Counted from the stretch's first letter, positions 1 to 64,000 are shown. The stretch is DNA of 64,000 nt from Methanomassiliicoccaceae archaeon (GCA_963827905.1 CAWHCB010000013.1:26300-90299); one strand, 5' to 3'. Numbers and translations: made by a program. Notes: generated from the letters alone by a model not told the origin.

Positions 1-135
1 TACTACCAGGCGGTGCACCAGGAGTCCGACGTCGTCCCGGAGAACGTGGACTGCATCCGGGCCATGTGCAAGCTGGAGCAGGACCCCACCATATCCATCG
101 CCAAGACTGACAAGGCTATCGGGCTGGCCAAATAA
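1..135 (+). CDS. 3' end of an unidentified CDS (partial, runs off the window start)
   Basis: Frame 1 is open from base 1 to TAA at 133-135 ([44 protein letters not shown]). Composition looks coding. No family recognised. Confidence 0.3.
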
Positions 136-163
136 GGCCGCCCTTTTCTTTATAATATTTCGA

Positions 164-1204
164 TCACTGGCCTTCCAGCCGGAATATGCCCGGGGGTATG
201 GTGATCACCAGGCGCGTGCCTTTGCCCGGCTCGCCGTTCTCGGCGATGCCGATGCCGGTGATGCCCAGCACCTCCTTGGACACATATAGCCCGAGCCCGG
301 TGTTCTTGCCGTAGCCACGGCGGAAAATGAGCTCCTTCTCGTCCGCCGCTATGCCCACGCCGTCATCCTCGATGTAAAGCAGCCCCGTCCCGTCCGTCTG
401 CTCGAAGCGCACCTTGATGTAGGTGGCCCTCACGCCGTGGCGGAAGGTGTTGTCCAGGAGGTTGTAGAACACCTTCTCCAACATCGGGTCGGCGTAAACG
501 GTCAGCTCGCCGACGTCCAGGTCCAGCGGTATGCGCGGGTCGCTCAGGGCGGAATAGGCGGAACGTACTGCGTTGGCCACATTGATCCAGCACCGGTTTC
601 TTCGCCCCGATCTCCTGATAGGTGCGAGTGAACTCCATCTGCTTGCGTATCGCGTCCGCCGAGGCCTTGGCCTTGCGGACGTACTTCAACAACGTCTCGT
701 CCTTGGTCTTCCCCTCTGCCAGCTCGAGATAGCCGAACAGCCCGGTGAGCGAGTTGAGGACGTCGTGGCGGGTGGCGGAACCCAATATGCTGAGCTTCTT
801 GTTCATCAGCTCCAGCTCCGATTCCGAGTCCTTCCACTCGGTGATATCGATCCCCAGCAGGCAGACCTTATGGCCCAGATCCGTCGTTCACACGGAAGAG
901 CGTGCAACGGAACCATTTCATGCGACCTTCCTTGGTCCAGAACTGCAGGTCCAAGGACCTCCGGTCGTTGTTGTCCAAGACCGTTTGCAGCGGCATCCAT
1001 CATCTCTGGAAGCCGTTCCTTGTGCACCAACGCCTCCATGGGCCTGCCTTGGAGCTCCGTGTTCTGGAAACCGAGCAACCATTCCGTGCTCGGTCCGACC
1101 CCTTCCAGAGCGCCCTCCCTCGTCATCACCAAGGTCAGGTTTTGCTCGCGCAATCGAATCTGTTCATAATAAACGGCGATGCCGTCTCTGTCCGGGTGTG
1201 ACAT
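164..1204 (-). pseudogene. PAS sensor histidine kinase (PAS-HisKA-HATPase_c), reading frame interrupted at least 3 times
   Basis: The minus-strand pieces read PAS (LQFWTKEGRMKWFRCTLFRVNDGS, hand-translated), then a dimerisation/phosphoacceptor region (LSILGSATRHDVLNSLTGLFGYLELA), then HATPase_c (NLLDNTFRHG, IEDDGVGI, GLGLYVSKEV). Frame changes lie near 951, 883 and 590. Confidence 0.75.
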
Positions 1205-1376
1205 CTTAGGGCCGTCATGTTGATTTGCCTATGACGATAAAAAGGTTGGTCATCCCAATATCAATCCAGGAGCAATGATCGGTCGGAACTTCCGGGGACG
1301 ACCGAAACGATAATTTAACCCCATCCCTTTGCTGGTGCATAACCCGTACCGTACTGGTGTGCATAAGGTGGTCCCG

Positions 1377-2612
1377 ATGAAGGAGTTCAACACATTGGAT
1401 GATTTCGACCTGGGCGGGATGACCGTCATCCTCCGCGTGGACATCAACTGTCCCTTGAGACAGGAGACCATGACCATCGGTGACGACAACCGCATCAAAC
1501 AGATCATGCCCACCTTGAAGGAGCTGGTGGAGAAGGAGGCCAAAGTGGTCATCATCGCCCACCAGGGTCGCCCTGGTGACTGGGACTATTGCGCTTTGGA
1601 CCAGCACGCCAAAATCATCACCCAATACCTAGGCCAGGAGGTCCGCTACGTGGACGACCTCTATGGCGACGAGGCCCTTGCCGCCATCCGGGACATGTCG
1701 CCCGGCCAGGCCATCATGCTCAAGAACGTCAGGGAGCTGAGCTGCGAGCAGGACAAGAAGAGCATGGACGAACATTCCCAGGAGGAGATGGTGCAGCGCC
1801 TGGCCTCCGTGGCCGACCTCTATGTCTCCGACGCCTTCGGGGCGGCCCACCGTTCCCATTGCTCCCTGGTCGGGTTCCAGGCGGTACTGCCCTCGGCCGC
1901 CGGCAGGCTCATGGAGAGGGAGCTGAACGCCCTCAGCTCCGTTTTCGAGGAACCATCCCGGCCTTGCGTCTTCGTCCTCGGGGGGTCGAAGTTCTCCGAC
2001 TCCATCAAGGTCATCGACCGCGTCCTCACCAAGCAGATCGCCGATTTCGTCATACTGGTGGGCTTGAGCGCCAACGCCTTCCTTAAGGCCCGGGGCGTGG
2101 ACCTGGGCCAGGACAGCGAGGAGATCCTGAGCAAGGAGTTCACCCCGGAGAACCTGGAGGCGGCCATGAAGCTGATCCGGGAGAAGGGTGAGCGCATCCT
2201 CCTGCCATTGGACGTGGCGTTGGACCAGGACGGTGCACGCCTGGAGCTGCTGGTGGGCGACCTTCCCAACGATTATCCCATCTATGACATCGGCCCTCGG
2301 TCCATCGATAAGTTCTCCAAGGTCATCGCCAACGCTGGCACCGTGTTCATGTCCGGCCCGGCCGGGGTCTTCGAGCGGGAGGAGTTCGCCACCGGCACCA
2401 GGGCGCTGCTCCAGGCGGCGGTCGATTCTGGCGCATATACCGTCATCGGCGGGGGCCACACCGTCTCCGCGGCCGAGCGCTTCGGGCTGTTCTCACGCAT
2501 CAGCTACGTCAGCACAGGGGGCGGGGCACTGGAGACCTATCTCTTAGGCAGGACCATGCCCGTGGTGGAGGCGCTCAAGACCGCCTACAAGAGGGAGCAG
2601 GCCAAGAAGTGA
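1377..2612 (+). CDS. pgk: phosphoglycerate kinase
   Basis: The 427-aa ORF contains VILRVDINCPL, IIAHQGRPG and SDAFGAAHR, ending STGGGALETYL. ATG at 1377 is preceded by AAGGTGG, so it was preferred over the listed TTG at 1329. Confidence 0.9.
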   Translation: MKEFNTLDDFDLGGMTVILRVDINCPLRQETMTIGDDNRIKQIMPTLKELVEKEAKVVIIAHQGRPGDWDYCALDQHAKIITQYLGQEVRYVDDLYGDEALAAIRDMSPGQAIMLKNVRELSCEQDKKSMDEHSQEEMVQRLASVADLYVSDAFGAAHRSHCSLVGFQAVLPSAAGRLMERELNALSSVFEEPSRPCVFVLGGSKFSDSIKVIDRVLTKQIADFVILVGLSANAFLKARGVDLGQDSEEILSKEFTPENLEAAMKLIREKGERILLPLDVALDQDGARLELLVGDLPNDYPIYDIGPRSIDKFSKVIANAGTVFMSGPAGVFEREEFATGTRALLQAAVDSGAYTVIGGGHTVSAAERFGLFSRISYVSTGGGALETYLLGRTMPVVEALKTAYKREQAKK

Positions 2613-2623
2613 TCGGATTATTT

Positions 2624-2878
2624 TTAATTCGTTCTTGGCCTGATCCAGGGCTGGAGGTCCCGCTCCTCCGGATCATCATAATGTTCCACCTCGATGGTCA
2701 GCTCCGATTTGATCCCAGCCAACGCAGGCAGGACATGGTTCAGGACCTGCTCTGCCGTCGCAGGGAATACATTGCCGCGTGAGCTTACCTTCATCCAGCC
2801 GTCCTTATCTCGGTAGTACAGCTCGGTGAAGTTCTTGGTGCCGATCCTGATGACGTAGCTCTCATTGGTCAAGTTCAT
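2624..2878 (-). CDS. hypothetical small protein
   Basis: 84-aa ORF with balanced composition in the gap between pgk and dapL. No motif recognised. Confidence 0.4.
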   Translation of the reverse strand: MNLTNESYVIRIGTKNFTELYYRDKDGWMKVSSRGNVFPATAEQVLNHVLPALAGIKSELTIEVEHYDDPEERDLQPWIRPRTN

Positions 2879-2987
2879 TTCGGGTCGGTCACATCATTTC
2901 CGATCTGGACCTTTATGGTTTTTGCCAAACCACGGTAGGGAATGACCGTATCACACCAGTGAAAAATGGAGAGAGGAAGGGGTTTGA

Positions 2988-4091
2988 TCACATCTTGGCC
3001 ATTCTTTCCAATGCCTCTTCGATGCGCGCCACCGGCTGGGTGGTGGCGAAGCGCACGTAGCCTTCGCCAAACTCGCCGAAGCCGACGCCCGGGGTGCAGA
3101 CGATGCCGGCGTTGAGCATCCTCTCCGCGAACTTCATGGAAGGCATGTCCACATGGAGCCAGAGATAGAACGTCCCCTTGGGCGGGTCGATCTTGTAGCC
3201 CAGGGAGCGCAGTCCCTTCACCAGGACGTTGCGTCGTTCCTGGTAGACCTTGATGTTGTCCTTCACGACCTGGGGCCTTTCCGCCCCATCGTACATCTCC
3301 AGCGCCTTGATCATGGCCTTCTGGATGAACATGGGGGCCCCAGAGTCGATCTGGGCCTTCACCTTCTTCAGTCCGGCCACCAACTTGGCGTCCCCCACGG
3401 CGAAGCCGATGCGGTAGCCGGTCATGTTGAAGGTCTTCGACAAAGTCCCGAACTCGATCAGTCGGCCCCCCTGGCAACAGCCCAAGGCCGATGGCGCCAC
3501 GTAGTCGTCGAACGTCATCTCCGAGTAGGCGTTGTCGTAGCAGAATATGGTGTCCGTCTCCGTGCACCAGGTGGTGGCCCGCCACAGGAATTCCTTGGTG
3601 ACCACGGCTCCGGTGGGGTTGTTGGGATAGTTCAGGTAGAACAGCCTGGCATCGCTGGGCAGGGAGTCCAGGTCCGGCAGGAAGCCTCGCTCCGGACGGA
3701 TCGGCACCTTGACCGGCACGGCGTCGCTGAGCAGGGTCCCGCCCTGGGAGTAGACTGGATAGCCTGGGTCGGGGCAGAGCACCTTCTCTCCCGGGTTGAC
3801 GAACGCCCGGCAGATGTTCGCTATGCCCTCCTTGCCGCCGATGAGTATCGCCACCTCCCCGTCCGGGTCCAAGCTCACGTTGAACCGCTTCTTGTACCAG
3901 TCGGCCACCGCCCTGCGCACCTCCGGCTCGCCGCTGGAAGATGGATAGCGGTGGTTGGCCGGGTCGTCCAGCTGCCTCTTGACCTCCTCCACGATGGCCG
4001 GAGGCGTCGGCAGGTCCGGGTCCCCGATGCCGAAATCGATGATGTCGATCCCCTCGGCGCGCTTCTTCCGCACCTTCTCCTCGATCTCCAC
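2988..4091 (-). CDS. dapL: LL-diaminopimelate aminotransferase (DapL-type, PLP-dependent)
   Basis: Aminotransferase class I/II motifs NYPNNPTG and SKTFNMTGYRIG. The conserved N-terminal FEYATRLKKIPPYLF continues in frame upstream of the listed GTG to about 4130 with no ATG, so the start is uncertain. It is the last gene of the dap operon. Confidence 0.85.
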   Translation of the reverse strand: MEIEEKVRKKRAEGIDIIDFGIGDPDLPTPPAIVEEVKRQLDDPANHRYPSSSGEPEVRRAVADWYKKRFNVSLDPDGEVAILIGGKEGIANICRAFVNPGEKVLCPDPGYPVYSQGGTLLSDAVPVKVPIRPERGFLPDLDSLPSDARLFYLNYPNNPTGAVVTKEFLWRATTWCTETDTIFCYDNAYSEMTFDDYVAPSALGCCQGGRLIEFGTLSKTFNMTGYRIGFAVGDAKLVAGLKKVKAQIDSGAPMFIQKAMIKALEMYDGAERPQVVKDNIKVYQERRNVLVKGLRSLGYKIDPPKGTFYLWLHVDMPSMKFAERMLNAGIVCTPGVGFGEFGEGYVRFATTQPVARIEEALERMAKM

Positions 4092-4149
4092 GAACAGATA
4101 CGGTGGGATCTTCTTCAGTCTCGTAGCGTACTCGAATGATGAAATGTGC

Positions 4150-4983
4150 TCACTCTCCTGTCAGCTCTCCGCGGAACACTCGCACCGCTGGACCCCGCAT
4201 GGTCACCGAGCCCAGGTCGGACGCGACCGTGATCCAAAGGCTTCCTCCGGGGAGCCTTACCTCGACCTCTTGGTCGTACGGGACCTTGCCCAGCATGGCC
4301 GCCGCCACCGCGGTGGCGCACGCCCCGGTGCCGCAGGCCTGGGTCCAACCCGCCCCCCTCTCGAAGACCTTGACCTCCAATAACCCTTTCTTCGATTTAA
4401 CGAATTCTACGTTGGTCTTGCGCGGGAAGGCGGGATGCCTCTCGAGAGCTGGCCCGAGGCGCAGCACCTCCCGGTCCTCCAGCTCCTGGAAGATGATGAA
4501 GTGGGGGTTCCCCATGGAGACCGCCGTGCCGCGCACCTTGACGCCATCGGCCTCCAGCTCCCCTTCCAGGAAGCGGCCGTGACAGTTCATGGGCACATCG
4601 GAGCAGTCCAGGCGCGGGGCGCCCATCTCCACCTTGACCGTCGTGACCAGGCCGTCCTTGACCGTGCATTGGATGGGCTTGATCCCCGCCAGCGTGTTGA
4701 TGCTCATGGACTCCTTGCGCACCGATCCGAAGTCATAGAGGTGCTTGGCCACGCAGCGGATGCCGTTGCCGCACATCTCCGCCTCCGAGCCGTCCGAGTT
4801 CATCACCACCATGCGCGCGTCCGCCGCGTCGTCCCTCTCCACATAGAGTATGCCGTCAGCCCCGATGCCGAAGCGCCGGTCGCATAGACCGATGACGAAG
4901 TCCGGGTCCTTGCGGGCCCTCCCGTCCATGTTCTCCAGCACGATGAAGTCGTTGCCCAGGCCATGGTATTTCCAGAACCTCAC
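4150..4983 (-). CDS. dapF: diaminopimelate epimerase
   Basis: 277 aa. KYHGLGNDFIVLEN, the two catalytic-Cys regions MCGNGIRC and ACGTGACA. Its start overlaps the lysA stop by 4 nt. Confidence 0.9.
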   Translation of the reverse strand: MRFWKYHGLGNDFIVLENMDGRARKDPDFVIGLCDRRFGIGADGILYVERDDAADARMVVMNSDGSEAEMCGNGIRCVAKHLYDFGSVRKESMSINTLAGIKPIQCTVKDGLVTTVKVEMGAPRLDCSDVPMNCHGRFLEGELEADGVKVRGTAVSMGNPHFIIFQELEDREVLRLGPALERHPAFPRKTNVEFVKSKKGLLEVKVFERGAGWTQACGTGACATAVAAAMLGKVPYDQEVEVRLPGGSLWITVASDLGSVTMRGPAVRVFRGELTGE

Positions 4984-6240
4984 AGCATCAGCCTCGAAGG
5001 TATCTTCTGGCCGCGGACCAGGTCGTCGACCGTCTCCGCCTCGCGCACCACCTGGGCCTGTCCTTCGTGGACGAGGACCTCGGCGGGACGGCCGCGGGAG
5101 TTGTAGGTGGAGCTCATGGCATATCCGTAGGCGCCAGTGTCGTACACCACCAGCACGTCGCCCTCGGCCAGGCGGGGCAGCTTGCGGTCCTTGGCGATGA
5201 AGTCCCCGGACTCGCAGATGGGCCCGACCACATCATAGGTGAGCTCCGGCTCGCGCCCGAACTTGTTGGCCACCGCGATGTGGTGGTATGAGCCGTAGAA
5301 GGCCGGCCTGATCAGGGTGTTGAAGCCGGCGTCCGTGCCCGCGAACCTCTTCTCCGGGGTCTCCTTGATGTCATGCACCCGGGCCAGCAGCACGGTGGAG
5401 TCGCAGACCAGGTATCGTCCCGGTTCCAATGCCAGGGTCTTGATGGAGCTGTGCTCCTTCACCCGCGAGGTTATGGCATCGGCCAGCAGGTCCACGTCCA
5501 TCTCGTGCTCGCTCGGCTTGTAAGGGATGCCGATGCCCCCGCCGAGGTCCAGCACCTCCAGCTTCAGGCCGAGCACGTCGCGGATCTCGTTGGCGATCTC
5601 GATCATGACGTCGGTCACCTCGATGAAGGGGGCCACCTCCTGCACCCCTGCCCCGATGTGGCAGTGCAACCCGTAGGGCTTGAGGCCTAGGGCCAACGCC
5701 TCGGCGTAGGCGTTCACGATGGCGCCCTTGGGGACGCCGAACTTGGTGGTCTTCTTGCCCGTGACCACGTGATGATGGTGGCCCGCCCCCACGTCGGGGT
5801 TGACGCGCATGGAGATGCGGTAGCCAGGCGCGATCTGGGCCAGGCGGCGCAGCTGGGACGGCGAGTCCACGTTTATCGGTACCTTGCGCTGCACGAGCTG
5901 GCGCATCTCCTCGTTGGAGACGCTCGTCCCCGTGTAGAGTATCCGGTCCGGGGAATAGCCCGCCTTCAAGGCCAGCTCGGCCTCGCCCAGGCTGACCGCG
6001 TCGATGCAGCTCCCTTCCTGCTCCAGCACCCTCATGATGGCCAGGTTGGCGTTGGCCTTGCAGGCGATAGTGGATCCGGGTGGGCATGCGCTTGTTGAAG
6101 GCGTCGTTTATGCGCCGGAAGTTCTCCCTCAACCTGGCCTCCTCGGTCACGTAGACGGGGGTGCCGAAACGTTCGGCCAGGTCCGTGGCCTTCATGCCTC
6201 CGATGATCATCTGCTCATTCGCACTCTGGAACTGCCTCAT
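4980..6240 (-). CDS. lysA: diaminopimelate decarboxylase (one frame interruption near 6066)
   Basis: The N-terminal piece (AERFGTPVYV...NKRMPTRIHY) joins ACKANANLAIMRVLEQEG... if one base near 6066 is removed. It has the PLP-lysine context and a C-terminal GPICESGD motif. Confidence 0.85.
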
Positions 6241-7607
6241 ATCTCTCACCTATGTATCTCTCATGCAATAGCTTGACCACTGCCACCGCCCTCTCGTTGC
6301 TGACCACGAAGTTGAGGGCCACGTCCGAGGCCCCCTCCGAGATCAGCTCCACGTTGGCGCCGGCCTCGGCGACGGTGGCGAACACCTTGGCGCTCACTCC
6401 GCAGGAGTCGAGCATGCTGTCGCCCACTGCGCATACCAGCGATACGCCCTCCTTGACATGAACCTTCTCCACCTCGTCCTTCAGCTCCCTGAGCCGCTCC
6501 ACCACCTCGGCCACCTGCTCCTGGGGAACCACCACCGCCAGGGTGGAGAGCGAGGTCGAGACGGCATAGGTGGTGACGCCGTTGGCCGTGATGGAGTCGA
6601 GTATCTTGGATATGAGGCCGGGCTGGTACGCTATCTCGCCCGAGTAGACCTTGACGATGGACAGGTCCCTCTTGACCGCCACGCTGCGCAGCATGTTCCT
6701 GGCCGGCGACCTGATCTTATGGATCTTGGTGCCCTTCCCATCTGGGTTGAAGGTGTTCTTCACCCACACCTGCACGCCCTTCCTCCTCGCCGGTTCGATG
6801 GTGCGGGGATGCAGCACCTTGGCGCCGAAGTAGGCCAGTTCAGCGGCCTCGTTGTAGTCCATCTCCTCGAGGGTGATGGCGTCCGGTACCACCCTCGGGT
6901 CGGCGGTCATGAACCCATCGACATCGGTCCAGATCTCCACCATATCGGCGTCCAGACCGTTGCCGACCACCGAGCCGGAGTAGTCGGAACCGCCCCTTCC
7001 GAAGGTGAGCGGACGACCGGTGGCGTCCATGCCATAGAATCCGGTTATGATCGGCGTCCTTCCCCTGCCCAGCAGAGGCAACACCCTGGCCTTGAGATTG
7101 ACGCTGGTGCTGTAAAGGTCGGCCGTGCCGTTGCCCGGGGACCCGGTGGCGACTATGCCCGCCTCCTCCGAGGTCATGGCCAAAGCGTCGCAGCCCTGGG
7201 ATCGGAGTATGTGGGCCATGGTGAGCGAGCTCAACCTCTCGCCCCAGCTGGAGATGGTGTCGTAAAGTACCTTCTTCTCGTGACCGCGGGGCGCCTGATG
7301 ATAGGCCTGGAGGCGGTCCCGCAGACCGTCCACCCGCTGCTGCAGCAATGGTGCGTACTTCGACGAACTCCGCCTCGCCCATGGTGGCCCGGGCGGTCTC
7401 CAGGTGCCTCTGCGCCAGTTGGCGCAGCGATGCCTCCGCCTTGTGCTCCGATTCCCGCATCATGCCGATTAGGCCGTTGGTGACCCCGGACATGGCGGAG
7501 ACGACCACGACCTTGCTGGCGGGTTCGCGCCTGATGATGTCGGCGGTCCGTAGCATGGCATCGACCGAGCCTACGCTGGTTCCGCCGAACTTCATGACCT
7601 TGATCAT
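6215..7607 (-). CDS. aspartate kinase (one frame interruption near 7349)
   Basis: N-terminus MIKVMKFGGTSVGS and VVVVSAMSGVTN. The C-terminal frame has FGRGGSDYS and VEIWTDVDGFMTADPR plus ACT-like repeats. The frames join across about 7349. Confidence 0.85.
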
Positions 7608-8383
7608 ATGCCCAGCACCTCGGCCATGCTGTGCACCATGCCGTCCTTGCGGCCGGCCACATAGCGGATGGCCGCCAGGCTGCCCTCGGCGAACGCCTCC
7701 CGGGAATGAGCCCTATGCGTGAGCTCGATGCGCTCCTTGTTGCCGGCGAAGATCACGGTGTGCTCGCCGACCACGTCGCCCAGGCGGACCGCATGGATGC
7801 CTATCTCCCGGCCCCTGGCCCCGACCAGGCCCTCCCGGCCGTACACCATCTTGTCCACGCCAGTGGCGTCGGAGATGATCTTGGCGGCCTTGACCGCCGT
7901 CCCCGAGGGCGCGTCCTTCTTCTTGTCGTGATGCACCTCGATGATCTCCACCTCATAGTCCGGCAAGGCGCGGGCCAGCTGTTCGCACTGTTTCCAGAAG
8001 ACGTTGACCCCGACGCTGAAATTGGCGGTGATCACGGCCGAGGAGCCCTGTCTCGCCACCATGTCATCGATCTCGCGGACGAACGCCTCGTTCAGTCCGG
8101 TCGTCCCGATGACGCAGTTGACCCCGGTGGGGATGGCCAGGCGCAGGTTGCGCTCTGCCGCCCCTGGCGAGGTGACGTCGACATAGACATCGGCGTCCGC
8201 CAGCACCTCCGCCATCCGGTCCGGGCCGACGGCGCGCACCCCTCCGCCCAGCTCCTTTCCGATGTGACCGCCTTCCGCCGAGACTATCCCACCCGCAAGC
8301 CTCATGTCCTTCTGCCGCTCCACCAGCCCGCACACCAAGGTGCCGAGCTTGCCGGTGGCCCCGGCGACTACCACTTCGATCAT
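7604..8383 (-). CDS. dapB: 4-hydroxy-tetrahydrodipicolinate reductase
   Basis: 259 aa. VVAGATGKLG, EIIEVHHDKKKDAPSGTA. Its stop overlaps the ask start (ATGA). Confidence 0.9.
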   Translation of the reverse strand: MIEVVVAGATGKLGTLVCGLVERQKDMRLAGGIVSAEGGHIGKELGGGVRAVGPDRMAEVLADADVYVDVTSPGAAERNLRLAIPTGVNCVIGTTGLNEAFVREIDDMVARQGSSAVITANFSVGVNVFWKQCEQLARALPDYEVEIIEVHHDKKKDAPSGTAVKAAKIISDATGVDKMVYGREGLVGARGREIGIHAVRLGDVVGEHTVIFAGNKERIELTHRAHSREAFAEGSLAAIRYVAGRKDGMVHSMAEVLGI

Positions 8384-8392
8384 GCTATCAGC

Positions 8393-9266
8393 TCACAGCA
8401 GTTTCAGGTCCGCCAAGGTCTTGCGGAGGATCTCCGCGTTGGCGGCCTCCATGTCGCACAGGGGCAGTCTGAACACCCCAGAGGGGCGGTGCATCATGCG
8501 CATGGCCGTCTTCACCGGTATGGGGTTGGTCTCCAGGAACAGGTTCTTGAACAGCGGCAGCAGTTTGAAATGCATCTCCCTTGCCCCCACATAGTCGTTG
8601 GAGAGGGCGCGGTGCGTCATCTCCGTCACCCAGCGCGGGGCCACGTTCGATGCCACCGATATGCATCCCTTGGCCCCCAGAGCCATCAACGGCATGGTCA
8701 GCGAATCGTCCCCGGAGAGCACATCGAAGTCCGGCGGGACCTCGGCCAGTATCTGCATGATCTGGTCCATGTTGCCGCTGGCCTCCTTGATGCCCACGAT
8801 GTTGGGTATCTCCGCCATCTTCTTGACGGTGAGCGGGGCGATGTTGCTCCCCGTCCGACCGGGCACGTTGTACACTATCAATGGTATGTCCACCGCCTTG
8901 GCGATGGCCTCGTAGTGGCGCAATATGCCCTTCTGGGTCGGTTTGTTGTAATACGGCGATATGGACAGAACGGCGTCCACGCCCAGGTCCCTCGCCCCCT
9001 TGGTGAGGTGGATGGCCTCGTGGGTGGCGTTGCTGCCCGCTCCGGCGATGACCTTCGACCCTCTTCTTGGTGTCCATGACGATCTGGATGACCCGCAGGT
9101 GCTCCTTGTGCGTGAGCGTCGCCGACTCCCCGGTGGTGCCGCAGGGCACGATGGCATCGACGCCCTCCCGCTCCTGGAACTCCACCATTTCCCTCAAACC
9201 CTCCTCGTCCAGCTCCCCATTGTCATGGAAAGGGGAGATGATGGCCGTAGCGCATCCTCTTAGCAT
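8393..9266 (-). CDS. dapA: 4-hydroxy-tetrahydrodipicolinate synthase (one frame interruption near 9056)
   Basis: N-terminal frame AIISPFHDNGELDEEGL...CGTTGESATLT...DTKKRV joins KVIAGAGSNATHEAI...YNVPGRTG...GIKEASGN when one base near 9056 is removed. Confidence 0.85.
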
Positions 9267-9267
9267 C

Positions 9268-9690
9268 TCAGTTCCCTCCAAAATGTTCCTTGAGTATCAA
9301 CCTGGTCCGGGTGGACTGCACGTTGTCGAAGCGCCGGATCTGCTCTATGATGTCGTTCAGCTGGGGTGAGGATGTGACGTCGATGATGGCGACGATGTCC
9401 TCCTCACCGGTGACCTCGTAGACCTCGGAGACGCCCTCGAAACGCGAGATGCGGCTGGCCACGTCAGAGGTGTTGACGTTGACGTCGATCTTCACCTCGA
9501 TGATGGCCTTGACGTTCTTGCTGCTGGTCTTGATGGTGAAGCTCTGGATGACACCATCCTCGAACAGCTTCTTCACCCGGCTTCGGATCGTCCCCTCGGA
9601 GACGTTCAGCTCGTTGGCGATCTCTACGAAAGGTTTGCGTGAGTCCTTCTTCAGGATGTCGATTATCTTGTCGTCAAGGTGGTCTATCAT
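9268..9690 (-). CDS. lrp: Lrp/AsnC family transcriptional regulator
   Basis: HTH region LDDKIIDILKKDSRKPFVEIANELNVSEGTIRSRVKKL followed by a RAM/ACT-like domain. It is the first gene of the lysine operon. The start is either 9690 (MIDHLDD) or 9711. Confidence 0.8.
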   Translation of the reverse strand: MIDHLDDKIIDILKKDSRKPFVEIANELNVSEGTIRSRVKKLFEDGVIQSFTIKTSSKNVKAIIEVKIDVNVNTSDVASRISRFEGVSEVYEVTGEEDIVAIIDVTSSPQLNDIIEQIRRFDNVQSTRTRLILKEHFGGN

Positions 9691-9789
9691 GAACTTCGAC
9701 CTCCGGAACATGCCCGGATAGGGAAATTTCGTATTAAATGCGTTGTAAATCGCACGAATATATATAAGATTTCCGAAAAATCATTAGTT

Positions 9790-9809
9790 ATTTGGGCAAA
9801 TACCCAAAT
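9790..9809. promoter_or_regulatory. perfect 7-bp inverted repeat ATTTGGG-N6-CCCAAAT
   Basis: Read directly. It lies between the stop of the upstream minus-strand gene (9837) and a TATATATA element (about 9757-9768) upstream of lrp. On the minus strand a T-run (GATTTTT) follows it. It is either a terminator hairpin or an operator. Confidence 0.25.
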
Positions 9810-9836
9810 TTCTTTACGAAATATGCAGGGGTCCGA

Positions 9837-10312
9837 TCAGGTGACCTCTTTCACGTACCTCAACCATCTCTTCTCGTCCCCGATGTTCTGTATCAACTGC
9901 TCCTTGCGGTACTCATCGTGTTGCGTCTGCAGGTCCCGAAGCTCCGCCACCCCTCGCAGCAGGCCACAGATGTCATCGAACAGCGAGTCCGCCTGGGCCT
10001 CGGTGAGGTCGTTCTGACGCAGGTCCCCCTCTAGTCGTCCTCAGCCTCTTTCTCCAGGACCTCGGCCAGAGCCCTGGCGGCCTGCAGCTCCTCCAAGGTC
10101 ACTTCCTCGTCGTTTACCATGCGAAACACCGTGTCCCGGAGCCGGACCTTACGGCCCTCGATCTCCCATTCATCGGGGATCATATGGCCTGCCCAGAAGA
10201 ACAAGGAGTTGATGCTGCCCATGATCTTGGCCCTCTCCTGCTCGCTCAGGCAGCGCGTGGACCTGTTCGCCGACTCGTGAAGGCAATGGTCCTTCTGCTC
10301 ATCCGCCATCAT
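9837..10312 (-). CDS. hypothetical protein (frame interruption at about 10033)
   Basis: The 93-aa ORF 10031-10312 stops at TAG. Coding-like sequence (LEGDLRQNDLTEAQADSLFDDICGLLRGVAELRDLQTQHDEYRKEQLIQNIGDEKRWLRYVKEVT*) continues in the adjacent frame down to 9837. Confidence 0.4.
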
Positions 10313-11201
10313 TCACCCCTATTCCGTTGATAAGAGCGTTAAGGGTGTTATTATAGTCCACCGGCAGCTTGGACCGCTCCCCAGCTCGTATCAGTGACCC
10401 ATTGATCGCGTCCACTTCCGTCCTTTTCCCCCTCTCCACGTCCTGTAACATGCTTGAGCGGTTCCAGGCCGTGGCGCGGACCACGTCCAGGACATCATCG
10501 AAGCAAACGTCGCCCCGTTCCAGACCGCCCTCAGCGATGGCGATGTCCAACGATTCGTCGAACACTGAACTGCATAGCCCAAGCAACCCCTTCGATTCGA
10601 GTATGGCGCCGTTCCTCCTCCTCACCAAGGCGGTTATCGGATTGATGGCCGAGTTGATGACCGCCTTTCGCCACACGTCCTTGGCGATGTCGGAAGAGAC
10701 GTCGCACACGATGCCCGATTCGCTGAACAGATGCACATACGGGTCGAGGTCCAGCCCGCCTTCGATGGTCCCCAGTCGCAACCCTCCCGAGCCTGCGTGA
10801 ATGACATGGCCGGGGCCTTGGTGGGTGACGCCGAAGGAGGCCACCCCCAGCAGCAGGGGCGATCCGCCAACACGGGCGGGGAGGTCCAGGACCCTCATCC
10901 CGTTCTGGACCACTATAAGCATGGTCCGGTCCCCTAATACGGGGCCAAGGCCTGCCAAGGACACCTCGAGGTCGTAACTTTTCACGGTGAGCAGGACCAG
11001 GTCGTACCTTTCCTCCTCCCGGATCTGTTCTAATGCCTTAGGATGGACTGTGAGCTCGGTCAGACCGGTGATGCGCAACCCCCGCTCCGCTATGGCACTC
11101 ACATGGTCCCTGCGACCCACCATGGTCACATCGTTCTTAGTGGCCAGCATGCCACCGAGATAACTGCCCACCGCCCCGGCGCCGTAGACCAATACCCTCA
11201 A
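10299..11201 (-). CDS. panE: 2-dehydropantoate 2-reductase (ketopantoate reductase, ApbA/PanE family)
   Basis: 300 aa. N-terminal Rossmann motif MRVLVYGAGAVGSYLGG, LLTVKSYD, and a C-terminal ApbA_C-like region (SSMLQDVERGKRTEVD). Confidence 0.75.
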   Translation of the reverse strand: MRVLVYGAGAVGSYLGGMLATKNDVTMVGRRDHVSAIAERGLRITGLTELTVHPKALEQIREEERYDLVLLTVKSYDLEVSLAGLGPVLGDRTMLIVVQNGMRVLDLPARVGGSPLLLGVASFGVTHQGPGHVIHAGSGGLRLGTIEGGLDLDPYVHLFSESGIVCDVSSDIAKDVWRKAVINSAINPITALVRRRNGAILESKGLLGLCSSVFDESLDIAIAEGGLERGDVCFDDVLDVVRATAWNRSSMLQDVERGKRTEVDAINGSLIRAGERSKLPVDYNNTLNALINGIGVNDGG

Positions 11202-12109
11202 TCGCCCGCCTCCCTCTTGGCCCTCTCCGCCGCTCTATGCGCCAGTATCAAAGGGCTATGGTCCGCGTCAAGGCAATATCGCCGCACTATCTCCTCCGCC
11301 GTGTCCAATGAAACGCGGTGTCCGACGGAGACGTACAGCTTCCTTCTCCCTTCCCCCACCACCCTTCCCCTTTCCTCTCCCTTGTACCTTATGGACCTCG
11401 CATCGAAGGGATCGACCTCGCCCACCAGGAGGCTTTTCGCCGCCCCGATGGTCGGCACGTCCAGCACCACCCCCAGGTGGCTGGCGATCCCTAGACCGCG
11501 GGGGTGCAGCACCCCCTGTCCATCCACCAGGAAAAGCGTGTCCGATGAGGAGGAGACCAAGGGGGCGAGGGACGCCAGCTCCCGGAAGCTCAGGTATGAG
11601 GGGATGTATGGGAACTTGACCTCGGACCGGTCCAACCGGATGTCCACCGAACCCGTGTCGATATCAAGGACCGCCATCGCCGAGAATGCCTGGTCGCCCC
11701 GGTAGGCGACGTCCAGTCCCGCCACTTTGCACAATCTTCCCAGGTCGTCCCGCTCCACCACCCGGCGGCTCAACCTCTCCTGCTGTTCCCGCAACCTTGC
11801 CAGTCCGGGGTCGATGTGGAAATCGGAGAACCCGACCTTCGCCAGGTCGACCCTGCCATCGCTCATCGGGACGCCCTCCTCGCGCAGGAGGCCTTGCTTG
11901 GTGTCGGTGCCCTTGCCCATGCCGCAGTACCAACCCACCTCCCCAGTGCCGTAGACGACGCGATGGCACGGGACCTCGATGGGGCGGGGGTTCCTGGCCA
12001 GGATGGACCCCACCACCCGGGAGGCGCTCACGTCCCCCATGGCCTTGGCTATGTCCCCGTAGGTGGTGACCTTCCCCCGAGGCACCTGGCAGGTGGCCTG
12101 GAAGACCAA
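11198..12109 (-). CDS. fusion protein: O6-alkylguanine-DNA alkyltransferase-type DNA-binding domain (PCHR) + endonuclease V
   Basis: N-terminal about 85 aa: VPRGKVTTYGDIAKAMG...NPRPIEVPCHRVV (the AGT active-site motif). The C-terminus has the EndoV hallmarks AGLDVAY, PYIPSYLSFRE, LVDGQGVLHPRGLGIASHLGV and PTIGAAKS. Confidence 0.8.
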   Translation of the reverse strand: MVFQATCQVPRGKVTTYGDIAKAMGDVSASRVVGSILARNPRPIEVPCHRVVYGTGEVGWYCGMGKGTDTKQGLLREEGVPMSDGRVDLAKVGFSDFHIDPGLARLREQQERLSRRVVERDDLGRLCKVAGLDVAYRGDQAFSAMAVLDIDTGSVDIRLDRSEVKFPYIPSYLSFRELASLAPLVSSSSDTLFLVDGQGVLHPRGLGIASHLGVVLDVPTIGAAKSLLVGEVDPFDARSIRYKGEERGRVVGEGRRKLYVSVGHRVSLDTAEEIVRRYCLDADHSPLILAHRAAERAKREAGD

Positions 12110-12180
12110 CCGTTCGATGTCTGGAAGCTCTAATGTCGGGCGCCATTCATGCTATCATCTCAAAATGGCCCTGCCCGCCT

Positions 12181-13626
12181 TTAATCATTGTTCCCCACGC
12201 CCTTCGGGGCGCCCCGCACCATGAAGACCAAGGCCGCGCTGGAGAGCAATAAAGCGCCGGTCACCACGATGGCCGTGGTCCAGGACCCGCTCATGTCCCG
12301 CAATGTCCCGGAGACCACCGGGGCCAGTATGGCCCCGATCTCCGCCACCAGGTTCCACATGCCGAAGGCCTGGCCCTGCATATCCTCTGGCGCCAGGTCG
12401 GAGGTGAGGGTCATGTGCACGGTCTGCATGGCCGCGAAGAGCACCCCGATGACGAACAGCAGGGTCCCTAGCAGGAGCACATCGAACTCGCCGGAACGGA
12501 CCACCAAGGCCAGGACCAGGACCAAAACCCCCACCGCCAGACAAAGCCCGACATAGGTCCGCCTCCTTCCCCATCCCACCTGCATGGCCCGGTCCCCCAA
12601 CCGACCCCCCAAGGGGTAACCGATGAGGCCGGCCACACCGAACAGCGAGGCATACACCGCGGCCGATGGCAACCCCATCTCGGCCGATTCGGACACCAGC
12701 AGCAGGGCCCAAAAACCGAAGAACCAAAGGGTGTAGAGGATGGGAAGGGCGGAGAGGTACATCAGCCAGAGGTTGCGGGAACGGAGCACGGGGGCGCTCA
12801 CCACCTTGAGCCGCCAGTAGATGATCGCCACCAGGCCTAAGGCGGTAAGCAGGATGGCCGCGGCCTGTTCCAGCCCGCCCCATCCCAGTCGCAGGGTGCC
12901 TTCGAACGTGGCCATGACCACCACGAGGAGCACGGCGGAGATGAGCACCAGCCGCGTGGCCGCCTTGAGGAAGGAACCCTTCTCCGCCTTCCTCGCCTCC
13001 AAGCGTCTCCAGAGCCCGTATGATATCAGCATGGTGGGGATGGAGAAGAGCACGAAAGGCACCGTCCAGGCCGATTCGCTGCCGATGTATGGTACCGCCA
13101 GCTCGATGATCGGGACGGTGACCAAGGTCGCCACGGTGAGGCCGAGCGCCAGTCCCACGAACACCACCCCCATGGCGAACCCCTTCTCCTCCTTGGGCGT
13201 GACCTCGTTGATGATGGCCCGGTCGTTGGAGTAATAGGCGCCCTCCCCCAGCCCGGTCAGGACACGCATGGCCACGAAGCCGAAGAGGGAGCGGGACAGG
13301 CCAGAGAGAAGCGTGGCGATGCCGGCCCAAGCGGTGCTGATGACCACCATGGTCCTGTGCCCATAGCGGTCACCCAGATAGCCGGCAGGGAACTGGGTCA
13401 GCATATAGCCGGCGAAGAACATGGACCCGACGATGCCGGCCATGGCATGCTGCATCGGCACGTCCGCCAAGAAACCGATGTCGTTGGCGATCATCCACGA
13501 CACCACCGGTCCGGTGATGCTGCGGTCCAGGTAGCAGATGAACCAGGCCATGAAGAGCCAGGCCCAGACCTTTCGATAAGGTCTTTGCCTCACTGCCGCA
13601 TCGCTCGGACCTGATGGCGCATCCAT
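12181..13626 (-). CDS. MFS transporter
   Basis: 481 aa with about 12 hydrophobic segments. The loop 2-3 motif is GYLGDRYGHR. Confidence 0.8.
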   Translation of the reverse strand: MDAPSGPSDAAVRQRPYRKVWAWLFMAWFICYLDRSITGPVVSWMIANDIGFLADVPMQHAMAGIVGSMFFAGYMLTQFPAGYLGDRYGHRTMVVISTAWAGIATLLSGLSRSLFGFVAMRVLTGLGEGAYYSNDRAIINEVTPKEEKGFAMGVVFVGLALGLTVATLVTVPIIELAVPYIGSESAWTVPFVLFSIPTMLISYGLWRRLEARKAEKGSFLKAATRLVLISAVLLVVVMATFEGTLRLGWGGLEQAAAILLTALGLVAIIYWRLKVVSAPVLRSRNLWLMYLSALPILYTLWFFGFWALLLVSESAEMGLPSAAVYASLFGVAGLIGYPLGGRLGDRAMQVGWGRRRTYVGLCLAVGVLVLVLALVVRSGEFDVLLLGTLLFVIGVLFAAMQTVHMTLTSDLAPEDMQGQAFGMWNLVAEIGAILAPVVSGTLRDMSGSWTTAIVVTGALLLSSAALVFMVRGAPKGVGNND

Positions 13627-13722
13627 GCCCCTGCACCACCATTTCCTGGTTCAAGGGCTGGAAACGGCAAAACAATGCCCTCGGCCTGCAATGATGCGGG
13701 CCCTATTAATGGTTGGCGGAGC

Positions 13723-14220
13723 TCAACGTTTCCCATACTGGTCGTAGTGGAAGAGCTCCTCCATCGCCTTACGCGGCCTGGCCTCCGGGCTCTCATCGGG
13801 GTATCCTATCGCCATGCAGACGGTGATCACCTTCCCCTTCGGGACGCCCAAGTGCTCGGACAGCTTCTCTTGGTCGAAGGCCCCGATCCAGCACGACCCA
13901 AGGCCGAGCTCCAACGCGGCCAGGGACACATGGTCCAAGGCTATGGACACATCGACCCGGGCCCATTTCTGCTGTGGGTCGTCTATCCCGACCAAGAAGA
14001 GGTTGCAGTTCTCCAGGAAGGTCTGGTTCTTGCATAGCGGCACCAGGTCCCTGATCCTCTTCGGGTCTGTGACCGCCACCATCTCCCAGGGCTGGCGGTT
14101 CGCGCCGGAAGGGGCGAGCCTGGCCGCTTCCAGCAGCATCTCCAGGTCATCGACGGAAAGCTCTTTCGTTCGGTACCTGCGCACGCTCCTCCGCTCGCGT
14201 ATCGCCTCCATCACCTGCAT
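13723..14220 (-). CDS. nitroreductase family protein
   Basis: 165 aa. RRSVRRY, APSGANRQPW, and the size is typical of the family. Confidence 0.8.
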   Translation of the reverse strand: MQVMEAIRERRSVRRYRTKELSVDDLEMLLEAARLAPSGANRQPWEMVAVTDPKRIRDLVPLCKNQTFLENCNLFLVGIDDPQQKWARVDVSIALDHVSLAALELGLGSCWIGAFDQEKLSEHLGVPKGKVITVCMAIGYPDESPEARPRKAMEELFHYDQYGKR

Positions 14221-14273
14221 GTCATCTCACCAGGGACGATATTGGCAACAGCCGACATATGTGCTTTTCCCGT

Positions 14274-15821
14274 TCAGCTCTCCTTGCGCCCGTCCTTGAC
14301 ATGGACCACCCGTTGCGGGAAGGGTATCTCGATCCCATTCTCGGAGAACCTCTTGTAAAGCCTCTCTCGGAAGTCCGATGCGGCCCTCCAACGGTTGTTG
14401 GCATCGTCTATGTCGATGAATATCTTCATGTTGATGGCGGAGTCGGCGAAGTCGTTGAGGCGGATGCGGGGCTGCTTGCTCTTGACCGCGTTGGGGGTCT
14501 CCATGGCGGCCTCGTTCATCTGCAGCTTCACCAGCTCGATGTCCGAACCATAGGCCACTCCGACCAACACGGCGATGGTCAGCTCCCGGCCCGGACGCAC
14601 CACGTTGATGATGGGGTCGTTGGCCATCTTGTCGTTCGGCACGACGATGATGTAATCGTTGGTGTTGTCGTAGATCTCGGTGGCCCTGAGCCCCAGATGC
14701 GCGATCTCACCGAAGCCTCCGTCGCTGAGCATGATGGTGTCCCCCACCTTGAAGGGGCGCTCCACCAACAGCTGCATGCCGGCGAAGAAGTTGGCCAGAG
14801 TGGATTGGGCGGCGAGACCGACCACTATGCCTAGGAAGCCCGCACCGACCAACAGCACCGTGAGGTCGTATCCCATGATGCTGAATATGGTCATCAGGGC
14901 GATGATGGGGATGATTATCATGCCCAACTTCTCCATGATGGGGATGATGGCGTCGTCCATCTCGGTGTTGGTCCTCTTGGCGTACTGCTTCGCCATATAG
15001 ATGACGACCTCATCATAGACCTTGTAGGCGATCCAGGCGCCCAACAGCACGAACATTATCTGATAGGTCGTCTCGATGTTGGAGATGACGTCCCCGGGCA
15101 GGTCCAGTATCTCGATGGAGCTCACCGTGCCGATGAGGATGATGAGCACGAAGACCGGTAGGCGCAGGATGCGCAGTAAAATGTCGTCAAGCTCGCTCTC
15201 CGTCCTCCTGGTCAACAGGTGCGCCAAGGGGTCGACCACGAAGTAGAAGATGACCGCAATGCCGATCCAGATCAGCACCGAGAATATGAACGACCAGAAG
15301 TTGGTGTCGAAGGGCGGGGGGAAGGGATTGTCGAAGATCTTCAGGATCTTGTTCTCACCGGTGGTCACTCCGAACACCGAGACGACCTCCAAGCTTACCG
15401 TGTCCGAATAGCTCTCCATCTGGCTCGGGTCGTCCATCCTGGTGGAGGTGAAGTTGACCTCGAAATCGGTGTCGAAGGTCTTGACGTTCCGACTGGCGCT
15501 GAATGTGACCGTGAAGGTGTGGGACTGACCCGGGTCGACGGTGGCGAAGTCATCATCGAACGAGGCGGTGACGCCCTCATCCTCCGCCGGGGTGACGGTG
15601 CCCTTGACCAGGAAAGGCGCGGTGCCGTTGTTGAAGATGACATAGCTTATCTTGATGTCCGAATCCCCGTTCAGTTCGGTCGTCCCGGGGTTCATTGGAA
15701 AAACAGTGACCTCGGCCGCCTGGGATGCCGGCAAGAGCATCGAAATGAATGCCAGCGACATGAGAAGTGCCATGGCGAACGTGAAGGTCCGCCGCGTCCT
15801 GAGTTCCCTATCCATAGTCAT
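14274..15821 (-). CDS. mechanosensitive ion channel (MscS family) with a large N-terminal extracytoplasmic domain
   Basis: Signal/TM segment MTMDRELRTRRTFTFAMALLMSLAFISMLLPASQA, then about 150 aa of beta-rich sequence, TM helices, and the MscS core FAGMQLLVERPFKVGDTI...VVPNDKMANDPIINV. The start was chosen at an internal Met. Confidence 0.8.
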   Translation of the reverse strand: MTMDRELRTRRTFTFAMALLMSLAFISMLLPASQAAEVTVFPMNPGTTELNGDSDIKISYVIFNNGTAPFLVKGTVTPAEDEGVTASFDDDFATVDPGQSHTFTVTFSASRNVKTFDTDFEVNFTSTRMDDPSQMESYSDTVSLEVVSVFGVTTGENKILKIFDNPFPPPFDTNFWSFIFSVLIWIGIAVIFYFVVDPLAHLLTRRTESELDDILLRILRLPVFVLIILIGTVSSIEILDLPGDVISNIETTYQIMFVLLGAWIAYKVYDEVVIYMAKQYAKRTNTEMDDAIIPIMEKLGMIIIPIIALMTIFSIMGYDLTVLLVGAGFLGIVVGLAAQSTLANFFAGMQLLVERPFKVGDTIMLSDGGFGEIAHLGLRATEIYDNTNDYIIVVPNDKMANDPIINVVRPGRELTIAVLVGVAYGSDIELVKLQMNEAAMETPNAVKSKQPRIRLNDFADSAINMKIFIDIDDANNRWRAASDFRERLYKRFSENGIEIPFPQRVVHVKDGRKES

Positions 15822-15949
15822 CCTACCTCTGTCTGGGTACGGGGACCGCATTGATGTTCGGCATAAAAACATTGCCTTGCCCCTTTCATGATTACCCGAC
15901 CTGGGAACCAAGCGGAAAACCTTTTTATGGGCATCCTTGATTCCGAAGC

Positions 15950-16828
15950 ATGGACTGGCTGTCAGTGACCCGAGTGGCGATAGCCCTGGCGTTGCTGACC
16001 ATGGCGGCCATATCCGATTGGGAGACCAGGACCGCCTCGGACAAGTTCTGGGCGGCCATGGGGGCGGCCGGACTGGCGCTTCTGGGGGTGCAGATCCTCA
16101 TGGACGACCTGGACCCGCTGTACCTGCTCATACTCGTGCCCATCGGCTGGGTGTTCTTCGACATGCTCTGGGACCGCAAGGGCATCTTAGAGGACGGGGT
16201 CTACTGGCTCCCGTTGATGCTGTACATCGCCAGCGCCGCTTGCTTGACCGTGCTGGTCGGCCTGTTCTACAACAGTGAGGACCTCTGGGCCCTGTTGAGC
16301 ATACTGGTCATGTTCGTGGTCTACTATCTCATGTACATATTCGACATCATCAAGGGCGGTGCGGACGCCAAGGCCTTGATCGCGCTCACCGTCCTCATCC
16401 CGGTCTATCCGACGGTGGGCGGGTTCCCCCTGGTGCCTGTGCCGGAGGGGGTGGCCCAGTTCGTTATGCCATTCTCCTTGCTGGTGCTGTTCTACGGGGC
16501 GCTGATCACTTTGGCCATACCCGTCTATTACGTCTTCTACAACCTCTCCAAGGGCGACCGGAAGTTCCCGGCCATGTTCTTCGGGAGGCGCATGGACATC
16601 GAGGAGGCGAAGAAGAGGCACGTCTGGCCCATGGAGCGGGTCGAGGGTCAGGAGGTCACGGTCTCCTCGATACCCCAGTCCAACCCGGTGGAGGACCAGT
16701 TCGCTGCCCTGGAGGCCAAGGGCATGAAGACCATCTGGGTGACGCCGAAGATACCTATGCTCATCCCCCTGACCTTCGGTCTGGTCATCGCCGTTGTGGT
16801 GGGCAACATCGTTTTCGCCCTGGTGTGA
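15950..16828 (+). CDS. A24-family aspartic peptidase (preflagellin/prepilin peptidase, FlaK/PibD-like)
   Basis: Polytopic membrane protein with two Asp motifs: ISDWETR near the N-terminus and IKGGADAKAL. A TTTTTATG box lies about 20 nt upstream of the ATG. Confidence 0.7.
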   Translation: MDWLSVTRVAIALALLTMAAISDWETRTASDKFWAAMGAAGLALLGVQILMDDLDPLYLLILVPIGWVFFDMLWDRKGILEDGVYWLPLMLYIASAACLTVLVGLFYNSEDLWALLSILVMFVVYYLMYIFDIIKGGADAKALIALTVLIPVYPTVGGFPLVPVPEGVAQFVMPFSLLVLFYGALITLAIPVYYVFYNLSKGDRKFPAMFFGRRMDIEEAKKRHVWPMERVEGQEVTVSSIPQSNPVEDQFAALEAKGMKTIWVTPKIPMLIPLTFGLVIAVVVGNIVFALV

Positions 16829-17462
16829 GCGCGAACCGACACTGGTCGGCCATCTTGCACCTTACGCATCGAGGTCCCTTCAAGCAGGTGGTCCGGGCAT
16901 GGTCGACCAGGACCGCGTAAAGTTCCTGATATGTCACTACGTCAGGGGCGATGGAGCCTTCCACGAACGCCTGCACCTGGTCATAGTCATCCGAGGCGAG
17001 GACGCCTGTCCGGCTCAGCACTCGCGAGACATACGCCGCCGCCACGAACCTCGGCCTACGGGCGGCGAAGAGCAGTATCGAGTCCGCCGTCTCCGGCCCT
17101 ATGCCGGGGAGGCCCAGCAGCTCGTTCCGCAAGTGATCGGTGCCCTGTTCGAGCATGGCCTCCACCCCGCCATGGACCTCGACCGCATGACTGGCCATGG
17201 AGATCAGACGCGTCGACTTCTGACGGTAGAACCCGGTGCATCGGACCAGGGGCATGAGCCGCTCGGGCGGACAATCGGCCAGCGCATGGACGTCCAAGAG
17301 CCCTTCCTGGCGCAACGCCGCGATGGCCTTGGTCACGTTCTCCCAGGTGGTCTGCTGGGTCAGCACCGCCCCCACCATCACCTCGAAGGGCGTCTCCGCC
17401 GGCCACCAACCGGTCATGTCCCGCCCCGCCAGCAGGCGGTCCCTCAGTTCCTCCAGGTCCAT
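16785..17462 (-). CDS. endonuclease III-related HhH-GPD DNA glycosylase family protein
   Basis: VLTQQTTWENV, hairpin-helix LLGLPGIGPETADSILLF, and a C-terminal Cys cluster CLKGPRCVRCKMADQC. Start taken at MDLEEL. The 3' end overlaps the convergent peptidase gene by 44 nt. Confidence 0.75.
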   Translation of the reverse strand: MDLEELRDRLLAGRDMTGWWPAETPFEVMVGAVLTQQTTWENVTKAIAALRQEGLLDVHALADCPPERLMPLVRCTGFYRQKSTRLISMASHAVEVHGGVEAMLEQGTDHLRNELLGLPGIGPETADSILLFAARRPRFVAAAYVSRVLSRTGVLASDDYDQVQAFVEGSIAPDVVTYQELYAVLVDHARTTCLKGPRCVRCKMADQCRFALTPGRKRCCPPQRR

Positions 17463-17467
17463 CGCGC

Positions 17468-18463
17468 TCACGGCACCATATGGAGGTCCCGGCCGCATTT
17501 GCCGCAGCGGCCATGGTGATAGTTCACCAGCTCCACATCGAACCAGGACCGTCGGATGACCAAGCTGCCGCAGTCTGGGCAGAAGGTGCTCTCCGCGTCA
17601 GAGCGCATGTTGCCCACATAGACGAACTTCAGCCCGCTCGCCTTGGCCAGCTGGTGCGCCCTCTCCATGGTCTTGGCGGGGGTGGTCGGGAGGTCCATCA
17701 TCTTGTAGTCGGGATGGAAACGGGAGAAGTGCACAGGCATCTCATCGTCGATCTCCGCCACCCAGCGACAGAAGCGACCGATCTCCTCCTCCCCATCGTT
17801 CTTGGTGGGTATGACCAGGTAGGTGAGCTCCACATGCATGCCCAGCTCGGTCGCCACCCTCACCGTGTCCAGCACCGGTTGCAGCTGCGCCTTGCACACC
17901 TTCTTGTAGAAGTCCTCGGTGAAGCCCTTGACATCGATGTTCATGGCATCGATCACCCCCTTGAGCTCGCAGAGCGGGGCCTCCTGGATGTAGCCGTTGG
18001 ACACGAAGTTGGTGAACATGCCCTCCTTCTTGCAGAGCTTGGAGGCATCGGAGGCGAACTCGATCCACATGGTTGGCTCGTTGTAGGTCCAGGAGACGCC
18101 GTTGCATCCTGCCCTCCTCACCATCCCTGGCACCTCCTCCGCCTCGATGCGGTTCAGGAAGGGGGAGTCCGGGGCCGCCTGGGATATGGAATAGTTCTGG
18201 CAATGCAGGCATCCCAGGTTGCAGCCCACGCTCCCGAACGATAGCACGGTCTGACCGGGTTTGAAATGGTAGAATGGCTTCTTCTCCATCGGGTCCACAT
18301 GCATGGATGAGACCATGCCATAGGTCAAGGCCATGAGCTTCCCTTGCACGTTCTGCCTCACCCCGCAGATGCCCGACTTGGCCCGGGGTATCAGACAGCG
18401 ATGGGGGCAGAGCTCGCATCGGACCACGTCCCCCTTCGCATGCCAGTACATCGCTTCCTTCAC
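17468..18463 (-). CDS. AmmeMemoRadiSam-system radical SAM enzyme
   Basis: CELCPHRCLI...GICGVR, then the radical SAM motif GCNLGCLHCQN. It has the overall pyruvate-formate-lyase-activase-like layout typical of this family. Start is GTG 18463 or ATG 18451. Confidence 0.8.
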   Translation of the reverse strand: MKEAMYWHAKGDVVRCELCPHRCLIPRAKSGICGVRQNVQGKLMALTYGMVSSMHVDPMEKKPFYHFKPGQTVLSFGSVGCNLGCLHCQNYSISQAAPDSPFLNRIEAEEVPGMVRRAGCNGVSWTYNEPTMWIEFASDASKLCKKEGMFTNFVSNGYIQEAPLCELKGVIDAMNIDVKGFTEDFYKKVCKAQLQPVLDTVRVATELGMHVELTYLVIPTKNDGEEEIGRFCRWVAEIDDEMPVHFSRFHPDYKMMDLPTTPAKTMERAHQLAKASGLKFVYVGNMRSDAESTFCPDCGSLVIRRSWFDVELVNYHHGRCGKCGRDLHMVP

Positions 18464-18467
18464 ATTC

Positions 18468-19428
18468 TCACCACCGGAAGTGTTCGAAACCCTTGTCCTC
18501 CAAGAACGACCTTCCGCCCCCATCCTCCAAGAAGATGCCTTCCCCGGTCGCCTCGCCTATGATCGTGTAGCCCTTTCCCAGCATGGAGCGCAGCCGGGGC
18601 TCCCCTTCCGGGCTCATGGTGAAGAGCAGCTGGTAGTCGCCTCCGGAATACAGCGCCCAATCCATCGCGTCCAATCCCAGCCCTTCGCCTATCTCCATCG
18701 CCTCGATATGCACTGGCAATGCACTCCTGTCGACCTTGAACCCGACCCCGCTGCGTCGGGCCAGCTCGTGCACGGACATGGCCAGCCCATCCGAGGTGTC
18801 CATGCAGGAGGTCACGCAACCCGATGCCGACAGTATCGCCCCCTCCTTCGTCCGAGGGAACGGTTCCAATAGCGCCTTCCGGGCCAGGGGGTGGAAGCCC
18901 TCCTCGTCTATCTCCGCCCAACCGGCCCCGGCCAACCCTAGGTTTGCCGGTGACCGCCAGGAGATCGCCTGGGCGAGCCCCCGAGCGGAGCAGGATGCCG
19001 TCCGTCCGCACCATGCCCAATGACGTGCCGACCAGGCAGATGTCATCGGTCTCCTTGGTATCGCCACCTAGATAGTCGGCGCTCACCTGTTCCGCGCAGG
19101 CCCCTATGCCGTCCGCGATGCCCTCCACGGTCTCCAGCTCCGTTTCCCGGGGCAGTCCCATGGCCACCAACAGGCCGAGGGGCAGGGCGCCCATGGCGGC
19201 GATGTCGCTGAAGTTGACCGCAGCCGCCATCCATCCCATCTGGAATGGCGTGGTGGGCCTGGGGAAGTGCGTCCTGCGGGTCACCAGGTCGGTGCTCGCC
19301 ACCAGGTATCGGGAGCCAAGGCGCACGGCCGCGGCGTCGTCCCCCAGCCCGATATCGCCGGAAGGGCCGATCCTGCCGATGAGGGCCTCCACCACGGACT
19401 TCTCGCCGATGTCGCACAATCTGACCAT
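18468..19428 (-). CDS. thiL: thiamine-monophosphate kinase (one frame interruption near 18944)
   Basis: N-terminal frame GDDAAAV...LVASTDLV...AAAVNFSDIAAMGA...GGDT...LLAVTG joins NLGLAGAGW...CMDTSDGL...SGGDYQLLFT. The shift sits in an AAA run at 18943-18945. Confidence 0.8.
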
Positions 19429-19514
19429 CGTACCTTCATTGTCAAGGCCATCGTTTTAAGGTTGCCATGGTCAGGGACAGTTCTATATCGAGGCGTGCCG
19501 TTTCGCATGAACGT

Positions 19515-20759
19515 ATGGTGAAGGTGGAACTGCCCTATGGTGCCAAAGGGCATCAGGACATCGAGCTGGACAGGGAGCGATTCCTCGGCGTCATCCGACC
19601 TTTGGAGGTGGAGGTGCACGACGAGGCCCAGGTCATCGACGCGTCCTTGGACGACCCCTGTGGCGGAAAGGACATATCCTCCTTCCTGAAGGGGGGCAAG
19701 GACATCGTTTTCATCGTGAACGATGGCACCAGGCCTACCCCGACCGCCAAAGTGCTGGACGCGCTGTCGGCCCGCTTCGACCTGACCAAGGCCCGATATC
19801 TGGTGGCCACCGGGACGCACCGCGCCCCCACCGAGGAGGAGCTGCGATTCATCTTCGGCGGTCATCTGGATGAATTGCGGGACCGGGTCCATGCCCACGA
19901 TTCCAAGAAGGACCGCTGCGTGCCGCTCGGCGTGTCTAAGAACGGCACCGAGATGGAGGTGAACGAGATGGCGGTCCGCGCCGATCGCCTGGTCATCATC
20001 ACCAGCGTCGAGCCCCACTATTTCGCCGGTTACACCGGAGGGAGGAAGTCCTTCCTGCCGGGGGTGGCGTCCTATCGCTCCGTGGAGCAGAACCACCGTC
20101 TGGCCATGAGACCGGAGGCCAAGGTGCTGGCCCTGGAGGGGAACCCCGTGCACGAGGACATGGTGGACGCTCTGAGCGCAGTCAAAGGCCTCAACGTCTT
20201 CTCGGTGCAGGTGGTGATGGACCGGCACCAGCGGGTGTACCGGGTGGCGTCCGGAGACCTCTTCCTGGCCTTCGAGCAGGCGGTGGAATGGGCCAACGAG
20301 GTGTTCGTGGTCGATGTCGAGGAGAGGGCGGACGTGGTCATCACCGTGGCGTCCTACCCGATGGACGTCGACCTGTACCAGTCGCAGAAGGCCATCGAGA
20401 ATGCCAAGCTGGCGGTGCGGGACGGCGGGGTGGTCATCCTGGTATCCAAGTGTCGGGAGGGCATCGGGGGCGAGGCGTTCTACCATCAGCTCTCCGCCTC
20501 CCGCGACCCCAAGCGCATCATGGAGAACCTGAGGAGGGAGTACAAGCTCGGTCACCACAAGGCGGCCAAGCTGGCCGAGCTCATGGACCGCGCTGAGCTC
20601 TACGCGGTAACCGGCCTGAGCTGTGAGGCGCTGGAGAGGATCAACGTCACTCCGTTCCGCAGCGCCCAGGAGGCTTTGGACCATGCCCTGGCCACCCGTC
20701 CCGGGGGAAAGGTATTAGTAATGTTGGACGGTAGCGTTACCGTCCCAAGGTTGGTCTAA
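19515..20759 (+). CDS. larA: nickel-pincer-dependent lactate racemase homologue (LarA family)
   Basis: VNDGTRPTP, ATGTHR, EPHYFAGYTGGRKS, GNPVHEDM, and KLGHHKAAKL near the C-terminus match the LarA family pattern. Confidence 0.8.
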   Translation: MVKVELPYGAKGHQDIELDRERFLGVIRPLEVEVHDEAQVIDASLDDPCGGKDISSFLKGGKDIVFIVNDGTRPTPTAKVLDALSARFDLTKARYLVATGTHRAPTEEELRFIFGGHLDELRDRVHAHDSKKDRCVPLGVSKNGTEMEVNEMAVRADRLVIITSVEPHYFAGYTGGRKSFLPGVASYRSVEQNHRLAMRPEAKVLALEGNPVHEDMVDALSAVKGLNVFSVQVVMDRHQRVYRVASGDLFLAFEQAVEWANEVFVVDVEERADVVITVASYPMDVDLYQSQKAIENAKLAVRDGGVVILVSKCREGIGGEAFYHQLSASRDPKRIMENLRREYKLGHHKAAKLAELMDRAELYAVTGLSCEALERINVTPFRSAQEALDHALATRPGGKVLVMLDGSVTVPRLV

Positions 20760-20760
20760 G

Positions 20761-21867
20761 ATGGCCGATTACATCGAGGCGGAGCATCTCCGCCACGTCA
20801 GGAAGGAACTGCTCACCTGCACCTATTGTGGTTTCTGCAAGAGCGTATGCCCGGCCTTCGACGATGTGGGATGGGACCCGAGCGTGGCCCGGGGCAGGAT
20901 GGTCCTGTCCTACGGACTTCTGAACAAGGAGCTCGAGGCGGACGACTCGGTGCTGGAATATCTCTACCAGTGCACCACCTGCAAGGACTGCGAGAGGCGC
21001 TGCCCTTCCAAGGTCCAGGTGGTGGACGTCGTGGAGAGGGCCCGCCGGGACCTGGTGGCCAACGGCCGGATGCTGCCCAAGCACCGGGCCATCGTCGAGA
21101 ACGTGCTCCGGACCGGCAATCCCTATGGGGAAAGGCGTACCGTCCGAGAGGCACTGGGCGTCGAGGACAAGGGGGCGGAGGTCGGTTATTTCGCCGGGTG
21201 CACCGCATCTTATCGTACGCAGAGCATAGCCAGGGCCACCATGTCCGTCATGGACAAGCTGGACATCGACTACGCCCTGGTGGACGAGGTGTGCTGCGGC
21301 TCCGTGCTTCAGAGGGTGGGATGGGACGAGGAGGAGGTTGCCGACCTATTCCATCGCAACGTCGAGGCCATCGCCGACCGCGGCGTCTCCGAGGTGGTGT
21401 TCAGCTGCTCTGGTTGCTATCGCATGTTCAAGGAGGAGTACCCTCGTTTCGTCAAGGTGCCCTTCAAGGTGCGGCATATCTCGGAGATGCTGGCCGAGAA
21501 AGACCTGGACCTTAGGCCATTGAAGGGGAAGGTCACCTATCACGACCCCTGCCATCTGGGCCGGCACTGCGGCGTCTACGACCCGCCGCGCCAGGTGATA
21601 GGCAAGGTACCAGGGATAGAATTCAAGGAGATGTCCCGGAGCAGGGAGACGGCGCGTTGCTGCGGCGGAGGGGGCGGGGTCCGTTCCGCCTATCCTGAGA
21701 TGTCGGCCCGGATCGCGGCCAAGCGGGTGGACGAGGCGGCCTTCGCCGACTACCTGGTCACCGCCTGCCCGTTCTGCGTGAACAACCTCAACCTGGGCAA
21801 GGAGCGCCAAGGCGCCAAGCTGGAGGTACTGGACCTCACCGAGCTGGTGGACAGGCAGATGGGGTGA
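20761..21867 (+). CDS. (Fe-S)-binding oxidoreductase subunit with two CCG domains (GlcF/GlpC/HdrD-like)
   Basis: Two ferredoxin-type clusters (CTYCGFCKSVCP, CTTCKDCERRCP) followed by two Cys-rich CCG repeats (DEVCCGS, ETARCCGGGGG...ACPFC). Confidence 0.75.
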   Translation: MADYIEAEHLRHVRKELLTCTYCGFCKSVCPAFDDVGWDPSVARGRMVLSYGLLNKELEADDSVLEYLYQCTTCKDCERRCPSKVQVVDVVERARRDLVANGRMLPKHRAIVENVLRTGNPYGERRTVREALGVEDKGAEVGYFAGCTASYRTQSIARATMSVMDKLDIDYALVDEVCCGSVLQRVGWDEEEVADLFHRNVEAIADRGVSEVVFSCSGCYRMFKEEYPRFVKVPFKVRHISEMLAEKDLDLRPLKGKVTYHDPCHLGRHCGVYDPPRQVIGKVPGIEFKEMSRSRETARCCGGGGGVRSAYPEMSARIAAKRVDEAAFADYLVTACPFCVNNLNLGKERQGAKLEVLDLTELVDRQMG

Positions 21868-21871
21868 TGAC

Positions 21872-23047
21872 ATGTCCCGGGTGAGGCACTACTTCTCATA
21901 CGACGAGGCGCTGGCGGAGTGGCGCCGATTCGGGCTTCCGGAGAACTTCATGGACCGGCGGCGCATGCTCGGGTCCATCTTCGTGGTCCAGGACGGCATG
22001 GATCGGGAGGAGGCGGTCATACTGCAGGATGCGATCAAGGCAAAGGGGGGCGAGGCCTTCCTCTGTCGCAAGATTCGCTCTGGCAAGGTGATGATGGTGG
22101 GCGCTCCCTTCTTCTTCGAGCAGCTGGCCATGGACGCAGGTGCGGTGGGCCATTATGGTATGGAGATCGCCACCGCCATTCGCAACTACCATTCCGATTA
22201 CACCGTCCCGGTCCCTCTGGCCAAGCGGGAGCTGCGCTTCGACCGCACCCTGGTCATGGGGGTGCTCAACGTCACACCAGACTCGTTCTCCGATGGCGGT
22301 TCCTTTGACAACACTGAAGCCGCCGTGGAGAGGGCGATGCAAATAGTGCAGGAGGGCGCGGACATCATCGACATAGGCGGGGAATCCACCCGGCCAGGCG
22401 CGAAGGCGGTGGCCGAGAAGGTAGAGATGGGCCGCATATTGCCCGTCATCGAGGCCTTGGTCGGTAAGATCGCCGTGCCCATCTCCGTGGACACGCGCCA
22501 CCCGACGGTGGCAGATCTGGCCCTCGAGAGGGGGGCGGAGATCATCAACGACGTTTCTGGATTGAGGGACCCGGAGATGATCAAGGTGGCGGCCAGCCAT
22601 CAATGTGGCGTGGTCTCCATGCATATGCGCGACGAGCCGGGCACCATGCAGCACAATGTGCATTACGAGGACCTGGTGGGGGACATCTACCACGAGCTGC
22701 ATCTTTCCATCCAGCGCGCGGTGGAGGGCGGGGTGGCGCCGGAACGGATCATGGTGGACCCGGGCATAGGGTTCGGCAAGACCGCCGATCATAATCTGGA
22801 GCTGCTGCACCGTTTGCGCGAGTTCCGCGGGTTGGGGGGGCCATTGCTCGTCGGCACGTCAAGGAAGAGCTTCATCGGAACGATATTGGGAGGTAATCCC
22901 GATCAACGTCTGGAAGGCTCCCTGGCGACGGCGGTGGTGGCGGCAATGAACGGAGCCAACATCGTCCGCGTCCATGACGTCGGTCCAACGGTGAAGGCGA
23001 TGCGCATGACGGATGCGGTGCTGCGCCGGAAGAGCCGACCCTATTAG
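21872..23047 (+). CDS. folP: dihydropteroate synthase with an about 120-aa N-terminal extension
   Basis: The core starts at LVMGVLNVTPDSFSDGG, followed by DIGGESTRPGA, SVDT, INDVSG and DPGIGFGKT. The first about 120 aa match nothing I recognise. Confidence 0.85.
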   Translation: MSRVRHYFSYDEALAEWRRFGLPENFMDRRRMLGSIFVVQDGMDREEAVILQDAIKAKGGEAFLCRKIRSGKVMMVGAPFFFEQLAMDAGAVGHYGMEIATAIRNYHSDYTVPVPLAKRELRFDRTLVMGVLNVTPDSFSDGGSFDNTEAAVERAMQIVQEGADIIDIGGESTRPGAKAVAEKVEMGRILPVIEALVGKIAVPISVDTRHPTVADLALERGAEIINDVSGLRDPEMIKVAASHQCGVVSMHMRDEPGTMQHNVHYEDLVGDIYHELHLSIQRAVEGGVAPERIMVDPGIGFGKTADHNLELLHRLREFRGLGGPLLVGTSRKSFIGTILGGNPDQRLEGSLATAVVAAMNGANIVRVHDVGPTVKAMRMTDAVLRRKSRPY

Positions 23048-23283
23048 ATGACAAAGAAGGTCGCGGTCACGGCGATGACCACCACACCGACGGCCGCCAG
23101 GAAGAGGTAGCTCCTGAGCTTCTCCTTTTTGACCTCCTTCCGGTAGTCCTCCTGGCATTTCTCGGAGCAGAACTTCTGTCCCAGATCTATCGGGTCGTCG
23201 CAGATCTGGCAGTGGTCGTGCTCGGGCAGGTTCTCGGTCAAGGCATCACTTCCGCAGCGGAAGGAGGAACGAAGCCGTCCCAA
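23044..23283 (-). CDS. DUF2116-like zinc-ribbon membrane protein
   Basis: HDHCQICDDPIDLGQKFCSEKCQEDYRKEVKKEK followed by one TM helix. The true start is probably TTG at 23241, just after the bioY stop. Confidence 0.55.
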   Translation of the reverse strand: MGRLRSSFRCGSDALTENLPEHDHCQICDDPIDLGQKFCSEKCQEDYRKEVKKEKLRSYLFLAAVGVVVIAVTATFFVI

Positions 23284-23872
23284 TGGCCAGCACGATCTTC
23301 AGGGCATCTGCGGCCACGAACGGCGCCGCTCCCAGCGCGACGCCCTCCCACCAGCTTATGCCTAGGACCATCACCAGCTGTCCTACGCCGAACAGGTAGA
23401 TCAGGCCGACCGCGACCGCCATGGCCAGGGCCACGGTGGCATAGGTCCAGCTCTCCTTCCTCTCCACCAGCTCGCCCAGGAAGGCGGCGGCGGCGACGAA
23501 CCCGATCAGATAGCCCCCGGTCACGCCCACCAGCGCCATGAGGCCTCCGGCGGCGAACAGTCCGAAAGAACCCCCGATGGCAAGGAACATGACCTGGCTT
23601 ATCGCCCCGTATCGTCCCAGCACGACGGCGGAAAGGAGGACCACCAGCACTTGTCCGGTGAAGGGCACCGGAGTGAACGGCATATAAAGGCGGACCATCG
23701 AGGCCAGGGCGGTGAGCAGGGCGAACAGCAAGGCCACGGTCATCTTCTCGACGAACGTCGCCTCGTTCCTCCAGCCATGGAGGTCGTTGGCCACCTTGTC
23801 CTTGTAGTAACGATACCCGCCTGTGCCGTACATGCGGGGATGATGCCGGCATGCCTTGATAAAATTTATCAT
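23246..23872 (-). CDS. bioY: biotin transporter S component BioY
   Basis: Polytopic protein with PFTPVPFTGQVLVVLLSAVVLG, GGYLIGF and FVAADALK. The start codon is uncertain (several Met). Confidence 0.8.
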   Translation of the reverse strand: MINFIKACRHHPRMYGTGGYRYYKDKVANDLHGWRNEATFVEKMTVALLFALLTALASMVRLYMPFTPVPFTGQVLVVLLSAVVLGRYGAISQVMFLAIGGSFGLFAAGGLMALVGVTGGYLIGFVAAAAFLGELVERKESWTYATVALAMAVAVGLIYLFGVGQLVMVLGISWWEGVALGAAPFVAADALKIVLAIGTASFLLPLRK

Positions 23873-23992
23873 GGTGCCCCAGCGCGGTCCGGACGGTCCG
23901 GTCGGAGATCATGTCGTCGCTCATCCTCAGAGCAGGTTAGGTCATTGGGGACAAGCAAAACCCTCTTATGGCCCAAGGCGTATCCCGGCCTC

Positions 23993-24457
23993 ATGCTGGA
24001 ATGGAAGGTCCTGGGAAAAGAGACGCTGCCTGTGGCGATACAGGACAACTGGGAGGAGCAGCTACGCGCCCTCTCCGCCCGCAAGAAGGACAAGGAGCGC
24101 TTCCTGGCGATGCTCGATTCCGCCGATATATCCTACTTCTTCGACACCATACATGAGATCCACACCTTCCTGATCAAATTGCTCGTCGAGACCACCAATG
24201 AGGACCTGGCGTTCTTCGAGGGATTCATGAAGCGGGTCCGCCGCTCCGCCAAGGGACCGATGGTCTCCCTGGAGGGGGAGGAACAGAACAGCGTCATCAT
24301 CATCACCGCCGACAAGGAGCGGGACGATTATGAGGCCAGGCAGGAGAAGAGGGAAGAGCGGGCGGTGGCCCGCGAGGCCTCCATGAAGGAGATGGAGGAA
24401 AGGAGCCGGGAACAATGGGCCAATCCTAGCTCATCAAAGCGCCGGACCTCTCGATGA
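23993..24457 (+). CDS. hypothetical protein (charged, coiled-coil-like C-terminus)
   Basis: The coding-looking part of the 268-aa ORF begins at ATG 23993 (MLEWKVLGKETLPVAIQDNWEEQL...). No motif recognised. Its tail overlaps the convergent trpD-like gene by 32 nt. Confidence 0.4.
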   Translation: MLEWKVLGKETLPVAIQDNWEEQLRALSARKKDKERFLAMLDSADISYFFDTIHEIHTFLIKLLVETTNEDLAFFEGFMKRVRRSAKGPMVSLEGEEQNSVIIITADKERDDYEARQEKREERAVAREASMKEMEERSREQWANPSSSKRRTSR

Positions 24458-25556
24458 GGCGGTCCAGCTGTTCCACCTTGACCGTCGAGTCGCCGCTCTG
24501 TTGTTCCGCCACCCACTGGCGTAGCTTCTTTATCGCCTTGCCGGAGTCGATGATCCCCTCTGCCTTGCGCACGCCTTCCTCAAGGTCCTTGGCATGACCG
24601 GTTATGTAGAGTATGGGGGCGGTGTTCAGACAGACGATGTCACGGCGGGAGTTGTGGTCCTCGCCAGACAGCACGCGTAGCAGCTCGATGGCCTCCTGTT
24701 CCTTGTTCAACTTGCAGAGGATGACCTCCTCCTTGGCGGTCGGGAGCCCGAGGTCCTTGTAATTTAGCACGTACTCCTCGATCTCCCCGTCCGGGTGCAG
24801 CTCGGCCACATGCGTCGGTCCGAGGGTGGAGAGTTCGTCCAGGCCACGCTTCTCATGTGCGTCCATCCCATGCACCACGAACGCCCGGCGGTAGCCGATC
24901 TCGCGCATGGTCTTGGTGATGGGCATGACCATCTCCTTGGCGTACACGCCTCGGACACCATAGGTCGGCAGCGCGGGATTGGCCAGGGACCCGGCCATGT
25001 TCAGCACCGTGCCGAAGCGGACCTGGGAGAGGATGCGGTAGAGGGCCTGGGGGTGGACCTTGCCGCTCATGCCGTTGAACATGCCGATCCCGGCGTTCTC
25101 GATGCTGCGTTTCACCACCGAGACATCGCACTCCACGTCCACGCCCAGCGCCTCCACGATGTCCACCGTGCCGCATTTGGAGGTTATGGCGCGGGCACCG
25201 TGCTTGGCCATGTAGATGCCGTCCGCCGCGGCCACGATGGAGGCGGCGGTGGAGATGTTGAAGGTCTTGATGGTGTCCATGCCGGTGCCGCAATTGTCCA
25301 CCAATGGGCCAGGGACCTCCGGTCTGACCTTGACGGTATCGATATCGTATATCGCCTCCCAGCTTCCGGCCAGCTCCTCCGGGGTGGCGCCTTTCGCGGT
25401 CAGCGCCGCCAAGAACGCGCCCTGCTGCAGGTCCGGCTGTTGGTTCAAAAGCACCTCTCGGAACAGGTCCCTGGCCTCCGCCCGGGTGATGTCCTTTCCC
25501 TTGATCAGCGCGTCCACCTTTCCGCCGAAGTACCTCAATTTCTCTTCCATTTTCAC
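24426..25556 (-). CDS. anthranilate phosphoribosyltransferase-like protein (glycosyl transferase family 3, TrpD2-like)
   Basis: 376 aa. AFLAALTAKGATPEELAG, DNCGTGMD, HGARAITSKCGTVD, LANPA. No other trp genes are nearby. Confidence 0.75.
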   Translation of the reverse strand: MKMEEKLRYFGGKVDALIKGKDITRAEARDLFREVLLNQQPDLQQGAFLAALTAKGATPEELAGSWEAIYDIDTVKVRPEVPGPLVDNCGTGMDTIKTFNISTAASIVAAADGIYMAKHGARAITSKCGTVDIVEALGVDVECDVSVVKRSIENAGIGMFNGMSGKVHPQALYRILSQVRFGTVLNMAGSLANPALPTYGVRGVYAKEMVMPITKTMREIGYRRAFVVHGMDAHEKRGLDELSTLGPTHVAELHPDGEIEEYVLNYKDLGLPTAKEEVILCKLNKEQEAIELLRVLSGEDHNSRRDIVCLNTAPILYITGHAKDLEEGVRKAEGIIDSGKAIKKLRQWVAEQQSGDSTVKVEQLDRLIERSGALMS

Positions 25557-25559
25557 ACC

Positions 25560-26600
25560 TCAGAATTTGGTAATGACCGATTTCATACCGATACGGTCGT
25601 TGACATGTTGGAACGCCTGTCCGATCCCGTCCAACGTCGCCCGCTCCGTGACCAACCACTCCACGTCCAGCTCCCCGGAGAGCAACGATTCCACCGCCAT
25701 GCGGTTGTGACGGCTGGAGCAACCGTACGCCCCCACCAGGGCGATCTCCCGGTAGTGCAGGGAGCGCACATCGAACGGCACCTCATGGTTGCCCTTCTTG
25801 GGGCCGCTGAAGACGCTGATCCGGCCATGGGGGGCCACCAATTTGAGCACCCAACTGTCCACCCGCACCTCCGGGGTCGACATGAGCACAACGTCCACCC
25901 CCTCCCCGCCGGTCTCCTCGGCCACGATCGTGGCGATGTCCTCCGCCGATGGGTCGATGATGCGATCGGCCAGTCCCGAAGGCAATAGCGCCCTGCGCCC
26001 CTCCAGGTGCTCGGTCATGAGGACCTTGCCCGCCCCCTTGTGCCTGGCCGCGATGGCATGCAGGCACCCGATGGGCCCGGCACCGAATATCAGCACCACG
26101 TCCCCTCTCCTCACCGAGGCCAGCTCCTGCCCGTTGAGGCAGCAGGCCAACGGCTCCGTCAAGGTGACCAGAGCGGCATCGACGGTCGCCGGCAAGCGGA
26201 CCAGGCCGCCGCCGCGAACGCTCTCCGCCGGCACAGCCATGCGCTGGGCGAACCCCCCGTCCCGGTTGAAGCCGAGGATGCCCATATGGTGGCATTGGTT
26301 GTCATGCCCGCGGGAGCAGGGGCGGCAGACGCCACAGGCGATCCCTGGCCAAATCTGGACCAGGTCACCCTGGCGGTATGATCGCACCTTATCGTCTACA
26401 TCCACGATGCGACCGACCATCTCATGGCCCAGCACCCTGGGGTACACCAGGTCCTTATGGCCATGCTCCAGCATCTTGACGTCAGTGCCGCAGATGGCGC
26501 AGGCCACCAGCTCCACCACCACCCCACCCGGGGGGAGTTCCGGCTCATCCATCTCCTCCACGACGAGGGACCCAGGGCCGGTCATCAGGGCTGCTTTCAT
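25560..26600 (-). CDS. zinc-dependent alcohol/polyol dehydrogenase (MDR family)
   Basis: CAICGTDVK, GHEMVG, structural-Zn motif CGVCRPCSRGHDNQC, Rossmann motif IFGAGPIG. Confidence 0.8.
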   Translation of the reverse strand: MKAALMTGPGSLVVEEMDEPELPPGGVVVELVACAICGTDVKMLEHGHKDLVYPRVLGHEMVGRIVDVDDKVRSYRQGDLVQIWPGIACGVCRPCSRGHDNQCHHMGILGFNRDGGFAQRMAVPAESVRGGGLVRLPATVDAALVTLTEPLACCLNGQELASVRRGDVVLIFGAGPIGCLHAIAARHKGAGKVLMTEHLEGRRALLPSGLADRIIDPSAEDIATIVAEETGGEGVDVVLMSTPEVRVDSWVLKLVAPHGRISVFSGPKKGNHEVPFDVRSLHYREIALVGAYGCSSRHNRMAVESLLSGELDVEWLVTERATLDGIGQAFQHVNDRIGMKSVITKF

Positions 26601-26749
26601 GCAGCGTTAGGTATGGATTGCCGATATTTAAATTGGATATATCATCCAACTCACATCCAGCTTATCGCCATCGACATAATTGATAGGTTTTCGAGCAGGG
26701 TATGCATAAAGTAGATTAACGCCCAGGTTCGTGAGGATAACCACTTGGT

Positions 26750-28603
26750 ATGTCGATCCGCGTTCGCGTCGTCCTGTTAGCGTTTCTGTTGTTGGCCTCC
26801 ATGTTCGCGCCTCTGGCGTTCATCGAGCCCTCATCGACCAGCCCGGGCGAGGTTGCTACCAGGATGAACATGGAGAGCACATCCTTGGAGACCCAGGGGT
26901 TGGCACGCACCGACCTCCCTATGAACGCTGAAGCTACCGCGCCAAGTACCACTGAAATCATCCTCACCGCCCGATTCAACTATTCCTCAGAGAACGGCCT
27001 CAGCGTCACTGCCTTGCAAGGGAGGCCTGGTGCAGCTGTGGAGGGTCGGGGCCCACAGCTCCTTCGTGGAAAGGAACGGCACCACGGATGGCGCGGGCAA
27101 GGTCACCTTCACCAACCTCACCGCAGGCCAGTTCGAGCTCATCATCAGCACCTCGGACCAACGATTCGTCGAGGTGAGGGACACGACGATATTGTCCAAC
27201 TCGGTCTACGAGTGGTCCACCGGGTCTTCACCCTGAGCTCGTCCAGCACCATCAACCACCGCATCACCAATGAGGACCGGGGGGCCTGGTCGGCCTTCGA
27301 GGCAGCCCGGGCCGGTGCGCTCTGGATCAAGGACCGCACCGGTTTTGAGATGAACGAGGTGACCATCAACTGGCCCTCTGGCACCTGGCCCAGCTCCATC
27401 GGGCACGGTCATCGACATCCCGGCCGAGGACGGGCATATCTGGGACCAGGGGACGATCCTCCACGAGTACGGTCATTGCATCCATTATACCGTAAGGGGA
27501 GGGAGCTTCCCCTACACCGAGGGACTGGACCCTCATTATATCGATAGCGTTTCCAACGGGCCCTTCGCGCTCACCGAGGGTTGGGCCGAGTTCTTCGAGC
27601 GGGCGGTCATCGGGAGACCCGGTCCGCTCCGACGGCAGCAACATGGAATCGACGGTGTACGCCGATGGACCCTTCTTCAACGGGGATTACGGCGACTGGG
27701 ACGGCAACACGGTGGAGGGCGCCGTGGCCAATGTCCTCTGGGACATCTATGACGGGGTCTCCTCCACCGACAACCCATCCTGGGACCCGGACGGAAACGG
27801 GGACCTGATCGACAACGAGTTCGGTACCTTCTGGACCATATTCCGCGATGACAAGCCCCAGAGCATGGTCCAGGTTTACACTGCCTGGCCGGACAAGAAC
27901 GACTCCTTGCGCACCATCTTCTACCATGCAAGGTTCCAGGTCGATCTGGGCTATCCGCTCAACCCCACCACCTATGACTCCAGCCACAAGATCATGGAGG
28001 AATCCGACGACTCGACCGTGGAGGTGACCTGGAGCGGTGCCATCGATTACTCCGGTAACATCGCCGGTTATTCCATCGTCTGGGACGGGGAGCCGGACAC
28101 CGTGCCCGACGACAGCATCGACACCGTCATGGCCAAGTCCAAGAGCCCGCCTTTGACGCAAGGGCTATGGTACCTACATATCCGCGCGATCAATGTCGAC
28201 GGCAACGCGGCCAACGGTTCCTACAACATCGGTCCGTTCGTGATCGCTGCCAATGCCACGGCCCAGGACGATGATGGAGGATCTTGGACACTGGAAGGCT
28301 GGGAGATAGCATTGCTCGTGGTGTTCGCCATTGTGGTGGCGGCATCGGTCATCGGGGTCAGCAGGATCATCAAGAGACCGGACCAGGACACACTGCCGAC
28401 GGAGGAGCAGCAATATGGCATGCCGTGGGCCCCGACGACCTACACAATGATGAACACCAGCTATGCCCCGCCACCACCGCCACCACCGGTCGGCGGCGCC
28501 CCTGCCCCCGGAGAACCCTGACGGAGCACGATTCTGCCGCAATTGCGGTCGGACGGATGTGGGAGGGGTCTTCTGCCCCTTCTGCGGTTACAAGCTCCGT
28601 TGA
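26750..28603 (+). pseudogene. secreted gluzincin metalloprotease with TM anchor, Pro-rich linker and C-terminal zinc ribbon; frame interrupted about 5 times
   Basis: In order: signal peptide MSIRVRVVLLAFLLLASMFAPLA; a carboxypeptidase-regulatory-like segment (NGTTDGAGKVTFTNLTAGQFELIIS); HEYGHCIHY...TEGWAEFF (HExxH plus downstream E); a beta-rich domain; TM helix IALLVVFAIVVAASVIGV; PPPPPPP; and FCRNCGRTDVGGVFCPFCGYKLR*. Frame shifts lie near 27025, 27225, 27405, 27628 and 28515. Confidence 0.65.
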
Positions 28604-28634
28604 AGTGATTTACCCGAAGCCCGATACCGACGCC

Positions 28635-29096
28635 ATGAGGCGGGCGGAGAAGGAGATAACGGACCGAGCTCAGATCGATTCCATCATCCAAGCGGCGGGG
28701 GTGTGCCGCATCGGACTGGTGGACGGGGATGAGGCGTACATAGTTCCCATGAACTTCGGCTATGCCGACGGTTGCCTTTGGTTCCACTGCGCCAAGGAAG
28801 GCCGGAAGATGGACCTGGTGCAACGCAACGGGAAGGCCACCTTCGAGATCGACATCGATGAGGGCCTCGTGCTGGACCGGGACGCTTACAAATGCAGCAA
28901 CAACTTCAAGTGCGTCATGGGGAAGGGCCGGATCGGTGTGGCGAGCGCGCCCGAGGAAAGGGCAAAAGGGATCGAGGCACTGATGAGGCATTATCATCCC
29001 GGCGATTATGTCGTGACCGAAAGGTGCATGGACAAGACCGTCGTGCTCAAGCTCGAGGTGGAGAGTATGAGCTGCAAGGTGAACAAGCGGGACTAG
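28635..29096 (+). CDS. pyridoxamine 5'-phosphate oxidase family protein (NimA-like)
   Basis: About 153 aa starting MRRAEKEITDRAQIDSIIQAAGVCRIGLVDGDEAYIVPMNFGY, the typical N-terminus of the Pyridox_ox_2 family. Confidence 0.7.
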   Translation: MRRAEKEITDRAQIDSIIQAAGVCRIGLVDGDEAYIVPMNFGYADGCLWFHCAKEGRKMDLVQRNGKATFEIDIDEGLVLDRDAYKCSNNFKCVMGKGRIGVASAPEERAKGIEALMRHYHPGDYVVTERCMDKTVVLKLEVESMSCKVNKRD

Positions 29097-29824
29097 GCCA
29101 TCTGCTGCACCGCGCCGCCCTCCACCATGACCATGTACTCCTTCATGGGGATCACCTTGCCTGATTTCTCGATGGCCATACGGACAAGCTTCTTGGAGAC
29201 GCGGCAGCAGGGCACCTCCATATGAAGTAGGGCGACGTCCTGCGGTTCGGCCACTTTGAATATCGCGGCCAGCTTGTCGACGAACTCCTCGTTGTCGTCG
29301 AGCTTGGGGCAACCGATGAGCACCACCCGGTCCTTGATGAAGTCGCGCTGGATCCCACCACAGGCGAAGGCGCTGCAGTCGGCGGCGATGAGCAGCTTTG
29401 CCTTGCGGAGATAGGGGGCATTGGGCGGGACCAAGCGGATCTGGATGGGCCAGTTGGAGAGTTGCGAGGATACTGCCCCGACATCACCAGTAGGATGGGG
29501 CTTGAAGCGTCTCGGACCGGAACCGGGACAGGCCTGCATGGGGATGTCGTCGCAGGATTTCTTGCCCAGGTGCTCCTTTACCGCCTCCTCGTCGAAATCC
29601 TCCGAGTCCCTCTCCACGATGGTCAGGGCCCCGGTGGGGCAGCCGCCTATGCACGCTCCCAGTCCGTCGCAGAAGCGGTCGCTGATGACATGTGCCTTGC
29701 CATCGCGGAGCTCGATGGCGCCCTCCGCGCAGTCCATGACGCATTGGCCACAGCCGTTGCACAGCCCCCGGTCTATACTGATGATCTTACGTCGCACCAT
29801 GCCCTTGACCTTGTACCCTGGCAT
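29093..29824 (-). CDS. 4Fe-4S dicluster domain protein
   Basis: CNGCGQCVMDC and CDGLGACIGGCP ferredoxin motifs at the N-terminus. The C-terminal about 150 aa has extra Cys (CSAFACGG, EVPCC). Confidence 0.65.
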   Translation of the reverse strand: MPGYKVKGMVRRKIISIDRGLCNGCGQCVMDCAEGAIELRDGKAHVISDRFCDGLGACIGGCPTGALTIVERDSEDFDEEAVKEHLGKKSCDDIPMQACPGSGPRRFKPHPTGDVGAVSSQLSNWPIQIRLVPPNAPYLRKAKLLIAADCSAFACGGIQRDFIKDRVVLIGCPKLDDNEEFVDKLAAIFKVAEPQDVALLHMEVPCCRVSKKLVRMAIEKSGKVIPMKEYMVMVEGGAVQQMA

Positions 29825-29849
29825 ATAAATGTCCTTCCCCGAACGCGAC

Positions 29850-30129
29850 CTAATCCTCCATGACGAATCGCTTCAGGGTGCTTTCCACCAGTTCCCATGT
29901 AACCAGGGCGGGCTTCTCGAAAATGGTCACCTCGATCTTGTCGCCCTTGACCTCATATTTGCCCCTGAAGCTGATATGGAAACCGGCCACGTACGGTCCT
30001 CCGTTGAAATGCCCCTTCTCCACATCGCCCTCGAACTCCATGTCTATGGTCCTTGGCCAGCTTACGAAACTGTTCGAACTTCGTCTTCGGGTCCCCTTCG
30101 TACTTAAGGACATAGATACGACCGGTCAT
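29850..30129 (-). CDS. small hypothetical protein (frame interruption near 30055)
   Basis: MTGRIYVLKYEGDPKTKFEQFRKLAK in one frame continues as TIDMEFEGDVEKGHFNGGPYVAGFHISFRGKYEVKGDKIEVTIFEKP... in another. Confidence 0.35.
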
Positions 30130-30237
30130 CCATCTGTGAATGGGTCGGTAGGACTTAATAAAATGATGCAAGGCTAAGGATAATGATGGGTTAGCGATTA
30201 CCCTCCTGTGCTCAAGTTAGCTTGGTAAGGCGGTTGT

Positions 30238-31311
30238 ATGAGGATCGTCGAGGTGAATCCGTTCCATTATCCCTTCCTGGGAGGCATCGAGCACCGAGTG
30301 CACCACATCTCGAAGAGGCTGGCGAAGAAGCATGAGATGATCGTGCTGACCAGCCAACTGGAGGGGACGAGCAAGGAGGAGGTCATCGACGGCTATCGTG
30401 TGGTGCGTCTGCCCTCACGCTACATCGACATCTACAACCCGCCTTATGTATCGACGAAAGGCCTGACGGAGGCGCTCAAAGGTCTGAAGCCGGACCTGGT
30501 GGACTTCCATTACCGCTGGGCTCCGGACTACAACAGGCTGGCACGTCAGTGGACAGGGAAGAAGGTGTTCACGTTCCACAACACCTTCGGGGAGGGCGTG
30601 GGGGTGACCAGATTGCCATCGTTGGTCAACGACCAGATGATTAAGAGACACCTGAAGAAGTTCCCCAAGGTCATTTGCGTCAGTGAGTTCGTGAAGAAGG
30701 ACCTGGACCGCCGAGGCTTCGACCCAACCAGGACGGTCGCCATCCCCAATGGGATCGAGATACCTTGCACCGCGCCGGTCAAGGAGGAGGACTTCATCCT
30801 TTTCATGGGCCGTCTGGTGAACACGAAGGGTTTGGAGTATCTGTCAAGGCCATGAGATAAGTGGACTGTAAACTTGATCATCTGCGGTGGTGGTCCACTA
30901 CAGGACAAATTGACCAGGATGATCGAGAAGGAACGGTCTTCAGAGGAAAAGTTGAGATGACTGGAAGGGTGTGCGAGGAAAGGAAGTGTGAATTGCTCTC
31001 CTCTTGCAAGCTATTTCGTCATGCCATCGATATTCGAATCCTATGGCATCGCAGTGGCGGAGGCAATGTCCTATGGGAAAGCGATTGTTGCGACTGATGT
31101 GGGGGGCCTTCCCGAGGTGGTTCAAGATGGCGGTCTGCTCTGCAGGCCGAATAATCCAAAAGATCTTGCCATGAAGCTATCTACATTATTATTGGACGAA
31201 AACCAAAGGACGGAATGTGCAAAGCGATCAATGATATTGTCCCAATCATACACATGGGACTCCCGGTCTCCTAAGGTCGAGAAGGAATATTTGGATGCTA
31301 TGGCCTATTAA
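30238..31311 (+). pseudogene. family 4 (GT-B) glycosyltransferase, frame interrupted at least 4 times between 30845 and 30990
   Basis: The N-terminal domain is intact (MRIVEVNPFHYPFLGGIEHRV...). The C-terminal domain motifs are scattered over three frames: FMGRLVNTKGLEYL, VNLIICGGGPL, KVEMTGRV..ELLSSCKLF, VMPSIFESYGIAVAEAMSYGKAIVATDVGGLPEVV. There are two in-frame TGA codons in the starting frame. Confidence 0.7.
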
Positions 31312-31354
31312 CTTTTCATTCACTTTTAACTATGACATTCGGTAACAAAACTGA

Positions 31355-33838
31355 TCAGGTGGTGTTGATCATCCATTTCACTTTTTCCATCTGGGGGTAA
31401 TTGAAAATTCTCTCATAGATATGGTATGCTTTTTCGAACTGCTCAAGCGAGGATAATCGATTGCCGACCCTCGCCAACGCCTCTCCATACCAAACTCGAG
31501 CCATGGCCTCCAGTAAAAGACCGTTTGGCGTATCCTTCATCAATTCGAACGAATCCTCAAATGCCATCGAGCCATCAACCAATCGATCTTGGGTTGCCAG
31601 ATATTTTCCTTTAGCTGCTAAATAAAAACAACGAGTAGTAGAATGAAGGCTCCAGTTGATGCCCTTCTCGATTTGAGCCGCCTCATCATAAATCACTTTA
31701 GCCTCATCAAAATATTCATTTTTTAGGCACGCATAGAATACTCCAGTCAGACCTAGCAACATTGCATAGGGGGATTGGATCTCTTTTGCCGCTTCAAGAC
31801 CATTCCTTGCTTCTATTAGGGCAGTTTTATGATCTCCTAGGGCATCGTATACCAATGAACGATTAATGCTCGACCAACAAATATTTGCCAATTGGCCGGT
31901 CCTTTCACCGATATCGATGCTCTTGCTCAATCGCTCTACCGCCTCCCTCCAGTCCCCTATATGGAAATAAACCATTCCCGAGTAATAGCACGCTTCCATC
32001 TCCCCATAGAAACCTGGTGATTCTTCACTAATCCGCAATGCCTCATCCACCGATGCTAACGCTTTTTCAATCTTCCCCTGAGTCAAATAAACGTCACCGA
32101 GATAACAGTACAAGCGTGCAGTAAGATCATCGTTCTCAGCCAACAAAGAAGAGGAGATAGCTTTAGTATAGCACCTCTCAGCCTCATCGAAGTTCCCTTG
32201 CCAAAGGAAGACGTTGGCACGAGTTCCCAAAATCTCTGCCAATTCGTTTGGGTTGTTTGAGGCGGCATCCTCAGCCATGTTCAATCTTTCAAGTACATTT
32301 TCCATCTCTCCTCTCAACAGGGAGATCTCTGCCAGGTACCTAAGGGCACGGGCATCAATCTTTTCGATGCCGCTGAAATCAATTATTTCTTTGATCTGTG
32401 CTTCTGCATCGACAAAATTTCCAATCTGGATGTTCGCATACGCTAGACCCATCTTTGCCCTGCTCCAATAAGCATTTTTTTCGGATTGGTTCTCTGCGAT
32501 TTTTAAAATATTGATAAAATATGGAACAGCCTGGATGGCCGCCCCTTTGGCAACCAGTTCCTCTCCAGTACAAACCGCATATTTGACGTAACGGGAGTCG
32601 TCTTTCGCCTCAAAGAAATGGTAGGCTAGCAGAGCAGCTTTTTCTGGAAATTCTTTTTGTTCTAATGTCTCCCCAATCAAACGATGATACTCTGACCGTC
32701 TAGCTTTCGATATTGATTCATAAGTGATCTGACGGAAGATATGATGCCGGAATTGGTAACCATCCGATATTTCAGCTATCAAACCGTACATACTCTCCAT
32801 CCTGTCCAGTTCCTTAATGAGAATCAATGGTTGTAAATTGGATACCGTTTTAACCGTATCAACCTCAAAACGATAACCAACTACAGATGCTATTTCTAAA
32901 ATGCGTCTCTGCTCCGGTTTCAATCCTTCCAATCTTCTCAGGATTATCTCTTTTATGGTGGGGGGGATCTCAAGACGTTTCCCTGGAGATATTCTCCACT
33001 CCCCTCCCATCATTTCGATTATTCTAGAATTTTTTAATATTTTAATCGTCTCAATTATATATAATGGATTACCTTCACACTCGAAAGCAACTCTCTCAAT
33101 GACCTCCTTATTTGCATTACATCCTAACACGTCGCTAATTATCTCAGCAGTATCTTGAATTTCCAACCCACCCAACTCGATCTCTTCGACCAATCCCTCC
33201 CTTCTCATCAATCTAAGAACATCAAATAACGAGTTGGTGTTCTGTCCTTCCAACGGTAAGATTTCCTCTGTTCGATAGGTTCCAAGAATTAGTATTTTTT
33301 CGGATTTCACGTTCCTGGCCAAGAAGTGAAGTAATTGGACGCTTTGAGGATCAGCCCATTGTAGGTCCTCAATTCGAATAATCAAAGGTCTTAACCGACT
33401 CCTCTCTTTAACAAATTCCAAGGCTGCAAAAAGAATACGATCTGGGCTCCATGTTGTATCAATTACATGAGTTGATTCCTTATCGCTGCAAACATAGTTC
33501 TCTCCAAAAATCGTTTTTGTTTCCTTTACCTTATCTACAGCACCAATTATTTTTGGTAATGGTTCTGATATATTAGCCTTGTTAAACGCCTCTATAAAGG
33601 GGAGATAGGGTAAAGGGATACCAGGTAAACAGCTACCCGATATACAAGAGCAATTAGTGCTCATTGCTCTCTCCAGGAATTCGTCAGCCAATCGAGATTT
33701 TCCGATACCGGCCTCTCCCGATATCAAAACTAACGTCCCCTTCCTGATCATCGTATTGCTGAGGTATGAAAAAAGGCGATCCCTTTCATCGATTCTTCCC
33801 ACAAAACGATTAGGGACGTTCGTTTTAGTTAACATCAT
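31355..33838 (-). CDS. STAND-class NTPase (AAA_16-type P-loop) with C-terminal TPR array and no N-terminal effector domain
   Basis: 827 aa, uninterrupted. FVGRIDERDRL...LVLISGEAGIGKSRL (Walker A at about residue 42), LIIRIEDLQWAD (Walker B), a winged-helix-like middle, then about 350 aa of TPR-like repeats. Confidence 0.8.
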   Translation of the reverse strand: MMLTKTNVPNRFVGRIDERDRLFSYLSNTMIRKGTLVLISGEAGIGKSRLADEFLERAMSTNCSCISGSCLPGIPLPYLPFIEAFNKANISEPLPKIIGAVDKVKETKTIFGENYVCSDKESTHVIDTTWSPDRILFAALEFVKERSRLRPLIIRIEDLQWADPQSVQLLHFLARNVKSEKILILGTYRTEEILPLEGQNTNSLFDVLRLMRREGLVEEIELGGLEIQDTAEIISDVLGCNANKEVIERVAFECEGNPLYIIETIKILKNSRIIEMMGGEWRISPGKRLEIPPTIKEIILRRLEGLKPEQRRILEIASVVGYRFEVDTVKTVSNLQPLILIKELDRMESMYGLIAEISDGYQFRHHIFRQITYESISKARRSEYHRLIGETLEQKEFPEKAALLAYHFFEAKDDSRYVKYAVCTGEELVAKGAAIQAVPYFINILKIAENQSEKNAYWSRAKMGLAYANIQIGNFVDAEAQIKEIIDFSGIEKIDARALRYLAEISLLRGEMENVLERLNMAEDAASNNPNELAEILGTRANVFLWQGNFDEAERCYTKAISSSLLAENDDLTARLYCYLGDVYLTQGKIEKALASVDEALRISEESPGFYGEMEACYYSGMVYFHIGDWREAVERLSKSIDIGERTGQLANICWSSINRSLVYDALGDHKTALIEARNGLEAAKEIQSPYAMLLGLTGVFYACLKNEYFDEAKVIYDEAAQIEKGINWSLHSTTRCFYLAAKGKYLATQDRLVDGSMAFEDSFELMKDTPNGLLLEAMARVWYGEALARVGNRLSSLEQFEKAYHIYERIFNYPQMEKVKWMINTT

Positions 33839-33995
33839 AAGTAATATCCGGAATACTTTTATTAAACATGTGATGGTAAAATGAGCAAATAGTAACTTAA
33901 GGATTAAAAAATTAATTAAAAATTTTTACGAAACACAAAAACATCAAATAATAGGGATGGGTATTTTTCAATAAGAAACTAGGGGGGGTTATACT

Positions 33996-34562
33996 ATGGA
34001 TAGATTGAGGAAAGAGCTTAAGGATATTATCGATGAGCAAATTAAGTTTCTGCAGGACAAAGGGATCGATGTAACAGGCATCGATTTCTTTGTCGACTAT
34101 GGAGATTTCGACTCTGAGGATATTTGTCATCTGCTCCATCTTGTGAAGTCATTTGATGAAATGGTACTCAACGGAGTTGATTTTAATCACTGTTTGATAT
34201 CCTATAAAGGAAAGCGCTTCCTTTTCTACAATGCGCGATTGAATTTGATGAAGTTTTCATCTCCAAGCCCATATGTGTTAACCCTTAGGAAACCCACAAG
34301 TCCGGAAACAATTGAAATTCAAGCAGGAATTGTTCCTCTGGCCATCCCAACAAAATGCAACTCAGGACACACCTTGGTCACAGCACCGAACGGGAACAAG
34401 GTTTGTCCTTATGCCACCCACGGATCTGATTATTGGTATTGCACAACCTGTGGGACTGTCCGATCAGGCACCAACATCACCCATGATGCTGGCGGAGACA
34501 GTGCGACCTGTCGTTGTAACGGTTCTCCGAATAGTTGCACGAAGATTAAGGGAAGATATTGA
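33996..34562 (+). CDS. hypothetical protein with Cys/His-rich C-terminus
   Basis: 188 aa. The C-terminus reads CNSGH...CPYATHGSDYWYCTTCG...CRCNGSPNSC. It is divergent from the STAND gene across a 157-bp AT-rich spacer and lies 31 nt upstream of the protease gene. No family recognised. Confidence 0.5.
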   Translation: MDRLRKELKDIIDEQIKFLQDKGIDVTGIDFFVDYGDFDSEDICHLLHLVKSFDEMVLNGVDFNHCLISYKGKRFLFYNARLNLMKFSSPSPYVLTLRKPTSPETIEIQAGIVPLAIPTKCNSGHTLVTAPNGNKVCPYATHGSDYWYCTTCGTVRSGTNITHDAGGDSATCRCNGSPNSCTKIKGRY

Positions 34563-34593
34563 TCGGGAGAGGATTGATTTGGCAACAGCAAAA

Positions 34594-37310
34594 ATGAGGA
34601 AAACCATCCTTCCTTCGGTAATTTCTATTCTCATTGTCACACTATTTTTTGCATCTGCGGTTGCCATGGCCATCCCCAACTCACAATATGGTCCGTCCAA
34701 CGAAGGATCGTATGATGACTCCGGAATGAGCATGCCGATGGACATGGACAACTTGGTTAGATCCAATCATCCTGTTCCTCAGAATTTCACATCTCTTCAA
34801 AGTGCAGTCCTCAATTTCTGAAAAAGATATTTCTTTAGACGCTGCTTTAGGGGAAAAGAGGAATTATTATACAGGTTGGTGGGGCAAATGGAGCCTGAAT
34901 GTGACTGACCCGTCGGATTTCATGACTTTCACAAAGAGGGCCGAGTCATCCACATGCGAAATCTGGGTAGCTGACGATCTGTCATTCATGCCAACAGACC
35001 CGAGAAACGATGATCCCCTCAAGATATCGATCTCCGATGACCAGTTAAAACTTCTAATGAAGGAATGGGATAAGAATATCTACCCCCGAATGTCAGATCA
35101 GCTCGGGTCGCCATTACCAAGGGATGGAATGGACGGTTCATGGGCAGAATGGGGATATCCAACATTTGAGACGGACGTTCCAGAACGAATCATGATCATG
35201 GTCTTTAACATAGTGGACGATTCATTTTGGGACGCATCCCTCCCGTTTTATGGGCAGGGGTTCTTTGATTATTATTGGCTCGAGGGCTACGATAGGAACA
35301 TTATCCACATCAGTAGCTATGATTGGGCAGATAGACTTGGAGCGGATAAAGGGATTTATTCTTACCAGTATGAATATATTTTGACTCATGAATATGCTCA
35401 CCTACTGCATAATGATCACAACACCTGGCAAGAATTGTTCATCGATGAAGGATGTGCTGAATATGCCTGGTTGCTGATGGGGCACGGGGTCAATTACGTC
35501 CAATATGAGAAGATATCAGATTTCCTTGCCACCCCGGACAACTCACTTACAGTATGGTATGACCAATGGGCGACCATGAATTTGGCCGATTATGGCGCTG
35601 CCTACTTGTTCGTTATCTATCTGGCCGATCATTTCGGAAACGAGATCGTGCGCGACCTGATCGATACCAGTGGATCGGGGCATCGTTGCAGTGGACACGG
35701 CACTTCAAAAAAATGGCTATCCAGATTGGAGTTTCAATGAGGTCTTTAGATATTGGAGAATTGCCAACCTGATTCACTCTGACGACGTCGGCGATGGTTG
35801 GTATAACTATCGCTCGATTGACCTATCATCTTCATCATTGGGAGCTCTTAGGATTTACGATTATTCACACAAATCAATTCCCTGGATGGATTCAGCCGCA
35901 GAGGGCTTTGGGAATACGATCTCAAGGGGTGGTCTCGACACCGGGATATCGATTTTAGGTCCTTATGGAACGGATTATATCCACGTGACGAACAGTGGCA
36001 AGATATGGTCTACCTCCTTAGATCGAAGGGCGACCTCATTTAAATTCGATGGAGAGGATGTTATGCAGGGTTGGCAACGCCAACCTTGCCCAAAGATGCC
36101 CTTGGGTTGGGAAACAAAGAGTAATATGGCTTATTCAGCTCCTTGGCAGATCGATTATGAGGGGGTCCAATATCTAGACGCACACATCAAGGATCACGAT
36201 TTCAATGCGATCGCTCAATCGAACAACCTTGATGATGAGCCGGTGGACGAGCTATTATTAACACCTCAAATCAACGTGGAAGGAAAGACCGGGATAAGTC
36301 TGCAATTCGATTATTGGTATTATAGTGGATGGAGGGAATTCCCTAACGATCATCCAGACAGTTCGGCTGAGATCTTGTTATCTCTGGATGGGGGTGTGAA
36401 TTTCAATCCAATATATACCTTGGAAAACACCTATGCCGAGTGGTATACTTCCATCATCAGTCTTGATGAATATTCATACCATTCCGATCTAAGAATTGCA
36501 TTCCGATACTATGACAACAGCGAACCAGGGAATTGGGGGATGCTCTTCGTCGACAACGTAAAATTTCTTGAAACCCCAGACTCCTCATTATTCATCGAGG
36601 ACTTCGATAATGATATTTTGGACACATGGTGGTCAGATACCGGCGACAGCGTCGATTATTCCCTTTTGGGAGAAGTGAACGTTCCAAGCACCTCTTCTTC
36701 ACAACTTACCATCGAAACAATATGGAGGATGGAAACTCCATATGACGGCGGCCTCCTCGAAGTCTCTATCGATGGTGGTGTCAATTGGGAAGCATTATCC
36801 AATGAATACACTGTTGTTAACGAGGGTGAGGCATTAATGCCCGAAATTAATGACAGGCCAGTTTTAAATGGTGCGTACATGTGGACATCGTCCAATGAAT
36901 GGGTGCGAATGAGCTACGATCTTACCCCTTACTCGGGCCTTCATGTCCTCTACCGATTCAGGTTGATAACGGACGATGCCTTCACGGATTGTGGATGGTT
37001 CATCAGGAATATATGGTTCAATGGTGAATTGGTGGATCCCAGCACCATGACCCCCACGCCACATCCTAAGGATGACTGGATGGTGACGGTATATTTCCCC
37101 GCCTATCATGTCCCACACCGTCCCCATCTTCCAGCCAGGATAATAGAAATCGATCCAAAAGAGAGTGTGGAGACAGGGCTATTGAGATTGAGCAAATACT
37201 CGCAATATCCTGAAATGTACATCATAATCTCTGACACAATCGGACCGAACGACTATGGGTTTGGAATCATTGAAAAATCCAGTAAGTTAAAAATCGAAGG
37301 TCATGAATAG
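34594..37310 (+). CDS. large secreted zinc metallopeptidase (gluzincin, peptidase-MA/InhA-like), two frame interruptions near 34820 and 35675
   Basis: Signal peptide MRKTILPSVISILIVTLFFASAVAMA. The catalytic block is THEYAHLLHNDHNTWQELFIDEGCAEYA (HExxH plus a Glu about 20 residues downstream). It is followed by about 550 aa of beta-rich domains. Confidence 0.65.
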
Positions 37311-37334
37311 GAATCATTTCCAGTAAGAGAGATA

Positions 37335-37410
37335 TGGTGGGTCTGTCCAGATTTGAACTGGAGTCACCAGCACCCCAAGCTGGAAGGATACCAAGCTACC
37401 CCACAGACCC
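37335..37410 (-). tRNA. tRNA-Pro (anticodon GGG), CCA encoded
   Basis: Hand-folded cloverleaf: GGGTCTG/CAGACCC acceptor, CCAGC-TTGGGGT-GCTGG anticodon arm, TCCAG-TTCAAAT-CTGGA T arm. 76 nt including 3' CCA. Confidence 0.9.
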
Positions 37411-37439
37411 ATTGATAAAGGGGTTGAGTTTAAAGGGTT

Positions 37440-37632
37440 TCAACCGAGGGGTATGAGCTCCTCGAGCAGGTCCGAGTGCGATATGATCATGCGGCGGCAG
37501 CAGTAGCGCCTCAGACCGAGGTCGTCCAGCACTTCCTTCGGCGTCCTCTCCCATCTGCACCCTCTTGACGAAGGTCTGATAGGAGGAACCGACCACCTTG
37601 CCGCACGTGAAACATCTCACCGGTATTATCAT
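37440..37632 (-). CDS. rpoN: DNA-directed RNA polymerase subunit N (Rpb10 homologue), one extra base near 37535
   Basis: [32 protein letters not shown] then a frame shift. Removing one G from GAAGGAAG restores [31 protein letters not shown]. The span is 193 nt, which is 64 codons plus 1. Confidence 0.85.
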
Positions 37633-37636
37633 CTGC

Positions 37637-38038
37637 TCACCTGTAGCTCTTCTGCCTCTTCTTCCGAGCACCACGGCCCAGGGGCTTCTTCGGCAGCTTC
37701 CGGCGCACATCAGAGATGAGCATCGACCGGTCGTACTGCTTGAAGGCCCTTGCCAGCTCATCGTCCTCGTAATAATCGACGATGGCCTTAGCGATTGCGG
37801 TCCGGGTGGCCTCGGCCTGACCCATGACGCCGCCGCCGGCGACCGACACATCGATGTCCACCTTGGACGCTTTGTCCGGGATAAGAGCCAAGGGCTCCAT
37901 GATCTTCATGCGGGCCAGCTCCGGCTGCCATGCCTCCACCGGGACCGAGTTGATCCTCAATTTGCCGGATCCCTCGGTGATGGTGGCGCGGGCGACGGCG
38001 GTCTTCCGCTTTCCGCTCGTGTTGATGACTTTAACCAT
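37637..38038 (-). CDS. rps9: 30S ribosomal protein S9 (uS9)
   Basis: 133 aa. [10 protein letters not shown]...[18 protein letters not shown]... with C-terminal KKRQKSYR. Confidence 0.9.
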
Positions 38039-38042
38039 TGTA

Positions 38043-38468
38043 TCACCTCACCTTCGAACCAAGGGACTCAGCGATGTCCCCGATGGTGATGTACCTGCCA
38101 GTCGTGCTGCGCAACGCGGTCTCCACCTTCATCTTCTCAGAGCCGGTGAACTCCTCGGGTACGCCCACATAGACCTTCAGGCGCTTGTAGGCGGCCCTTC
38201 CCATGGGCCGGTCGTAGGGCAGCATGCCCCTGACCATCCTCTTCAGGATGAGGTCCGCGCGCCTGGGGTAGAACGGACCGGAGTGCGAGTAGCCGCGGTC
38301 GCGCTTTGCCTTGTAGTTCTCCAGGATGTTGTCCCGGTCGCCAGTGACGATCGCCTTCTCGGCGTTGACTATGACGATGTCCTCTCCCTTGAGCAATTGG
38401 TGGGCCACGGTTGTCGCCAGACGACCGGCCACATGTTTCTCAGCATCATATACGATCATCCAATTCAC
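38043..38468 (-). CDS. rpl13: 50S ribosomal protein L13 (uL13)
   Basis: 141 aa. [34 protein letters not shown]...MLPY. It sits in the conserved L18e-L13-S9-RpoN order. Confidence 0.9.
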
Positions 38469-38824
38469 CTCATGATCTTGACGCCGGAGCCGTTGGGGTT
38501 CTGCTTGACCAGTTCCATGATGGTCAGGTTGCTCCCGCCGGCCTCCGCGATGCCTTTCTTCGCGGAATCGGAGAAATCGTAAGCGGCCACAGTGATCTTC
38601 TTGCTTATGGCCCCTGCTCCCAGCACCTTGCCGGCGACGACCACTACGTCGCCGTCGGAGGTGAATCGCTCCAACTTGCTCAGGTTTACCTCTGCCCAGT
38701 TCCTTCTGGGCTTCTCCAAACGCAGAGCAATGTCTCGCCAGATGTCCGCACCGTTCTCCCTCGAGGACCTCTTCAGGTCGTCGACGAGGGTGACCAGGTT
38801 CGGATCGGTCTTCTTAAGTGTCAT
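38465..38824 (-). CDS. rpl18e: 50S ribosomal protein L18e
   Basis: 119 aa. TDPNLVTLVDDLKR...NLSKLERF...VVVAGKVLGAG. A TATATTAAA-like box lies at 38871-38880 upstream. Confidence 0.9.
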   Translation of the reverse strand: MTLKKTDPNLVTLVDDLKRSSRENGADIWRDIALRLEKPRRNWAEVNLSKLERFTSDGDVVVVAGKVLGAGAISKKITVAAYDFSDSAKKGIAEAGGSNLTIMELVKQNPNGSGVKIMR

Positions 38825-38920
38825 AGTTCTGACTCTCCCGACATTGGTATCCGTCGCTAATGGAGAGGGGTTTAATATACCTTTCCCATCGGGCGGACCG
38901 GGCTTTGGGCGAGGCCAGGC

Positions 38921-41900
38921 CTATTTTCTTTTCAACGCTTCCGGGTCCAGTCCGAAGGCCTTCATGTCCGCCTCGAGCTTCTGCATCACGTGGTCCCGGT
39001 CCCGCACCCATTCCTCGGACCAGAGGCGGACCAGCTTCCAGCTCAGATTGCCCAGCACGTCCGAGCGCAGGCGTTCCCGGTCCCGGGCGTTCTTCGCCTG
39101 GGCATAGGGCTCGCCGTCGCAGAGGATGCCCAGCACATACTTGTTCTTTACCTTGGGGTCCATGATGGCAAGGTCCACCCGGTAGGCGGAGGCACCCACC
39201 CGCCGGGCGACGGTATAGCCTCTCGCCTCCAACGCCTGCTGCACCGACTCCTCCAACCTCTGCCGCGACTTGGCCGCCTTGACGTCCTCGGGGGTGAGGG
39301 CCACCCTCTCCCCCTTGGCCCGGGCATAGTCGAGATAATCGCGCAGGAGCCTGAGGCCGCGCGGGCTGGAATCGTCCGTCTGGATGTCCTCCGGCATTAT
39401 CGAGCTCACCACCTTCACCGCTTTTTTGGCCCGGGTTATGGCCACGTTCAACCTTCGGGCGCCGCCCTCCTGGTTCAAGGGCCCGAAGTTCATGGTCAGC
39501 TTGCCGCCCTCGTCCCTCCCGTAGCCGATGGAGAACACCATCACGTCCCGCTCGTCGCCCTGCACGTTCTCCAGGTTCTTCACGAAGAAGGGCTCGACGC
39601 CTTCGGTCTCCCAGATCTGCTCGATCTCCGGGCGGTCGCGGGCCACCAGCTTGGTCTTGTACTCCAAGAGGTCGATGATGGCCTCCTGCTGGGCCTCGCT
39701 GAACGCCACCACCCCGATGGTGCGCTTCGGGTCCGCCAGGTAGAGCGCTATCACCAGCTCGGCCACCGCCGCCGCCTCGAAGCGGTTGTCCCTCTTCCCG
39801 CCCCGGTCATAGCGTCCGTCCGGGACATGGACGAACTCGATCCCGGCGTCCTTGCTGGACGCGTCGGCGTTGGGGAAGGTCTGCAGCCGGTTCTCGTAGA
39901 AGTGGTAGTTCGAGAACGATATGAGCGACTCCTGGCGGGAGCGGAAGTGCCACATGAGCATCTTCTGGCGCAGGCCGATGGTGCCGCACTCGTCCAGCAC
40001 GCTCTCCAGGTCCATCTGCTCCTCCTCGTCGTACTCGCCCTGGGCCAACTTGTCGAAGAACCGAGTCGGGGGCAGTTGTTTGTTGTCACCGACCACCACC
40101 ACCTGGGCCCCGCGCATGATGCAGCACACCGCGTCCTCCGGCACGATCTGCGAGGCCTCGTCGAACACCACCAGGTCGAAACGCAGCCCGCCGTTCTGCG
40201 GCGGCACCAGGAACTGGCTGACCGATATCGGGCTCATGAGGAAACAGGGCTTGAGCGACTGCACCGCCGGACCGCCCTTGATGAGCAGTTCCCGCACTGG
40301 CGCCCGGCGCTTGCTGGCATACTGCTTCTTCAGGTACTCCGCCCCTTGGGTCCAGGCCAGGTCTGCCATGCGCATCCTCTCCCTCACCCGGGACTGGAGT
40401 ATGGCGTTCACCCTCGTCCGCGCCATCTCGAGCTGTTGCCGGTCCATGTCCTGGAAGCGCCGCAGTCGGTCGTTCTGCTCGACCGGGTTGAACCGAGCAA
40501 GCAACGACTCCTGCTTGTAGAGCTCGTCCAACCAGAGCTGCCAGAAGCGGCGCAGGAACAAAGGCTCCAGGTCCCCCAGGTCGGCGTTGCGGCGCAAAAC
40601 CTCATCGTAGAACGGCCCCAGCCCTTCCTCGGCGATCTGCTTGCGCACCGCCAGGTACTCCACCCACTCCCCCAGTCGGTCCCTCTCGCGCAACTTGATG
40701 TCGGCCCAGGCGCTCACATCCGTCAACGGCACGCTCTCGGCCGGTCTGCCCGAGAGGCGCAGCTCCCCGGACAGGAGGAACGCCCGCATCACCTTGTGGG
40801 AGCCGTCCCAGGTCTGCAGGGAGCGTTGAACGGCCTCGTTCATCTGGGCCAGCAACGGCTGGTGGGGGGAGCCCTCCTCGGCCACCGCCCTCCAGCGATC
40901 GTCGTAGCCTTCCAGGTTCATGAAGGCCTCGGCATACTCCAACCCCTCCGACACCTTGGCCAGGTCGGTGGCCCGGCCGGAGTTGTAGCGCCCCAACCAG
41001 GGAACGCCCTGCTCCAGCGCCTTGATGCCCCGTTGGCCATCCTGCAGCTCCCGGAGCTTCCTCAGGTCGGTCAAGGCCTGCTCGTAGCTGAACGTCCCGC
41101 TGGTGGAGAGCCCCTTCAAAGTGGCGCTGTCCTTGCGGAACCCGGAGTTGATCATGCGGAACGCCCCGGAGTATTGCTTCTCGAAACGGTCCACCCATTC
41201 CGTCCCGTTCAGGTCGAACAGCTCCTTCTTGTAGCGTGAGGAGAGGTCCCGTTCCAGCTCGGGGACGCGTACCAGGGCGGACCGCCATCCGGCCACATCG
41301 CTCCCGATATCCCTTTATCTTGCCCCGGTCGAACCAGGCCGATGGCGGGGAGGGCGAACGCGCCGCCATCTGCAACAACGGGAGGAAGCGGCGCAGGGCG
41401 GTGACGTCCTGAGGGCCGGGCCAGACCGGTCGCCCCGCACAGTTCGGTCAATTCCTTGTCCAGTTGGTCCGAGGAACGGTCCAGGTCCTCCAAGGCGACC
41501 AACATCTCTCCCTGCTGGGCCAGGCTGAGCTCCTTCAGGTCCAGGTCGCGCCATGGGTGCTGTTCCCGCTTGGAGACCACCTCCCTCGAGGCGGCCAGTC
41601 GGCGCAACGTCGCCACGATCCGGTCCAGACGGGTCTGGTCCACGCCGAAGGGCTCCTTGAAATCGAAAACCAGTTGCTGATGGTCGTACAGCGATGCCAG
41701 CTCTCCATGCGCTTGGAAGGCGCTCATTCCCAGCGGCGAGCTCTTGCGATGCAACGCCAGCAGGTAGGAGTTGAGCTCGTTGCGAACGCCCTTGAGCTGG
41801 TTCAGGCGGTACTCCTCCGTGCCTTCCAGCTTGGCATCCGTGGCCTGCAGGGGACGGAGCATGCTGCCCAGCACCTCCTGCTTGTTCGGGGCGGTGGAAT

Positions 41901-43014
41901 GCAGTTCCAGGCAATGGTCGCCCAGGCCGCACTGGTCCAGACGGCGCTTCACCACCTCCAGTGCCGCCATCTTCTCGCTGACGAAGAGCACGGTGCGCCC
42001 CTGGGCCAGCGTCTCGGCGATGATGTTGGTGATGGTCTGGCTCTTTCCGGTCCCGGGCGGTCCTTGCAGCACCAGGTTGTCTCCGCGCTTCACCGCCTCG
42101 ATGGCATCCATCTGGCTCGAGTCGGCGTCCAAGACCTGGAAGGTGCGCAGCGGGTCCGGCTCCCCCAGGTCCGCCTCCTGGGATGGCTTCCTGAGCATCG
42201 TCGGGTCGCCGGCCATGGCCCTCAGCACCGGGTGCTTGGCGATCTCGCCCTCGTTGAGGAGCATGTCCTCGTAGATCACCACCTTGGCGAAGGTGAAGAG
42301 GCCGATGAAGGGCTGCTCCATGGTGACCGACCAACCGTTCCTGCGGGCGAAGAGCGGATGGAGGTTTTGCACATAGGCCTTGACATCAAAGGCGTCCAGG
42401 TCCTCGGGCGGTGATGGCAGGTCAAGGCCCAGTTCTTTCTTGGCCTTGAGGACCAGGGCGGGGTTGAGGAAGACCTCGTCCCCCTCCATCTGCAAGGTGT
42501 GCGCACCTATGACCCCCTTCTTGACCAGGGATACGGGCACCAGTAGGATCGGGGCGATGTGCATGTCGTCCTTCTCGTCCTCCTTCCAATGCAGCTCCCC
42601 GAAGGCCACGAACAAGGCGTTGATGCCCTGCTCCCGTTGGTAGCTGCCCGCTTTGTAACGGAGGTTGCCGAGGACCTTCTCGGTATAGGGGTTGAGGGTG
42701 GAGGGGGCCTCCTTCCCGCTCGCCAGGCCGACATAGTTGTACAGCTGGCACTCACGACCACCGCTCTGGCTCTCCTTGAAGTCGTCCCGGAACTTCTCGC
42801 ACCAGATGCCTTGCTTGATCCTGTCGACGACCAGGTCCTTGAACACATGCACCGGGTCCGGGTCGCGGACGATGAGCGTGGCCGACTTGGTCTTCTTGTA
42901 GTTCAACAGGCGGTTGCGCAGGCTAAGGTCGATCAGTTGGGCCTCCCATTGCTGCACCTTCTTGGCCACCACATCTTCCATCTCAGGACACCTCATCATG
43001 AAAGGGCGGAACAC
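38921..43014 (-). CDS. DUF4011-type superfamily 1 (Upf1-like, AAA_11/AAA_12) helicase with C-terminal restriction-endonuclease-like domain; two frame interruptions near 41412 and 41310
   Basis: N-terminus VQQWEAQLIDLSLRNRLLNYKK. Walker A LQGPPGTGKSQT, then VVFDEASQ, VVGDNKQLPPT, HFRSRQESLISFSNYHFYENRL and QGDERD. The C-terminus reads YRVDLAIMDP...LGILCDGEPYAQAKNARDRERLRSDVLGNLSWKLVRLWSEEW. About 1360 aa when the three frames are joined. Confidence 0.8.
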
Positions 43015-43062
43015 CGATTATAATCCATTGGTCCCTTTCCTTGGATGCGATGACTATTTTAA

Positions 43063-43081
43063 TTTAATATAAAATATTAAA
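43063..43081. promoter_or_regulatory. perfect palindrome TTTAATAT-AAA-ATATTAAA in a divergent promoter region
   Basis: Read directly. It lies in the very AT-rich 145-bp spacer between the helicase gene (-) and the TIM-barrel gene (+). Confidence 0.25.
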
Positions 43082-43159
43082 AAGTTTTATAAATCCGGAG
43101 AGGCGTTAAATAATACCTCCTTCATACCGATATGCTCATCCCAGGGTGGTATTCTATTT

Positions 43160-44244
43160 ATGATTAGATTCGGTCCGGCTGGTATCCCTCTTTCTTGTAA
43201 AGGTCGCACGATTAAGGACGGAATAGAGGATGTGCACAACCTCGGGCTGAACGCCATGGAGGTCCAGATGGTGCGCGTCAACGTCGTGGAGCGCTTGCCG
43301 GAGGAGGACGAGGTGGGCCTCACCCCCCTGGAGGTGCAGAGCGACCTCATAATCGAGATGGTGCGCCGCAAGGGCAAGAAGAGCACCATCATCAACAACG
43401 TCAACGAGAAGATCAAGGAGGACGACACCCTCATCACCCTGGCCTCAGGCCTGGTGCAGAACTTCCAGGAGCTCCATGCCCTGGGAAAGATGGGCAAGGA
43501 ACTGGATGTCGCGCTCTCCATGCACACCCCCTATTATATGGACATGACCTCCGGCAACGAGCTCACCCAGAAGAGCATGGACTCCATACGCTGGGCCGGG
43601 CTGCTCACCAACCAGATCGAGGGGGACCTGGTGGTCACCCACATCGGTCTTTATGGCGACCTGAGCAAGTCCAAGGCGGCCGAGGCCATCACCGAGCGCG
43701 TCGGTGGACGTGATGGACTGGTGGAAGAAGAACAAGCTCACGCCCCCACCTCGGCTTCGAGACCTCGGGCCGGCAGGAGGTCTTCGGCACCCTGGAGGAG
43801 ATCCTGGAGCTGAGCGACCAGATCGATGGAGTGGTGCCGGTGCTGAACTTCGCCCACCTGCATGCCAGGCAGAACGGCACCCTGCGGGAGCCGCAGGACT
43901 TCGGGGAGCTGTTCGACAAGGTGCGCCGCCAGGTGGACGGCCACTTCTACACTCACTTCTCTGGCGTGGAGCACGAGGGCGGGAACGAGAAGCGCGTCAC
44001 CCCCATCAAGAAGGGCGACCTGCGCTTCGAGCCGTTGGCCGAGTTCCTGGCCGACGAGAACCCCGATTGCACCATCATATCCAGCTCACCGCTCCTCGAG
44101 CATGACGCCATGTACATGAAGGTCATCTACGAGCGCATCCTCACCAAGAAGGTCTCCAAGGACACCAAGGTCCAGAAGAAGGACAAGGGAAAGTCCAAGC
44201 AGCAGGACGACTATGACTTCGACGACGAGGATGAGGACGATTGA
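43160..44244 (+). CDS. AP endonuclease family 2 / xylose-isomerase-like TIM-barrel protein with acidic C-terminal tail; two frame interruptions near 43700 and 43745
   Basis: MIRFGPAGIPLSCKG...NAMEVQMVR...SMHTPYYMDM...VVTHIG, then VDVMDWWKKNKLT in a second frame, then PHLGFETSGRQEVFGTLEEILEL...LNFAHLHARQNG...HFSGVEHEGGNE in a third. The tail is DDYDFDDEDEDD. The second shift sits in a C5 run. Confidence 0.6.
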
Positions 44245-44782
44245 AGGACACCTCCGCCTACATACTCAATGAGGTCAAGACGGCCATCGAGAAGGTGGAC
44301 GACAGCAAGGTCGACGAGATCGTCGACGCCATCATCGCCGCCAAGACCATTTTCATCTACGGGGTGGGCCGGTCGGGCCTGGTCGGGCAAGTCCTTCGCC
44401 GTCCGCCTGGTGCAGATGGGACTGGACGTGCACTTCGTCGGTGACATGACCACCCCCATCGTGGAGTCGGACGACCTGGTGATCATCATCTCCAACACCG
44501 GCGAGACCATGTCCGCGGTGCAGACCGCCAACATCGTGCGCCGCATCGGTGCCAAGGTGGTATGCGTGACCTCGGCGGCCCATTCCAAGCTCGGGATCCG
44601 CCTCGAACATCATTCTGGAGATCACGCCCTGCCGGGACGAGCAGCGAAGAAGTACGCGCCGCTGGGAACCATTGTTCGAGGTGGCCACGCTCGTCATGAT
44701 GGACTCCATGGTGCCGATGCTGATGACCCGGCTCAACCAGAACGAGGGATCATTGCGGCGCCGGCATGCCATCTGGGTCTGA
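44241..44782 (+). pseudogene. 6-phospho-3-hexuloisomerase (SIS domain), frame interrupted about 4 times
   Basis: IFIYGVGRSGLVG | KSFAVRLVQMGLDVHFVGDMTTPIVESDDLVIIISNTGETMSAVQTANIVRRIGAKVVCVTS | ASNIILEI | KKYAPLGT | LFEVATLVMMDSMVPMLM. These segments lie in alternating frames, with shifts near 44388, 44592, 44645 and 44675. Confidence 0.7.
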
Positions 44783-45919
44783 GCGCACCCTTCTGTTCCG
44801 GACCGTCTCCCCATAGTAGGGGTTCTGGAACTCGTCCCAGTATATCGCGAACGGTCGCTCCACCGCCTTGCCATCCCTGATGGCGAAGGCGTCGATGTCC
44901 ATCTGCACCGGGTCGATGACCATGGCGCTGTGCCAGGGACGATCGAACATGCGCATCTGGGTGTCGACATCGGTCTCGGAGAGGAAGCAACCGTGGCCCG
45001 GATGGGAATGGTACCAGCCGACCAGCACATAGTTGAAATCGGCGGTATCCAGTGTGCAGAACAGGTCCTCGAGACCCCCCCGTTCGAACCGAACGCTCAC
45101 CGATGTCGCCTCCAGCGAGGTGGTGGCCACGTCCTTGACGACGGTATAGGTCACGTTGCGGAAACGATGCACCGTCCCGAGCAGGAACCCCATCACCTCC
45201 AGCCTCTCCTCCTTCTTGCTCAAGGCATGGTTGCGGATCCGCTCCTCCGCCAACTTGGACAGGTAAAGCTCCAACCCCTGTCGTTCTTGGCGGCAATACT
45301 TCTTCATCGCCCCTCGGCCTAGCCATTTGTGCGGCGCTATGCGTTCCGATGGCGGCGGGACCTTGTCGGCGACCTCCAGGTCCTTCGATGCGATGATGGA
45401 GGGCGGTCGGATCAGCGGCACACCACCTTGGGCTGCGCCGGCACGACCAGGGGAACGACATCGACGCTCTTGGGCATTGAAGTACTGGGCGGCCCGGGTG
45501 CAGCTCTCCGTTCCGAACGGGCTTGACCCATTGGGGGATATGAGCAGCATCTCGATGCCCTTGATGAAGGTGACCAGGTTGGAGTTGAACGACCACCCCT
45601 CCAACAACCGGGTGCAGAGATGGCCCCCGTCCTCCGGCATCATGATGTTGGGATGGAATATCGGTGTGAGCCAGATGATCATGGGCTTCTCGAAGGGATA
45701 GTTCTTGGTGATGATCATGCGAAAGCGATGGTCGTACCGGTAAACCACCTTCTCCCCCTCCAGCACCGGACCGGGCACTTTGGGCAAGCCCACCTCGATC
45801 GAGACCGGGAAGACCGCCATCTCTGGGTCGGAGAGTCTCATGGTGGCGCGGGAGCCTCTCTCGCAGGCCGTGACCTCATTGGCCAATCTGGACCGGAGGA
45901 TCTCGATGGGTAAGGGCAT
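44750..45919 (-). CDS. fusion ORF: E2/UBC-like ubiquitin-conjugating domain + JAMM/MPN+ metalloisopeptidase domain
   Basis: Continuous 389-aa ORF. Residues about 1-150 read RSRLANEV...YPFEKPMIIWLTPIFHPNIMMPEDGGHLCTRLLEGWSFNSNLVTFIKGIEMLLISPNGSSPF. This is the E2 signature, with HPN at 89-91 and candidate catalytic Cys102. Residues about 205-365 read EERLEVMGFLLG...GWYHSHPGHGCFLSETD, an exact JAMM pattern of E...HxH-x7-S-xx-D. Confidence 0.8.
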   Translation of the reverse strand: MPLPIEILRSRLANEVTACERGSRATMRLSDPEMAVFPVSIEVGLPKVPGPVLEGEKVVYRYDHRFRMIITKNYPFEKPMIIWLTPIFHPNIMMPEDGGHLCTRLLEGWSFNSNLVTFIKGIEMLLISPNGSSPFGTESCTRAAQYFNAQERRCRSPGRAGAAQGGVPLIRPPSIIASKDLEVADKVPPPSERIAPHKWLGRGAMKKYCRQERQGLELYLSKLAEERIRNHALSKKEERLEVMGFLLGTVHRFRNVTYTVVKDVATTSLEATSVSVRFERGGLEDLFCTLDTADFNYVLVGWYHSHPGHGCFLSETDVDTQMRMFDRPWHSAMVIDPVQMDIDAFAIRDGKAVERPFAIYWDEFQNPYYGETVRNRRVRSDPDGMPAPQ

Positions 45920-46158
45920 CAGGCCCCGCCCTCGGGGTCGGGGATGAGCTCCAGTTCATCGCTGTCGGCGATGCCGGACTGGGCCACGCTCTGCTGCCCC
46001 CTAAGCAGGCGCTTGCCCTTGCGGATGACATAGGCCCCATCGTCCTTGTTCCAGAAGGCCGAAGCTCCCTGAATGATCTCCTGGACGGTGTTCTCCCCCT
46101 CAAGTTCCATATCGACGGTGCCGCCCGTCTCCGCGTTCCTGATCCTTACGTTCATCAC
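45919..46158 (-). CDS. small ubiquitin-like protein ending ...PEGG-A
   Basis: 78-79 aa (GTG 46158 or ATG 46155), with alternating hydrophobic pattern. The C-terminus is ELELIPDPEGGA*, a di-Gly followed by one Ala. Its TGA overlaps the ATG of the E2-JAMM ORF (TGATG). Confidence 0.7.
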   Translation of the reverse strand: MMNVRIRNAETGGTVDMELEGENTVQEIIQGASAFWNKDDGAYVIRKGKRLLRGQQSVAQSGIADSDELELIPDPEGGA

Positions 46159-46185
46159 AACGACCGGACCTGTGGGAGGGTGCGG

Positions 46186-46200
46186 GGCTTTTTAATGACT
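46186..46200 (-). promoter_or_regulatory. candidate archaeal TATA/BRE element upstream of the Ubl gene
   Basis: Minus-strand sense AGTCATTAAAAAGCC sits about 35 nt upstream of the Ubl ATG. It lies inside the only AT-rich gap (78 bp) of the cluster. Confidence 0.3.
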
Positions 46201-46236
46201 TTCGATTAGAATTAGGTTTACGGATAATGAGAATAT

Positions 46237-47024
46237 TCAGCCGTGGTTGGGGCAGTCCGGGTCCAGCTCCAACTCGTAGCATTCGCTGCGGACCAAGGAT
46301 CCATCATAGTACTCGACATGCCTGATGCAGGCCTCGGTTCGGCCGGAGATCACCTTCAACGCCTCCCGCACCTGCATAGCGGCGATGATGCTGCTGGTGG
46401 TGATCTCGGCGGCGATCTTGCGTTCGTGCACCACCACCTCCGCCCCGGTGCAGCTGAACCTCCTCTCCAGTATCCTCTGGTGGCTATTGTTCATGGCGCA
46501 TTGCAGACACGGCGTGGCGGGGGGCAGGACCACTTGGACCTTCCCTCTGAAACCGTCGGTCCCACCATCGATGTAGGGGACCTTGGCATGACAGGCCTGG
46601 GCGTTGAGGTGCAATCGGGCGGCGATGTTGTCCAGGCAACCGAATATGACGTCGTGACCAGAGAACATCTCCGTTCCCATCTCCTCCACTTTCCCCTCCA
46701 GGACGGATATCTCGACAATCCGGTGCCAGTTCGACGGCGCGCTGGGCCACGACCTCCACCTTTGCCCGGGAGCTCTCGGCATCGCCCTCTCGAAAGAAGA
46801 CGCATCGGTTAAGGTTGGACCGCACCACCCGGTCCATGTCCACTATGGTGATGTCCTGCACCCCTGAAAGGACCAGGTCCTTGACCACCTCGTTGCCCAG
46901 GGCGCCCGACGCCCACCACCAGGCACTTGGCCCTCCGCACCGCCTCCATATCCAACCAGCTGATGCGCCTGGACCGATCGTAACGGTCCTCATCGATGAA
47001 GCCCGGTCGTATGCGATCGGTCAT
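46237..47024 (-). CDS. E1-like ubiquitin-activating adenylyltransferase (ThiF/MoeB/UBA fold); two single-base frame interruptions near 46906 and 46718
   Basis: Three frame segments join to about 261 aa. Motifs: KCLVVGVGALGNEV (GxGxxG), DMDRVVRSNLNRC, GCLDNIAARLHLN, DGGTDGFRGKVQVVLPPATPCLQC (resembles the UBA3/SAE2-type adenylation-domain motif), RFSCTGAE (candidate catalytic Cys-Thr) and C-terminal DPDCPNHG. Confidence 0.8.
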
Positions 47025-47033
47025 TTTTCGACC

Positions 47034-48152
47034 TCAGGTCAGGATCAGCACCAAGGCGATGAACACCACGTAGAAGCCCCCTGCCAGGAGCAATGCCGAG
47101 GGCTTGAGCTCGGTGGCGGTGGCCCGGAGGTACAAGATGCTCGCCGACATCAACGCGATGAGGATGCTGATGGCCATGAGCACCCCCGTCGGTTCGCTGA
47201 GGTCGATGTGCCATGAAGTGAGCAATACCCCGATGGTGACGGGGAAGCAGCTCTGGAACACCATGGCCCCAGTTATGTTGCCGATGGCGTAGGTGTCCTT
47301 CCCCTCCTTCACCCACAGATAGCTGTTGAACATCTCCGGAAGCTCGGTGGCGATGGGGGCGATTATCAATGCCAATATGGTGGCGCTTATTCCGGCCACG
47401 GCGGCCAAGGCCTCTACCTGGTCGACGAAGATGATGGCCCCGATGATGATCCCGGCCAGGCCTAAGAACAACTGTATCAGGACCAAGGGCAGGTTCGGCT
47501 CGATCCCCATGACGCTTCCTTCGCACCATCCGTCCGGTCCTCATCGTCATCAGAGGCGTATTGGGTCAGGGGATCGGGACGGGCCCTTCCCGTTCAACCT
47601 ATCCCATGCGCGATGGAGATAGAGGTCCTCGCGGTCGCACTCGGCGCAGCTCTCTCCCGTCCGCAGCGTCACCCAGGTGTAGTAAACGTAGAGGGGGATC
47701 AGGCTGCAGCCCACGATCCAACGCACCCAATCGTACTCCTCCGGGACGAAGGCGGTCAGGGCGGCGATGGTGTAGGCGACGAGGAAGAACTTCAGGTCCC
47801 TCCGGATCAACCTACCGTCGATCGCCAGCGAGACCCTTTTTCGCCTTCTCCGATACAGTAATACCGCTATTCCAGTGACGAACAGGGCCAAGGTCGCCAG
47901 CATGAACGGCGACCCCAATATCGCCCCCACCCCGATCTCCTCCCCCGCCGCCCCTCCGACGAAAAGGATGGCTATCAAGGGGACCAACGTCTCAGGCAAA
48001 GCCGTCCCGATGGCGGCCAGCACGCTCCCTACCGCGCCCTCGGCCAGGTTCAGCTTCTTGCCCAACCATTCCACGGCGTTGGTGAAGAACTCACAGCCGA
48101 TCAATATCAGGGCGAAGCTGGCGATGAAGAGCACGATGTTCGTCGCATCCAT
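47034..48152 (-). CDS. Ca2+/cation antiporter (CaCA, YrbG-like); central loop disrupted near 47520-47580
   Basis: Two homologous halves each carry an alpha-repeat: GSVLAAIGTALPETLVPL and ILALIIAPIATELPEMFNS. The halves are in the same frame but separated by three stop codons. An acidic loop (SDDDEDRTDGAKEAS) is readable in another frame. Confidence 0.75.
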
Positions 48153-48212
48153 GTGGGACCCTTTAGCGGCGGCACGACCGTTCCTGATATTTTAATCAAT
48201 CGATGTGGGACC

Positions 48213-48476
48213 TCAGCCATCTCCATGGGCCGTCTCCCAGATCTTGAAGGTCCCATATATCCCCCAGGCGACGGTTATCGCAGTGAAAAAGGTCGGGGTG
48301 AACCAATCCCCTTGAGGGTATGCGATGAGCCAGGAGATCGCAGCCAAAATGCCAGACACGCTACAGATGATTACTGTGTAGAGGATGAAATCGGAGAGCG
48401 GGGTGAAACTGTAATACCCCGACGATTCGGCTATGCCCTCGGTGATGACGAACGGCTCCAGTTTCTCTAATTCCAT
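48213..48476 (-). CDS. small membrane protein, hypothetical
   Basis: 87 aa with two clear hydrophobic helices. No family recognised. Confidence 0.4.
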   Translation of the reverse strand: MELEKLEPFVITEGIAESSGYYSFTPLSDFILYTVIICSVSGILAAISWLIAYPQGDWFTPTFFTAITVAWGIYGTFKIWETAHGDG

Positions 48477-48622
48477 CTCCTCGTTCGCCTTCGCCTCGAC
48501 CGCATAGACCCGTGATGGGCCTCCTCCTCCATCTCCACACCGTCATCACATTCATTGTGCGAATAATCAATTTGCCGCCAAGGATTTATTACGCCTCCAA
48601 GCGTTGTCCGCCCACCGGTGCG

Positions 48623-49744
48623 ATGATGAACGACTTCAAGGTCACCCCCTGGGAGGTGAGCGGGGACATCGATTACGACGAACTGATCACCCGCTTTGGG
48701 ACGAAAAGGATCGATGAGGAGATGCTCCATCGCCTGGCCAAGTACGGTCCGCTGCATCCGATGCTGCGCCGGGGCGTCTTCTATTCCCAGAGGGACCTGG
48801 AATGGATACTGGACCAGTACGACAAGGGCAACAAGTTCTTCCTGTACACTGGCCGAGGGCCGTCCGGTCACATCCATCTCGGTCACCTGACCCCTTGGAT
48901 ATTCAACAAGTGGATCCAGGACACCTTCGACGTCAAACTATACTTCCAGATGACCGACGACGAGAAGTTCCTCTTCAACGACAACCTCTCCCTGAAGGAC
49001 ACCAAGAACTTCGCTTATGAGAACGCGCTGGACGTCATCGCCCTAGGTTTCGACCCGGCCAAGACCAAGATCGTGCTGGACACTGACTGCATCAAGCTCC
49101 TCTACCCTCTGGCCTTGGAGGTGGCGAAGCGGGTGACGTTCTCGACCGCCAAGGCGGTCTTCGGCTTCGACAACAGCAACAACATCGGCGAGATATTCTA
49201 TACCAGCGTACAGGCGGCGCCTTGCTTCATAGAGCATGCCCTGTATGGGAAGGCCACCCCATGCCTCATTCCCTGCGGCATCGACCAGGACGCGCATTTC
49301 CGGGTGGCCAGGGACGTGGCGCCGATGATCGGCATGCCCAAGCCGGCCCTGCTGCATTCCAAGATGTTCCCCAGCCTCAGCGGGGGGGACAAGATGTCCT
49401 CCTCCGAGCCGAACACCACCATCTTCACCACCGACAACCCCAAGACGGTGAAGAAGAAGATCGGCCAGGCGTTCACTGGCGGGGCGGTGTCGGTGGAGGA
49501 GCAGAGGAAGAACGGCGGCAGGCCGGACATCTGCGCGGTGTTCAAGTACCAGTTCATACTCTTCGAGCCAAGCGACGAAGCGGTCGATCGTTTGGCCGAA
49601 CGCTGCCGGAAGGGGGAGGTCCTATGCGGAGAGTGCAAACAGATCCTGACCGAGCGGATCACGAAGTTCCTGGAAGTGCACCAGCAGAAAAGGGAAGAGG
49701 CGAAGGAGAAGGTACAGGACTTCATGCTGAGCTCGAAATGCTGA
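48623..49744 (+). CDS. trpS: tryptophan--tRNA ligase (archaeal/eukaryotic type)
   Basis: FFLYTGRGPSGHIHLGHL (HIGH), KMSSS (KMSKS equivalent), and the general class Ic layout. Start taken at MMNDFKVTPWEV. Confidence 0.9.
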   Translation: MMNDFKVTPWEVSGDIDYDELITRFGTKRIDEEMLHRLAKYGPLHPMLRRGVFYSQRDLEWILDQYDKGNKFFLYTGRGPSGHIHLGHLTPWIFNKWIQDTFDVKLYFQMTDDEKFLFNDNLSLKDTKNFAYENALDVIALGFDPAKTKIVLDTDCIKLLYPLALEVAKRVTFSTAKAVFGFDNSNNIGEIFYTSVQAAPCFIEHALYGKATPCLIPCGIDQDAHFRVARDVAPMIGMPKPALLHSKMFPSLSGGDKMSSSEPNTTIFTTDNPKTVKKKIGQAFTGGAVSVEEQRKNGGRPDICAVFKYQFILFEPSDEAVDRLAERCRKGEVLCGECKQILTERITKFLEVHQQKREEAKEKVQDFMLSSKC

Positions 49745-50124
49745 AGCTGGAGCCGATCGGCCACGTCCGCAATGGCGTCCTATCCACCAGGGACTTCTCA
49801 GAGGTGGTGTCGGAGATAGAGATGCTTCCCGATTTCGTCCTCGGGCTGTACCGGTTGGAGGAATCGGAGGAGATCGACGTCATATTCCTTTTCGACCGGA
49901 ACATCGACCAGGGGTACAATTTGAAGCTCCATCCCAAAGGTGACCCCGACAACCCCGAGGTGGGCGTGTTCGCGTCGCACAGCCCTTTCCGGCCCAACCC
50001 CATCGGGCTGCAGAGGGTGCGACTGTTGGCCATTGAAGGGGACTGCGTCAGGGTGCGGGGCTTGGACGCCTTCGATGGCACGCCGGTCCTGGACATCAAG
50101 CCTGCCAAGCGCAGGGACCGGTGA
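49738..50124 (+). CDS. TsaA/TrmO-like (UPF0066) tRNA methyltransferase family protein
   Basis: 128 aa. LKLEPIGHVRN...GVFASHSPFRPNPIGLQRVRLLAIEGDCVRVRGLDAFDGTPVLDIKP. The ATG overlaps the trpS stop. Confidence 0.7.
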   Translation: MLKLEPIGHVRNGVLSTRDFSEVVSEIEMLPDFVLGLYRLEESEEIDVIFLFDRNIDQGYNLKLHPKGDPDNPEVGVFASHSPFRPNPIGLQRVRLLAIEGDCVRVRGLDAFDGTPVLDIKPAKRRDR

Positions 50125-50161
50125 AAAATACCAAATACGGTCGAGCTTTTCACTATCGACC

Positions 50162-51682
50162 ATGAGCGCGACGCAGCTGTTGGAAGGGCTGAGCTACCCC
50201 GAGAGGAAGGTATTGCTCACGTTGGACGGCCTGGATGGAGGCGCATCTCCGGAGCGCGTCTTCGAGGCGGGGCAGTTCCAACAGCTGGTGGAGGTCATGA
50301 ACGCCTCCTCCTGGTTGCAGTCCAAGGGCTTGGTCGAGATCAAGGAGAGCGCCAGGAAGTTCTATTCATTGAAGGCCAAGGACATATTGGAGCGAGGTCT
50401 TCCAGAGCGCAAGGCGCTACTGTTCATCGGGTCCAATGGAGGCCGTTGCACCATCGCCGAGCTGGAGCAGGGAATAGGCAAGAGCGATGCCTCCCTGGCC
50501 ATCGGCTGGCTCAAGCGCAAGTCACTGGTCAGCATGGAGAAGGGGGCGGGCGCGCCCACCATGGTGCTGACCGATAATGGCAAAGGGTCATTGGTCGCCG
50601 ATATGCCGGACGAGGCATTGTTGCGCTCCCTCGCCCAAGCCGACCGTCCCGAGGACGAGGTCGACGCCAGCATCGTGGCCCAGTTGAAGACTCGCCAGGA
50701 CCTCATCTCCGAGCGCCTGGTGGTGTCGAGGGAGCTGTCGCTCACGGACCTGGGGCGTGAGGTGCTCGCTTTAGGCATCGAGCTCAAGGAGGAGGTGGCC
50801 CAGCTCACCCCTGAGCTGATCAAGACCGGGAAATGGCGTGATGTCTCCATACGCAAGTACGACGTCAACACCTTCGCCCCCAGCCTATACGCGGCCAAGA
50901 AGCACCCGCTCACCCGCGTGGCCGACGAGGTCCGCCGCATCTTCATCCAGATGGGATTCACCGAGATCGACGACGAGTACGTCCAGGCGGCGTTCTGGAA
51001 CATGGACGCCCTGTTCACGCCCCAGGACCACCCGGCCCGGGACATGCAGGACACATTCTACCTCAGGAAGCCAGCCAAGGTCGAGATCGAGGACGAGGGC
51101 GTCGTCTCCAAGGTGAAGGCGGTGCACGAGAACGGAGGCGACACCGGCTCCTTGGGCTGGCGCTATCAGTGGTCCAGGGAAGAGGCGGAGAGGGCATTGC
51201 TCCGCACCCATACCACGGTCAACACCATCCGTTACCTGGCCAAGAACCCGGACCCCCCGGCCAAAGTGTTCTCCCTCAGTCGCATCTTCAGGAACGAGTC
51301 CATCGACATGACCCATCTGCCCGAGTTCGTGCAGATCGAAGGCATCATTATGGAGGAGGGGGCCAACTTCGACATGCTGGTCAACGTCCTGCGGGAGTTC
51401 TACCGCCGCATGGGGTTCGATACGATCCGGGTCCGCCCAGGGCCTTTCCCTTATACCGAGCCATCGTTGGAGATCGACATCTACTTCAATGGAAGATGGA
51501 TGGAGCTGGGCGGCGCAGGGGTGTTCCGTCCCGAGGTGACCGCGCCCTTGGGCGTAAAGCACCCGGTACTCGCCTGGGGCCTGGGCTTCGAGAGGCTGGC
51601 CATGCTGCGCTGGAACCTGAAGGACATCCGTGAGCTCTACATCACGGACCTGGACATGCTTCGCTCCAGTCCTGTCTTTTGA
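50162..51682 (+). CDS. pheS: phenylalanine--tRNA ligase alpha subunit
   Basis: 506 aa. N-terminal winged-helix repeats, then the class II core FTPQDHPARDMQDTFY, LRTHTT, FRNE and GAGVFRPEV...GLGFERLAM. Confidence 0.9.
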   Translation: MSATQLLEGLSYPERKVLLTLDGLDGGASPERVFEAGQFQQLVEVMNASSWLQSKGLVEIKESARKFYSLKAKDILERGLPERKALLFIGSNGGRCTIAELEQGIGKSDASLAIGWLKRKSLVSMEKGAGAPTMVLTDNGKGSLVADMPDEALLRSLAQADRPEDEVDASIVAQLKTRQDLISERLVVSRELSLTDLGREVLALGIELKEEVAQLTPELIKTGKWRDVSIRKYDVNTFAPSLYAAKKHPLTRVADEVRRIFIQMGFTEIDDEYVQAAFWNMDALFTPQDHPARDMQDTFYLRKPAKVEIEDEGVVSKVKAVHENGGDTGSLGWRYQWSREEAERALLRTHTTVNTIRYLAKNPDPPAKVFSLSRIFRNESIDMTHLPEFVQIEGIIMEEGANFDMLVNVLREFYRRMGFDTIRVRPGPFPYTEPSLEIDIYFNGRWMELGGAGVFRPEVTAPLGVKHPVLAWGLGFERLAMLRWNLKDIRELYITDLDMLRSSPVF

Positions 51683-52940
51683 TCCCGGCCTTGAGGGCGT
51701 ACTCCGATCCCTTCTCGCGCATCCCTATCGACAGGTAGGCCAAGGACATGGCCTCGTAGATACGGCGCTTGTCCCCCGGCCTGGCCAACCCGACCGCTTT
51801 GCTATAGTATTTTATGGCCTCATGGGGCTCCTGACCTCCCTGACAGGCCCGCCCCATCTCGAAATAGAGCCGCTCGAGGTCCAGCAGGTCGTTGGAACAG
51901 CGGGCGTCGGTCATCATTGGTAGGATGAGGGCCTTTGCCTGGTCTGCCTTGCCCTGAGCGATCAGGACCTCGGCGATGGCACATTCCAGTTCCACATCTA
52001 TGCGGTCTTGCTGGCTTCGACCTTGGACCAAGGCCAGGTATGATAGCTCGAACTCGTTCCGATCGGCAAGGACCCCGCCCTTCAGCTTTATGCCCCGCAA
52101 CCTCTCCCCTGCATCGGTCGAGGCCATCTGCTCCTCGGCCAAGGTCAGGGCGATATCGTATTCATTGACCGCACGGGCCACCCTCCCTTGGACCTCACGG
52201 ACCTTAGGGGCGTAACGGGACGATCCACGCGGGATGGCAATGACCATTCCGAAGAGGTCCTGGTCAGGCTCCGAGCAAAGGATGGTGCCATGGCTGGCTA
52301 CCAACATCTCCGCCTCCAGCGCCCTACCGGCGCGGAGGAGGTGATGCAACCTCTCTCTCCTGTCGCCTTCCTTCAGCCAGTAGTCAGCGGCAAAGGAATG
52401 ATGGGACATGAGGGTGGATGGTTCGATCAAGGGTGGGAGATTGTCCTTGATCTCCTTAGGAAGATCGACCATTCCTTCCTCGTCCTCAGGTAGCAATGTC
52501 ACCGTAGTATGAGGCAAAGCCGATCGTCTGAACGGTCTCCTGAAAACGCTGGCCGCTCCCAGGATGGGACGAAGGTCGGTCGGGGTGGCCTTCCAAAGGT
52601 CAGGGGCCTTGCAGCGACGCATATCGAGCAACGGGGCCAGTTCGATACCCTCCCTGGCGACATAGTCCTTAAGCCTCTTCGCCCTCACTTCCCCTTTCTC
52701 AGTCAGAAAATAGACCTTTCGTTTCGTGGGTCCTCGTCGGATGTGGGACAGACGCTCCGAGACCTCCTCGACCTCCTTGAGCTTCTTCAGCTCTATGGCG
52801 GCATGGGCCCGGGAAATGCGCAAGGCCTCCGCGATCCCATCCTGACTGACCTCAGGCGGGGCGTCGAAGCTATCAGAATGTTTCGAGAACTGGGACAGGT
52901 GCAACAATATCCTCTCGCCGACTGTGACTGCACTAGGCAT
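51642..52940 (-). CDS. winged-helix DNA-binding protein with C-terminal TPR-like repeats
   Basis: The N-terminus GERILLHLSQF...SQDGIAEALRISRAHAAIELKKLKE...KRKVYFLTEKG is wHTH-like. The C-terminal about 200 aa are TPR-like. Start chosen at MPSAVTV. The 3' end overlaps pheS by 41 nt. Confidence 0.55.
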   Translation of the reverse strand: MPSAVTVGERILLHLSQFSKHSDSFDAPPEVSQDGIAEALRISRAHAAIELKKLKEVEEVSERLSHIRRGPTKRKVYFLTEKGEVRAKRLKDYVAREGIELAPLLDMRRCKAPDLWKATPTDLRPILGAASVFRRPFRRSALPHTTVTLLPEDEEGMVDLPKEIKDNLPPLIEPSTLMSHHSFAADYWLKEGDRRERLHHLLRAGRALEAEMLVASHGTILCSEPDQDLFGMVIAIPRGSSRYAPKVREVQGRVARAVNEYDIALTLAEEQMASTDAGERLRGIKLKGGVLADRNEFELSYLALVQGRSQQDRIDVELECAIAEVLIAQGKADQAKALILPMMTDARCSNDLLDLERLYFEMGRACQGGQEPHEAIKYYSKAVGLARPGDKRRIYEAMSLAYLSIGMREKGSEYALKAGIKRQDWSEACPGP

Positions 52941-53062
52941 GGTATCCTCCCTGGGACGGCGTGGGCATGCCATGAGGGACACCATTACAATTACGCTACG
53001 CGAATCAACCTTGATAACGGCCAGACGCAAACATTAATTCGTGCCGAGACGCTCCCCGGTCC

Positions 53063-53899
53063 ATGCGCCTGCTTCTATCCAGCCTCGAGGACAGGGCTAG
53101 CATCAACATCCGCGACCGTCTAATGGAGATGGCGGACTGGACCGAGATAGGTACCTTCAGGGAAGGGCCGGTATACCGCCGGGGTGACGATGTTCTGGTC
53201 ACGATCGATAGTCCCCACCTTTTCTCCGACGACATCGACGCGGCCGTGAGCCAGGAACTAGGGGTCCAGATCGAAAGGGTTCTGTTCCTTTCCCGGCACA
53301 AGGCGGCCTCTGGCATCCCCACCCTGACGGTGCACCCCATAGGCAACTATGGTACGGCGGACTTCGGGGGTCGTCCGGGAGAGCTCGTCCCCTCCGACCC
53401 AAGGCTGATGACCGCCCTACTGATCAAACTGACCGAGAGTGCGAAGGGGTTGCCCTTCCAGGTGTCTTTCGAGACCACCCACCATGGTCCATGGATGAAA
53501 ATACCCACCTCCTACATCGAGATCGGCAGCGGGGAGGACAACTGGGGGCATGAGGGGGCGGCCAAGGCCATCGCATCGGCCGTGCTCCAGGCCGACCCGT
53601 TGGACGACCCGATCGCCATCGGCGTGGGGGGCGGCCACTATGCCCCCCGCTTCAGCGAGGTCTGCCTGACCAAGCGCATCAGCTTCGGCCATATGGTGCC
53701 CAACTACGCCATCGAGAAGGTGGATGACGCCATAGCGTTGGAAAGGATGGGGAAGGCGGCGGAGGCCAGCAAGGCAGAGATGGTATACATTCACAGGAAA
53801 TCTATGAGTCGGAGCCGGGCCACCGAACTGAAGGAATTGGCACGCTCACTGGGTCTGGAAGCGGTGGAAAGCAATGACCTGGAAGACCGATCCGTTTAA
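53063..53899 (+). CDS. dtdA: D-aminoacyl-tRNA deacylase, archaeal type (DtdA)
   Basis: 278 aa. FLSRHKAASGIPTLTVHPIGN...ETTHHGP...IEIGS...GGGHYAPRF. Confidence 0.8.
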   Translation: MRLLLSSLEDRASINIRDRLMEMADWTEIGTFREGPVYRRGDDVLVTIDSPHLFSDDIDAAVSQELGVQIERVLFLSRHKAASGIPTLTVHPIGNYGTADFGGRPGELVPSDPRLMTALLIKLTESAKGLPFQVSFETTHHGPWMKIPTSYIEIGSGEDNWGHEGAAKAIASAVLQADPLDDPIAIGVGGGHYAPRFSEVCLTKRISFGHMVPNYAIEKVDDAIALERMGKAAEASKAEMVYIHRKSMSRSRATELKELARSLGLEAVESNDLEDRSV

Positions 53900-53928
53900 G
53901 ATTTGTCTTAAAAGTTAGACCGGGCGGG

Positions 53929-54612
53929 TCAATCCCCCACGTAGGTCCCCTCGACCTCCAGGCCGAGGATGGCCTTGCGCAGCTCCTCGAGGTTCCGTCC
54001 GTTGACGATGTAGATGGGGATGCGATGTTTCATGGCGATGTCCGCACCCAGTCGGTCGAAAACGTCGGATGGTCCCGCGCCATGCTCACCTTTGTTGACA
54101 AGGTCATAGAGCTCCTTGAAGCTGATGCGGTGAAGCCGTCTGGCCTCCTTGAACTTCTTCGGGTCGGCGGTGTAGGCCGCGTCCACCGATGTGGCGTTCA
54201 CGATGCGACTGGCATGGACCTCCTCGGCCAACATCGCCGACACCGCGTCCGTGGTATGCCCCGGCACCGTGCCCCCCATGACCACGACCTTGCCTGGCTG
54301 GGCGATGAGCTTGGCGTCCTTGACGGTGTGAGGCACCCGCCTCACCGCTTTGTCACCCAAGGCCAGTTGCACCAGGCCGGCGTTGAGCCTGGTCACCCCT
54401 ATCCCCAGCTCGTCCAGCTCATGGACGCTCGCGCCCAGCTCCCGACCGGCGTTGATGTAGTAGCGGGCCACCTTGCCACCCCCGCAGACCAGGAAGACCT
54501 GCCTCTCCTCGCACAGCCCTTCGATGAGCTTCGCCAGCGAGGCGAGGTACACATGATCGTCATTGCCAGGGACTATGACCGAACCCCCGATTGAAACCAC
54601 CACGTTCTCCAT
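53929..54612 (-). CDS. pyrH: UMP kinase (archaeal PyrH)
   Basis: VVSIGGSVI, VCGGGKVARYY, GGTVPGHTTDAVSA, VDAAYTADPKK. Start at MENVVV. Confidence 0.85.
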   Translation of the reverse strand: MENVVVSIGGSVIVPGNDDHVYLASLAKLIEGLCEERQVFLVCGGGKVARYYINAGRELGASVHELDELGIGVTRLNAGLVQLALGDKAVRRVPHTVKDAKLIAQPGKVVVMGGTVPGHTTDAVSAMLAEEVHASRIVNATSVDAAYTADPKKFKEARRLHRISFKELYDLVNKGEHGAGPSDVFDRLGADIAMKHRIPIYIVNGRNLEELRKAILGLEVEGTYVGD

Positions 54613-54679
54613 GGCTGCACCAACAGATTTATCAGGGTAATCCTTTCTCCCCATTAAAAACCATAAGGTAGTCCATACT

Positions 54680-55927
54680 ATGGCTGAAAAGATCCAAGGG
54701 GAGACCCTCACCGATCGTCAGAAGTACGATTTCAAGAGGGACCTCGAGACCATCAAGAATTTGAAGGGCCGCGGTACCGAGCTCATCTCAGTCTACGTGC
54801 CGCCCACCAAGCAGATATCGGATGTGTCGAACTATCTGCGAGAGGAGTTCTCCCAGGCATCCAACATCAAGTCGCAAGGCACCAGGAAGAACGTGCAGGG
54901 CGCCATCCAGTCCATATTGGCCCGCCTAAAGTACTTCAAGACCCCGCCCGCCAACGGGGTGGTCTTCTTCGTGGGTGAGACGGCGAGCGTCGGTGATCAG
55001 ACCAAAATGATCCAGTATGTGCTCGAGCCCCCAGACCCGATCACCACCTTCCTATACCGTTGCGATTCCGAGTTCTACCTTGAGCCATTGCAGGACATGC
55101 TGCTCGACAAGAAGGTCTATGGCCTCATCGTGGTGGACCGCAGCGAGGCGACACTGGGCGTGCTGCGCGGCAAACGCATCATCGTGATCCGTAACTTCGA
55201 TTCCCTCGTCCCTTCCAAGCACAGGAAGGGAGGGCAATCGGCCCAGCGATTCGAACGGCTCATCGAGATCGCCGCCAATGATTATTACAACAAATTGGCC
55301 AACCTTGCCACTGACTCGTTCCTGAACCTGGAAGGGTTGGCAGGGATACTTATCGGAGGGCCAGGACCGACCAAGGATTACTTCGCCGACACGGGATACC
55401 TTCATCACGAGCTGCAGAAGAAGGTCCTAGGCACCTACGACATCGGCTACACGGACGAGTACGGGCTCAAGGAGCTGGTGGACAAGGCCAAGGAAGACCT
55501 GAGCGATCTTGACCTGATGCGGGAGAAGAGGCTCATCCTTCGCCTGTTGGAGGAGATCCGCAAGAGCGAGGGCAGCCTGGCCGCCTATGGTGAGGACGAG
55601 GTGCGCCATGCCATCCAGATCGGTCAGGTGGACATCCTGCTTCTATCGGAAGGGCTGCGCAAGAGGCGGGTCGAGATCAATTGCCCACACTGTGGCTTCA
55701 GCGGCAAGGTCAGCGTGCCCACCGTCCCAGATGTCATACCCTGCCCCAAATGCGACCAGAGCGCCAACGTCGGGGCAGACATGGACATAGTGGACGAGCT
55801 GTTCGAGCTGGCAGATAGCATGGGCACGAAGGTGGAACTGATATCCGCCGATTCCGAGGAGGGCGACATGCTCCTCAAGGCGTTCGGCGGCATAGCCGCG
55901 CTGTTGCGCTTCGCTACGAGTGGGTGA
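54680..55927 (+). CDS. prf1: peptide chain release factor aRF1
   Basis: 415 aa. NIKS motif (QASNIKSQ), GGQ motif (HRKGGQSAQRF), C-terminal zinc-ribbon insertion CPHCG...CPKC. A TTAAAAA box lies about 25 nt upstream. Confidence 0.9.
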   Translation: MAEKIQGETLTDRQKYDFKRDLETIKNLKGRGTELISVYVPPTKQISDVSNYLREEFSQASNIKSQGTRKNVQGAIQSILARLKYFKTPPANGVVFFVGETASVGDQTKMIQYVLEPPDPITTFLYRCDSEFYLEPLQDMLLDKKVYGLIVVDRSEATLGVLRGKRIIVIRNFDSLVPSKHRKGGQSAQRFERLIEIAANDYYNKLANLATDSFLNLEGLAGILIGGPGPTKDYFADTGYLHHELQKKVLGTYDIGYTDEYGLKELVDKAKEDLSDLDLMREKRLILRLLEEIRKSEGSLAAYGEDEVRHAIQIGQVDILLLSEGLRKRRVEINCPHCGFSGKVSVPTVPDVIPCPKCDQSANVGADMDIVDELFELADSMGTKVELISADSEEGDMLLKAFGGIAALLRFATSG

Positions 55928-57645
55928 CCATGGACCCGATGGAGCCGTTCCGGGCCGCCGTACGATCGGCGGTCGATGCCGCACTGGTCTCTTTGGGCTT
56001 GGCAGCGGAATACGAGGTGGAGGTCCCACCCGTCGAAATGTCCGATTTCGCCGTTCCCTGCTTCCCTTTGGCCAAGAAGGCGCGCAAGGCGCCGGTCCAG
56101 ATCGCTGAGGAGATAGCCTCCGCGGTTATCCTGGGCGACAGGTTGGAGAAGGTTTGGGCCGACCGAGGTTACGTCAACTTCCTGGTCAATCGCAATCTGC
56201 TCTGCCAGCAGACATTGGAGGTCATCATCAACGTCAAGGAGGCCTATGGCCGCTCCGAGCCCAAGGGCGTGAAGGTACTGCTGGAGCATACCTCGGTGAA
56301 CCCCACCGGACCGATCCACGTGGGCCGGGCCCGCAACCCCTTGATCGGCGATACCCTGGGCCGCTGCCTGAAACTTTGCGGTTATGACGTCACCACCGAG
56401 TACCTCGTCAACGATGTGGGCAAACAGGTGGTGCTGTTGGCCTGGGGCGTGTCCAACATCCCGGACTCTGAGATCAGTACAGCCGACCAGGAGAAGGCCG
56501 ACCATCGCCTGGTCGGATATTACCAGAAGGCCAACGAGCTCATGGAATCGGATCCCCGGGTGGGTGAGCAGGTGGCAGGTATGCTGGTCCGCTTCGAGTC
56601 CGGCGATCGAGAGGTCATCGAGCAGGTGGCGGAGACCACGGAACTGATGCTGGACGGCATCCGTTCCAGCTTGGAGGATGTCAACGTCAGGTTGGACCGT
56701 TATACCTGGGAGTCACAGTTCATCATCGATGGTTCATCGAGGGCGGTGGTGGACCGCCTCAAAGCCTCGCCCTACTGCCGCGAGGAGGATGGAGCGTTCT
56801 ATCTGGAGCTGGAGGAGTTCGGCATCCATGGCAAGAACACCCGGTTCACGTTCACACGAAGGGACGGAACCACGCTGTACACCACCCGAGACCTCGCCTA
56901 CCACCTGAACAAGTTCAGCCGGGCCGACCGGCTCATCAACGTCCTGGGAGAGGACCAGAAGTTGGGCATGACCCACCTGGCCGCCGCCCTCAAGATAATG
57001 GGGGTCGATAAAGCCCCAGAGTGCGTCTTCTATGCCTTCGTGGCGCTACCCGAGGGGCGCATGTCCACCCGGAAGGGGCGGGTGGTCTACCTTGACGACC
57101 TGATAGATGAGGCCGAGGACCGTGCCATGGAGGAGGTGCGCAAACGTCGCACCGACATCTCCGAGGAAAGAATGTTCGAGATCGCCAGGCAGATCGGGGC
57201 CGGGGCAATACGCTACAACATCATCCGGGTTCAGCCGGAGAAGCAGCTGGTCTTCCAGTGGGAGGACGCCCTCAACTTCGAGGGAAATTCCGCACCGTTC
57301 GTGCAGTACGCCCATGCCCGGGCCTGCAGCATATTGCGCAAGGCAGGGAGCTACCGCCCCGAAGTGGACGTGAGGCAGTTGGAGCACGAATCGGAGAGAA
57401 AACTTATTCGTGTCCTCTCCCTATACCCCAGCATAATCAAGGAGGCAGGGGAGAGGCGCAAGATCCACGCCCTTCCCGCTTACGGCCACGAATTGGCCTC
57501 GGCCTTCAACCAGTTCTACCAGTCAGTGCCGGTGCTCAAGTCAGGAGAGCATCAGGACGCCAGACTGTGCCTGGTGGAGGCGACGATGTGGACCCTGCGC
57601 AGTGCGCTGGGGGCGATGGGGATCGCAGCGCCGGAGGAGATGTAA
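55924..57645 (+). CDS. argS: arginine--tRNA ligase
   Basis: 573 aa. EHTSVNPTGPIHVGRARN (HIGH region), MSTRKG (KMSK-like) and a DALR anticodon-binding C-terminus. Confidence 0.9.
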   Translation: MTMDPMEPFRAAVRSAVDAALVSLGLAAEYEVEVPPVEMSDFAVPCFPLAKKARKAPVQIAEEIASAVILGDRLEKVWADRGYVNFLVNRNLLCQQTLEVIINVKEAYGRSEPKGVKVLLEHTSVNPTGPIHVGRARNPLIGDTLGRCLKLCGYDVTTEYLVNDVGKQVVLLAWGVSNIPDSEISTADQEKADHRLVGYYQKANELMESDPRVGEQVAGMLVRFESGDREVIEQVAETTELMLDGIRSSLEDVNVRLDRYTWESQFIIDGSSRAVVDRLKASPYCREEDGAFYLELEEFGIHGKNTRFTFTRRDGTTLYTTRDLAYHLNKFSRADRLINVLGEDQKLGMTHLAAALKIMGVDKAPECVFYAFVALPEGRMSTRKGRVVYLDDLIDEAEDRAMEEVRKRRTDISEERMFEIARQIGAGAIRYNIIRVQPEKQLVFQWEDALNFEGNSAPFVQYAHARACSILRKAGSYRPEVDVRQLEHESERKLIRVLSLYPSIIKEAGERRKIHALPAYGHELASAFNQFYQSVPVLKSGEHQDARLCLVEATMWTLRSALGAMGIAAPEEM

Positions 57646-58137
57646 ATGGTGGAGATAAGGGCACTCAAGGAGAACGACCGCGGGCACGTGAGAGCGCTGG
57701 AGCTATTCTGTATCAGAGAGTACCTGGAGGGGTCGTTGCACAAAAGCTGGGACCAGCTATCGCACGACCTCATCGACGAACTCGGGGCATCCTCGCAAAA
57801 TTCCTTCGACCATTACCTGAAGAGCGGCCTGTGCTACGTGGCCCTGGAAGATGGCCATATAGTGGGCTTCGTATTCGGCCAGATGGTCGAGTATATAAAC
57901 AACGTAGCCAAGGTGCTGTGGGTGGAGTCCATCGCGGTGCACCCGAACCACAGGCGAAAGGGCATCGCCTACAAGCTGCTCAAGAAGACGGCCACCGAGG
58001 CCAAGAAGAAAGGGGCCAAAGCGGTGCAGAGCACCATCATGTCGGACCTGGCCGCTTCGGTGATGTTGCATAAGAAGATGGGGTTCTTCATGGACGGCCG
58101 CAAGGTGGCCTTCCTGGACCTGGAATCGTTCCAGTGA
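57646..58137 (+). CDS. GNAT family N-acetyltransferase
   Basis: 163 aa. IAVHPNHRRKGIAYKLLKK (acetyl-CoA binding motif A). It starts immediately after the argS TAA. Confidence 0.75.
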   Translation: MVEIRALKENDRGHVRALELFCIREYLEGSLHKSWDQLSHDLIDELGASSQNSFDHYLKSGLCYVALEDGHIVGFVFGQMVEYINNVAKVLWVESIAVHPNHRRKGIAYKLLKKTATEAKKKGAKAVQSTIMSDLAASVMLHKKMGFFMDGRKVAFLDLESFQ

Positions 58138-58149
58138 GCCCAAGGCCTT

Positions 58150-58889
58150 CTAGGCCTTTTTCTTCAATATCTTCTCGATCAGCTCATGCTCCATACGTGA
58201 AAACGGGGCATGGACCATCTTCCGGCCCAATGACAAAGAGAAGCCTTGGATCATTGCCGACCGGACCTCCTTCATCTTCGGGACGGCGCCGAGCTCCTCC
58301 TTCAATGTGGTGATCTCGGACCGAGCCCTCCAGCGCTTGTCCTTTTGCGCCTTCAACAATCTGACCATGAGGTCCAAATCGGTGTCGACGAGAAGGGTCC
58401 CGTGCTGCAGCACCACCCCACGTTTCCTGGTCTGGGCGCTGCCGCTTATCTTCCTGCCGCCCACCTCGACATCGTTCAAGGGCCGATATTCCGCTTGAAC
58501 GCCCAATATCGCCAATGCCTCCACCACCCCTCGGCAGAGCAGCGGGTATGATTCCAGAGGGGATTCCGGTATCTCGATCTGCTGGAAATGGCTAGGCAAT
58601 AGATGAGCTGGCCCGGGTCGGTGTAAATGGCGCTCCCTCCGCTCACCCGCCGTATCACCTCGATCCCCAACTCACCCGCCAGTTCTACATCGACGCAGTC
58701 CTCGAGCCTTTGGAAGTGCCCCAAGGATATGGTGGGTCGGCTGCGGCGATAGATGTGTAGGGTGTCCGGGATCGAACCCTCTGCCCGGGCGGCGAGCAGC
58801 GCTTCGTCACAGGCCACGGTGTAGGCGGGCTGGGCCAGGTCGGTCTCGACCACCCTGATGTATGCACCGCCCTCAGGTGACGATCTCAT
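58150..58889 (-). CDS. lplA: lipoate/octanoate--protein ligase family protein (one frame interruption near 58598)
   Basis: LHIYRRSRPTISLGHFQ...RRVSGGSAIYTDPGQLIYCL in one frame, then LNDVEVGGRKISGSAQTRKRGVVLQHGTLLV in the next. Confidence 0.75.
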
Positions 58890-60030
58890 CCAGGCGCTCC
58901 TCGAGGAGGCGCGCCTCACCTCCATGGCCAGGCGGCGACCCGGTGCTCATGCTCCGGCGCCACAGCGAGTTGCCATAGGCATGGCCCACGGACATGTGCA
59001 CGTTGGTGCCCCCGCCGATGCGCGGGGCGACATCATAGATGTAGAAGTTCAGGTCCTTGTCCACGCAGGTCTGCAGGCAGAACGGTCCGATCATTCCCGG
59101 TGCGAAATGCTCCTCGCAGGCCTTGACATACTTCTCGGCCAGCTCGAAGGCGTTCTCCAGCAGCGACTCGCGCATGGTGGCGGAGTTGTGCCCGCAGACG
59201 GTGTACTCCGGCAGGCTCTGCCTGTCGTTCAGCTCCAACTGCTGCGCCGCCGGCAGACGCACGAACCCATCAAGCGAGGTCTCGAAGCGCCAGTCTATCC
59301 CAAGCAGCTCGATCCGGGCCCCCCGCTCCTCGAGCGGCGAGTAGAAGAAGTCCAGGTTGAGCACTGGCCCGATGATGTACTCCTCCATGCGGGCGTGCCG
59401 CAGGTCCTCCGCCTCGATCACGCCGTCCCGCACCAGCTTTTCCGCCTTGGCATTGTATTCCTCGGGGGAGGAGGCGGTGAAGAAGCCACGTTCCAGCTTC
59501 TTCTTGGCATGGTGCAGCTTGACGATGGTGAGGCTGTCGATGTCCCGCGGGTCCTTGACCTTCCGGGGCGCGGGCATTCCCGCCTTCTCCAGAAGCCAAT
59601 AGTAATCTTGGGGGCCGCCCCGGTCCTCGGAGCGGAGCAGGTTGCGGCTGCCCACCAGTGGAACGTCGAAATCGTTCTCCACGGCATCGATGCCGCAGTA
59701 GGAGGTGAAGGAGCGGTTGGGGACGAAGAGCACGTTGTCCTTGAGCAGGCGCTCCCTGACGACAGCGGAAGTGGCGTCCTTGAACTTGTTGACCATGACG
59801 AAATCATCCACGATGCCTCGTCTCACCCTCCCGTCGGGGTCACGCAACGCCTTGAAATATTTTGTATAGGTCTTGTCACGGCCGGTCTGGCATATGGCGA
59901 CGGTGTTGAAACCCTCCTCCACCGCTCCGTCGCAGACATCCAGGGCGGAATGGGACGCCAGGACGCCGATCTTGATCTTCTCTGTGTCATATCTCTTAAG
60001 ATTGTCAAGGACGATGCCCCGGTCTAACAT
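58873..60030 (-). CDS. purP: 5-formaminoimidazole-4-carboxamide ribonucleotide (FAICAR) synthetase PurP
   Basis: 385 aa. IGVLASHSALD, an ATP-grasp core, and IYDVAPRIGGGTN near the C-terminus. Confidence 0.85.
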   Translation of the reverse strand: MLDRGIVLDNLKRYDTEKIKIGVLASHSALDVCDGAVEEGFNTVAICQTGRDKTYTKYFKALRDPDGRVRRGIVDDFVMVNKFKDATSAVVRERLLKDNVLFVPNRSFTSYCGIDAVENDFDVPLVGSRNLLRSEDRGGPQDYYWLLEKAGMPAPRKVKDPRDIDSLTIVKLHHAKKKLERGFFTASSPEEYNAKAEKLVRDGVIEAEDLRHARMEEYIIGPVLNLDFFYSPLEERGARIELLGIDWRFETSLDGFVRLPAAQQLELNDRQSLPEYTVCGHNSATMRESLLENAFELAEKYVKACEEHFAPGMIGPFCLQTCVDKDLNFYIYDVAPRIGGGTNVHMSVGHAYGNSLWRRSMSTGSPPGHGGEARLLEERLDEIVT

Positions 60031-60146
60031 ATGGTCACCTTAGCACGCTAGTGATGATGCCGGCCCTAATAAATGCTACCTGTTTCACTCCGAACGTCCA
60101 GCGACCTTGCGTCATAATACCTTGCATGGAAGTGTTGGACCATGGA

Positions 60147-60168
60147 CCCAAAAGGCGCCACTGGCGCC
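60147..60168 (-). terminator. hairpin GGCGCC-ACT-GGCGCC followed by TTTT downstream of tRNA-Gln
   Basis: Read directly on the minus strand: GGCGCCAGTGGCGCC then TTTTGGG, about 20 nt after the tRNA 3' end. Confidence 0.35.
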
Positions 60169-60189
60169 GAGATAGAATGAGGAGAGGAA

Positions 60190-60265
60190 TGGTAGCCCCG
60201 GCCAGATTCGAACTGACGTCGCAGGATCCAGAGTCCCGCATGATTGACCGCTACACTACGGGGCT
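60190..60265 (-). tRNA. tRNA-Gln (anticodon CTG), CCA encoded, A1-U72
   Basis: Hand-folded: AGCCCCG/CGGGGCT acceptor, CGGGA-CTCTGGA-TCCTG anticodon arm, GTCAG-TTCGAAT-CTGGC T arm. 76 nt. Confidence 0.9.
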
Positions 60266-60342
60266 GTGCTGTCTCCCCTAAAATGCTTCCTGTTTTTAAC
60301 CCTTTTCATCAGGAAGAGGTAAATGGATGGAAAAGGAAGGGT

Positions 60343-60975
60343 TCAACCCTTCTTTATGGCGGTCACGATGCGCTCGTAGACCTGGGGGATGGAGCCCTCT
60401 CCGTCCACTGCATGGAGGACGCCCTTCTCCTTGTAGAATTGGCTCACGGGCAAGGTCTGGTCCTTGTAGGTCTTCAACCTGGCGCGCACCGTCTGTTCCG
60501 TGTCGTCCGAGCGCTGGTAGAGCTCGCCCCCACACTTGTCGCACTTGCCCGCGTGCTTGGGCGGACTGAACTCGAGGTGATAGACCGCCCCGCAGCTCTT
60601 GCAGCTGCGTCTCATGACGATGCGGTGCACCAGTTTGTCCTCGTTCACCTGGATGTCCACGGCCATGTCGATCCTGGTAAGTTTGTCCAGGCTCCTCGCC
60701 TGCTCCAGGGAGCGGGGGAAACCGTCCAGAAGGACCGGTCCATGGGTCATGGCCAACTTCTCCTTTATCAGTCCGATGACCAGCTCGTCCGGCACGAGCT
60801 TGCCTGCTTCCATGTAGCCTTTCGCTTCCAGACCAAGGGGCGTGCCCAGTCGTACACCTTCGCGCAACAGGTCCCCGGTGGAGATCTTGGTGAACTTCAT
60901 CTCAGCGACCAACCTTTCCGCCTGCGTGCCCTTGCCGCATCCAGGAGGTCCGAGCAGAACGATCTTGAGGTCCAT
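60343..60975 (-). CDS. adk: adenylate kinase (long, bacterial-type with zinc LID)
   Basis: LLGPPGCGKGTQA, GFPR, LID motif CKSCGAVYH...CDKCGGELYQRSDD. Start at MDLKIVLLG. Confidence 0.9.
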   Translation of the reverse strand: MDLKIVLLGPPGCGKGTQAERLVAEMKFTKISTGDLLREGVRLGTPLGLEAKGYMEAGKLVPDELVIGLIKEKLAMTHGPVLLDGFPRSLEQARSLDKLTRIDMAVDIQVNEDKLVHRIVMRRSCKSCGAVYHLEFSPPKHAGKCDKCGGELYQRSDDTEQTVRARLKTYKDQTLPVSQFYKEKGVLHAVDGEGSIPQVYERIVTAIKKG

Positions 60976-61116
60976 GCCCCGCCTTATCGCTTCAATGCTT
61001 ATATCGTTTTCATCCACTGCATCGCATCGGAGGAAATGGAACGATGTTCATCGGACAGGGGACGTCCAGCCGTGACCTTTTTAACCATCTTGCTGCATCG
61101 AGATGGTGTGAACCCC

Positions 61117-62547
61117 ATGCGCCCGGAGACCCTGGAGGCACTTATGGCCATCGTCGGCGAGAACAACATGTCCACCCGAGCTGCCGACCTCTACACCTAT
61201 GGCTTCGACGCATCCATCCATCATCGTAGCCCCGAGGTCATAGTAAGGCCTCGAACCACAGCCGAGGTATCGGAAGTGGTCAAGCTGGCCCGCAGGGAGA
61301 AGGTCCCCATCGTGGCCCGCGGAGCCGGGACCGGCCTATGCGGGAGCGCCGTGCCCCTCATGGGAGGCATGGTCATGGACATGACCAGGATGAACACCAT
61401 CAAGGAGGTCCGGGTGGGGGACCTCTATTGCGTGGTCGAGGCTGGCGTGGTGTACGACCGCCTCAACGAGCGTCTCGCCCCCTTCAAGTTCTTCTTCCCC
61501 ACCTCCCCCGGGAGCGCGGAGGCCTGCACCATCGGAGGCATGGTGGCCAACAACGCCTCGGGGATGAGGGCCATCAAGTACGGCGCCACCCGCGATTACG
61601 TCCTAGGTCTGGAGGTGGTCCTTTCCGACGGTTCGGTGATGAGGGTCGGCACCAACACCATCAAGAACTCCTCCGGGTACCAGCTGGAAAGGCTCTTCGT
61701 GGGCAGCGAGGGAACCCTGGGCATAATCACCGAGGTCACATTGCGCATCGCCCCCAAACCGAAGAGGCAGTGCATGATCATGGCCGCATTCGATTCTCTG
61801 GAGGCGGCAGGCACATGCGTGTCCGAGCTCATCGCCACCCCCGTGCTGCCCTCCGCCACCGAACTGATGGACCGGACCTGCATCCAGGCGGTGAACAAGA
61901 CGGTCGGCTCCGGATTGCCCGACTGCGAGGCGCTTTGCATGATCGAGGTCGATGGCGAGCCGGAGGTGGTGGAGCGAGAGATGGGGATGGTGACCAAAGT
62001 GGCGGAGCGCGTGGGTGCGATATCCGTGGAGGCCACCAGCGACCCCAAGACCATGGCCCGATGGACCAACGCCCGCAAGTCGGTCATGTCCGCCCTGAGC
62101 CGTTTTGGCGAACGCTTCGTCTCCGTTTCTCTGGCCGATGATATGGCGGTGCCGATATCGCGCATCCCGGCAGCGGTCAAGGCGTTCCAGGAGATCGCGG
62201 CGCGCAACGACGTGGTCATTGGCACTTACGGCCATGCGGCGGACGGGAACCTTCACACCAAGATGCTGGTGGACCCCATGTCCGAGGATTCCTGGCGCCA
62301 CGCCGAGGTCGCGGTGGGCGAGATCTACGAGGTCGTGCTCAAACTGGGAGGCACGGTGACGGGCGAACACGGCGTGGGCATATCCAAGGCGCCCTACTTC
62401 CAGATGGAGCGGGCGAGCGCCTTGGGCACCATGGTCGCCATCAAGAAGGCCTTGGACCCGGACAACATCTTCAACCCTGGCAAGATGCAGGACTGGGAAG
62501 GCGGGATCATCCGCCATCTGCGCTATCCCTGCTCCGACCTGAAGTGA
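61117..62547 (+). CDS. FAD-linked oxidase (GlcD / D-lactate dehydrogenase family)
   Basis: FAD_binding_4 motifs VARGAGTGLCGSAVP and NNASGMRAIKYGATRDYVLGLEVVL, GSEGTLGIITE, and C-terminal GEHGVGISK. The upstream part of the 767-aa ORF is antisense to adk and was discarded. Confidence 0.8.
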   Translation: MRPETLEALMAIVGENNMSTRAADLYTYGFDASIHHRSPEVIVRPRTTAEVSEVVKLARREKVPIVARGAGTGLCGSAVPLMGGMVMDMTRMNTIKEVRVGDLYCVVEAGVVYDRLNERLAPFKFFFPTSPGSAEACTIGGMVANNASGMRAIKYGATRDYVLGLEVVLSDGSVMRVGTNTIKNSSGYQLERLFVGSEGTLGIITEVTLRIAPKPKRQCMIMAAFDSLEAAGTCVSELIATPVLPSATELMDRTCIQAVNKTVGSGLPDCEALCMIEVDGEPEVVEREMGMVTKVAERVGAISVEATSDPKTMARWTNARKSVMSALSRFGERFVSVSLADDMAVPISRIPAAVKAFQEIAARNDVVIGTYGHAADGNLHTKMLVDPMSEDSWRHAEVAVGEIYEVVLKLGGTVTGEHGVGISKAPYFQMERASALGTMVAIKKALDPDNIFNPGKMQDWEGGIIRHLRYPCSDLK

Positions 62548-62561
62548 GCCATCGGCAGATC

Positions 62562-63221
62562 TTATAAGGCAATTACCTGCCAGCTGACCAGGAAGAGGAA
62601 CACCGCCAAAGCCATCACGATGATGTAGATCGGGAGGTTCCAGCGCAGCACCTTGGAACCGTCCAGCGGTGGGATGGGCAGGAGGTTGAAGACCGCCAGC
62701 ATCAGACTGAGGACGGCCATGATGTTCAGGGAATCGGAGAGCAGGCTGCCGTCGTCCAATAGCAACCATGCGACCAAGAAGATGCTTCCGATCACGATAT
62801 TGGTCGCCGGCCCGGCCAGGCTGATCCGTCCATACTGCTCCTTCGTGATGTTCCCACCGATGTAGACCGCTCCAGGCGCAATGAGCGTGAAGCCGAGCAA
62901 GGCGGTGATGAACCCGAGGAGCAGACCCATCGGGTACATGCGGAACTCCGCCCAGGCATTGTAGCGGCGGGCCACGAACTTATGCGCCATCTCATGCAGC
63001 AGGAAGCCCAATATGGTCACCGTCGCGGCGATGGCCAACCAATACAGGAATTGTTCCACTATGTCCGAGTCGCTCAGATTGTAAACCAGGTCGGAGAAGG
63101 AGATGGCGAAGATCAGGGTGATGGCGGTGATGGAGATGGCGATGTGCTGCAGCTCCTTGCCGCTGAAGGCCCTCTGCGGCGGGCGATATTGATCAGGAGG
63201 GACCTTGAACGCGTTGGCCAT
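62562..63221 (-). CDS. site-2 protease family (M50) membrane metalloprotease
   Basis: HEMAHKFVARR (HExxH) and AVFNLLPIPPLDGSKV (LDG motif) in a polytopic protein. Confidence 0.8.
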   Translation of the reverse strand: MANAFKVPPDQYRPPQRAFSGKELQHIAISITAITLIFAISFSDLVYNLSDSDIVEQFLYWLAIAATVTILGFLLHEMAHKFVARRYNAWAEFRMYPMGLLLGFITALLGFTLIAPGAVYIGGNITKEQYGRISLAGPATNIVIGSIFLVAWLLLDDGSLLSDSLNIMAVLSLMLAVFNLLPIPPLDGSKVLRWNLPIYIIVMALAVFLFLVSWQVIAL

Positions 63222-63313
63222 GCTCCTCCTCGAGCCGATGAATGGTCCGCTAGATAAATCTTCGTCGTTACGATGGCATACATTTTTGTAGAGAGTGCAC
63301 AGATGGGCGGCCG

Positions 63314-64000
63314 ATGGCCATTAGGGACCCCAGGCACGGCAAGGCAACGTTCCATTGGTGCGACACATGTGGCACCTTGCTTCTCAGTCCCAGCTGTGGC
63401 GCTTGCCGCAGAGCGGGCCGTCCCTTCGACGTCTCATTGCCAGGCGACATCCGCCCGGCCATGCGGCACGGCAAGGAGGTGGTCGATGAGCTTTTCGAGA
63501 GGCACTTCGGCAACGCCGCCGGCATCGAGGGCAGGATGGTCTTCCTGAACAAGGTGGCGGGGGAGGACCGCTCCGACGAGATCGTGGCGGATGGCATGGT
63601 CATCGCCACCATGCGTTTCGATCTGAGGCGGAACGATTTCGAGCTCCAGTTGCGACAGGAGGGAGCGGCGTTGCTCCAAAAGCACGCCACCAAGAACCTG
63701 GTCAAGCTGGAGAAGGCGGAAGGTCATCTCAAGGGCAAGAAGGTCGACGGCAAGGCCATCAAAGAGGTCATCGGACCGTTCCTTTCTGGGGACCCGCTCA
63801 TCGTCCTGGTCGGGTCGTTGGTCTGTAGCGGGGTGGCCCGGGTGGACAGCAACAAGGTCCAGTCCAGCGAGGGGGCCATATTGATCAGGGACGTAGGGCA
63901 TGCCCTGTCCCGCCCTCCCGGTCCAGCCTCGGAGCAGAGGGAGTTCGTGGCCGCCAACGTGGACCACCTGGCCACCATCGAGTCCAAGGGCGTCAGTGAC
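63314..64000 (+). CDS. 5' part of a CDS with N-terminal zinc ribbon and PUA-like region (possibly PAPS-reductase/PP-loop family); partial
   Basis: Hand-translated frame open from ATG 63314 to the window end: MAIRDPRHGKATFHWCDTCGTLLLSPSCGACRRAG...MVFLNKVAGEDRSDEIVADGMVIATMRFD... It is absent from the ORF track because no stop falls in the window. The family assignment is tentative. Confidence 0.5.
   Translation, partial: MAIRDPRHGKATFHWCDTCGTLLLSPSCGACRRAGRPFDVSLPGDIRPAMRHGKEVVDELFERHFGNAAGIEGRMVFLNKVAGEDRSDEIVADGMVIATMRFDLRRNDFELQLRQEGAALLQKHATKNLVKLEKAEGHLKGKKVDGKAIKEVIGPFLSGDPLIVLVGSLVCSGVARVDSNKVQSSEGAILIRDVGHALSRPPGPASEQREFVAANVDHLATIESKGVSD

Follow-up and report, generated by a model that had tools for sequence, protein, structure and literature searches.

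An apparent E2-JAMM fusion in a Methanomassiliicoccaceae archaeon as a probable single-base artefact within an order-wide E1-Ubl-E2-Rpn11 operon

A 64,000-nt stretch of DNA from a Methanomassiliicoccaceae archaeon (GCA_963827905.1, CAWHCB010000013.1:26300-90299; hereafter, the window) contains an open reading frame (ORF) of 389 aa, 44750-45919(-), in which Pfam detects both the UQ_con domain of ubiquitin-conjugating E2 enzymes (aa 64-142, E 4e-11) and a JAB domain (aa 218-322, E 1.5e-12), next to genes for a ubiquitin-like modifier (Ubl) and an E1-like activating enzyme. This arrangement was described in an earlier note as a novel E2-JAMM fusion within a compact conjugation module resembling Bil-type operons. 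We asked whether such a fused protein exists and what kind of system the locus encodes. It is highly probable that the locus is an ordinary, order-wide E1-Ubl-E2-JAB operon of four separate genes, in which the fusion is an artefact of one spurious base and for which the mechanism can be proposed by homology with Caldiarchaeum.

The window encompasses a genuine four-gene ubiquitin-like tagging operon, comprising an E1, a small ubiquitin-fold protein, an E2 and an Rpn11-like protease, all on the minus strand, with motifs and domains that lie far beyond what could arise by chance. The E1, a ThiF/MoeB-sized ubiquitin-activating enzyme (46237..47024), was recognized through Pfam ThiF matches on two separate ORFs and adjoins a CaCA transporter gene, whereas the ubiquitin-fold modifier (45919..46158) is defined by its ORF, 81 homologues and an AlphaFold2 (AF2) model. 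The stop codon of the Ubl overlaps the start of the E2 (TGATG). The E2 gene (45412..45919), delineated by the UQ_con match, homologue alignment, AF2 and Foldseek, contains an extra nucleotide at 45457..45458, identified by alignment with relatives. The JAMM metalloprotease (JAB, 44750..45421), supported by Pfam JAB and PDB matches, begins at a GTG at 45421, overlapping the corrected E2 stop by 10 nt, and adjoins a SIS gene. Such short overlaps probably couple the E2 and the JAB translationally.

The individual components bear out the view that this is a ubiquitin-type conjugation module rather than a MoaD/ThiS-MoeB sulfur locus, with a ubiquitin fold, a UBC fold, an Rpn11-like JAMM protease and a eukaryote-like E1. 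The Ubl consists of 79 aa (78 aa from the ATG at 46155) and carries the previously reported C-terminal PEGG followed by Ala (...ELIPDPEGG-A), with the ELxPDPEGG end invariant across 81 homologues. In the Ubl, the last Lys/Arg precedes the GG by 25 residues. Its fold was settled by structure prediction because sequence searches were not significant, neither in Pfam (YukD, 0.0035; ubiquitin, 0.02) nor in a sequence-only profile search of the PDB (ubiquitin, E 0.1-1.5). The AF2 model (pLDDT 94.6) adopts the beta-beta-alpha-beta-beta-beta topology of a beta-grasp domain, and its best fold match in the PDB is Caldiarchaeum ubiquitin (CsUb; 6fnn_C, TM 0.86), followed by SUMO, ISG15, NEDD8 and ubiquitin. 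The best 50 fold matches all belong to the ubiquitin family, for example Ub, SUMO, NEDD8, ISG15 and Hub1; neither MoaD nor ThiS appears.

The E2, already named as such by NCBI and JGI, has an HPN motif at residues 89-91 and a catalytic Cys102, and none of H89, P90, N91 and C102 varies among 35 sequences. Its best phmmer matches in the PDB are UBE2T and UBE2C (6e-10, with the Cys aligned), and its AF2 model (pLDDT 90.2) shows a UBC fold that Foldseek matches to Ubc9, Ubc12 and Rad6 at probability 1.0. The JAB possesses the catalytic Glu (EVMG) and HSHPGHGCFLSETD, with the catalytic E, HxH and D invariant across homologues, as well as some 50 aa of conserved N-terminal extension. The protein is Rpn11/CSN5-like, its best PDB matches being Rpn11 (3e-12), CSN5 (9e-12) and 6fju, the Rpn11-like protein of Caldiarchaeum (5.5e-11). 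The NCBIfam desampylase model scores only 29.6 bits, far from its cut-off of 130.

The operon is standard in Methanomassiliicoccales/Thermoplasmata, where it is conserved and vertically inherited. The order E1-Ubl-E2-JAB was found in 72 of 82 loci, with the E1 detected by tblastn (72-74 matches), and GTDB species encoding the operon account for at least 419 species-level matches. Across the order, it resides in a chromosomal context of SIS, AP endonuclease, TrpRS and PheRS genes; SIS flanks 70 of the 82 loci, AP endonuclease 66 and TrpRS 42, and the related locus L001 is syntenic. This fixed context, together with the breadth of the matches, points to a housekeeping function passed on by vertical inheritance. 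A scan of all frames of the 64-kb window and of 85 related loci found no RING cross-brace pattern (C3H2C3 or C3HC4), in agreement with the earlier observation that the cluster includes no RING/E3-like ORF of 60 aa or more. The operon is barely mentioned in the searchable literature, where our search for ubiquitin or E2 in Methanomassiliicoccales or Thermoplasmatota yielded nothing specific apart from the Rpn11-like protein of Methanomassiliicoccus luminyensis noted in 2015 (Fort et al. 2015, PMC4453063). The statement that such a system is unrecognized in this context was overstated, given its presence in more than 400 GTDB species, the existing NCBI and JGI names of the E2, and that 2015 report.

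A role in antivirus defense of the Bil (Iyer type 6d) or CBASS Cap2/Cap3 kind, in which the Ubl would be attached to invader proteins, is quite unlikely. The four activities (Ubl, E2, JAB and E1) are indeed those of the defense systems, and Bil/type 6d loci (Iyer-Burroughs-Aravind) likewise group these components in a single operon that has no E3, but the proposed Bil-type resemblance does not hold beyond this. According to Iyer et al. 2006 (PMC1779556, Table 1 row 6d), type-6d E2s are devoid of the classical HPN His and show a conserved His on the C-terminal side of the Cys, whereas the E2 in the window retains an invariant FHPNI. The order E1-Ubl-E2-JAB differs from that of Bil operons as well, and throughout the archaeal order the operon keeps to one housekeeping neighborhood rather than lying in a variable defense island or mobile element. 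PADLOC v2.0.0, the 2023 library of which may be without Bil models, produced weak matches of the E1 to CBASS E1-E2 models, spanning the generic adenylation domain only, and weak generic matches of the JAB to JAB models, but none for the E2 or the Ubl. CBASS Cap2 (an E2-E1 fusion)/Cap3 (a JAB) and the E2-E1-JAB triple-module proteins of Iyer type 6a share the same chemistry and offer precedents for domain fusion, but the known fusions there always include the E1, whereas the components in the window are separate. The NCBIfam model 6A-MBL cap2_3 reached 37.7 against a cut-off of 320, and no CD-NTase or effector gene was detected among the neighbors of the operon.

We now turn to the ORF described as an E2-JAMM fusion. 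It joins E2 residues 1-154 to the complete JAB by way of 12 out-of-frame residues, giving the peptide ...ERRCRSPGRAGAAQGGVPLIR... across the junction. The E2 core and JAMM motifs and the respective Pfam domains are present as described, but they occur in a single ORF because of one extra nucleotide at 45457/45458, a T or C in CGATG[TC]GTT, which lies 46 nt ahead of the E2 stop codon and outside any homopolymer. Homologues place the frameshift point after ERRC. The base is missing in the alignment from five relatives (L005, L006, L007, L008 and L087), and is the sole gap between the window and L087, an Illumina contig with 96.5% identity over 1458 nt (L086 and L087 were found by exact-protein look-up of P0193, a 99% identical Ubl). 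Past 45457/45458, the alternative frame encodes the conserved tail of the E2 family and reaches the conserved TGA. With the base removed, the E2 becomes a stand-alone protein of 168 aa (stop TGA 45414-45412), 76-82% identical across 100% of its length to stand-alone E2s of 168-169 aa, and the JAB a separate 223-aa protein from GTG 45421, the point at which some 85 stand-alone homologues of 213-225 aa also start. At the syntenic locus L001, the E2 and JAB genes are likewise separate (168 aa and 213 aa, respectively). Across 80 species loci, not one of the 81 E2 ORFs scanned carries a JAMM motif, and metagenome contigs contained no exact match to the junction, whether or not the extra base was included in the pattern. 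Judging from these sequence comparisons, the spurious base puts the last 14 E2 codons out of frame and causes read-through into the overlapping JAB frame, generating an artificial 389-aa ORF; the fusion is peculiar to this sequence record and does not characterize the gene family.

The extra base is not an isolated irregularity. From 41.3 to 46.9 kb, alignment with relatives revealed at least 11 single-base indels that are specific to the window and strike the E1 (two of them), E2, SIS, AP endonuclease and helicase genes, all of which are intact in the Illumina relative L007. Extra bases were placed at 45457/8, 46711, about 46906, 44384, 44596, about 44670, 43708, 43740, 41300 and 41412. Further indels elsewhere in the window split the aspartokinase and DHDPS genes of lysine biosynthesis. 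Once the insertions are removed, dN/dS values are 0.06-0.15 and there are zero in-frame stops; therefore, the indels are assembly errors rather than signs of gene decay, and as a set they look typical of an unpolished long-read assembly. Pseudogenization was rejected on the grounds of the low dN/dS and the absence of stops, and programmed frameshifting in view of the relatives that lack the base and of the like indels in unrelated genes.

The alternative is that the base is a true mutation and the strain makes a genuine E2(1-154)-linker-JAMM protein. We regard this as most improbable, although no stop interrupts the ORF at the junction in the recorded sequence, the inserted base falls outside a homopolymer, and E2-MPN fusions known elsewhere make the architecture biologically possible. 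Genuine E2-MPN fusions, P0046 and P0280, occur in one uncultured archaeon (GCA_964609045.1), each with UQ_con followed by JAB in one polypeptide; P0046 aligns with 92% of the window ORF at 36% identity, and P0280 keeps both the tail of the E2 and the N-terminal extension of the JAB, as expected of a stop-loss fusion. However, the window ORF is not of this kind: P0046 and P0280 reside in other loci without Ubl or E1 neighbors, possess extra C-terminal domains (PQQ-like repeats and a Zn ribbon), and in each, the catalytic motif is missing from one of the two domains. Moreover, the base belongs to a series of window-specific indels that also break the E1 of the same operon, conserved neighbors and lysine-biosynthesis genes, there is no sign of relaxed selection, the closest relative lacks it, and a fusion beside an E1 broken into three frames would not work as a system anyway. 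The claim of a new E2-JAMM architecture should thus be dropped. Because the single-base indels of the window can yield both false fusions and false split genes, similar findings in the window need to be compared with relatives.

The E1 itself illustrates the second type of error. The adenylase described as close to UBA3/SAE2 is indeed of the ThiF type, but does not form one ORF; searched with the L001 E1 by tblastn, it is distributed over three reading frames (46809-47024, 46484-46993 and 46237-46782), with the breaks caused by two inserted bases, one at about 46904-46909 and the other at 46711, seen against L005, L006, L007 and L086. The corrected protein is 261 aa long, matching the intact 261-aa E1s of L086 and L007, and matched segments in relatives span 241-261 aa. 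In 73 sequences, Cys172/175 (CxxC), Cys191 (SCTG loop) and Cys257 are invariant. The adenylation domain matches those of the eukaryotic Uba1, UBA7, UBA3 and SAE2 at about 1e-24, better than MoeB (3e-19), with which the E1 aligns end to end without an extra domain. At 261 aa, and reaching the end of MoeB, the protein has no C-terminal ubiquitin-fold domain (UFD), nor does it contain an inserted catalytic-Cys domain. NCBIfam matches all fall far below their cut-offs (ThiF, 118 vs 275 bits; MoeB, 105.6 vs 266; UbaA, 83 vs 450), a rhodanese domain is absent, and there is no MoaE or ThiG gene near the operon. The compact MoeB-like E1 with a crossover-loop Cys, the beta-grasp modifier ending in GG and the JAMM protease recall the SAMP/UbaA/HvJAMM1 system, which, in contrast to the window operon, has no E2. 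A reading in which the Ubl and E1 serve chiefly in sulfur transfer (as a MoaD/ThiS-MoeB pair or with a SAMP/UbaA-like dual function), with the E2 and JAB as accessories, fits the MoeB-like size and alignment and the sub-threshold NCBIfam matches, but is hardly credible given how far these matches lie under cut-off, the better scores of eukaryotic E1s, the missing rhodanese domain, the exclusively ubiquitin-family fold matches of the Ubl, and the strict co-inheritance of an Rpn11-like protease and an E2 with invariant catalytic residues.

The operon belongs, as a member without an E3, to the already known class of archaeal eukaryote-like Ub/E1/E2/Rpn11 operons. The Caldiarchaeum/Asgard-type operon, reportedly described by Nunoura in 2011, comprises Ub, E1, E2, an srfp RING E3 and Rpn11. 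The operon in the window shares with it a modifier of ubiquitin fold, with GG followed by a short pro-peptide, for which CsUb is the best structural match; a classical UBC E2 with HPN and Cys; the operonic arrangement; an Rpn11-like JAMM protease, with CsRpn11 (6fju/6fjv) among its best matches; and an E1 adenylation domain nearer to eukaryotic E1s than to MoeB. It differs in that a RING E3 is absent in or near the operon, the JAB lies within the operon and is co-directional, and the host belongs to a euryarchaeal (Thermoplasmata) methanogen lineage. Furthermore, the 261-aa E1 lacks the UFD that Caldiarchaeum and eukaryotic E1s use for E2 recruitment. In Hennell James 2017 (PMC5654768), the E1s of Clusters I and II carry a C-terminal UFD and those of 'Cluster III' are UFD-less; the window E1 resembles Cluster III. 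The ubiquitylation system of Caldiarchaeum subterraneum has been biochemically reconstituted (Hennell James 2017, PMC5654768; Fuchs 2018, PMC6043591).

By homology with the Caldiarchaeum system, we infer each chemical step and the targets as follows. The Rpn11-like JAMM would trim the C-terminal Ala of the Ubl, exposing Gly-Gly, and would later strip the modifier from its targets; 44 of 78 relatives encode a Ubl already ending in GG, and trimming is therefore not universally needed. The compact E1 would adenylate the Ubl, probably forming a thioester on the invariant Cys191, and the Ubl would be handed to Cys102 of the E2 and then onto lysines of cellular proteins, either E3-free or with an E3 encoded elsewhere.

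More broadly, we consider it plausible, with slightly more doubt than confidence, that the operon represents an order-wide, chromosomally fixed form of E3-independent ubiquitylation, in which a MoeB-sized, UFD-less E1 serves a classical HPN-type E2, forming an intermediate evolutionary grade, with the E2-less SAMP/UbaA systems on one side and the E1-E2-RING systems of Caldiarchaeum and Asgard archaea on the other, and functioning in housekeeping protein modification in methanogenic Thermoplasmata. The content that holds true is modest but useful, namely, a conserved, E3-less, minimal-E1 Ub/E1/E2/Rpn11 operon, which could be an experimentally accessible example of archaeal ubiquitylation without an E3. 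If the broader proposal is true, this lineage, which includes cultured Methanomassiliicoccus, would offer a tractable organism in which to study pre-eukaryotic ubiquitylation in vivo.

As read in the window (ORF list and Pfam), the module comprises, all on the minus strand, a 389-aa ORF at 44750–45919 with UQ_con (aa 64–142, E = 4e-11) and JAB (aa 218–322, E = 1.5e-12) matches, a 79-aa ubiquitin-fold modifier (Ubl) at 45919–46158 ending in PDPEGGA, and E1-like sequence in three overlapping ORFs of differing frames (46237–46782, 46484–46993 and 46809–47024), two of which match ThiF. All motifs quoted in an earlier note on this DNA are present, and the ThiF matches bear out its E1 adenylase, but that gene is broken across three frames in the window record, which casts doubt on whether the continuity of E2 and JAB is genuine.

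The E2-JAMM fusion, the main claim of that note, is an assembly artefact. About 85 close homologues of the 389-aa ORF found by protein search are all stand-alone JAB proteins of 213–225 aa, starting near query residue 168 and covering only its C-terminal 53–57%. One base off this frame, the window encodes …VPLVVPAQPKVVCR, followed by TGA, which is the conserved C-terminus of the E2 family (…AQERRSVPLAVPVQPKVVCR in the stand-alone E2 P0091), and the frame-corrected E2 of 168 aa is 76–82% identical to proteins of 168–169 aa across 100% of its length. In the alignment, the junction reads CGATGTCGTT in the window, CGATG-CGTT in the related loci L005 and L007, and CGATG-TGTT in L006; L008, more diverged here, has the identical one-base gap. 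The closest relative found, the JGI Illumina contig L087, is 96.5% identical to the window over 1458 nt with this extra base as the sole gap, and encodes a stand-alone 168-aa E2. Since these relatives lack the extra base, the true E2 (45919→45412, minus) and JAB (223 aa, 45421→44750, minus, starting with GTG at 45421) are separate genes overlapping by 10 nt, and the 389-aa ORF consists of E2 residues 1–154, 12 out-of-frame residues and the complete JAB. None of 81 E2 ORFs from 80 GTDB species loci also contains the JAMM motif.

Comparison with three relatives revealed 11 private single-base indels in the window at 41.3–46.9 kb, affecting E1 (~46906, 46711), E2 (45458), SIS (~44670, 44646, 44596, 44384), the AP endonuclease (43740, 43708) and the helicase (41412, 41300). 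Gene decay as their biological source is ruled out: once the insertions are removed, the affected genes contain no in-frame stops and show dN/dS of 0.06–0.15 against the Illumina relative L007, indicating normal purifying selection. L007 has a single frame for every gene hit, and the nanopore MAG L005 carries its own frameshifts at different places. A codon-model scan flagged further frame switches window-wide (candidates at ~585, 5004, 6067, 6244, 7349, 9054, 18944, 27614, 55911 and 58594), those confirmed against relatives being the 11 within 41300–46912, and Pfam matches split aspartokinase (6215–7348/6840–7607) and dihydrodipicolinate synthase (8393–9157/8388–9281) across frames, a pattern characteristic of an assembly that was never polished. 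The CaCA Na+/Ca2+ exchanger (47034–48152, minus) is likewise read as two ORFs (158 and 200 aa, one Na_Ca_ex domain each) with several indels against relatives at the junction (47502–47560), probably another frameshift. The closest GTDB genomes, the Microflora Danica MAGs L005 (CAWBKY010000010.1) and L006 (E2 identity 94–95%), have private frameshifts in TrmO, TrpRS, E1 and helicase, so that public long-read MAGs of this clade share the quality problem. Fusions or split genes from the window should therefore be compared with relatives before they are believed.

Two genuine E2-MPN fusion paralogues do occur in an uncultured archaeon (GCA_964609045.1): P0046 (L004:6548–8152), with PQQ-like repeats, has the E2 catalytic Cys replaced by His (GGDVHLGY) and an intact JAMM motif, and P0280 (L085:460–2508), with a Zn ribbon, has an intact E2 Cys and a degenerate JAMM (YHSAPNDE). 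This complementary degeneration recalls UEV/E2 and MPN−/MPN+ pairs, an analogy suggesting that the two form a heterodimer.

The module itself is real and ubiquitin-type, as the earlier note had proposed. The Ubl is predicted to adopt a beta-grasp fold (pLDDT 94.6), and its best PDB fold match, the ubiquitin of Caldiarchaeum subterraneum (TM 0.86, 24% identity), ranks ahead of SUMO, ISG15, Hub1, NEDD8 and ubiquitin. The E2 model (pLDDT 90.2) matches Ubc9, Ubc12, Rad6 and UBE2S with probability 1.0, sequence searches align its catalytic Cys with UBE2T and UBE2C (6e-10), and H89, P90, N91 and C102 are invariant, upholding the E2 core reported before. The JAB, with invariant catalytic residues, best matches Rpn11 (3e-12), CSN5 and the Caldiarchaeum Rpn11 homologue (5.5e-11). 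Its N-terminal extension of ~50 aa (45272–45421, minus; RPPPPxERxxxHKWL, with Pro, His and Trp nearly invariant), conserved in the family (alignment A1) and absent from Rpn11 and CSN5, could serve to dock the E2 or the Ubl. The corrected E1 is MoeB-sized (261 aa), with invariant CxxC, SCTG (Cys191) and C-terminal Cys; it reached no NCBIfam cut-off and, in line with its earlier likening to UBA3/SAE2, best matches the active adenylation domains of the eukaryotic Uba1, UBA7, UBA3 and SAE2 (~1e-24), ahead of MoeB (3e-19) and ThiF (4e-18).

SAMP/UbaA, CBASS and a sulfur-carrier pair were rejected on PADLOC, NCBIfam and Ubl fold matches. The suggested resemblance to Bil-type (type 6d) operons, whose E2 family lacks the HPN histidine (PMC1779556), was also rejected: the window E2 keeps this histidine, the context is housekeeping, and neither E2 nor Ubl has a match in PADLOC v2.0.0, a 2023 library that may lack Bil models. 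The locus would work like the Caldiarchaeum/Asgard operon, but it lacks the RING E3 and E1 ubiquitin-fold domain (UFD) of the latter; consistent with the earlier reading, a pattern scan found no RING-like pattern in the window or any locus examined. The locus fits the intermediate class of Fuchs et al., in which Rpn11-like JAMMs share operons with homologues of Ub, E1 and E2 (PMC6043591), and may belong to what Hennell James et al. term 'Cluster III', which has no UFD (PMC5654768).

All steps of the mechanism we propose are drawn by homology from the Caldiarchaeum system, which has been reconstituted (PMC5654768, PMC6043591). The JAMM protease would trim the terminal Ala of the Ubl, E1 would adenylate the Ubl and probably hold it as a thioester on Cys191, Cys102 of E2 would receive it, and E2 would join it to lysines, unaided by an E3 or with the help of an E3 whose gene lies elsewhere; the protease would also reverse conjugation. 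Among 78 related Ubls (L005–L084), 44 end exactly at GG, and the others extend beyond it by A, V, N, NR, SR or a longer tail. Trimming would be dispensable in these 44 and thus lineage-specific, and the protease is probably mainly a deconjugase.

The novelty claimed for this archaeal context is overstated: NCBI and JGI already annotate E2s of this family, and the Rpn11-like protein of Methanomassiliicoccus luminyensis was noted in 2015 (PMC4453063). We found no description of the operon in Methanomassiliicoccales in the searchable literature. Its sole sizeable intergenic gap, the A+T-rich E1-Ubl spacer (46159–46236, 78 nt; …TTCTCATTATCCGTAAACCTAATTCTAATCGAAAGTCATTAAAAAG…), could contain an internal archaeal promoter for Ubl-E2-JAB. 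Elsewhere in the window, a low-G+C island (30000–38000; 41–50% versus ~61%), its end adjoining tRNA-Pro (37335–37410), encodes a GT4 glycosyltransferase fragment, an 827-aa AAA_16 and TPR (STAND-like) protein, an InhA-like MAM-domain protein and several ORFs without Pfam match; this segment was probably integrated or acquired horizontally.

In the syntenic Methanomassiliicoccales MAG L001, PheRS-TrmO-TrpRS are followed by ThiF (260 aa), a 78-aa ORF, and separate UQ_con (168 aa) and JAB (213 aa) genes, with a 4-nt overlap between the latter and the E2 stop, and then by SIS, AP endonuclease and a 1365-aa helicase, a neighbourhood like that of the window except for MntP in place of the CaCA transporter. 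E2 relatives occur in at least 419 GTDB species, the best 80 all being Methanomassiliicoccales or Thermoplasmata. The order E1-Ubl-E2-JAB is kept in 72 of 82 loci, with exceptions mostly at contig ends, and the SIS and AP-endonuclease flanks in 70 and 66, respectively. This conservation of order and flanks indicates that the operon serves a vertically inherited, chromosomal function.
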